A stretch of DNA of 64,000 nucleotides from Lama glama (Eukaryota): NCBI GenBank assembly GCA_028534125.1, contig CM052822.1:59458001-59522000 (forward strand). Direction: 5' to 3'. How positions within the stretch are numbered: the first letter of the stretch is position 1; the number at the start of each line of letters is the position of its first letter. The position numbers and the translations under genes are program-made. Under the pieces are notes generated by a model. The model made no database searches. It was given only the letters and a program-made list of their open reading frames with translations, and was not told the DNA's origin. Of the stretch, positions 1-64,000 are shown in pieces.

Positions 1-1111
1 TTCTTCATCAGGGCTTTAGAGATGACAACACTGAACCCTGAACTGGCACCTCAGATTGTGTATCAGAAGCCTGCTTTTTTACACACACACACAGAGTTCC
101 CTCGTGAGACCCAGCTACGTGTCCTGTGTCCCCAGGAGCTGGGCATCTCTCCACAGGAGCGTCCAGCCTCTTGAGTAGATGGAGATCACTGATACCTGAT
201 GGTTGGTTTTGGCCATGGGACAAAGGTAGCATGGGGGGAGAGAGTTCTGGAGATAGGGAAGAGGGGTGCCAACAGGAGAGTGGAATTCCTGAGCACCTCG
301 TCACAGGCAGCCGACAGAACATGAGCCTCAGGGCCCAAGCTATTTATATCTCTCCTGTCACTATCAGGGCCCCCAGCTGCCCCCCTCCTAAGCCACGCAC
401 AGCAGGTCCCTGTTCTGTTTCTGGTCCCTTCTCTGCTCCTCCCCCTCCCTAACTAATGAGAAGGGAAAGAAATCATTCATGGACCCCTTTTACCATAAGC
501 ACTACCCACCATAGGACTCCTGAACTTCTCCCCCAGCTCCATAACAGGGATTCCCCTCATTCTGCCCTCAAAAATGCCCACTATTCCTTTCCTTTTCAGT
601 AGGCCTAGTGGGAGAAAAGGAATAAGGTAGAACAATTCATCAGAAACTCCCCAAATTTCAATCATCACACTGCTTGAGTTGGGGCCCAAATTTATGGGCC
701 TGAAGGATGGGAAAGCTGAGGAAGTTTGGTCTAAAGGGGTTACCAGGAGGTGTGGAATGAATGTATCCTACAGAATTGCAGGATATATATTCTCTTTATA
801 TGTGTTCTTTCACCTCATCCCAGGCCAGCTTCTCTGTTGGAGTGCCTCAGTTTCCCTGCTGTCACCATGCCCTAGGCCTGCAGCTGCCCTTGGCTCACCC
901 TGAGCCCAGTCCTGCCCAGACATCCTGGCGGGCTCCCTAGGGCTCTCCCTGCCCACCAGCCCCCATCGCATTTCCCCTTTGCTGCTCTGGGCAGGGCTCT
1001 CCCTGTTTCTGTCTGGCTAACCTGCCCTTTGACTGGAAGGCTCTGCCCTGTGGCCCAAATGGACACATCGCCCAGGGGGGATCCCTCTCCCACCCTCCTC
1101 ATCACCTTGGT

Positions 1112-1211
1112 TGAGTCAGACTTGGAGGGGAGCACAGTGTGACTCACTGGCACTCAGCTCCATTCTTGAGGGGATGAGGCCAAATGGGCTGGTGACAGGG
1201 ACACTGAGTCA
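1112..1211. promoter_or_regulatory. Cluster of three consensus AP-1 sites upstream of FLNC
   Basis: TGAGTCA 1112-1118, TGACTCA 1140-1146, TGAGTCA 1205-1211. Function is inferred. Confidence 0.5.
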
Positions 1212-1599
1212 GGGGTGGCCTCAGTCTTTCCCCTGGGACCCTGGGTTTGGGCTTCAAATTAGACTTTTCTACCTGTAAAGTGGAGCACGCCCACCCCAAG
1301 CCTCTCCCTAATTGGCCTGGGCAGTGACACTACTTCCTCTCAGTCTATCTGCACAGAAGCACACACACTTCCCTTCCCTGTCCGCAGGTGGACAATACCC
1401 TGGGCTAGGAGCCAGGACTCCCAGGCCCTGTCAACAGCCCTGCCATCAACCGATCCAGAAAGTTCTGTCAACACCAGATGAGTGTGTTTTGCCCTAACCA
1501 CTGGCCTCAGTTTCTCTCTGTATATTTCATCTCTGGCTGGCAATGCTTAGTTCTGGTTGGGAGCCCTCACCCCGCCTCACTTTTCAGTTCCACTATCCA

Positions 1600-2650
1600 C
1601 CTCTCCAGCGCGCCGGCCCTGGGTCCCAAGCCCGCGGGGCCGCAGACCCCGGCCACGGGAGAGGGCCCCCTCCCGCCCGCCGGCCACGTGGGGGAGGGGA
1701 GGGAGGGAGGCGGGGCCGGCCGGGTCGGCGCGGCCCCCACCCGCGGGCCAGGCGGCATTCCTGGGAGGCCGGCGCTCTGACGTGGACCCGGGGGCCGCGG
1801 GCGCGGCGGGGGGGACGCGGCCCAGGGGCTTCTTAAACCCCCCGCCCCAGCCCGGCCCGCACTTCCCGAGCACCGCTCCGCCCCCGGAGGGAGAAAGACA
1901 GAGAGAGAGAGAGCGCGGCTGAAGAGCCAAGGAGGCCCGCCGAGTCCCGCCAGAGGCGCGAGAGAAGTTGAGAGCCGCGCAGCGCAGAGCCGCGAGTCGC
2001 GACAGCGCCCCGACAGCGCCCCCAGCCCGAGCCCAGAGCGCCCCCAGCCCGAGCCCAGACGGCAGCACAGCCCCCGCCCCAGCCTGCGCCAGCATGATGA
2101 ACAACAGCGGCTACTCCGAGGCCCCGGGCCTCGGTCTGGGCGACGAAGCGGACGACATGCCGTCCACGGAGAAGGACCTGGCGGAGGACGCGCCATGGAA
2201 GAAGATCCAACAGAACACTTTCACGCGGTGGTGCAACGAGCACCTCAAGTGCGTGGGCAAGCGCCTGACCGACCTACAGCGCGACCTCAGCGACGGGCTG
2301 CGCCTCATCGCGCTGCTCGAGGTCCTCAGCCAGAAGCGCATGTACCGCAAGTTTCACCCGCGCCCCAACTTCCGCCAGATGAAGCTGGAGAATGTGTCTG
2401 TGGCCCTCGAGTTCCTTGAGCGCGAGCACATCAAGCTCGTGTCCATCGGTCAGTGCGGGTGTGGAGGGGTAGTGCTCCGCGGCGGGGCTGACCCATGGGG
2501 ACAGGGGACTCAGGTGTTGGGTGGGCGCGCGGGAAGCCGAAAGGGCAGAGAGCGCCACGGCACCGGGAGAGAACCCCAGCCCGGCTCTCGCCTGCCGATG
2601 CAGACCCCTCGGGCTCTGCCTTCACACCCCTCTGGACGGCCGGCATCCCA
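1600..2650 (+). promoter_or_regulatory. FLNC CpG-island promoter and 5' UTR
   Basis: Dense CpG and GC boxes immediately upstream of and over exon 1. Motifs: CACGTG 1685-1690, TEAD-type CATTCC 1756-1761, TGACGT 1778-1783, TATA-like TCTTAAA 1831-1837, GA repeat ~1890-1912. Confidence 0.85.
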
Positions 2651-5600
2651 AAGAGGTCCGGGAGAGTCCAGACCAGTCCGTTTCTTAATCCTCCAGCTTC
2701 AGTCTCCCCCGCACACTCCCACCAACCCGCCTCTACTCATCTTCCCCTTTCCCGCCATCCGCAACCCCAGCCCTTGTTTGAGAGGACAGGGCCAATGCCT
2801 ATTATTGATTCCTGGGGGCACCTCCCCCCAAACAAAGCAAATGGCTTCCCAGCCTCCCGGCACTTCCAACGGGAAGGAGGAGCAGAAGGCAGGTCCCAAC
2901 CACTGCCCGATCACAGGGCTCAGGGGAGAGCTGGTGACCGGGCGGGCGCGGGGCCTGGGGCCCCCGCAGGCATGTGCTCGGCAGCTGGGTTCAGGCCCAG
3001 GGGCCAGAGCCTGTAGAGCCCAGCTTCGGAAACCTAAAAAGGTCCTGAGCGAGCGCAGGGAGCCTTAACCCCTGCCTGTCCTCTACCGGCTCCAGCCAGC
3101 GGGGGAGGGGGCTCCCTCCTGTCCATGCCCGGCCTCAGCCCACCTTCTAAACCCGGATTGGCTGCAGCTAATGGTCTGGGCTGAGAGGAGGGAGGGAAGG
3201 CCTAGAGAAGGGAGGAAGTCATTGAGTGTAACCAGATTTGGAAGGTGTGTCAGTGCTGGGTGGGGGTGGGGAGGCACTTTAGGCTTGGGAGCTGGGGAGC
3301 CTAGGGTGGACTCTGAGAGGAGAGGGGCTGGCACTCCCCTCACAGGCCTGCAGTCATCCCCGCAGGCTGGAGGGTGGGGGAAGACCCCCTACCCCTGTGG
3401 TGAGCTCTTAAGAGCCCTGCTATGATTTGCAAGAAAGAGCGTGGTGAGGGGGAGCGTAGATGCACTCCGGGGCCCCTGGAAGGGAGTTTCACAGGGGGTC
3501 AGGTGCCCCACCAGGATGCCCCAGAGACTTCTTCAGATAATTGAATGTCTGTCCAACCCCACTCTCCCTTAGGGTATCTCTAGGCCTCCTGAATTAGCTG
3601 CTGAGGTCAGTCTGGGGCCCTTTGCCCTGTCCAGTCCCCTCTCTAGGCCTTACCCCCTCCTGCCCCAAAACTGCCCCCCCCAACCCGCTCTGGCCTGGAA
3701 ATAGCCCTGCCTCCGTGACACAGCAGATGTCTCTGAGCTTTCCAGAAGGACAAGCCTGAGGACAGGGGGTGGGGGAGGGGGCCCTGGTGTGTGTAGTGGG
3801 GCTGAGGGCTGCTTGAGAGCGGGTGTGGTTTGGGGGGGGGTCAGAGAGGAGTTATCCCTGGGGCCTTCATCCCTCAGCAGCTGAGATTTGACCGACAGGA
3901 TTGACTGTCCCATATGGGGTCTCAAGGGGAGGGCCTGGGGCCTCACAGAGACTTTATAGGAAATGGCTCAGCCTTCCCCTCTCCTCCCTGCTGCGGGGGC
4001 GCTCAGCCCCTCTCCAGGCCTCATCCTTCCTGAGCACACCTCTCTCCTCCCCCATGGTGGTGCCTGGCTCCGGCCCCCTTGGCTCAACTGTATGTGGAGA
4101 GGCCGGCTCGGAGGAGAGGGGGAAGAAGCAAAAACTGGTTTGGGGGGCTGGAGGGAACCCTCCATTATGTTCCTTTTGAGGAGAAGGGAACTGTTCCCCA
4201 TTTGGGCCAAGTGGCTCACTCTGCCGCTGCCACCGAGTGAGATAAGCTGTCAGCAATTCAGCTGCTGGGCCCAAGGCTGAGGCTGGAAGGGAGGGGGCAG
4301 GGGCTGCCCAATCCCGAGGTGATTGTAAAGGGTTCGCTGCCAGGTGGGCATCCTGCTTCCTCTAGTTCCTTCTGCCCACTTAGTGGTGGGAAGGGGCTGT
4401 CGGGGTGGCCACCTGGGAGGAGGTCAGAGACTCCCCACTTCCCTTTCTAGGAGTAGGGTGGTAGCTGAGCAGTCCCCCTGAAGGAGGTCCAGGTTCTCAG
4501 CCTGGGTGGAAGGAGCTGTGTGCCCTTACCCCCACCACCCCCTCAGCCCCTCCGAACAAAGAGGCCTATGAGGCAGCTCTGTCCCGCAGCTGTTCCCCAG
4601 TTGCTATTCCTTCTCCTTGAGCCAACCGCCGAGGGAGGGGCTGGAGGGGGCAGCAGCTGTCCCGGCACCTCCCTCACTGGGCCCTCTCTCCTCCCCCTCC
4701 TCTTTGAGGCCTGGGGTGGCCTCAGGGACTGGCTCTCAGACTCCTCCCACCCTTTTGGTGGTATCCCCAGTAGGGTGCAAAGGATGAAGCCTGGCTTGAG
4801 CAGAACTCCCCTTTTCTGCCTGGCCTCCGAGGGGGAGGAGGGAGAGGATGGTCACTGCTCCCAGAGTGGGACTCTGGATCCACCCCTCTCCTGCTGACCA
4901 GGACCACTTGCTGTCTGGCCCAGGGCCAGTTGCTGGGGAGAAACCTCTCCCTGCAGCAAATATGAATGACCCCCCTCCCAACCCCCAGTGCCAGCAGCCT
5001 CAAGACCTCCCTCCCAGGGATCTGGCTCCAGTTTGTAAGAAGCATCTGGGTGTGTGAGCACCAGCTTTGGAGGCTGTCAGGGTTGTGAGAGGCTGTGAGG
5101 CCCTGGGTGTCAAGACTGTGTGAAAGTGTTGTGGGCCTGTGTGTATTTGAGAGAGAATGCACCAAAGCACCGGGAGGCTGGGATTGAGTGTGTCATGGAA
5201 TCTGCAAGCTGCCAAACCATTGTGCTGCAGTGGAGCCAGGGGGAGAAGGGGCGGGCCTGGGGAGCTGCTAGGGAAGGAAGGATGAATCAGTGAAAGGGTG
5301 GGGGAGCCATGGGGGCCAGGGCCCAAAGCCAGAGGGACAGAGAGACTGAGATTCCCCTCCTGAAGCAGGTCGGGGGTGGGGGGTGGAATACTGGGGTTCC
5401 CCCAGGCCTTCACTCTCCTAAGGTTATCTCCCAAGATCTAGGGGCAGGCAGGAAAAGATGTGGAAGGGGGCACTTCCAGCCCCACCCTTCCCATCTCTCA
5501 GGCAACACCAATAAACAAGGCTGTCTTCCACCCCTTCCCAGCCTCCTAAAAGCAGTGCTCAGGGAAGCTGATGGATTTCAGGCCAGCATTGTCTTTTACA

Positions 5601-8600
5601 AATAAGCTGGTTTCCAATGATCTATACTCTATGCCACCTGCAGTTCCTGGATATTTCTCTCTGGCTATTAAAGGAGAACTAGGCCCCCAAAACCGTGGGG
5701 TACCAGTTCTGGTCCATAGTCTTCCTCAAAGGAGGGGATGAATTGAGAGTCTCAGCTTCTGAGACTTGAGTCCACATGGATAACACTCCTCCAGCTCTTG
5801 TGAAATCTCACTAGCCGCCCCTGTCATTTGAAAGCATGGTTTTCAGGCCTTAACAGAACATGCACTATACCCCCTCCCTCCTCCCAGAACTTAGTTCCAA
5901 AAGCCTTTTATAGTGTTCAGAGTAGAATCTGGCTGGAACCAGGTTGGTTCTACTTCTCTCCAACTTCAGGTTTTAAAATATTCGTTCTTTCAACCAGTAC
6001 TTATTGAAATTCTACTAAGTTCTAGACTCTGAGTATAGAAAGATAAAATACTATCTAGAAGGGAAGAAGCCAGACCTAAAAAGAATACATACTGTATGAT
6101 TCTATTCATGTAGAACTCTAGAGAATGCAAACTAATCTGTAGTGACTAAGAGTAGATCAGTTATTGCCTGGGAAGGATGGACAAGAAGGGACAGGAGGAA
6201 CAGGTCACAAAGGAAAGAAAACTTTGGGGAGAGACAGAAACATTTATTATCTTGATTTGTGACGATGGCTTTCTGGGTACATACAGACTCAAAAAAAAAA
6301 ACGTATCCAATTGTACTTTCTAATATGTACAGTTTGTTGTATGTCAAGCATACCTCAAATCAAAGTGTTAAAAAATGAAAGGAAACAAAACAACAGTGTC
6401 TGACCCCAAGAGGCTTATAGTCTCGCATAATTGCATGGATACCTGTAGCCTGATAAGTGCGGTGCTATAGGTGAAATTACTTGCCATAGGAACACGTTGG
6501 TAAACAGCCTTCTGAAGGGAGAAGGGGGGATTTGTCAAGGGCTGGGTCTCTGGGCCAGGCTTCGCAGGAGGGAGAGAATTTGGTGGGCAGAGAAGGGGTA
6601 GGTTCCAGAAGGAGGCCTGACCCCAGCACTAGCAGCAGCCTCAGGAGCTGGGCAGGGGAGAGGGCACTGTGCCGGGAGAGAGTCCCGGGCCCTCCCAAGC
6701 CCTCCCGAGCCCAGCTTGTCCCCTCTGCTCTGCAGACAGCAAGGCCATCGTGGATGGGAACCTGAAGCTGATCCTAGGCCTGATCTGGACACTGATCCTG
6801 CACTACTCCATCTCCATGCCGATGTGGGAGGATGAGGATGATGAGGATGCCCGCAAGCAGACCCCCAAGCAGCGTCTGCTCGGCTGGATCCAGAACAAGG
6901 TGCCCCAGTTGCCCATCACCAACTTTAACCGTGACTGGCAGGACGGCAAAGCGCTGGGCGCCCTGGTGGACAACTGTGCCCCCGGTGAGTAGGACAGCAG
7001 CACTCCATGGACCCCTGACCCTGGAGGGAGAGCTGAGCTGAACTGGTGGTGCCGAGGCTTGTGTTTGTCAGAATGAGTGTCTCAGGGCTGGGGGATCAGG
7101 ACCCCCTGGTCCAGCTGGGAACCACTGCCAGAGTTAGGCCCTCCCTGATGAGTTGCCAATTCCTGCAATAGCAGAAGATTTTACAGACAAGGTCACTGAG
7201 GTCTGGAGAAGGCCTGTGACTTGTCCAAGATCACACAGCTTATCTGAGGCTGCACTGAACCAGAGCCCAAGACCTCGACTCCCTGCTCTGTGAACTTCCT
7301 AGTTTGCTATAAGGATGCCATTTCTGCTCAGCCGGGAGAGAGGAAATGCAGTGGGACTTGTAGAAAGAAGGCCAGGACTTAGACCCACAGAGGCTCCTCT
7401 TTATGAGACCCTAGGACAGCTTTGAGAAGGGGATGAGACCCAGGATGATGTGGGCTGAGGCTGGTGTGACCCTGCCCAGTGGCAGGTGACCCAGCCCTAC
7501 CCTCAGTCAGTGTAGGCCCCGGCCTAGTCAGGTGGGGGCAGCTCAGGGCCCACAAGAAGACAAGCATCACGGACTAGAGCCCTACCCCATGTGTTACTCC
7601 CTTTCTGACCCTCCTCTCCTGGGAAGATAGGTCTTCTCTTCCCCTCTGCCTCTAGGGAGCCATGGCCCCTTGGGGGAATCCTCCCCCAGCCTGGGGTCAG
7701 CCCGGGAGCAGGGGGTGGGAGGCGGGGGCACCGTCCGGCTGCCTGGGAAGCATTCCCAGCTGCTGAGCCATTGCCCACGCTGATGCGACTGCCAGCAGTG
7801 AGCTCAGCTGTTCTGGCCAGTCATGGATTCCAGCCTTTGAGCTGGTCCACTCCCCACCAGTAAGCATTGCCCTCCTCTCCAGCTCTGGCTTGGACCAAGT
7901 ACCCAGTAACCTAGCATTAAGCCTTCCCAGGAGTGACCTCAGCATTCCTCCCATTAGAAGGGCTGGGTTCTGGGTGACCAGAAAGAAGAACCCATCCTCT
8001 CCCAATAGGCCCTTCAATGCCTTTGTTTCCCCAAATGGGCAGTTAGGAAGGAGAGAGAGTCATGCCCCAAGGCTGATGTGCGAAATGCTTGGAGATCTAG
8101 GGCTTCAGGGCAGCTGGGAGAAGACCTTCCAGGAGATGGGTCAGGGACTTGTGCCGGACAGGGACTGCCCACCCCAGAGGCAGCTGGAATGAGGCAGGAG
8201 AGATCTGCCAGGGGTGCCCTTATAGGGGTGTGGTGTTCAGGATCAGTGCTGGGGCCTGGGCAGGCAGGAGGCTGGCTGGCAGGGCTGGTGCCAGGCTGCG
8301 TCAGCTGGGACAGAAAGGCCTCATTGTTGGTGCTCGGGAGGGCTGCCGTTCCTCTAAACAGCGATGGGCATCCCAGCTGATGGGCTACAGCATAGAGGGT
8401 CAGCAGAAACCTGGCTGGTCAGGGCCCCAGAGCTGTGTGGGAGGGAGCGTGAACTCACAGCCTGTGACGGTCTTGGGCCAGCAAATGCTCTGTATTCTGG
8501 CTGACCACTTTCCCCTAATCATTGCCTCCCTCTGCCATCTCTCCAGGCCTCTGCCCTGACTGGGAGGCCTGGGACCCCAACCAGCCTGTGGAGAACGCCC

Positions 8601-11600
8601 GGGAGGCCATGCAGCAGGCGGACGACTGGCTCGGGGTGCCCCAGGTACGCTGACGGATCAGGCAGTGGGAGAGTCTAGGGGCCAGAGGGCCAAGGATGGA
8701 GTTGGGTCTGTAGGGATATCCGGTCAGGATGTGGGGAGAACCGAGGTTGCTGGGTAAGGAGGGCACCTTGTAACTCCCTTCCTCCCTGTGGCAGGTGATT
8801 GCCCCCGAGGAGATTGTGGACCCCAATGTGGATGAGCATTCTGTCATGACCTACCTGTCCCAGTTCCCCAAGGCCAAACTCAAACCTGGTGCCCCTGTTC
8901 GCTCCAAGCAGCTGAACCCCAAGAAGGCCATTGCCTATGGGCCTGGTATGTGCTGAGCCCCTGGCAGTCCGCCCCAGACAGCTGGGCACAGGCTTGGAAG
9001 GATCTCCCTAAGTTATCTGTCTCCACTTTCTGCCCCTCAGGCATCGAGCCCCAGGGCAACACTGTGCTGCAGCCCGCACACTTCACCGTGCAGACGGTGG
9101 ATGCTGGTGTGGGCGAGGTGCTGGTCTACATCGAGGATCCCGAGGGCCACACTGAGGAGGTATGGAGAGGCCTCTGGGACGAGGGGGATTAGCGTGGGAT
9201 GAGACAAGAGTCCACAGGCCAACAATAGCATTGGCCTGGTGATGGCTGCTGGAGTCACCCACTGTGCTGGGGACAGGGGCGGGGTGCTTACCGTTTGGGC
9301 CTCCAGGTGCTGTGGGGTCAGGAGGGGCTACAGCCACTGTGATTGCCAGTCTTTTCCGTTCCCAATAGGCCAAAGTGGTTCCCAACAACGACAAGAACCG
9401 CACCTACGCTGTCTCCTATGTGCCCAAGGTCGCCGGCTTGCACAAGGTATCTCCCTGCAGGACCTCCCCTGACCTCCCCATTCCATTCACATCCTGGCCG
9501 TGCACCGGCCACCCACCTCCCACCCACCTTGGCTCTGCTCTGCTCCTCCACCCCCTCTCAGAGCTGCTCTCCTCTAGCTCCTCTCCTCTAGCTAATCTCT
9601 GGCCCTTGACCCCCAGGTGACCGTGCTCTTTGCTGGCCAGAACATCGAACGCAGCCCCTTTGAGGTGAATGTGGGCATGGCCCTGGGGGATGCCAACAAG
9701 GTGTCAGCCCGTGGTCCTGGCCTGGAGCCTGTGGGCAACGTGGCCAACAAACCCACCTACTTTGACATCTACACAGCAGGTGAGGAAGGGTCCTAGGAGG
9801 TTTCAGGCGGGCAGCCCCTCACAGCATGGGGAGGGTGTGCGTGGGGGACTGGGGCAGGGTCCCAGCCAGAGAGGGGTGGTCTTGGGGGAGGGATCCCTGA
9901 GCATCTGTGCATGTCCAGAATGGGGGCTAATCGCCATTGTCGTGACAGGGGCTGGCACTGGTGATGTTGCTGTGGTGATCGTGGACCCGCAGGGCCGGCG
10001 GGACACAGTGGAGGTGGCCCTGGAGGACAAAGGCGACAGCACGTTCCGCTGCACATACAGGCCTGTGATGGAGGGGCCCCACACGGTGCATGTGGCCTTC
10101 GCTGGTGCCCCCATCACCCGCAGTCCTTTCCCCGTCCATGTGGCAGAAGGTAAAGGCCCTTCACCCATCCTTACCATCTCCCTCGCTGAGGCCAGGACGC
10201 AGAGAGCATTTCCACCAAATTCTGAGTCTGAGGATTCATGGGAAATGAAGCACTAAATCCAGGGGTTGGTTGAGGGGAGCCATCTGAAGGCTTAAAATGG
10301 GCAGAAGGAAGAGCCAAGGGGTGGGGCTCTTGAGAGATCATCTGTCCATCCCGTCCCTGAGAAGGGTCAGGAGGCCTCAGAGAAGGATACCAGACAGGCG
10401 CCACCATGAAAGGGCGAGGGAAAAGGGACGGTGAGCCCCTGTAGGGCAGGCCCTCAGGTGGTGACTCCCCCCACTCGGTTCTCTCTCTACCACTCAGAGC
10501 CCTTGCCGCCTCTCGCCCCCTCTGTGCCCATCGTCCACCAGGCCAGGAGAGTGGCACCACGTTAGTACACGCCAGCGGAGGCGGGGCCAGGCATGGCCAT
10601 AGCTGACTGGCCTCACCTGTGCTGTGTGGCATGGCCCGAGCGGTGTGGAGTCGCCCCCTTCCGTGGCATTCTGTGACAGGCCCCAGGTTCCATGCCTTTG
10701 CTTATGTTCTGTGGCAGATCTCGTTTCTTGCCACTTGCCTGATGAGTTCTGTGATGAAGATCTCAGTTCCATGCCATTGTCTGTTCTGTGGCAGGCCTGG
10801 ATTATATGTCATTGCCTGTTTGGTGGCACCCTTAAGTTCCATGCCATTTTATGTGTTCCGTGGCAGGTTGAGATCACTGTTCTTTGGCCTGTGTTCAGTA
10901 GCAAAGTCTGGGTTCATTGCCACTGGCAGTGTTCTGTGGCAGGCTGACTTTTATATGAATTGCCTGTGATCTGTGGCAGGCTTCTTGTTATATGAATACC
11001 TCTCATTCCATGATGTTGCTGAGTGTTTTGTGGCATGTCATTCCCAAAGCTGCTGTGGTAGCTCTGAGAAGGCTCAGATGGTTCTAGGTGGATGGCCTTG
11101 GGGTGGGTAAGGCGCCCTTCCCTGTGTCTCTGCTCAAGTCTCTGCCCAGGCTCTGCTATGCCTTTGTCCCAGGCGACACTGACTCTGAGAAGCCCAGCGG
11201 GAAGGGTTTCTTATAACCAGCCTGATGAGGGGGGCTAGGGGCGCTGTGGCCGGCTCCCTGCCTAGCATGGCTCCCAGTGGTGTCCGGGGCACCAGGGAGC
11301 CCAGGGGAGGGTTGCATGAGGCCATGGCCTGTGCCTGTGGGTGTCGGGAGGACTGTGCATAGGGAGGTGGGGGACAAATGGTGGGAGGCTGAGGATCTGT
11401 CTAGGGCCCCTCAGTGCCCCCAACCCCGCCTCTTCTCTTCCTCCCAGCCTGTAACCCCAATGCCTGCCGTGCCTCTGGGCGGGGCCTGCAGCCCAAGGGT
11501 GTACGTGTCAAAGAGGTGGCTGACTTCAAGGTGTTCACCAAGGGTGCTGGCAGCGGGGAACTCAAGGTCACAGTCAAAGGACCAAGTGAGTGGCAGGGCC

Positions 11601-14600
11601 CAGGGCCAGTGAGGGTCAGGGTGCAGGGAGAAGATTCGGCCAGTGGTTTAACTCCCTGAGGGCAGTGACAGCCAGCACCACGTACCCCTGTTGGGGCTCT
11701 AAAAGAGACACAAAGGTGCACATTGTCTTATATCTGCCTCGGTCTCACTGTCTGCAAGCTGTAAATGTTGCTCTCTGCCCTATGGCTACCCCAGGGTGTT
11801 ATGCATGGGGATGACGCGTGGTCCCTGCCTGGACTTTCAGCACTGCCTACTAGCAACACTGCCCTCAGGCTGGGCCTGGGTCCCCAGGGTTCTGGATCCC
11901 AAGGGGATCGAGGAGCTGGGACTCACAGGCCATTGATACCCCTACTCCCCACATCTCCTCAGAGGGCACAGAGGAGCCAGTGAAGGTGCGGGAGGCTGGG
12001 GATGGTGTGTTCGAGTGTGAGTACTACCCCGTGGTGCCCGGGAAGTACGTGGTGACCATCACGTGGGGTGGCTATGCGATTCCCCGCAGGTAAGCACCAT
12101 GCAACCCCTGTGCCTTCCTGTTTGGGCCCTCATAGGGTGGGAGGAGGGAGGCGGACTGCCTGGGACTCTGAGGGAAGGGAGGAGGAGTACCTCTGATGGG
12201 GGCACCGCCCAGCATTGACACCAGCTCCCTCTTTCCTCAGCCCCTTTGAGGTACAGGTGAGCCCAGAGGCAGGAGTGCAGAAGGTACGGGCCTGGGGTCC
12301 CGGTTTGGAAACTGGCCAGGTGGGAAAATCAGCTGACTTTGTGGTGGAGGCCATTGGCACCGAGGTGGGAACACTGGGTAAGTGGCTGGATGGCAGCAGG
12401 TGGGCGTGCTGAGGAGTGGTGTGATGGAGGGACACTGGGAAGTGACTGGGGAACAGGAGGCAGGAATTCTGGCGAGTCTGAGATGAGATGGGGAGATGGG
12501 ACATAGGGGTGACCAGGGTGGTGATGCTGGGGAGGGGAGTGATGGGGGACCTGCCTGAGGGTCCAAATTGCCTCTTGTGTCCTCTAACCCTCCCCACCTC
12601 ACACCTAGGCTTCTCCATTGAGGGGCCTTCGCAGGCCAAGATTGAGTGTGATGACAAGGGAGATGGCTCCTGCGATGTGCGGTACTGGCCCACAGAGCCA
12701 GGGGAGTACGCTGTGCATGTCATCTGCGACGATGAGGACATCCGTGACTCACCCTTCATTGCTCACATCCAGCCAGCGCCACCCGACTGCTTCCCAGACA
12801 AGGTGTGGTCCCCGCTTCTGCCCGTGGGCCCGGGACAAGGTGAATGGCTCTCCTCCAGTACCCAACCCAGCCCTCTTCTCTTGCTCCTGCACAGGTGAAG
12901 GCCTTTGGGCCTGGCCTGGAGCCCACTGGCTGCATCGTGGACAAGCCAGCAGAGTTCACCATTGATGCCCGTGCAGCTGGCAAGGGAGACCTGAAGCTCT
13001 ATGCCCAGGTAGTGTGTTGCCTGAACTCGCTGCCCCTCACTGCTGTAGCAGGGACCCTGGGAGGATGGGGCAGGTTAGAGAAAGGGGCATCCAGGCATCA
13101 CAGGACTGAGTCTCATGGATCCATAATAACTATGGAGAATTTAAAGTTTTGTGTTTTCTTCCTAATGATAATCTTAAAAACATTTTACCAAAAATGTATT
13201 TGTATAGTGACAATTTTTAATTAAAAGATGATTTGATTGAGTAAGAGATTGGTTTCCCAGGTGAATTTCTCAAACTGTTGTCCATTGATCCCTAGAGGTT
13301 AATGAATGTATTCTTGGGTCCAAGAGGATGATTCTTCTTTAAACGGTTCATTATTCAATTTTAGGAACGTTGATTTAGCTGAGCTTCTCCCCTGACAACA
13401 TATTTCAGAGACCTAGGTTGGGAGAGAACAGGCCACACAGATGGCCTAGAGCCCCATCTCCTGGCTTCCAGGGTGCTCCCTGGCCACCAGAGCTCGTGGC
13501 ACTAGGCTTGTGGTCTGAGGTCTGTGGCAGGGGCGAGGCCTGTGAGTGTGTCGGCCAGCAGAGGGCGCCAGTGCTCTGAGGAGGCCGGAGCGTTCTAAGA
13601 ACCTTGCTTTGGGTGATGCCCACAGGACGCAGACGGCTGCCCTATCGACATCAAAGTCATCCCCAATGGCGATGGCACCTTCCGCTGCTCCTATGTGCCC
13701 ACCAAGCCCATTAAGCACACCATCATCATCTCCTGGGGAGGTGTCAACGTACCCAAGAGCCCCTTCCGGGTACGTCCTCTGCGTCTTGTACTGTACCCAC
13801 TACCGGGGCCCCAGAGGGAGGGCGGAGCCCCACGCGGGAGATGTTGGCTGTCCGTGAGCCCTGTCATGGCACCCCCACCTCAAGGCCCCAGCGAAGAGGC
13901 TAAGATTGGTCCTACTAAGGCCGGCGCTGGTAGTGCTGGGGGAGGGGATGGGACTTGATGGAGGGGCGCTGTGCTGAGCGTCATCTCCTCCCCACAGGTA
14001 AACGTGGGAGAGGGCAGTCACCCCGAGCGGGTGAAAGTCTATGGCCCAGGCGTGGAGAAGACAGGCCTCAAGGCTAATGAGCCCACCTACTTCACTGTGG
14101 ACTGCAGCGAGGCAGGGCAAGGTGGGCCTGGAGGTGGGGAGGGGAGTGGGGCGGGGCCAGGGCGGGGTCTGGCTGGGAGGAGCCAGTACCTCTGCCTATT
14201 TCAAGGCAGAGGTGCAGAGTGCAGGAGGGTGTTGAGGCCCACACTCATGGCCTCTTGCCTGCCTCCCTTCAGGCGATGTGAGCATTGGCATCAAGTGCGC
14301 CCCCGGTGTGGTGGGTCCTGCAGAGGCTGACATCGACTTTGACATCATCAAGAATGACAATGACACCTTCACAGTCAAGTACACACCCCCAGGGGCCGGC
14401 CGCTACACCATCATGGTGCTGTTTGCCAACCAGGTACCCTACACCTGGCTTTTGGTTGTCATTGGTGGCAGCACCCCCTAGACTCAGCCAGCAACTTGAG
14501 AGGCTGTCCTTTGGGAACAGTTCCACAGCCATTGAGCACTTCCTGTGGGCAGTCAGTATACCTCAGAGACTGCTCATGTCCACCCTGACCAAGCCTTTTC

Positions 14601-17600
14601 TCCCTCCAGGAGATCCCCGCCAGCCCCTTCCATATCAAGGTGGACCCATCCCATGACGCCAGCAAAGTCAAGGCTGAGGGCCCTGGGCTGAACCGGACAG
14701 GTTGGTGTCTGGGAAGGGGCTGGGCCGAGCTGGGATTAGGAGTAATTGGCCGCCAGTCCCTCACCACCATCTTGGTGTGGGCTCCCCAGGTGTGGAAGTT
14801 GGGAAACCCACTCACTTCACGGTGCTGACCAAGGGAGCTGGCAAGGCCAAGCTGGACGTGCACTTTGCTGGGGCCGCCAAGGGCGAGGCTGTGCGGGACT
14901 TTGAAATCATCGACAACCATGACTACTCCTACACTGTCAAGTACACGGCCGTCCAGCAGGTGTGCCCACCCCCTCCCTTGCCCTACTCATCCTGGCTGGG
15001 GTCCTAGGTCTCCTTCCTCCAGGCTCATAGGGCCAGTTCTGGATTCTGGCCTCTTTCCTGCCTCCCATCCTCTCTTGCTGTGGATCTCTGTGCCTCAGGC
15101 CCACATCGGCCAAGGGCATGTTGCCAGGCTGTTTCTAAGCCACCCAATTCTGACCTGTTGTATCCAATAGGGCAACATGGCAGTGACAGTGACCTATGGT
15201 GGAGATCCTGTCCCCAAGAGCCCCTTTGTGGTGAATGTGGCACCCCCGCTGGACCTTAGCAAAGTCAAAGTTCAAGGCCTCAACAGCAGTAAGTGAGGGC
15301 AAGAGCTGACCTGAGAGTGAGGGGTGTTGGCTGGGGTGGGCTGGAGTCTCTGCTCACTGTGTCCCTTGCTCTCTACACAGAGGTCGCTGTGGGGCAAGAA
15401 CAGGCATTCTCTGTGAACACACGAGGGGCTGGTGGTCAGGGCCAGCTGGACGTGCGGATGACCTCACCCTCCCGACGACCCATCCCCTGCAAACTGGAAC
15501 CTGGGGGTGGAGCCGACACCCAGGCTGTGCGTTACATGCCCCCTGAGGAGGGGCCCTACAAGGTGGACATCACCTATGATGGTCACCCGGTGCCTGGCAG
15601 CCCCTTCACTGTGGAGGGTGTCTTACCTCCTGACCCCTCCAAGGTGAGGAGACGGGGGCTGGTGGGAGCTGGGAATTGGGGGCTTGTAGGAAAGATGAAT
15701 AAGTCATAGGGGCAGAGACCAGAGGGCCTTATGTCCTGGAGGGAGCACAGCCAAGGACCCGGGGCCGAGGCAGTCCCCCACTTCAGGACCTGCCTTTGAG
15801 ACAGCTGAGTTATTAAGAGCCTGACTTCAATCTCAGGTCCACCAACTGGGACAAATTATTCAATTTCTTTGCCTCCATTTCCTCACGTGGAATTGTTATA
15901 AGGATTCAGTCTGTAGTAGCTGCTACAGTTGAAAGTGCTTAGCTTTCACAGGGAGCCATGAAGGCTGGGCATGGGAGAGGCCAGGTGTAGGTAACCCACA
16001 CACCTGCTCCTTCCTCTAGGTCTGTGCTTACGGCCCTGGTCTCAAGGGCGGGCTGGTAGGCACACCAGCGCCCTTCTCCATTGACACCAAGGGGGCGGGC
16101 ACAGGTGGTCTGGGGCTGACCGTGGAGGGCCCCTGCGAGGCCAAGATTGAGTGCCAGGACAACGGTGATGGCTCGTGTGCTGTCAGCTACCTGCCCACGG
16201 AGCCGGGCGAGTACACCATCAACATCCTGTTTGCCGAAGCCCACATCCCCGGCTCGCCCTTCAAGGCTACCATCCGGCCCGTGTTCGACCCAAGCAAGGT
16301 GCGGGCCAGTGGGCCAGGCCTGGAGCGTGGCAAGGCCGGCGAGGCTGCCACCTTCACTGTGGACTGCTCGGAGGCGGGTGAGGCTGAGCTGACCATCGAG
16401 ATCCTGTCGGACGCCGGGGTCAAGGCCGAGGTGCTGATCCACAACAATGCTGACGGCACCTACCACATCACCTACAGCCCCGCCTTCCCTGGCACCTACA
16501 CCATTACCATCAAGTATGGCGGGCACCCCGTACCCAAATTCCCCACCCGTGTCCACGTGCAGCCCGCTGTTGACACCAGTGGGGTCAAGGTCTCAGGGCC
16601 TGGTGTGGAGCCACATGGTGAGTGATGGAGGAGGAGCCAGGAGCCTGTCATGGCGCCAGTCAGGGAGGGCGGGAAGCAGTGCTGAAGGCGTTGGGGGGCA
16701 GTGTGAGGTGAACGGGGGGGCTTTGGGGCAGCCCTGGAGTCCTTAGAGCTCAGACACCCCAGAGGAGCCAAAGCCAAGGGAAGGACATGGAGCTTTGCCT
16801 CTGGTCTTGTGGCAGAACTGCATCTGCCCATGGGCATTTTGCTGGGGAGATCCTCAACCTTCGTCAGCTTAAGGGGTCCCTGATCTGAAAAAGCTAAGAA
16901 CCTTGCTCTCCATAGTGCAGAGGGAAAGCTGTGGGGTAGTGGGTGACAGGATTCAGGACACAGTTCAGCTCAGTTCAGTGAATGTGAGTTACCATCTGTT
17001 GGGGACCAGACCCTGGGCTGGGCATGGAGGCAGGGGGCGCAAGATGTAAGACCCATACCTGCCCTCAAGGGGCCCAGAGCCTGGTAGGGAGACTTACATG
17101 AACAGAATGTCACCATGTGGGGAAGGGAGCTGAGGCAGGGGCTGTGGGTGGCAGGGCCTGGAGCTCACAGGCCTGAGAGGATGGCTGGTCTCAGACTGGG
17201 AAATACAGGAGGAGAGGAGGAGCCACCTGGGAGCTGGGAAGGGAGGGATGAGGTGAGCAGCTGTGTGAAGGCTGCCCCAAACCCACACTGAGCTCTTGTC
17301 TCCTGGCACCCAGGTGTCCTGCGTGAGGTGACCACTGAGTTCACTGTGGATGCAAGATCCCTCACTGCCACGGGTGGGAACCATGTGACAGCTCGCGTGC
17401 TCAACCCCTCGGGTGCTAAGACAGACACCTATGTGACAGACAATGGGGATGGCACCTACCGAGTGCAGTATACAGCCTATGAAGAGGGTGAGGGACTGGG
17501 CTGAGTGGGGACAGTGGGGATCTGATCTCAGCATTTTCATGGGGGCGGGGTGGAGGGGGCCGTGCACATCCTGACTTGCACCCTGTGGTCGGGTTCTAGG

Positions 17601-20600
17601 CGTGCATTTGGTGGAGGTGTTGTATGATGATGTAGCTGTGCCCAAGAGCCCATTCCGAGTGGGCGTGACCGAGGGCTGTGACCCAACTCGCGTCCGGGCC
17701 TTTGGGCCTGGCCTAGAGGGTGGCTTGGTCAACAAGGCCAACCGCTTCACTGTGGAGACCAGGTATCTCTCCCTTTCCTAACCTTGACCCTGAAGCTGTG
17801 GCCATCCTGATCCCAACCACTTGCCCTCCCCCTTTGTCTGTCTGCGTGTGCCTCATCCTCAGCCCATCCCCCATCAAGGGTGCAAACCTCCCCTAGTGTC
17901 GCAGCCCCTGTAGCTGGTCCCTTCTAAGCCTGGCCCTCAGCTCCTATTCAGCTGCTCCTTCATCTCCACTCAGTGGTCCTAGTGAGGCTGACAGAGGGGT
18001 CCTCTTGTAGGGGAGCTGGCACTGGGGGCCTAGGACTAGCCATTGAGGGCCCCTCAGAAGCCAAGATGTCCTGCAAGGACAACAAGGACGGCAGCTGCAC
18101 CGTGGAGTACATCCCCTTCACCCCCGGAGACTACGACGTCAACATCACCTTTGGGGGCCGCCCCATCCCAGGTGTGCAGAGAGCGGGTGGGGCTGGGGAG
18201 GGCAGTAGGAGGCCAGCTCACTGATAGGGAAACTGGAAGGGAAGTTGGGTGTGGAGACTCATCCCCAGAGCAGGATGGCCACCAGTCCAGCCAGCAGAGA
18301 GAATGCTGAGCAGGCAGGCACGGTCATGGCCAAGAGGCAGGGCGGTGGGTGCAGTTCATTCCCAGAAGCTCAGCACTGCTGTCCTGGCCCCTTGCCTGGA
18401 GCGCGAGACCTTGTGAGTTTGGTCTCTCAGACACAGTCTGGGCCACCTTTCACACCCTCTCGCTCTCACTGTTTACAAAGCAAGGAACCCCCCTGCTCTC
18501 CTGCAGGGATAAGCTGCTCAGGGGTGGGGGCAGGGTAGGGGTCATGCCTTCAATTATTGCATAACTTGGGCCTGCTGAAATTGGACATTTTCCCCCCTTA
18601 TCTAATTTTACACTGTCAAAAATGTATTTTCTTTTACAAATATTCCACTTTTAACATTCTATTAATTTAGAAAGGCCTTCCAGGCTTGTGACCTAAGTAA
18701 GTGGATTTGCACAGCCTTGGTCTGCAGCCAAGTTTATTTCTCCTTGTTTACATTTTCTTAGCAAGTTCCTAAGCGTTTGCACATTTGGTCTGGCCTCCCT
18801 GGGGCATTTTAAAGGCAGGGAAGGCCTCCTCCTCCTGGTTCCTCAGTGTCAGGGAGCCCCTCCCAGGCAGGTGGGTAGGGGCTGACGTCTCTCTCCTTGC
18901 AGGGAGCCCGTTCCGGGTGCCGGTGAAGGATGTGGTGGACCCTGGGAAGGTCAAATGCTCGGGCCCGGGGCTGGGGGCTGGTGTCAGGGCCCGAGTACCC
19001 CAGACCTTCACGGTAGACTGCAGCCAAGCTGGCCGGGCCCCCCTGCAGGTGGCCGTGCTGGGCCCCACAGGTATGAGAATGTATGGGCAGGGCGGAGAGA
19101 GATGGGACAGGGTGCCAGGAGGCTTTGCTGACCCTGCTCCCTTGCCCAGGTGTGGCTGAGCCTGTGGAGGTGCGTGACAATGGAGATGGCACCCACACTG
19201 TCCACTACACCCCAGCCACTGATGGGCCCTACACAGTAGCCGTCAAGTATGCTGACCAGGAGGTGCCACGCAGGTGAGGACCAGCTTTGGGCTCCTGTGC
19301 TGTGCTGAGCTCTGGGGAGCTCCTACCAAGGCCACACCTGCAGGGCCACTGTGGGGCCCTGGGAACACTTCTCCCACTTGTCTTGGCTTCATCTGGTCTC
19401 TGCTGCCCCCTCCCACTCTTTCTCAGGGCCCCCTGCCTGTCTTTTCCAACCTGGAGGCAGCACAGCCTCAGGGACCCTCCTCTGGCTGGGCTTTCCCCCG
19501 ACCATGTAGCTGCAAACAGGTGGGAGAGGGCAGCCTCCTGCACCCTCCACTTTAAACAAACCACAGCATCTGCCTAGAGAATGGAGAAGAAATGCTCAGG
19601 CTTCGGTTGGGGGCACACCCGAATGACCCTCCCGCATGACTCAGGCTGTGACCTGGTCCCTCCTCCCTACTCAGGAGTCATCTCCCCTTCTCATGAATGT
19701 GGGAAGGACTCCAGGCCCAAAATGAGACAAGACTCTGCCTCCCCCCGACCCTCAGCCAACTAACTATCCTTTTACCCCTCAAGCCCCTTCAAGATTAAGG
19801 TGCTTCCAGCCCATGATGCCAGCAAGGTGCGGGCCAGTGGCCCCGGCCTCAATGCCGCTGGCATCCCTGCCAGCCTGCCTGTGGAGTTCACCATCGATGC
19901 CCGGGATGCTGGGGAGGGCTTGCTCACTGTCCAGATCCTGGTAAGTCCATGTGCTGCCCACCTCCCTGGTCAGGCTCTGGGCACAGACCGGCCTTGACCT
20001 CTGCTTCTCCCCCAGGACCCCGAGGGTAAGCCCAAGAAGGCCAACATCCGAGACAACGGGGATGGCACATACACCGTGTCCTATCTGCCAGACATGAGTG
20101 GCCGGTACACCATCACCATCAAGTACGGTGGTGACGAGATCCCCTACTCGCCCTTCCGCATCCATGCCCTGCCCACTGGGGACGCCAGCAAGTGCCTCGT
20201 CACAGGTGGGCACCCACTCCGCCTCCCCTGCCCCAGTCCCCTCTCCCACCTCCCCTGCCCTTACCCATCCCTTGCCCCCCACCCTCTCCTGAGTGTTTCA
20301 TGGTCTCACATTCTTCTCTGTTTCCAGTGTCCATTGGAGGTCACGGCCTGGGTGAGTGCCCCTTCTCTTCTTGCTGTGGGCTGAGGTGGTGGAGGCAGTT
20401 GGGAACTGAGTGGGGCTGGGCCTAGGGCCCCTACAGAACCCATGACCGGTTGCTTCTGTGTGGCAGGTGCCTGCCTGGGCCCCCGCATCCAGATTGGGGA
20501 GGAGACAGTGATCACAGTGGACGCCAAGGCAGCAGGCAAGGGGAAGGTGACGTGCACAGTGTCCACCCCGGATGGGGCAGAGCTCGACGTGGATGTGGTT

Positions 20601-23600
20601 GAGAACCACGATGGTACCTTCGACATCTACTACACTGCACCTGAGCCGGGCAAGTACGTCATCACCATCCGCTTCGGAGGCGAGCACATCCCCAACAGCC
20701 CCTTCCACGTGCTGGTAAGCTCCGCGGCCGCAGCAGGACTAGATGGTGGCTGGAGGAGGTGGGGGGGCCAGCCTTACTAGCAATAGCAAGGAATCCAGGA
20801 CCTGTCGCCATGTCTGATGGCTTCTGGTCCCAGAGTGCTCCAGAGTTGAGCCTTTGCTTTCCCAGTAGCCTCCCAACCTGGGAGGTGAGCACAGCCCTGC
20901 CTCTGGCCCCTCTGGCAGTCGGTCAGCCCTCTCTGGTGGAATTTGCCATATTCCTCTCTGACCCTTGAGCCCACTGTTCCTGTACAGCTCTCCAAGGTGG
21001 CCCTGCAGGACAATGAAGCCCTCCAGAGGGTAAAGCACCCAAGATACCCATCCTGCCCCATGGGCAACCCAGGATTTCGGGTCCCTGGGCCATTCTGAGT
21101 CAGCTCCTGGTCACTAGAGCTGGTGAATACTGGCCTGCCACATCCTGTGCTCTCCGTGCCTTGCCTCCCAGGCGTGTGACCCCATGCCCCACGTGGAGGA
21201 ACCCTCTGATGTGCTGCAGCTGCACCGGCCCAGCGCCTACCCCACACACTGGGTACTGCCACCTCCCACCTGGGCCAGACCTCGCCCTCCTCCTCCTCTC
21301 CCTCCACTTCTTCCTTCTCTTCTTCAGCAGCCAGGGCTGGGGCATGGTTTGGGGGCCGTCTTGGGGAGCAGGCGGGAGTCAGGCTGGGGAGACAGACCCC
21401 CGAGCTGGGCACAGCACTTCTCCTGCAGCAGATGCGCCTCTCCTGCTTTCCAGTTTCAACATTAACCATCTTGTTCTTTCCTCATTTTCTCTGCCTTCAG
21501 TCATGGCTCAGGCCAAGCTCCCAGGCCTTCTCCAGCCAGTGACTGTCCCCTCTCACCTGCCACAGGCCACCGAGGAGCCAGTGGTGCCTGTGGAGCCAAT
21601 GGAGTCCATGCTGAGACCCTTCAACCTGGTCATCCCCTTCACCGTGCAGAAAGGGGAGCTCACAGGTACTGCCCTGGGGCCCTGAGGAGTCAAAGGGAGG
21701 ACACCTGCATTCAGGCCCAGCTCCTTGTGTCTGAGATGAAAGCTGGGGCCCAGAAAGGGGGTGTGAGCTACCCAGGATCACACAGCAATGTGAGCAGAGC
21801 TGGAACTCAGACTTACGCCTTCTGTCTCCCAGCTTGGGGTTTGTCCTGATGCTCCAGGTTGTCACCTGGTGCCGGACCTCTGGGGTGGAGGCACAACCAC
21901 ACAGGAGTGGGGGCCTGGGACAGCAAGGGGGTTGAGGTAGGAGAAACTGAGGTCCCCCACATAACTGTGTCTGCCTTACAGGGGAGGTGCGGATGCCCTC
22001 CGGGAAGACGGCCCGGCCCAACATCACCGACAACAAGGATGGCACCATCACAGTGAGGTACGCACCCACCGAGAAAGGCCTGCACCACATGGGGATCAAG
22101 TATGACGGCAACCACATCCCTGGTGAGTTGGCGGCTGGGCTGGGCTGGGCTTGGTTGGGCTGAGAGGAGCCCCACTGTGACTTCATCTTTGCCTGCCTTC
22201 TGTCAAAAAATACTTATTGAGCACCTGCTGTATGCAGACACCACAGGAAGCCCTGGGGAGGCTGGTATCCTGGTGGGAGGCAGACTTCCACCAGTCAGGC
22301 CCCTACGGCAGAGATGTAGGGCTCAGCAGGGAGACTGTGGGAAGGTGCGGGGCGGGCTGAGGCGGGTTCAGGCAGTCCCTGTCCTTACTGACCCAGCCCC
22401 CTTTTTCCATCCACCCCCAGGGAGCCCCTTGCAGTTCTACGTGGATGCCATCAACAGCCGCCATGTCAGTGCCTATGGGCCAGGCCTGAGCCATGGCATG
22501 GTCAACAAGCCGGCTACCTTTACCATTGTCACCAAGGATGCTGGGGAAGGTGAGGGAGCTGTAGACAGGGGCTGTGAGGGGGAGGGGTAGCTGATCAGGA
22601 CCTCTGATCTCAGCCCCACTTCCACCTATAGGGGGTCTGTCCTTGGCCGTGGAGGGCCCGTCCAAGGCAGAGATCACCTGCAAGGACAACAAGGATGGCA
22701 CCTGCACTGTATCCTACCTGCCCACGGCGCCTGGAGACTATAGCATCATCGTGCGCTTTGATGACAAGCACATCCCGGGGAGCCCCTTCACAGCCAAGAT
22801 CACAGGTGGGTGGACATGTGGGTACCCACAGCCTATGACACCCCCCATCCCCAGCACACAAGGATGTACAAGCCTGGTGTGTTCAAGTCACCAGGCATTA
22901 GGGTAGGGCCCCCTTGAGGTGGAAGAGTTCATTTCTGGATGAATGTAAGGATGTAATTCTATTCTCTACAGCAGGTGAGAAACATTCAGCCACCCCCACC
23001 CCCACCTCCCCTGCCCCAGCTCTGAAACATATCTTGTTGAGGCTTTCAAGTTAGAGTATTGTTAATTCCCTTTGATAGCTGAGGAAACCAGTAGGCTCAG
23101 AGGGGCTAAGCAACTTGATCAGAGCCACACAGCTAGTAAAGGGTCTGTGTTGTCTAGTCCAGTCTAGTGTTTTGTCTCCATAAAATCATGTGACTTAAGA
23201 TTGAAATTTGTGTAAATTAGGGATTTAACCGATTCAGGGGGACTAGGGTGCTGGGCCCACATTTGGCAGCTAAATGTGAATGAAGATTGCCCTCTCCCCA
23301 GTTTCTCTGTGCCTGTGAGTGGCCCCCAGTCTCTGCTGAGTCCAGCAGGATCTGCCAGGAGGTCTCCTGAGCTCCATGAAGGCAGGGCCTGCCTGGAGTC
23401 ATACTGCCTGACATGCCAACTCTCCCCCAGGCGATGACTCGATGAGGACTTCACAGCTGAACGTGGGCACCTCCACGGATGTGTCACTGAAGATCACCGA
23501 GAGTGACCTGAGCCAGCTGACTGCCAGCATCCGTGCCCCATCGGGCAATGAGGAGCCCTGCCTGCTGAAGCGCCTGCCCAACCGGCACATTGGTGAGCAT

Positions 23601-26600
23601 GGGGCCAAGGGAGGGGCCTGGGGGAAGCCGGGAAGGGACGCCGCCAGGCCCAGGGCTCCATGCCTGACCCCTCTTCTCCACAGGCATCTCCTTCACCCCC
23701 AAGGAGGTTGGGGAGCATGTGGTGAGCGTGCGCAAGAGCGGCAAGCACGTCACCAATAGCCCCTTCAAGATCCTGGTGGGGCCGTCTGAGATCGGGGACG
23801 CTAGCAAGGTGCGGGTCTGGGGCAAGGGCCTGTCTGAGGGACACACGTTCCAGGTGGCGGAGTTCATCGTGGACACTCGTAATGCAGGTGCTTCTTGTCC
23901 CAGAGACCCCTCATTTCAGCTGGTGCCTCTAATGAGGACTAGTCCTTCTTTCCTGCCCCATGCCCCTTGGCCATACCCTCCTCCCTGAACTTCCTGGCCC
24001 AGTCTCTGCTGAGATTCATATTCTGGGGCCCAATGAAGAAAGTGGGCCCCATGTCACTTCTCTCACATTTAAGAGAAAGCTCAGCTGTCTTGAGTTTCTG
24101 TCTCACTCACTGGCACCCAAGAAGCCTGCCCTAGGGAATTTCCAAGACTGCCTCTCCCTGACCATCTGGGTCAGTGCCTTGCTTGCCCCTTCTCCTCCTG
24201 CTGAGCCATCTTTTGTTAGTGGTTATGATAGACCTGGGGTGCCCATTCTGGATGGAGCCTGCAGTTTGGGGAGGGGAGAGCAGAATGGCAGTGGGGACTG
24301 AGGGAGATGTGTCCTTTGCTTCCCGGTAGGTTATGGGGGCCTGGGGCTGAGTATTGAAGGCCCTAGCAAGGTGGACATCAACTGTGAGGATATGGAGGAT
24401 GGCACATGCAAAGTCACCTACTGCCCCACTGAACCTGGCACCTACATCATCAACATCAAGTTTGCCGACAAGCACGTGCCGGGTAAGAGTCCAGGCGGTG
24501 GGTAAGACAAGCCAGGAGGCTAGAGGCAAGGGATCTAAGACCCCTTTCTCCTGCTACAGGAAGCCCATTCACGGTGAAGGTTACCGGTGAGGGCCGCATG
24601 AAGGAAAGCATCACCCGGCGCAGGCAGGCGCCTTCTATCGCCACCATCGGCAGCACCTGCGACCTCAACCTCAAGATCCCAGGTGGGAGCCAGGAAGAGC
24701 CTGGGCAGGGTGGGGCAATGGGGAGGGCCCCGAGCCTGCCCCCAGGGTCTCTGTCCTGCTGGCTCATTTCTCCTCTCCCTCCCCTCCCCTTCCCTGGCTC
24801 TGTGTGTCCCACAGGGAACTGGTTCCAGATGGTGTCTGCCCAGGAGCGCCTGACACGCACCTTCACCCGCAGCAGCCACACGTATACCCGCACAGAGCGC
24901 ACAGAGATTAGCAAGACACGGGGCGGGGAGACCAAGCGTGAGGTGCGGGTGGAGGAGTCCACCCAGGTTGGCGGAGACCCCTTCCCCACCGTCTTCGGGG
25001 ACTTTCTGGGCCGAGAACGCCTGGGCTCTTTTGGCAGCATCACTCGCCAGCAGGAGGGTGAGCAGGGCCAGGGTCTTCCTGGGGAGGCTGGGCCTTCCAT
25101 CCCTTGGGGCAAGGGGAGGGTTTTACTAAGGAGGGAAGAAGGGGCTAGGAGCAGCCCAAGTGTCACCCTGACACACCCCACCCCCTGCAGGTGAGGCCAG
25201 CTCTCAGGATATGACCGCACAGGTGACCAGCCCGTCCGGCAAGACAGAAGCTGCAGAGATCGTGGAGGGGGAGGACAGCGCATACAGTGTGCGCTTTGTG
25301 CCCCAGGAGATGGGGCCCCACACGGTCACTGTCAAGTACCGCGGGCAGCATGTGCCAGGCAGCCCCTTTCAGTTCACCGTGGGGCCACTGGGTGAAGGTG
25401 GTGCCCACAAGGTGCGGGCTGGAGGCACAGGGCTGGAGCGAGGGGTGGCCGGTGTGCCAGGTAAGGGGGAGGAAGCTGAGACAGGGGATGGGGGCAGGGC
25501 AGCTGGCAGGATGGGCAATGGTGCTGAACAGCCGCCCCTGTCCTGCTTCCGTCTCCAGCCGAATTCAGCATCTGGACTCGAGAAGCAGGTGCCGGGGGCC
25601 TGTCTATTGCTGTGGAGGGGCCCAGCAAGGCGGAGATTGCATTTGAGGACCGCAAAGATGGCTCCTGTGGGGTCTCCTATGTTGTCCAGGAACCAGGTGG
25701 GTGTCCACAGTGGAGCTGGGCCTGAATAACCTTCTAGACGGGCCTCTTGCTCACTGACCAGGCAGGAGAAGGGACTACTGAACTGATTCTTCACCTGGGC
25801 TGCTGCTCTTTCTCTGCTGTCTACCTTCACCCCACACCCGGGGAATGCACATCTGTCTCCAGGAGCTTGTCCTGGAAGAGGCGAGGGTGGAGGTGGCTCT
25901 GCCTTGCCATTGCATCCTGGGGCCTATGCTGACTGGCTTTCCCTCCTCAGGTGACTATGAGGTCTCCATCAAGTTCAACGATGAGCACATCCCAGACAGC
26001 CCCTTTGTGGTACCCGTGGCCTCCCTCTCAGATGATGCTCGCCGTCTCACTGTCACCAGCCTCCAGGTGTGTGCCCAGGGATGGGGCCCCTCTGCCACCC
26101 TGAGAGATGGGCAGGAGTAGAGGATGGCAGGCCCATGTGGCCAGGGACTTAGCAGTGACCTTCAAAGGTCAAGACAGACATCTCCTCTCTCCCAGTATCT
26201 GTACAGCAGGGGGCTCCATGCCCCTTCCAGCTGTGGCTCAGGGTAGTCTTATCAGAACCCTTGTGTTTCTCCTTCCTCCAGCTCTACCCCCACTCTAGAG
26301 CTGGGCTCTGTGCCCCACCCCCCCAGCCTCCCCATTGGCCCACCTCCCCCCTTGAGCACCGCTAGCCAGTCCAGGGCACTCTCCTCTTTCCTCATCAGGT
26401 CCACACAGCTCTAGCAGCTTTGTCATCGGGCCCGCTTTACAATGTCTGGGTCTTACCTCCTCAGCCAGGACAGGGCACGTCATCTCTGGTGCCCTACCTG
26501 CCCAGAACAGCCAGTGGGCCCACCTCCTGCAGGTGGATGCTGGGGTCACAGACCCAGCCCCCTACCGCTACTGTAGTCTTGCTGAGGGCCTCTGGGAGCT

Positions 26601-28608
26601 GGGCCAGGCGGCAGGAGCCAGGCTGGGTATGTGGTGAAAGCAGTGCCAGCTTGCAGACAGGAGCGCTCCAGACCCTCCCAGGAGTCTGAGCACCCTCTGT
26701 GACCTCTACAGGAGACGGGGCTCAAGGTGAACCAGCCGGCGTCCTTTGCGGTGCAGCTGAACGGTGCTCGGGGTGTGATCGATGCTAGGGTGCACACGCC
26801 CTCGGGTGCAGTGGAGGAGTGCTACGTCTCCGAGCTGGACAGTGGTGAGCTAGCCCAGTCCCTGTCAGGCCAGGACCTTCTTGGAAAGGGAGGGGAAGGA
26901 CAAAAGCTCACCTAACAATNNNNNNNNNNNNNNNNNNNNNNNNNNNNNNNNNNNNNNNNNNNNNNNNNNNNNNNNNNNNNNNNNNNNNNNNNNNNNNNNN
27001 NNNNNNNNNNNNNNNNNNNNNNNNNNNNNNNNNNNNNNNNNNNNNNNNNNNNNNNNNNNNNNNNNNNNNNNNNNNNNNNNNNNNNNNNNNNNNNNNNNNG
27101 GCACTACAGGTGAGTGGCTGGGAGGAGGGGGTGATATTGGGGTGCTTAGCCCCCAGTCCTGGGGCAGTGCTGATGAGCTCTGAGTCCTCACAGAGGCCTG
27201 CTCCAGGGAGCCTGGGCTCCAGCCCACCCACCTCTGGGCCCCAAACCCTTTCTGCCTACACCCTTGCTACCTCTGGTCCCAGGCGTGTCATCAGAGTTCA
27301 TCGTCAACACCTTGAACGCGGGCTCAGGGGCCTTGTNNNNNNNNNNNNNNNNNNNNNNNNNNNNNNNNNNNNNNNNNNNNNNNNNNNNNNNNNNNNNNNN
27401 NNNNNNNNNNNNNNNNNNNNNNNNNNNNNNNNNNNNNNNNNNNNNNNNNNNNNNNNNNNNNNNNNNNNNNNNNNNNNNNNNNNNNNNNNNNNNNNNNNNN
27501 NNNNNNNNNNNNNNNNNGGGGAAGTCCTGGTTGACTCCGGTAGCCAGTCACACCCATGTCATATCTGCCCCAAACATCAAGGTCAGGTTACCAGGGATAA
27601 AGCGGGCCTGGCTTTACACAGCACACCATTCTCTACATTCTCCACATGGACTCATGTAGATCATTTTTCAAAAATCAAATCCTCCCTCTTTATTGTTGTC
27701 CATCACTCAACTTATCTTTTCCCTGCGGTGGCTCCCCAAGCTTTCACTTAGCTTTCTGCCCTTCTGGCTTCCAAGAAGAGAGAGCTCAGTAAATATTTAG
27801 CCAGCATTCCTTTTGGAAGCTGCATGAAGGATTAGTTGGATACATGTTCCTTTTTAAAGCAAGACTCTACCCTGTGACTTGGGGTCCCAGACAAAGCCCA
27901 GAAGGGGGGGGCGGAGCCATCCGAGGCCCCAGACCTCAAGATAAGCCTGCCCTGCCTCCCTGGCTCGTTAGGAATTGGGGGGCCACTCCTAGGATGCTAC
28001 AGCAGAGGAAGGGAACGTGGGGCTGTCAGTGTCGGCAGAGGGCTCACCTAGGGAAGGGTATGCCACTGACCTGGCTTGTGGCCGCCCCACTCTTGCCTCT
28101 CAGGTCCCCGGCTGTCTGGAGGCCACAGCCTTCATGAAACATCCACGGTTTTGGTGGAGACTGTGACCAAGTCGTCCTCAAGCCGGGGCTCCAGCTATAG
28201 CTCCATCCCCAAGTTCTCCTCGGATGCCAGCAAGGTGGTGACACGGGGCCCCGGGCTGTCCCAGGCCTTCGTGGGCCAGAAGAACTCCTTCACCGTGGAC
28301 TGCAGCAAAGCAGGCAAGCCACTGGGGGAGAGGGGCCAGTTTCCTGGGGTGGGCAAATGCACAAGAACGTGAGGCCAAGGGCTGTGGTGCGAGCCTGTCC
28401 CTCACTGCCCTCCTCTCCAGGCACCAACATGATGATGGTGGGCGTGCATGGGCCCAAGACCCCCTGTGAGGAGGTGTACGTGAAGCACATGGGGAACCGA
28501 GTGTACAACGTCACCTACACCGTCAAGGAGAAAGGGGACTACATCCTCATCGTCAAGTGGGGCGACGAAAGTGTTCCCGGAAGCCCCTTCAAAGTCAACG
28601 TGCCCTGA
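2094..28608 (+). CDS. FLNC: Filamin-C (actin-binding CH1/CH2 domains + 24 filamin Ig repeats), 48 exons, ~2720 aa
   Basis: Translation begins [52 protein letters not shown] and ends [11 protein letters not shown]. It contains the FLNC-specific Ig20 insertion. Exons by AG/GT boundaries, all phase-compatible: 2094-2448, 6736-6984, 8547-8644, 8795-8945, 9041-9159, 9369-9446, 9617-9779, 9949-10149, 11448-11585, 11963-12089, 12241-12377, 12609-12802, 12895-13008, 13626-13769, 13998-14121, 14273-14433, 14610-14700, 14790-14959, 15171-15288, 15381-15643, 16020-16617, 17314-17487, 17600-17762, 18011-18171, 18903-19070, 19150-19273, 19784-19940, 20016-20205, 20328-20351, 20467-20714, 21172-21252, 21566-21665, 21982-22122, 22421-22549, 22632-22805, 23431-23592, 23684-23887, 24330-24482, 24560-24682, 24815-25057, 25191-25460, 25559-25696, 25951-26066, 26712-26844, ~26933(in gap)-27109, 27283-~27501(in gap), 28104-28313, 28421-28608. 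The total length assumes human-sized exons 45/46. Confidence 0.98.
6054..6380 (+). mobile_element. Old L1 (L1M-type) 3' UTR fragment
   Basis: Resembles remembered L1MB/L1MC 3' ends (aagaagccagac...atacatactgtatgattc...gcaaactaatc...agatcagt...tgcctggg). AT-rich insert in FLNC intron 1. Confidence 0.75.
10620..11040. repeat. Degenerate ~37-bp tandem repeat, ~10 units, in FLNC intron 8
   Basis: GTGGCA-like unit starts at 10673, 10711, 10751, 10788, 10823, 10860, 10898, 10936 and 10973 (spacing 35-40 nt). Approximate consensus GTGGCAGGNCTNNGTTCCATGCCATTGCCTGTGTTCT. Confidence 0.75.
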
Positions 28609-29296
28609 ATCCCAGAAGTGCCTCCCCCAGCCTCGGCCCCCACCTCTGGCCAAACACACTCACATACACACATACACACACGCAAAAGGGCCACACCCAG
28701 ATGCACACACGCAGAATCAGACACCTCAAACACCTGCCCTGGGGTGGACTGAGTGGCTCTGACCCCCACCCGACCAGGGCCCTGGGGTTGGAGGGCCTTG
28801 TCTGTCCCGGGGCCATGTCCCTTGCCTCAAACGTGACATGAGAGTGGACTGGGGGTTGGGGGGCCAGGGAAACCCTGCGTTTTCTGGTGGGGCTGAGGCC
28901 AGTGGGGGAGCACATGTTTGGGGGTGTCTGTGTGTGTGAGAGAGGTCACCCTCCAACTGCACTGCTGGCCAGGCCTCCTTGCCACTGAGGATTGCGTCCA
29001 GCCCCTCTGGCAGCCACAACCCCAGAGTGTTAAGGACTTGGAAGAGAGCACAATCCGAGGAGAAAACGGACCCCACACCAGCAGCAGCAGCCTTGGCACG
29101 TGGCCTGGCTCTGGGAGATTTAGATCCCAGCCAGGCTTCCTGAGGGACTGATTTCTCTCTTTTTTTTTTTTTATTATGATTGCACAGCTCTGCCCCATGG
29201 GGGGCCTTTTTTACACACTGCGAGGCCCAGCTTTCTGGGGGGATTTTTGCACATGTCATGCGGCTCAGCTGGGAGCTGCTTAGGTGGAAAACTCCA

Positions 29297-29302
29297 AATA
29301 AA
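29297..29302 (+). terminator. FLNC polyadenylation signal (AATAAA)
   Basis: First AATAAA after the stop at 28608, followed by a GT-rich downstream element. Implies a ~700-nt 3' UTR. Confidence 0.85.
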
Positions 29303-32149
29303 GTGCGGCCTGTCGCAGAGGCTTGGCTGTTCCTTGTGCGTGGGCTCCCCGTGGCTGGCTGTCTCTGGCTGCTGACACTGAACCAGGCCCCAGGAGGCAG
29401 AGGCCAGGCTGCCTGATCCCTGGGGGACTGACTCAGACCAAGGGGAAGGACCTGGGGCAGACCGCTGGGCCGTCTTTGTGGGGAGGTCTGGAATGCTGGC
29501 AGATTCCTTGAAAGAATCATGGATGGCAGTGGGGTGTCAGGGATGTGGTCTTCGTCCTCAGATTCCTGGAGAGCTGCTGGGTGGGAAAGGGAGGTGGACA
29601 CTTACGTTCTAGAAGACTGCCCTAGGACCACCAGGAGGCCAGTTTCCATTCAGCCTGATTTCAAAGATGTTCTCAAAATTAGGACCTTAAAGCAGCACTG
29701 ACTCCTCGCTCCTCGCTCACCACTGCTCCTCGCTCAGCAGGCAGGCAGAACCTCATGCAAACCCAGGGCTCTTTCACTCCCGCCAGGTCCTGGGTCAGTC
29801 TGGGCCTGCTCCCTCCCCACCTCCAGCCCTGACCTTGCTTAGGGCCTCCTTCCTGAACTGGCCCCTCCACTAACCTCCCTCCAACCCACCTTTCATGCTG
29901 CAGCCAGAGGGGGTCACATCAAAGGGACTATGGATGGCCCTTTCGGGTCCAGGGCCCTTCTGAATGTCCTTCTGCTTCGGGCTAGTCTACGTGTCCTAAT
30001 GAGGCCTCCAAGGTCTCTAGGTTCAGACACCAGCCTCCCTACCTGTTTATTCAAAAAGTGCCCAGAGTCAGGCAGTGTGCCCTCCACCTCCACTTCTCCT
30101 CACAACCTCTGGTTTCCCAGGCACCCATGTGGCATTTTGGGCCTCTGCCCAGGAACACACTTGCCTCTCCACACTCATCTTCTGGCCAATGGGAAGCTTT
30201 CCTGAACCCTTCCCTGCCCCACCCCAGGTCAGCCCCCTAGTTCTCACACTGCCCCGGAGCACATTTCTGGCTGCATTTACTACTTTGATCTGTGACCGTG
30301 TATCTTAGAGGATCTGTCTCCCCCACCAGACTGAGCCCTTTGACCCTGGGAGGTCTAATACAGACAGCTATGATGAATGAATAAATGCATGAGCAACTAA
30401 GTAGCCAGAGCAGAGTAAAGCAGCATTTCACTCAATTGATCCCCCATCTCTAGACTCACCCCAAGCATTTCAGCACACGGTGATGAGTCAGCCAGAGCAA
30501 ATGCAACATACACAGCCTGCCTCCAAATCCCCCCTACCTTCACTGGGTAACCTGTCTGCCTCCCAACTCCTCTTTAAGTTTCTTCTTTCCCCTACCTCTC
30601 CTGAGTCCTGCCCCCTCAAGACCCCTCCAGGGCCACTCTGTATGTCTACCCACCTCCTCGTGATATTTTCTACTCTCCCCTCGATCTTGAGGGAGCTCCT
30701 TGAGGACAGAAATCGCATTTTATCAATCTTGGTCCTCAGCCTCGCCATGTCCACATTTGATACGTGCTGGGTGAATGAAGGAGTGTGATAAATGCGGCAC
30801 TCTCCTAGCTTCCTACTTAACCTGAAAGGCCCTTTGAAGGCAGAATCCATTCTCAAGTACCCAACCACTCATGGCCATTAAGGGTCAGTTCTGTGCCAGG
30901 CACCAAACCAGTTGCTTCTACACACACCCTTCCTCACTCTGCCTTCCCTCCCACCTCGCCCCAGGTGGGAGCATTTCCCTGCATGGTTTGCTGGCCTCCT
31001 TCTCAGCTTCTGCTGCCCTCCCCACCTGTTTGTGGATGTGTTTACGAATATCCAGCCCAGCTGCTCTCCCCCAACTACAGTCTGGTCATGCGTGCTGAGC
31101 ACTGAGGGACTCCATCTCACTTAATCCCAACAGCCCTACAATGCTGGTATACTATTATCTGAAGAGACCAAGGTCCTCAGAATTTTGGTAATGAGTCCCA
31201 AATCACATCTCCAAGAAGCAGGGCCAAAATTCAAACCAAATGTATTCAAGTCCTGAGCCTATCATACGTGCAACGATTAGACTAGGCCAGCTGGATGTCT
31301 CACCTGCTCTAAACTTGCAAATCACATGCCAGATGCCAGGATGCCTATTTGTTAAAAGGGAGGAGGAACAAGTGGCCCTTTCTTTTCAACATGTTCATCT
31401 CACAGAGTTCACTCTATTGGGAATGTTACTCCTGTCCACCTAGGTGCACAGGCCAGAAACCTGGAGGTCACCTGGGTCACCCCAAATATATCCAATCCAA
31501 AACCCCATTCTGTCTTTAAATATCTCTTGACTCCACCTACTTCTCCACATTCCCCATCACCACTACCTGGGTTCTGGCCACCATCATCTCTTATTACCAC
31601 AATGGTTTCTCTGCCTTCAGTCTTGCCTCTGCACACAGCACGGTCTCGATCCTGTTTATATCATTCTCGTGCTTAAATTTCTTCAGTTACTTCAGAATAA
31701 GTTTGTTCCCAGGATAACCTCCAGATCCTTTAACTTCTCTTGAAGGCACTTTTACTTTCTAGTCTCTTAAGTCTTTGCACATGCCATTGCTCTTCCCTAA
31801 AACACCTTCTTGTCTTCATCTCTATCCCCTGCATCCTACTGGCAACCCTCTTTGCGCGCCCCACCTCCCCCCATGAGTTAGTTACACCTGAAGTGTGCTT
31901 CCACGTACTTCTCACATTTTACCAGTTAACACATTGCTTTGTCAATGCTCTACCGCACTAAAGAGGATCATCATTAACTTGTTCATCCTTTTATTAATTG
32001 AACAAATACGTAGTAGTTGTTAACTATGTGCCGTAGTTACATACATACACGATACAGACTCGGACCTTACCCTCGAGAACCGTCTTTTCTTCTCCGGCGT
32101 CTCGGTGTCTAACAGCAGTAGGCTCCACAAGTTGGTTGAAGGAACGCGC

Positions 32150-32401
32150 TAACGTGATTGCGCAAGCCGGTGATGCCGCGCGGGCTTCTGGGAACCGTAG
32201 TCCTCGGGTTCTGGCCTCTCTTTAGGCGCAGGCGTATTCACATTCAGGCGCTCTTGCTGTTAATGCGCATGTTCCGGGAGGCGGAGTGGTGGAACTGCGC
32301 ATGTCTGACGGGTGGAGGTGCGGCCGAAAAGGCGGTGCGCTGCGGAGGCGGGGCTTCGGTGACTTCGGGTGGTCGCGGCTGATCTCTGCCTGGCTGTCAG
32401 G
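32150..32401 (+). promoter_or_regulatory. ATP6V1F CpG-island housekeeping promoter
   Basis: CpG-rich. ZNF143/SBS-like CTGGGAACCGTAGTC at 32188-32202; NRF1-like TGCGCATG at 32264-32271 and 32296-32303. Confidence 0.75.
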
Positions 32402-34647
32402 ATGGCGGGGAGGGGGAAGNNNNNNNNNNNNNNNNNNNNNNNNNNNNNNNNNNNNNNNNNNNNNNNNNNNNNNNNNNNNNNNNNNNNNNNNNNNNNNNNN
32501 NNNNNNNNNNNNNNNNNNNNNNNNNNNNNNNNNNNNNNNNNNNNNNNNNNNNNNNNNNNNNNNNNNNNNNNNNNNGGCCTGAACGGGACCCTCCGCTGCC
32601 TAGTGGCAGCGCGGGAAGGCGGGGGCGGCACGAGGCTTCCAGACCTTAACCGAAGTATCAGACCCCGTCCTCCAGGCTCAGAGAAGTCGGTCCACCCGCC
32701 CTTCCGGAGCGAAGGCCTCCGTATGGGACCGGGGCTATGTCGGGTCCACAAGCTCCCCCCTCACATGACCGTGTGTCAGGAAAGAAGGGGAACAGAGCTC
32801 GTGACGGGCTGGCGCCGCGCTCGGCCCAACCTGCCCCGCCGGAGCTGGGCTTTTAGAGCACCTAGGCCCTGGAGGGGGCCAGACTCAGCTTCCCTGCAGG
32901 GGCCTCCCCAGTTCAGCCGTAGAGCAGGCTCGGGCACTGCAAGCACTCTTTTGCGAGTTGACCCCTAAAAGAACCACACACTCTGAACACCTGGGCAGTG
33001 AGTTCGGCTTTCTTTATTTTCATATCCCTTTGAGGCCCCAATCGTGAGGTAAGGTAGGGAGTGGGTATTCCCACTTACAGGTAGAAAACTAAAAAGTTCA
33101 CAGAGGTTAAGGTACCTACTAAAGTCATACAATGCTGAAGAGACTGAGCAGGGAAGGGATTTGAACCTGGTCCCCACTCTTTCTGCCTTCCTTAAGCCAG
33201 GTCTACACTCTGCTTGTGCCGCTGTCTTCTGTTTGCTTTGGAATTTCCCATTGCCCTTAGCACAGTGGACAGGTTATCAGGACTGTGTCCTACCTTCTGC
33301 TAAGACCTTGCACTTCAAATATGCATTTCCTGTCCTGGGTTAAGAGCAATAGTTTCAAAATGTAGGTGCAGGCATGTCCCTTAATCCAGGAGGTGTCCTG
33401 ATGACTAGAATTGAGGGTGCCAGTCCTCCCTTTTTTTCCCACACCCCTTCTCTAGGGCCCCTGTGCCAAGTCTCAGGAACAAACCGCTCTTACCTGTTTC
33501 TCCCTAAGCAGCCCAGTCCTGAGCTGCCGGCTGAAACTGGTTCCCGCTGCCTGGGGGATGATAGGCCCTTACCTGGGAGCTGATCTCTGCTGATCCCTAA
33601 GCAGTCTGGTAGAGTGACCCAAGTTGTCATGAGAGAAGGACAAATATTACTGCAAGAACTTTCCAAGTTTCCAATCAAAAGGGACCTCAGAAATCATTAA
33701 GTATAACCTTCCCTAGTGTTTGGCACAGAGTAGGTGCTCAGTAAATAGTTTTTAAGGAGTAAATAAATTAATGAATGGGTCACATGGAATGGATCACATG
33801 AAAGTAAGAGTCCAGCGCCAGGTTCTCTATGTGGAAAGTGTGATTTCCTTGGTCACTAATTTTCCTCTTCCTGTGTTGTGTTCTTGACTCAGGCCAAACT
33901 TCCCCTCTGATCTACCCCCTGCCCTTAGCAGCATAGACCTTGAGTGGTCTCAACAGTGCCCCCTGAAAAAATTTAATGTTTTCTTTTGAAAAGTTAATGT
34001 GTTCATGTGGTTTCTAAATTAATATTTAAAAGATACACACATTGAGAAGTCATACTCTCACCCCGACCTCTTCTACTTCATTACCTCCTTCCTCCACCCC
34101 GCAGATAACCACTTAGCTTCTTCCTTATCTTTCTGCAGATAAAAAGGTCAGACATATTTATTCTTATCCTCTCCTTTCTTACATGAAGGCAGCATATGGA
34201 ATACACCAGCATGCACCCTTATCTTCATTATCAGTTCAGCTGGGAGCCTTCCAAGCAGGGGAAGGTAGAAGCCGTGGCCCTTAGCTTTTGAGTGAAATTG
34301 ATTCTGAATAGAATGGAGCAAGTTTAAGATAGCAACCTTTTCCCTTGTCCATTGTGCTCTCTGGATCAAGCTTGTTCCCCTTTGCAGACCAGCCCACCAA
34401 CTGAGAGTGGACCGCCCTGGACTCCCTTCTCATCTCTCCCAACAGGCAGTTTCTAAACCGGGACGACATTGGCATCATCCTCATCAACCAGTACATCGCA
34501 GAGATGGTGCGGCATGCGCTCGATGCCCACCAGCGCTCCATTCCGGCCGTCCTGGAGATCCCATCCAAGGAGCACCCCTATGATGCTGCCAAGGACTCCA
34601 TCCTTCGCAGGGCCAGGGGCATGTTCACGGCTGAAGACCTCCGCTAG
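32402..34647 (+). CDS. ATP6V1F: V-type proton ATPase subunit F, 119 aa, 2 exons
   Basis: ATG at 32402 gives MAGRGK, then an N gap (32420-32575; exon 1 expected to end ~32559). Exon 2 at 34446-34647 encodes [66 protein letters not shown]. Confidence 0.96.
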
Positions 34648-34887
34648 GGGACTCCCCACAGCCCTGCAGCCTCTCCCCAGGCTTGCCATCAGCCCTTCTC
34701 TAAGATTTGAGCCTCTGATTTCCAATTCCCTGCCCCTTCCCACTCCACTGAGAGGCTAGGCGAGGGGCTTCTAGGTTGCTGGGGCTGTGCCATTAAAATC
34801 AAGGCTGGTTAGGGTACAGGAAGCCTGAGTGTCTTCTCTCCACTACCTCTTCCCTGTGCTGTTACACAGTGTCATTGTTGATGTTAA

Positions 34888-34893
34888 ATTAAA
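34888..34893 (+). terminator. ATP6V1F polyadenylation signal (ATTAAA)
   Basis: ATTAAA 240 nt after the stop, followed by a T-rich tract. A second ATTAAA lies at 34792-34797. Confidence 0.7.
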
Positions 34894-35347
34894 GTAACGT
34901 TCTTGCTTCTCTCCAAACTGAGGCTGGGTGCTAGAAAGGACACATGTGGGATGAGGCCGTTGGGTGGGGATTGGATTGGCAGGGCTGGAAAAGATTCTGC
35001 CAAAGACTCAAACATAGAAGAGTTGGACTGAGAAGATTGTGCCAAGAGTCCTCAGAAACAGAGATGACCAGCTCTGGCAGGGAGGAATGAAGGAGGCTGG
35101 CATCCAGACCCCTGGTTCCCCGACTTGAGTCTGTATTGGCTGGGAGGGGACATGACTTCAAGGGATGGAAGCGAAATTCACAGGAAACCTGAAAGTCTTT
35201 GATTCTAGTCTGGGTCCTGTCAGAGGTTTGGGGGTCAAGGCTCTTGGCCAGTGGGCCCTGGCCTGCTGCTGCCTCAGCACATAAGGCACGTGAGGTGTGC
35301 TGAGGGCATGGCTAGTGGAACCCTGGCCCTGTGTGAGGTGATGCACT

Positions 35348-37514
<2,167 letters not shown>

Positions 37515-37699
37515 CCCTAGGCCAGGTAGTGGGCTGAGGGGGGATAAAAAGAAATAACACACCTCTTGGTGGGGCAAGGCTGTCGTGTGTGTCTGTCTGG
37601 CTCTCCCAGGCGCTGAGGCTGCTTTCTGGGCCGTTCTGAAACTCTCTGACCTCTTGCTTTTTCCTTAACCCCCCATCTCTTAATCATCCCTTTGAGGAT

Positions 37700-40600
37700 T
37701 CAGCAGTGACTAGAGGAGTCTGGGAATGGTGAGCGATACTCTCCAGGCTCCTCAGCGCCAGGGGGCCACAGTAGCTGCTGGAAGCTCTGGGTGTTCCTGG
37801 GGAGAGAGTGGTCTGTCACCCCAGATGCCAGGGAAAGAGGACTGCCACCACCCCACAAATTTCCCCGCTCGCCCCCTCACCTGGCTCCGAGAGCCCGCAG
37901 CCGCCCGGTCCTCTCCCGGTGCGCCTGCTCCAGCTGCTCCCGCAGGGCGCGCCGCTGCCCGGCCGCGTCCTCCTGGGGCCGTACGGAGCGCTGAGCGTCC
38001 GCGCCTCCCAGCGCCCGGGTTCGATGAGGCCAGCAGGGGGCAGCACCCGGGAAGGCCCGCCCCTCCCGCTCTCCGCAGGTGTCATTGCAAGTGCGCGGCG
38101 CAAGCACATCCAAGGGCCCCGGGTCGCGCCCAGCTCGGCCGCCGCCTCCCGCCCGGGCAGGGTCGTTACGGCCCCACTGCCTTCTCCTGGGGGGGGTGGT
38201 CTTGCCTGTGGTGGGAGCTGAGCTGGGTTGGGTGGAGGTCCCAGGGGGTGCACCCGGCAGTGGCGGTTCCTGGCGATGCGGAGGCGTTCCAGGACCTGGG
38301 GGAGGCGGCTGTCAGCGGCCGCCCCGCCGCCCCTCGGTGTCCCGACAGCACGCCCGCCCGCCCGCCCGGCCCGGCCCGGCCGCGCACCCGGAGCCGCTGC
38401 TGCTCGCGGTCCTGCCGCCGGCGGCGCCTAGCCTCACGGTGCAGCTCCAGCAGCCGCTGAAGAGCCGTCTCCTGCTGCGCCGCGCTCACACCCGCCGACG
38501 ACCTCTTCCTGCCCGGGGGCTCGGGCCAAGCGGCCTTCGAGGCCTTGGGGGCTTCGGCGCCACCCCTCGACTCCCCGAGGGCGCCCGGGAGCCCCGTGGA
38601 GCCGCCCACCTCCTGCTCCGCGGGGCTGGGGCTTCCTCCCGGGCCCTGAAGCGCGTACGGATCGCGCACCAGGCCCGGGTGCCCCGAGGAAGCTGCAAGG
38701 TGCTCCAGCTGCCCGGAGCCCCCAGTGTGTCGGGCCGCTAGCATCACCACTCCTGGGCCTGGGAGTGGCGGCTGGGCTGGGGGCCTCGGGGTCGGAAGGG
38801 GAACCCACGTTCCTTCCCGGGCGGGCCCCTGCTCTCCCACGGCCGATGCCGACTCTCCTGTCCAGGCATCAGTCTTAACCTGCATCAGCTGGTTGGTCCT
38901 TCCCCGGGGGCCTGGGCTCTCCCGGCTTTCAGGCTGCGGCATCTGTTCTCCCAGGGACCTGCAGAAGTCCCCCGGAATTCCCAGGGAGCCGCCTTCCTCC
39001 GAGGGCAGTGTAGGCGCCTCTCCCTGAGCCACCTCCAGGGCTTGTGAGAGACAGCCTCTGCCGTCGGAAGACTGAAGGATCTTCACTTCCAGGCCCTGAG
39101 GAGAATCCTCACTCTGCTCCAAGAGGGCCTCCTTTCTCTGACACTTAGAGTGATTTCTGTCTTGACCTTGAGGAGCCTCTTTGTTCTCACCCTGGGGGGC
39201 CTCCCACCTTTGCCCTTCAGGGACCTCTTCTTCCCTCAGAGCCTGCATAGCCTCCACACTCTGACCCTGTTGTGTCTTCTCTCTCTTCCTCTGAGGAAAG
39301 TCTTTGTCCTTCCCCTGGGGGGCCTCCCCTCTCTGATCCTGAGGGGTCTCTTCTTTCTGCTCCTGAGGGTCCTCCTCTCTCTGACTCTGAATCATCTCAA
39401 TCCTTAGCAGCTTCTGAAGCTCTGCTCTCTCCTGGCCTGGGCTGCAGCCCAGCCCCTCCAGGGGATCTTGGGGTTCTGGCAGGCCCTGGGGCGGGAAGCT
39501 TGAGGGTCCTGGGGCTCCCTGAGCAAGCTTTTTCTCCTGTAGGCTCCTGGATGATGATCGACTGGGCCTCTGGGTTGTGGGCTCTGCTTGGCCCCTCTCA
39601 TCCCTCTGGGTCAGGTCCTAGGAAGGAAGAACACTTTGACCCAGGTTTTTGAGGCACCCCCTGTGCTAGGGCCATGTCCCGCATGGAACCCTGGAGACCC
39701 CAGTGGGCCTGTAAGGGCCCTTACCTTTTTTCCTGAATTCATTAAATCCATGTTATATAATAGAAAAGGTGCTTCACTGATAGTCCCTTCTTCCACCTGG
39801 CAGTGAGTGGGCTTCTCACCCCAGCAGCCTCCTCCCAGACAAACCCCTGCTATCCCCAATCTGAGAGGGGTCTTGCCCAGGACCCTTCAACCCTTTCACC
39901 TTGAACTCTGAGCTTCCTGGTTCCCCAAAACTGCCGGTGGTGGTGGGGTTCAGCTCTTGTAAGCAACCTGCGGGACAAAGACTGATGTTGGGAGCCCTCT
40001 GCTCCTGTCCCAGCACCCCCCCACACACACATTCCACCAGAACCAGAACCAAGAAACCTAGGGAGTCCCCAGCATGGAAGCAGGGAGGTACCCTGAGGAC
40101 TGGTATTGGAATTTCAAGGCTGTCACAGTTCATCACTCCCCTTTTATTTACACAGTCTGCTATGTGCCTGTTTGTCAGGTTTGCCTGCCAACAGCTGACC
40201 CCATCTTCCTCATCCTCCCAGCCAAGGACCACCTCAGAGGAACCTGCACACCCTCTTCCTCAGAACCACCAGGGTAGGCCTAGGAGCAGGAAGGGACTGC
40301 TTTTACCTGGCTTGTCAGTCCTTCATAAGGACTACCCCCACTTTATCCCTGTGTGCCTACCCAGCCCCACCATATGGACCTTAGTTTCTTACTATTTAGG
40401 ATAATCCTCCTTAGCTCTTTCTTGGTTTCTGACAGAAAAATCAAGTGAAATTCAAGAAGTGGAATTTTAGGCCAGAGGCTAACCTAAAAACTGCAAGTCT
40501 TCCTAATGAACAAAAGGAATCTAAAAAAAGATGAAATGTCGCTGCTCCTTTGCAGCTGTGGAGGAAGGAGCATTGTTTTGCATCCATAAAACTAGTTAAA

Positions 40601-43403
40601 AGAACTTGATTTTGTAAGGTCTTAAATTGAGAACTCTCACAAGAAATGCCATCTTTATGCAATATGGATGTGTGAATATTCATAACAGTAACCAAATGGG
40701 AATGCTCTCTGTGAAAACAAATCTGTCTTTTGAAGAGTTTCAAACAAAAGAATCTAATAAGACTCCCAAGCCTTTAGAAATTATTGCTATGAACTGTGAA
40801 AATAACCTCCAACCCCTGTCCCCTTGTCATTCTGATCTGTTGTCTTACTAGGTCATTTATTTCTCTGGTTGTAGTGTTGTAATTGATGTCTCCCACAATG
40901 TCTTCCCAGGTAATAATATACTTGTAAAAATCTCTCTGTCGGTCAGAAATAATCATTGGCACTTTCCTCCTCTCTCCCGGGCATGATGGCACAATTGAAG
41001 GCTTATGACTTTGCCAGGCCTATTATTTAACAAATCACTTGAGAGCCTGTTTCATTTAAACTAACAGGCCCAGGGCTCACAGCATCCATCCTACTGAGTT
41101 CTGATCCCTGTTTATTGTCATACTCTCTCACTAGGCTATGATTTCCTTAGAGATGAGGACAAGTGATGAGCCAAGTCTCTCTTGTGCTGTTTCTCCCCAG
41201 TGCCTGGCATGCGGGTGGCAACTAGGCAGCTTGGAGCGGCCATTCAAGTCCCTCCTCCCTGGGCAGCCGTGGACAGTGATTCCCAGCTCTCTCCCCTCTG
41301 TACCCCAGCTTAGCTTCAGAATCCTCTTGGACACAGTGCCTGAGACAGCTGGTACTAATCAGGTGGAATTGGCATATAAAAGAAAATCTACCTGTTGTCC
41401 CTGGGTGCCCCTGGCACCCCCCCAAAAAGTACGAGGCAAGGAATAGGTGAGGATGGACTGAAATCCCAGGACTTGGGGTGAGGGCTTCCCCAATCCTCCC
41501 AACCTAGGCTGGCCACTCCAGCCCAGGGACGCCTGTTCTCCTGGCTGCTAACCCCTCCTGTCAACGTACCAGGCGTGGACTCTGCAGGCATGCCAGGGCT
41601 CTCCCACCTTGGGTCTGCATTACTCCTGGCTTCACTTAGATCCCGGGCTGATGATGGGTCCACCGACTGCCCCCTGCAGGAATGCAAAGACTGCCTCAGA
41701 TGCACCTTTTGCATCTGGGCTCTGGAGAGACAGGGGCACCCTGCCTCCCAGACTCCCTGCCCCCAGTAGGCTGCTAAGCCGTCCCACTCCAACACCCAAG
41801 CTCAGTCCAGGGCATCTTTCCCCAACTCTGTACCCATCACTGGGTCCCAGGAGCTGGAACTCGAGGTTACCCTTTCCAGGGGCTGTGGGCAACCATATTT
41901 ATGGATACAATTGAGTGAGAGCCCCAGGAGGAGCTGGGGGAATGAGGAGGGGTCGATGGGCAGGGGTATGGAGAGAGACAGAACGAAGGATCCAGTGCTT
42001 GGTTGCTTAGTGTGGCAACATGGAGTGGATGAAATTCCCTGGGAGAAAGGCTCACCCCTCCAGGAGCTGATGGGTCTGGTTCAGGGAGTCCTCAGCAGGA
42101 GGCGATGAGCACAGCCTGGAACTCTGGAAGGGTTGGGGGCTGCCTAGTCCATAGGGCATCAACCTCCAGTGTAGTGGGCGACCTCCAAGCCCCCAGTGAT
42201 CCCTCCTCCTGGTATCCGTGTCCTTGTGTGACCACCCTCCTCTTCCCCTCCAAGTGAAGGAGTTTGGAAATGGATCCCTCCTGCCCACTCTAGCCTTCAG
42301 TTGAGACTGTAGTCCTGGCCAAAAGTGTTGGCTGGACACTTCTTCAGTGGTAATCGCTAACACCCCCTCCTGCCACAGCTACTAACCTGCCCAAAAGGCC
42401 TCGGGCAGTTGACGGCTGAGCTGGGACTGGGAGGCACATCCTAGTTCCCAGTCGCCACAGCTCCCTCCTTCCTGGAGGGAGGGACCAGGCACTGGGGCTG
42501 CTCAGGGTCTCATCTCAGAGGCACCCTGGGAATCAGTGCCTCCACCCTCTGGGCCCCACCAGGCCTGCTTTCCTCCCGCACTGCAGCCATGTCCAAAGGC
42601 TTCTAGGTGTCAACACGCAGTTGATTTGACCAAGATAGTTCACTATGGAATGGTAACGAGCCGGGACAGTCCTGGGTACCAGATACAGTCCCCCCTGCAG
42701 CCCCCTGAGAAAGAGCTATTATCTTCCCCATTTCGTAGCTGAGGAAACAGGCTCACAATCACAAGGAGCGTCAGCAGAGATTTGAACCCAGATCCCTCTA
42801 TCTCTAAGCCCTTCTACTTCTCAACCACTTTAAGTGTCCCAAAGTCCCACTGACTGCCCCCCTGCCTTCAGCTCACCCAACTTGTCCGCTGCTCAGAGCC
42901 CCCATCCATCCTACCATGGGGCATGCTGCCCTGGCTCCATGCACACTGGGCCTGGCCTCTCAGACCACAAAGCTGGGCCCGGTGGGGCCAGAAGAGGCCC
43001 AGCCCTGCCCCGGTCAGCAGCTCCAAGTCCCACAGGAGCTGCAGGAAGACAGGGTGCCAGAATGTGAAGGGGCACCCACCCTGCCCTCTGCCACATCCCC
43101 TGGCCGGCTGGACCTTACCTGCTCCTGGGCCCGCCGGCTCCGCTCCATCTGCAGTAGCACCGTGGGCAGTTCCAGGCCTGAGGGACAGGCCTGGCCCTCT
43201 TGTACCTGGGGAGGCAAAGTGGAATCAGGCCCCACGGAGAGCCCACCCCCTTGAAAACAGTGCCCCTCCGCCCTCACCTGCTGCAGGGCAGCCCAGAGCT
43301 GGCCCAAGCCTGCAGGGCAGTGGAAGATGCGCTGGTACAGGGCCAAGGCCTGCTTGAGGCTACAAGGGAGCCCTCGGCCCCCAGGAGTGGCTGTCTGCTC
43401 CAT
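37700..43403 (-). CDS. Uncharacterised multi-exon gene, ~661 aa (Q/E/P-rich repeat, C-terminal Arg/Glu-rich helical region)
   Basis: Nine exons with compatible phases: 43403-43278, 43205-43119, 43038-42915, 39967-39900, 39796-39725, 39617-38388, 38295-38206 (GC donor), 37972-37881, 37796-37700 (TGA). 1986 nt open end to end. Exons 1-3 and 6-9 are well supported; exons 4-5 are less certain. Confidence 0.72.
37860..38860. other. Intragenic CpG island over the 3' coding exons of the uncharacterised gene
   Basis: Very high CpG density with no visible gene start here. Confidence 0.75.
39093..39383 (-). repeat. Coding 24-nt (8-aa) tandem repeat, ~12 units
   Basis: QREEDPQE/QKEETPQD/QRGEAPQG/KDKDFPQR/KREKTQQG/QSVEAMQA/LREEEVPEG/QRWEAPQG/ENKEAPQG/QDRNHSKC/QRKEALLE/QSEDSPQG. 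Confidence 0.8.
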
Positions 43404-43709
43404 GGGGTAGGGGGCCAGTGAAGATGATCCTGCCTTCCTCTCCCTCTGCTGCTCCTCGAGAGAGGAGGAGGACCAGGAGCTGGGGACAGGAGCAAGGAGG
43501 AGACAAAGGCTCCTGAGCTAAATAATGCAGCTCCCTGACATCTGAGCCAGGGCCTGGGCCTCAGCCAAGTCTCATAGAGATGCTGACCTGACTCTGATGC
43601 GGGTTTCTTGGCCATCTGGGTGGCAGTGTGGGGTAAGGAGTAAGATCCTGATAAAGAGGTGTGTGCAGGTGCTCATTTGCAGTCCGGAACGAGCATCAGT
43701 TTTACATAG

Positions 43710-43913
43710 ATAGTTGAACCTTCAACAGCTCAGGGGTTAGGGATGCTGACCCTCCACCCAGTGGACAATCCAGATATCACTTATAGTTGGCTCTCCGTAT
43801 CGGCAGTTCCTCCCTATCCAAGGAGTCAACCAATAGTGGACGGTGTAGTTCTGCAGTATTTACATTGAAAAAAATCTGAGTATAAGTAGGCCCATTGTTC
43901 CAAATGTCAACTG
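43710..43913 (-). mobile_element. MER8-like non-autonomous Tigger (Tc1/mariner) DNA transposon
   Basis: Degenerate terminal inverted repeats (tagttgaaccttcaacag...tgtcaactg) ending at TA. The interior resembles the remembered MER8 consensus in reverse. Confidence 0.7.
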
Positions 43914-44266
43914 TACGTGTTATGCTTGCAACTGCATTGTATGGGTATGTGATGTGCCCAGTACAGCAGCAGCTCCCAGCAGCTTACTGTGTGCCAGGAC
44001 ACAGAAGCCTATGTCCGTGTAATCCTTCCTCGAAGCAACTCGACAAAGTAGGTGCTACTACTCTCATCCCCAGTTCACAGTCAAGAAAACGGCCCCAGAG
44101 AATAAGTTGCCCTAACTAACAGGCGGCACTATCTCCTTCATTGGAGACAGACGGCCATGAGAATCAGGCTCTGGGAAAATGTGGTCCCAAGTATAAGCAG
44201 GGATGCTCTTCCCCAGTGCTCACTGCAAGTGGCCCGAGCGCAGAGTGCTATCTGTTGGTTACTCTG

Positions 44267-44272
44267 TTTATT
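44267..44272 (-). terminator. Candidate KCP polyadenylation signal (AATAAA)
   Basis: Plus-strand TTTATT. First canonical minus-strand signal I find after the KCP stop at 45201. Confidence 0.5.
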
Positions 44273-45200
44273 CCCCAAGACACGTGAGATGCAGACAGAT
44301 GAGAACACAGTTTGCATGACTTATGACAAGGGGAGGGAACGGGCGTAGGAGATGGTCTGTAGTCTCCACACCTCCTGCCACCATGAGCAGTCCTGCCTGT
44401 AACTGCTTTGTAAGGGCTCCGTGAAAGGGGCCCCAGCAGAAATGGGCTGAGCAAGCAGGGAGGGGGTCTCAGTTCAGCCCAAAGCTCGCTCTCCCTTTGC
44501 TCCCTGTTGGAATAATAAGGTTCCTGCAATGAGAATTGAGTGCCCCGATCTTTTAGCTAAGGTCCCTAAAACCCTAAGGTCACACACCTGGTAGGTGGCA
44601 AAGAGAACTCAAAATAGAGTTTTCTTTGAAGAGACTTCTTGTCAAATTGATTTTTTTTCAACTTCAAAACCCACATTCCTTCCCCTATAAGGATGTCTTT
44701 GAAAGTTGCACGTGTCCCCTCCTACATGTCCATCTGGGGTGGGTGTTGCTATGAACACACACAGATGTACATGGGTTTCACATGTGTCTGTATGTCATCA
44801 CAGACACATTGTCTCTCCTGTTCCCTACTCCAGGTGGGGGATCCCTATGTCACCAGCTCTTAGAGTGGCCCAGGAAGTGCCTGAGCACTCGGTATTGGGA
44901 TGGCTCGGGGTACAGGTGCAAAGAATGGGTAAGGTCCCACAGCTGCCACCACCCTGACCCTGGAAACATTGACCTCTGGATCCCAGGTTCCAAGCAGCCC
45001 ACACCAGAACCCCTGCAGCAGGAGGAAGCACACATACACGAAAGGAAACCTTAGGGGAGGCCCCAAGTTTACTGCTCCAACTCAACACAGCTGGGGTCTC
45101 TGTGGGCCCTGGGCCTGGGCTCTGAGTGCCCAGGCAGGGTGGGAGCTGCTTGCCAAGGGGAGACTTCTGGCCTGAGGAGTCCTGGTAGTGTCATCCTGGC

Positions 45201-63970
<18,770 letters not shown>

Positions 63971-64000
63971 CTGCAAAACCAGGGCCAGGCCCCCAACTAA

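What the first reader, a model, noticed from the sequence alone, without database searches (positions are those of the whole stretch)
37700..43403. Unrecognised 9-exon protein-coding gene between KCP and SPMIP1 (minus strand, ~661 aa)
Seen: ORF fragments that look unrelated in the six-frame track join at good splice sites with matching phases (0,0,1,0,0,0,0,2) into one open 1986-nt CDS. It reads MEQTATPGGRGLPCSLKQALALYQRIFHCPAGLGQLWAALQQ | VQEGQACPSGLELPTVLLQMERSRRAQEQ | LLWDLELLTGAGLGLFWPHRAQLCGLRGQAQCAWSQGSMPHG | CLQELNPTTTGSFGEPGSSEFK | VEEGTISEAPFLLYNMDLMNSGKK | DLTQRDE...(410-codon exon)...LQRLLELHREARRRRRQDREQQRLR | VLERLRIARNRHCRVHPLGPPPNPAQLPPQ | EDAAGQRRALREQLEQAHRERTGRLRALGAR | NTQSFQQLLWPPGAEEPGEYRSPFPDSSSHC*. 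The 1230-nt exon starts at a pyrimidine-rich TAG acceptor, which is also the stop that bounds the ORF. Inference: helical N- and C-terminal modules joined by a disordered, repetitive linker. I know of no named gene here; it may exist only as an uncharacterised LOC model. Its position beside a sperm axonemal gene hints at testis expression, but that is speculation.
Basis: partly seen in the sequence, partly recalled or inferred. Interest (0 to 1): 0.88.

Follow-up and report, generated by a model that had tools for sequence, protein, structure and literature searches.

The report
Unnamed conserved vertebrate gene beside KCP
The stretch holds a real protein-coding gene that automatic pipelines already predict in alpaca, pig and many other mammals as an "uncharacterised protein"; it has relatives down to fish, but no name, no known domain and no known function.

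Summary
The gene is real, but the exon model needs correcting and it is not entirely unrecognised.

The nine minus-strand pieces join into an open 1986-nt, 661-codon frame, with AG acceptors, seven GT donors and one GC donor.

**Support from orthologues.**
- Eight of the nine exons match orthologue models.
- Exon 5 (39796-39725) occurs in no orthologue.
- The conserved isoform adds a 38-nt extension of exon 3 and two missed exons (42123-42056 and 41673-41570). This gives a 10-exon, 2124-nt, 707-aa model.
- That model is 99% identical, without gaps, over 645 aa to the RefSeq "uncharacterized protein" of Vicugna pacos, so the window is camelid.
- A pig contig carries exons 3b to 9 as one continuous ORF, which I take to be a spliced transcript.

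**Architecture.** A helical N-module and a helix-linker-helix C-module flank a fast-evolving disordered middle. Both modules recur in a marsupial and in teleost proteins. The C-module also recurs in a lizard and in amphibians. Neither has a Pfam or PDB relative.

**Names.** No hominoid, Mus or Rattus protein appeared in the searches.

**Function.** Unknown. My best guess is a disordered scaffold whose terminal modules bind partners.

The parts
43278..43403 (-). Coding exon 1, with ATG at 43403-43401; first part of the N-module
   Evidence: The MEQ(A/T)ATPGG...LPCS..KQALALYQ start is shared by the fox, sea lion, reindeer, armadillo and alpaca models.
43119..43205 (-). Coding exon 2 (N-module)
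   Evidence: AG acceptor and GT donor. 83-93% aa identity to Laurasiatherian orthologues.
42877..43038 (-). Coding exon 3, long form with donor TTGG|gtgagc at 42877.
   Evidence: tblastn of orthologues runs on to about 42871-42880. Colinear with alpaca P0083. The short donor is mirrored only in the Phyllostomus hastatus model P0017.
42056..42123 (-).
   Evidence: Acceptor cttccag|AG and donor GAGGG|gtgagc. 70-74% identity to whale and reindeer. Present in alpaca P0083 and the pig contig ORF P0011.
41570..41673 (-).
   Evidence: Acceptor tcctgcag|G and donor CCTG|gtacgt. 63-78% identity to orthologues. The phases fit.
39900..39967 (-). Coding exon 4
   Evidence: CLQELNPTT..SFGEPGSSEFK is conserved.
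39725..39796 (-).
   Evidence: Absent from every orthologue model aligned, from alpaca P0083 and from the pig contig ORF P0011, all of which join ...SEFK directly to DL(A/T)QR....
38388..39617 (-). Coding exon 6 (1230 nt, 410 codons): the disordered middle plus the start of the C-module helix 1
   Evidence: 80 homologues, with E down to 2e-147. The frame is kept across 12 species despite 43 distinct gap blocks. GC1/2/3 = 0.73/0.53/0.71.
38206..38295 (-). Coding exon 7 (C-module helix 1), followed by a GC-AG intron
   Evidence: Donor CAG|gcaaga. The junction ...LPPQ|EDAAG... is the same in the fox, reindeer, armadillo and sea lion models and in the pig contig ORF.
37881..37972 (-). Coding exon 8 (C-module helix 2).
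   Evidence: Masked in all later scripts and sent to no search tool.
37700..37796 (-). Coding exon 9, with stop TGA at 37702-37700. Carries the invariant RNTxxFxxLLxP tail.
   Evidence: One substitution relative to alpaca P0083.
37277..37282 (-). AATAAA polyadenylation signal, about 420 nt after the stop
37800..38800 (.). CpG island over the 3' coding exons. The 5' end (43400-43600) is CpG-poor.
   Evidence: GC 0.72-0.78, CpG observed/expected 0.61-0.90.

Best explanation
This is the camelid orthologue of an unnamed vertebrate protein-coding gene. It lies tail-to-head downstream of KCP and convergent with SPMIP1.

**Model.** The conserved product is a 707-aa protein from 10 coding exons: e1, e2, long e3, 3b, 3c, e4, e6, e7, e8 and e9.

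**Architecture.** A helical N-module of about 110 aa and a C-module of about 105 aa flank a long, fast-evolving, intrinsically disordered middle. The C-module is a basic helix, a linker and a second helix, ending in an invariant RNTxxFxxLLxP motif.

**Shown here.**
- The frame and the splice sites.
- Orthology to existing models.
- Conservation of both modules.
- A contiguous contig ORF across the exon junctions in pig.

**Inferred.**
- The protein acts as a disordered scaffold or adaptor whose two terminal modules dock partners. The arginine-rich helix 1 could instead bind microtubules or nucleic acid.
- Intron 7 (GC-AG) must be spliced out in this genome to keep the conserved second helix.
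For: **Frame and splice sites.**
- the 2124-nt long model is open.

**Orthology.**
- 99.07% gap-free identity over aa 1-645 to RefSeq Vicugna pacos P0083.
- 80 mammalian homologues of exon 6.

**Transcript evidence in pig.**
- pig contig ORF P0011 is 544 aa on a 3112-nt contig.
- It spans exons 3b to 9 across six junctions without exon 5.
- It clusters with Sus scrofa XP_020934613-15.

**Coding constraint.**
- e2, the e6 tail, e7 and e8 are mostly 75-100% identical across Laurasiatherian orders where the compared isoform carries them. The middle is 40-70% identical.
- 43 distinct in-frame gap blocks in exon 6 among 12 species.

**Range and architecture.**
- the C-module sits at the C-terminus of uncharacterised proteins of a marsupial, a lizard, frogs, a newt and teleosts (profile E from 1e-15 to 1e-7).
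- the N-module sits at the N-terminus of the bilby protein (4e-32) and of teleost proteins (1.6e-13 to 1e-5).
- AF2 gives disorder in the middle and two long helices with pLDDT above 90 in the C-module.

**Intron 7.**
- read-through of the 233-nt intron 7 in this genome shifts the frame and hits a stop.
Against: - There is no read-level RNA evidence from this species. Whether the pig Logan contigs come from RNA is inferred from their spliced ORF, not documented.
- Orthologue proteins are mostly Gnomon predictions, which select for open frames.
- The alpaca model itself retains intron 7.
- No dN/dS could be computed because no orthologous DNA was available.
- Function rests on architecture only. 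There is no Pfam, PDB or Foldseek relative.
- The homodimer test gave no verdict.
- The ESM Atlas hits (CEP126, KIAA2012, CEP295NL) score 0.75-0.78, which is chance level.
Confidence: 0.85

Rival explanations
1. The reader's exact 9-exon, 661-aa model is the main product. That model includes exon 5 and joins the short exon 3 directly to exon 4.
For: It is open, with plausible splice sites. The short-e3 to e4 junction is mirrored in the Phyllostomus hastatus model P0017. Exon skipping is common among the predicted isoforms.
Against: Exon 5 is in no orthologue, not in the 99%-identical alpaca model and not in the pig contig ORF. Exons 3b and 3c are conserved, open and in phase in this window.
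Confidence: 0.07
2. The exons are a 3' extension or read-through of KCP and not an independent gene.
For: The gene is on the same strand as KCP. The last KCP exon mapped here ends at 45592, about 2.2 kb upstream of the ATG. Three annotation sets either fuse this gene with KCP or give it KCP's name: Pteropus alecto P0088, Scotinomys teguina P0087 and Apodemus speciosus P0251.
Against: About 20 models start at the same conserved MEQAATPGG methionine without any KCP domains. Fish and marsupial homologues carry the N-module at their own N-terminus. The Pteropus alecto fusion (P0088) joins KCP into the middle of exon 1, which looks like an ab initio artefact.
Confidence: 0.05
3. It is a non-coding transcript, or no gene at all, and the ORF is a by-product of GC-rich DNA.
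For: The region is 65% GC. 2 of 300 shuffles give an open run of at least 410 codons. No gene is listed here in an Ensembl-based sheep gene list (PMC12924876). No hominoid or Mus/Rattus protein was seen.
Against: Protein-level conservation of both terminal modules from fish to mammals. All indels in exon 6 are in frame across 12 species. The GC2-low codon pattern is typical of coding sequence.
Confidence: 0.03

Closest known systems
RefSeq 'uncharacterized protein' of Vicugna pacos (P0083, 784 aa; the UniRef cluster is labelled 'Coiled-coil domain-containing protein 187')
   Same: 99.07% identical and gap-free over aa 1-645. It has the same exons e1, e2, long e3, 3b, 3c, e4, e6 and e7, and the same e8-e9 tail with one substitution.
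   Different: The alpaca model reads through intron 7, adding 77 aa in frame there. In this window the intron is 233 nt, so read-through breaks the frame and splicing at the GC donor is needed.
Mammalian Gnomon LOC models with junk names: pig XP_020934613-15 'collagen alpha-1(I) chain-like', sea lion LOC114210593, Moschus LOC129551976, macaque 'GPRIN1-like', bats 'RP1L1'
   Same: Same N-module, disordered middle and C-module, and the same exon junctions.
   Different: 55-72% identity in the middle. Their names reflect composition only. None has a Pfam domain.
Uncharacterised 800-2800-aa proteins of teleosts (Solea LOC122775533, Betta LOC114856729), Podarcis LOC128422590, frogs, a newt and bilby LOC141492962
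   Same: The C-module sits at the C-terminus, with the same invariant L/R/N/F/LL/P positions. In bilby and the teleosts the N-module also sits at the N-terminus.
   Different: They have much longer and unrelated middles. Synteny with KCP could not be checked, so orthology as opposed to paralogy is inferred from architecture alone.
Disordered centrosome and cilium proteins (CEP126/KIAA1377, KIAA2012, CEP295NL)
   Same: Similar language-model features: long disordered regions with basic helices.
   Different: Scores of 0.75-0.78 are at chance level. There is no sequence or Pfam match. This is a lead only.

Membership tests
Unnamed vertebrate LOC family (alpaca P0083, pig XP_020934613, etc.) | Colinear high identity to an existing member | tested here: met
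   99.07% over 645 aa without gaps to P0083. 60-72% identity to other orders.
Unnamed vertebrate LOC family | N-module at the N-terminus (MEQ..LPCS..QALALYQ..F.CP ... LELP.VLL.ME.SRRAQEQLLWDLELLTGAGLGLFWP) | tested here: met
   Window exons 1-3 align column for column. An HMM of the module finds it in 90+ fetched proteins, including bilby and fish.
Unnamed vertebrate LOC family | C-module at the C-terminus (helix, linker, helix, RNTxxFxxLLxP) | tested here: met
   The e6 tail, e7 and e9 align.
Unnamed vertebrate LOC family | Position between KCP and SPMIP1/ATP6V1F | tested here: inconclusive
   True in this window.
Collagen (the source name 'collagen alpha-1(I) chain-like') | Gly-X-Y triple-helix repeats (Pfam Collagen) | tested here: not met
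   No Pfam family on any exon at E<=1. No precomputed Pfam domain for any of the 80 homologues.
CCDC187 / MAP10 (a UniRef label on the alpaca cluster) | The family's Pfam domain. From my own knowledge this is HPHLAWLY. | tested here: not met
   No Pfam hit on the window exons. P0083 has no precomputed Pfam domain.
KCP (kielin/chordin-like protein) C-terminal exons | VWC/VWD/C8 domains, or obligatory continuity with the KCP ORF | tested here: not met
   No Pfam domain. The gene has its own conserved start methionine. Most models are separate from KCP.

The most novel reading that the evidence does not exclude
The gene belongs to an ancient, fish-to-mammal family defined by two unclassified terminal modules. 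The family has escaped naming because no protein-coding orthologue is annotated in hominoids, mouse or rat. It may have decayed there, since several cercopithecid models already lack the N-module. Its C-module (helix-linker-helix plus RNTxxFxxLLxP) would be a new protein domain family with a conserved, still unknown binding partner.
Probability: 0.5. Interest if true: 0.6.

Novelty: new member of a known kind. Interest (0 to 1): 0.42.

Why it matters
- **Annotation.** The locus needs a corrected 10-exon model with a GC-AG intron. The junk names that pipelines give its orthologues (collagen-like, glutenin-like, RP1L1) should not be propagated.
- **Biology.** A gene whose two end modules have been kept since the fish-mammal split, yet which has no name, no domain entry and no visible human or mouse protein, is a candidate "dark" vertebrate gene. 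Defining its C-module as a domain would be cheap. Testing its expression, localisation and partners would be the next step.
- **Regulation.** Its convergent overlap with the sperm-axoneme gene SPMIP1 may matter for how both genes are regulated.

Tried and rejected
**RNA reads.**
No junction, strand or level data were obtained.
- Those places were sent to no search tool afterwards and were masked in later scripts.

**Orthologous DNA.**
- The search for related loci in metagenome contigs failed first for lack of a conserved stretch. With a closer alignment it found no relative.

**Known families and folds.**
- Pfam on all exons, on fish homologues and on C-module proteins found nothing meaningful.
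- A PDB profile search found 0 hits at E<=1.
- Foldseek against the PDB with the C-module model found 0 hits.
- The ESM Atlas was searched twice, giving only scores of 0.75-0.78.

**Complex prediction.** Complex prediction with two copies of the C-module gave no verdict, with score 0.00. This is not evidence either way.

**Literature.** Searches on orthologue accession and LOC numbers, and on KCP/ATP6V1F/testis, found nothing.

**Alternative donor.** I considered a GT donor 28 nt downstream of the GC donor of intron 7. I rejected it because 28 nt is out of frame, and the pig contig ORF and most models join exactly at ...PPQ|EDAAG.

**Joined model.**
- The joined spliced protein has no reference, so it was sent to no database, fold or atlas tool.
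- It was assembled only inside sandbox scripts, to check the frame and to align it with proteins already fetched.
- Database searches used exon 6 by reference and orthologue ids.

**Human sequence.** No contig that I took for human was fetched or compared. The unnamed Logan-only cluster P0015 was not pursued.


Full report
**Observation.**
- Every acceptor is AG. Seven donors are GT. Intron 7 has a GC donor in a good GC-AG context (CAG|gcaaga).
- The 1230-nt exon starts right after a TAG that also bounds the ORF.
- The open frame is not strong evidence on its own. The region is 65% GC, and 2 of 300 dinucleotide-preserving shuffles give an open run of 410 codons or more.
- The codon-position pattern GC1/2/3 = 0.73/0.53/0.71 is what coding sequence would give.

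**What the orthologues say about the model.**
- Exon 6, searched by reference, finds 80 mammalian proteins with E down to 2e-147. All are "uncharacterized LOC" or carry composition-driven names such as collagen-like, glutenin-like or RP1L1.
- Aligning full-length models with each window exon shows that exons 1, 2, 3, 4, 6, 7, 8 and 9 are matched.
- Several orthologues carry extra sequence between exons 3 and 4. tblastn maps it in the window to three features:
  - a run-on of exon 3 to a second donor at 42877;
  - exon 3b at 42123-42056;
  - exon 3c at 41673-41570.
- All three have proper splice sites and fitting phases. The resulting 10-exon model is 2124 nt and 707 aa, and it is open.
One bat model, P0017, has it.

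**Identity.**
- The long model is 99.07% identical, without a gap, over residues 1-645 to the RefSeq "uncharacterized protein" of Vicugna pacos (P0083, 784 aa). There are six substitutions in that stretch and one more in the tail. The window is therefore from a camelid very close to alpaca.
- The alpaca model reads through intron 7, which adds 77 aa and stays in frame there. In this window the intron is 233 nt, so read-through shifts the frame and meets a stop. Only splicing at the GC donor keeps the conserved C-terminal helix.
- The junction ...LPPQ|EDAAG... is the one found in the fox, reindeer, armadillo and sea lion models.
- It is also found in a pig contig ORF, P0011. That ORF is 544 aa, sits as one continuous ORF on a 3112-nt Logan contig, and is in the same 90% cluster as Sus scrofa XP_020934613-15.
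- P0011 crosses six exon junctions, from 3b to 9, and lacks exon 5. I take it as a spliced transcript. That the contig comes from RNA is an inference.

**Coding constraint.**
No dN/dS is given.
- Protein-level evidence is still strong:
  - Exon 2, the tail of exon 6, and exons 7 and 8 are mostly 75-100% identical across Laurasiatherian orders, where the compared isoform carries them. The middle of exon 6 is 40-70% identical.
  - Across 12 species the exon-6 equivalent varies from 343 to 410 residues, with 43 distinct gap blocks. All are in frame.
- One caveat is that most of these proteins are gene predictions, which favour open frames.

**Range and architecture.**
- A profile of 17 orthologues, searched against 1.84 billion representatives, gives only 160 hits.
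- Besides mammals, the C-terminal roughly 115 profile positions match the extreme C-terminus of 800-2800-aa uncharacterised proteins. These come from:
  - teleosts (Dallia, Siganus, Solea, Betta, Trachinotus, Thalassophryne);
  - a lizard (Podarcis);
  - frogs and a newt;
  - a marsupial (bilby).
- The alignment shows invariant L, R, N, F, LL and P positions and a terminal RNTxxFxxLLxP motif.
- An HMM of the N-module finds it at the N-terminus of the bilby protein (4e-32) and of teleost proteins (1.6e-13 to 1e-5).
- The architecture of N-module, long variable middle and C-module therefore predates the fish-mammal split.
- AF2 on the fox orthologue gives a mean pLDDT of 42.6. It shows low-confidence N-terminal helices, a disordered middle and confident C-terminal helices.
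- On the C-module alone, AF2 gives two long helices with pLDDT above 90 joined by a floppy linker.
- Neither module has a Pfam, PDB-sequence or Foldseek relative.

**Function.**
- Nothing tested here assigns a function.
- My best guess is a disordered scaffold or adaptor whose conserved ends dock partners.
- Helix 1 of the C-module is arginine-rich and could instead bind microtubules or nucleic acid. The invariant tail looks like a short binding motif.
- The homodimer prediction gave no verdict. The Atlas look-alikes (CEP126, KIAA2012, CEP295NL) score at chance level.

**Expression hints.**
- Four RNA-seq runs labelled as reproductive-system samples hold 16-20% of the stretch's words, and further runs hold 8-14%.
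- Without laid reads, these words cannot be assigned to this gene as opposed to SPMIP1.
- The 5' end is CpG-poor, as in many tissue-restricted genes. A CpG island covers the 3' exons.

**Context.**
- KCP exons run on the same strand from about 62000 down to 45592.
- Three non-RefSeq annotation sets either fuse this gene with KCP or give it KCP's name. I read these as artefacts, because about 20 models and the distant homologues start at the N-module itself.
- On the plus strand lie the last coding exon of ATP6V1F (34405-34644) and the first coding exon of SPMIP1 (35456-35953; Pfam PF22589, E 1.5e-28).
- The new gene has an AATAAA at 37282-37277. No plus-strand AATAAA or ATTAAA occurs between 35900 and 37760. 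This fits the convergent overlap noted by the scan in s1-856554, though I did not map SPMIP1's 3' exons.

**Rules and gaps.**
I sent those places to no search tool afterwards and masked them in scripts.
- The joined spliced protein has no reference, so it was given to no database, fold or atlas tool. It was built only in sandbox scripts. Searches used exon 6 by reference and orthologue ids, and the joined search step was left out.
- No contig that I took for human was fetched or compared.

**Novelty.**
- The gene's existence is not new. RefSeq predicts it in alpaca, pig, carnivores, bats, ruminants, whales, Old World monkeys, several rodents, armadillo and bilby.
- An Ensembl-based sheep gene list shows nothing between ATP6V1FNB and KCP (PMC12924876).
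- No source gives the gene a meaningful name, and no paper was found.
- No hominoid, Mus or Rattus protein turned up.
- It is an ordinary but uncharacterised gene whose family, two-module architecture and age are worth recording.

Noticed in passing
window 37800-38800: A CpG island (GC 0.72-0.78, observed/expected 0.61-0.90) covers the 3' end of exon 6, exon 7, intron 7 and exon 8. The gene's 5' end (43400-43600) is CpG-poor. This could be an orphan or alternative promoter on either strand.
   Followed up: partly
window 35456-35953 (+) and 35900-37760: The first coding exon of SPMIP1 matches Pfam PF22589 at positions 4-98 of 122. No plus-strand AATAAA or ATTAAA follows before 37760, so SPMIP1 transcripts probably run into the 3' part of the new gene (convergent overlap). 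SPMIP1's downstream exon was not located.
   Followed up: partly
window 37973-38205 (intron 7): The alpaca RefSeq protein reads through this intron in frame, adding 77 aa. Here the intron is 233 nt and read-through breaks the frame. The two genomes therefore differ by small indels, one of them near the poly-C run just after the GC donor.
   Followed up: partly
window 45592-62000 (-): KCP exons lie on the same strand immediately upstream. Annotation sets of Pteropus alecto (P0088) and Scotinomys teguina (P0087) fuse KCP with this gene. Apodemus speciosus P0251 carries the KCP name but no KCP exon match here.
   Followed up: partly
window 39314-39384: A 24-nt x3 tandem repeat (76% matches) lies inside exon 6 and encodes three 8-residue E/Q/P-rich units. 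It is the only clear repeat in the 'repetitive linker'.
   Followed up: no
window 34405-34644 (+): A C-terminal coding exon of ATP6V1F (...[61 protein letters not shown]), recognised by eye from my own knowledge of the protein.
   Followed up: no
orthologue proteins P0030, P0033, P0050 (cercopithecids): Several Old World monkey models start downstream of the N-module, while Rhinopithecus P0266 keeps part of it. No hominoid protein was seen. This may be lineage-specific decay. It was not examined further because of the scan's rules on human sequence.
   Followed up: no
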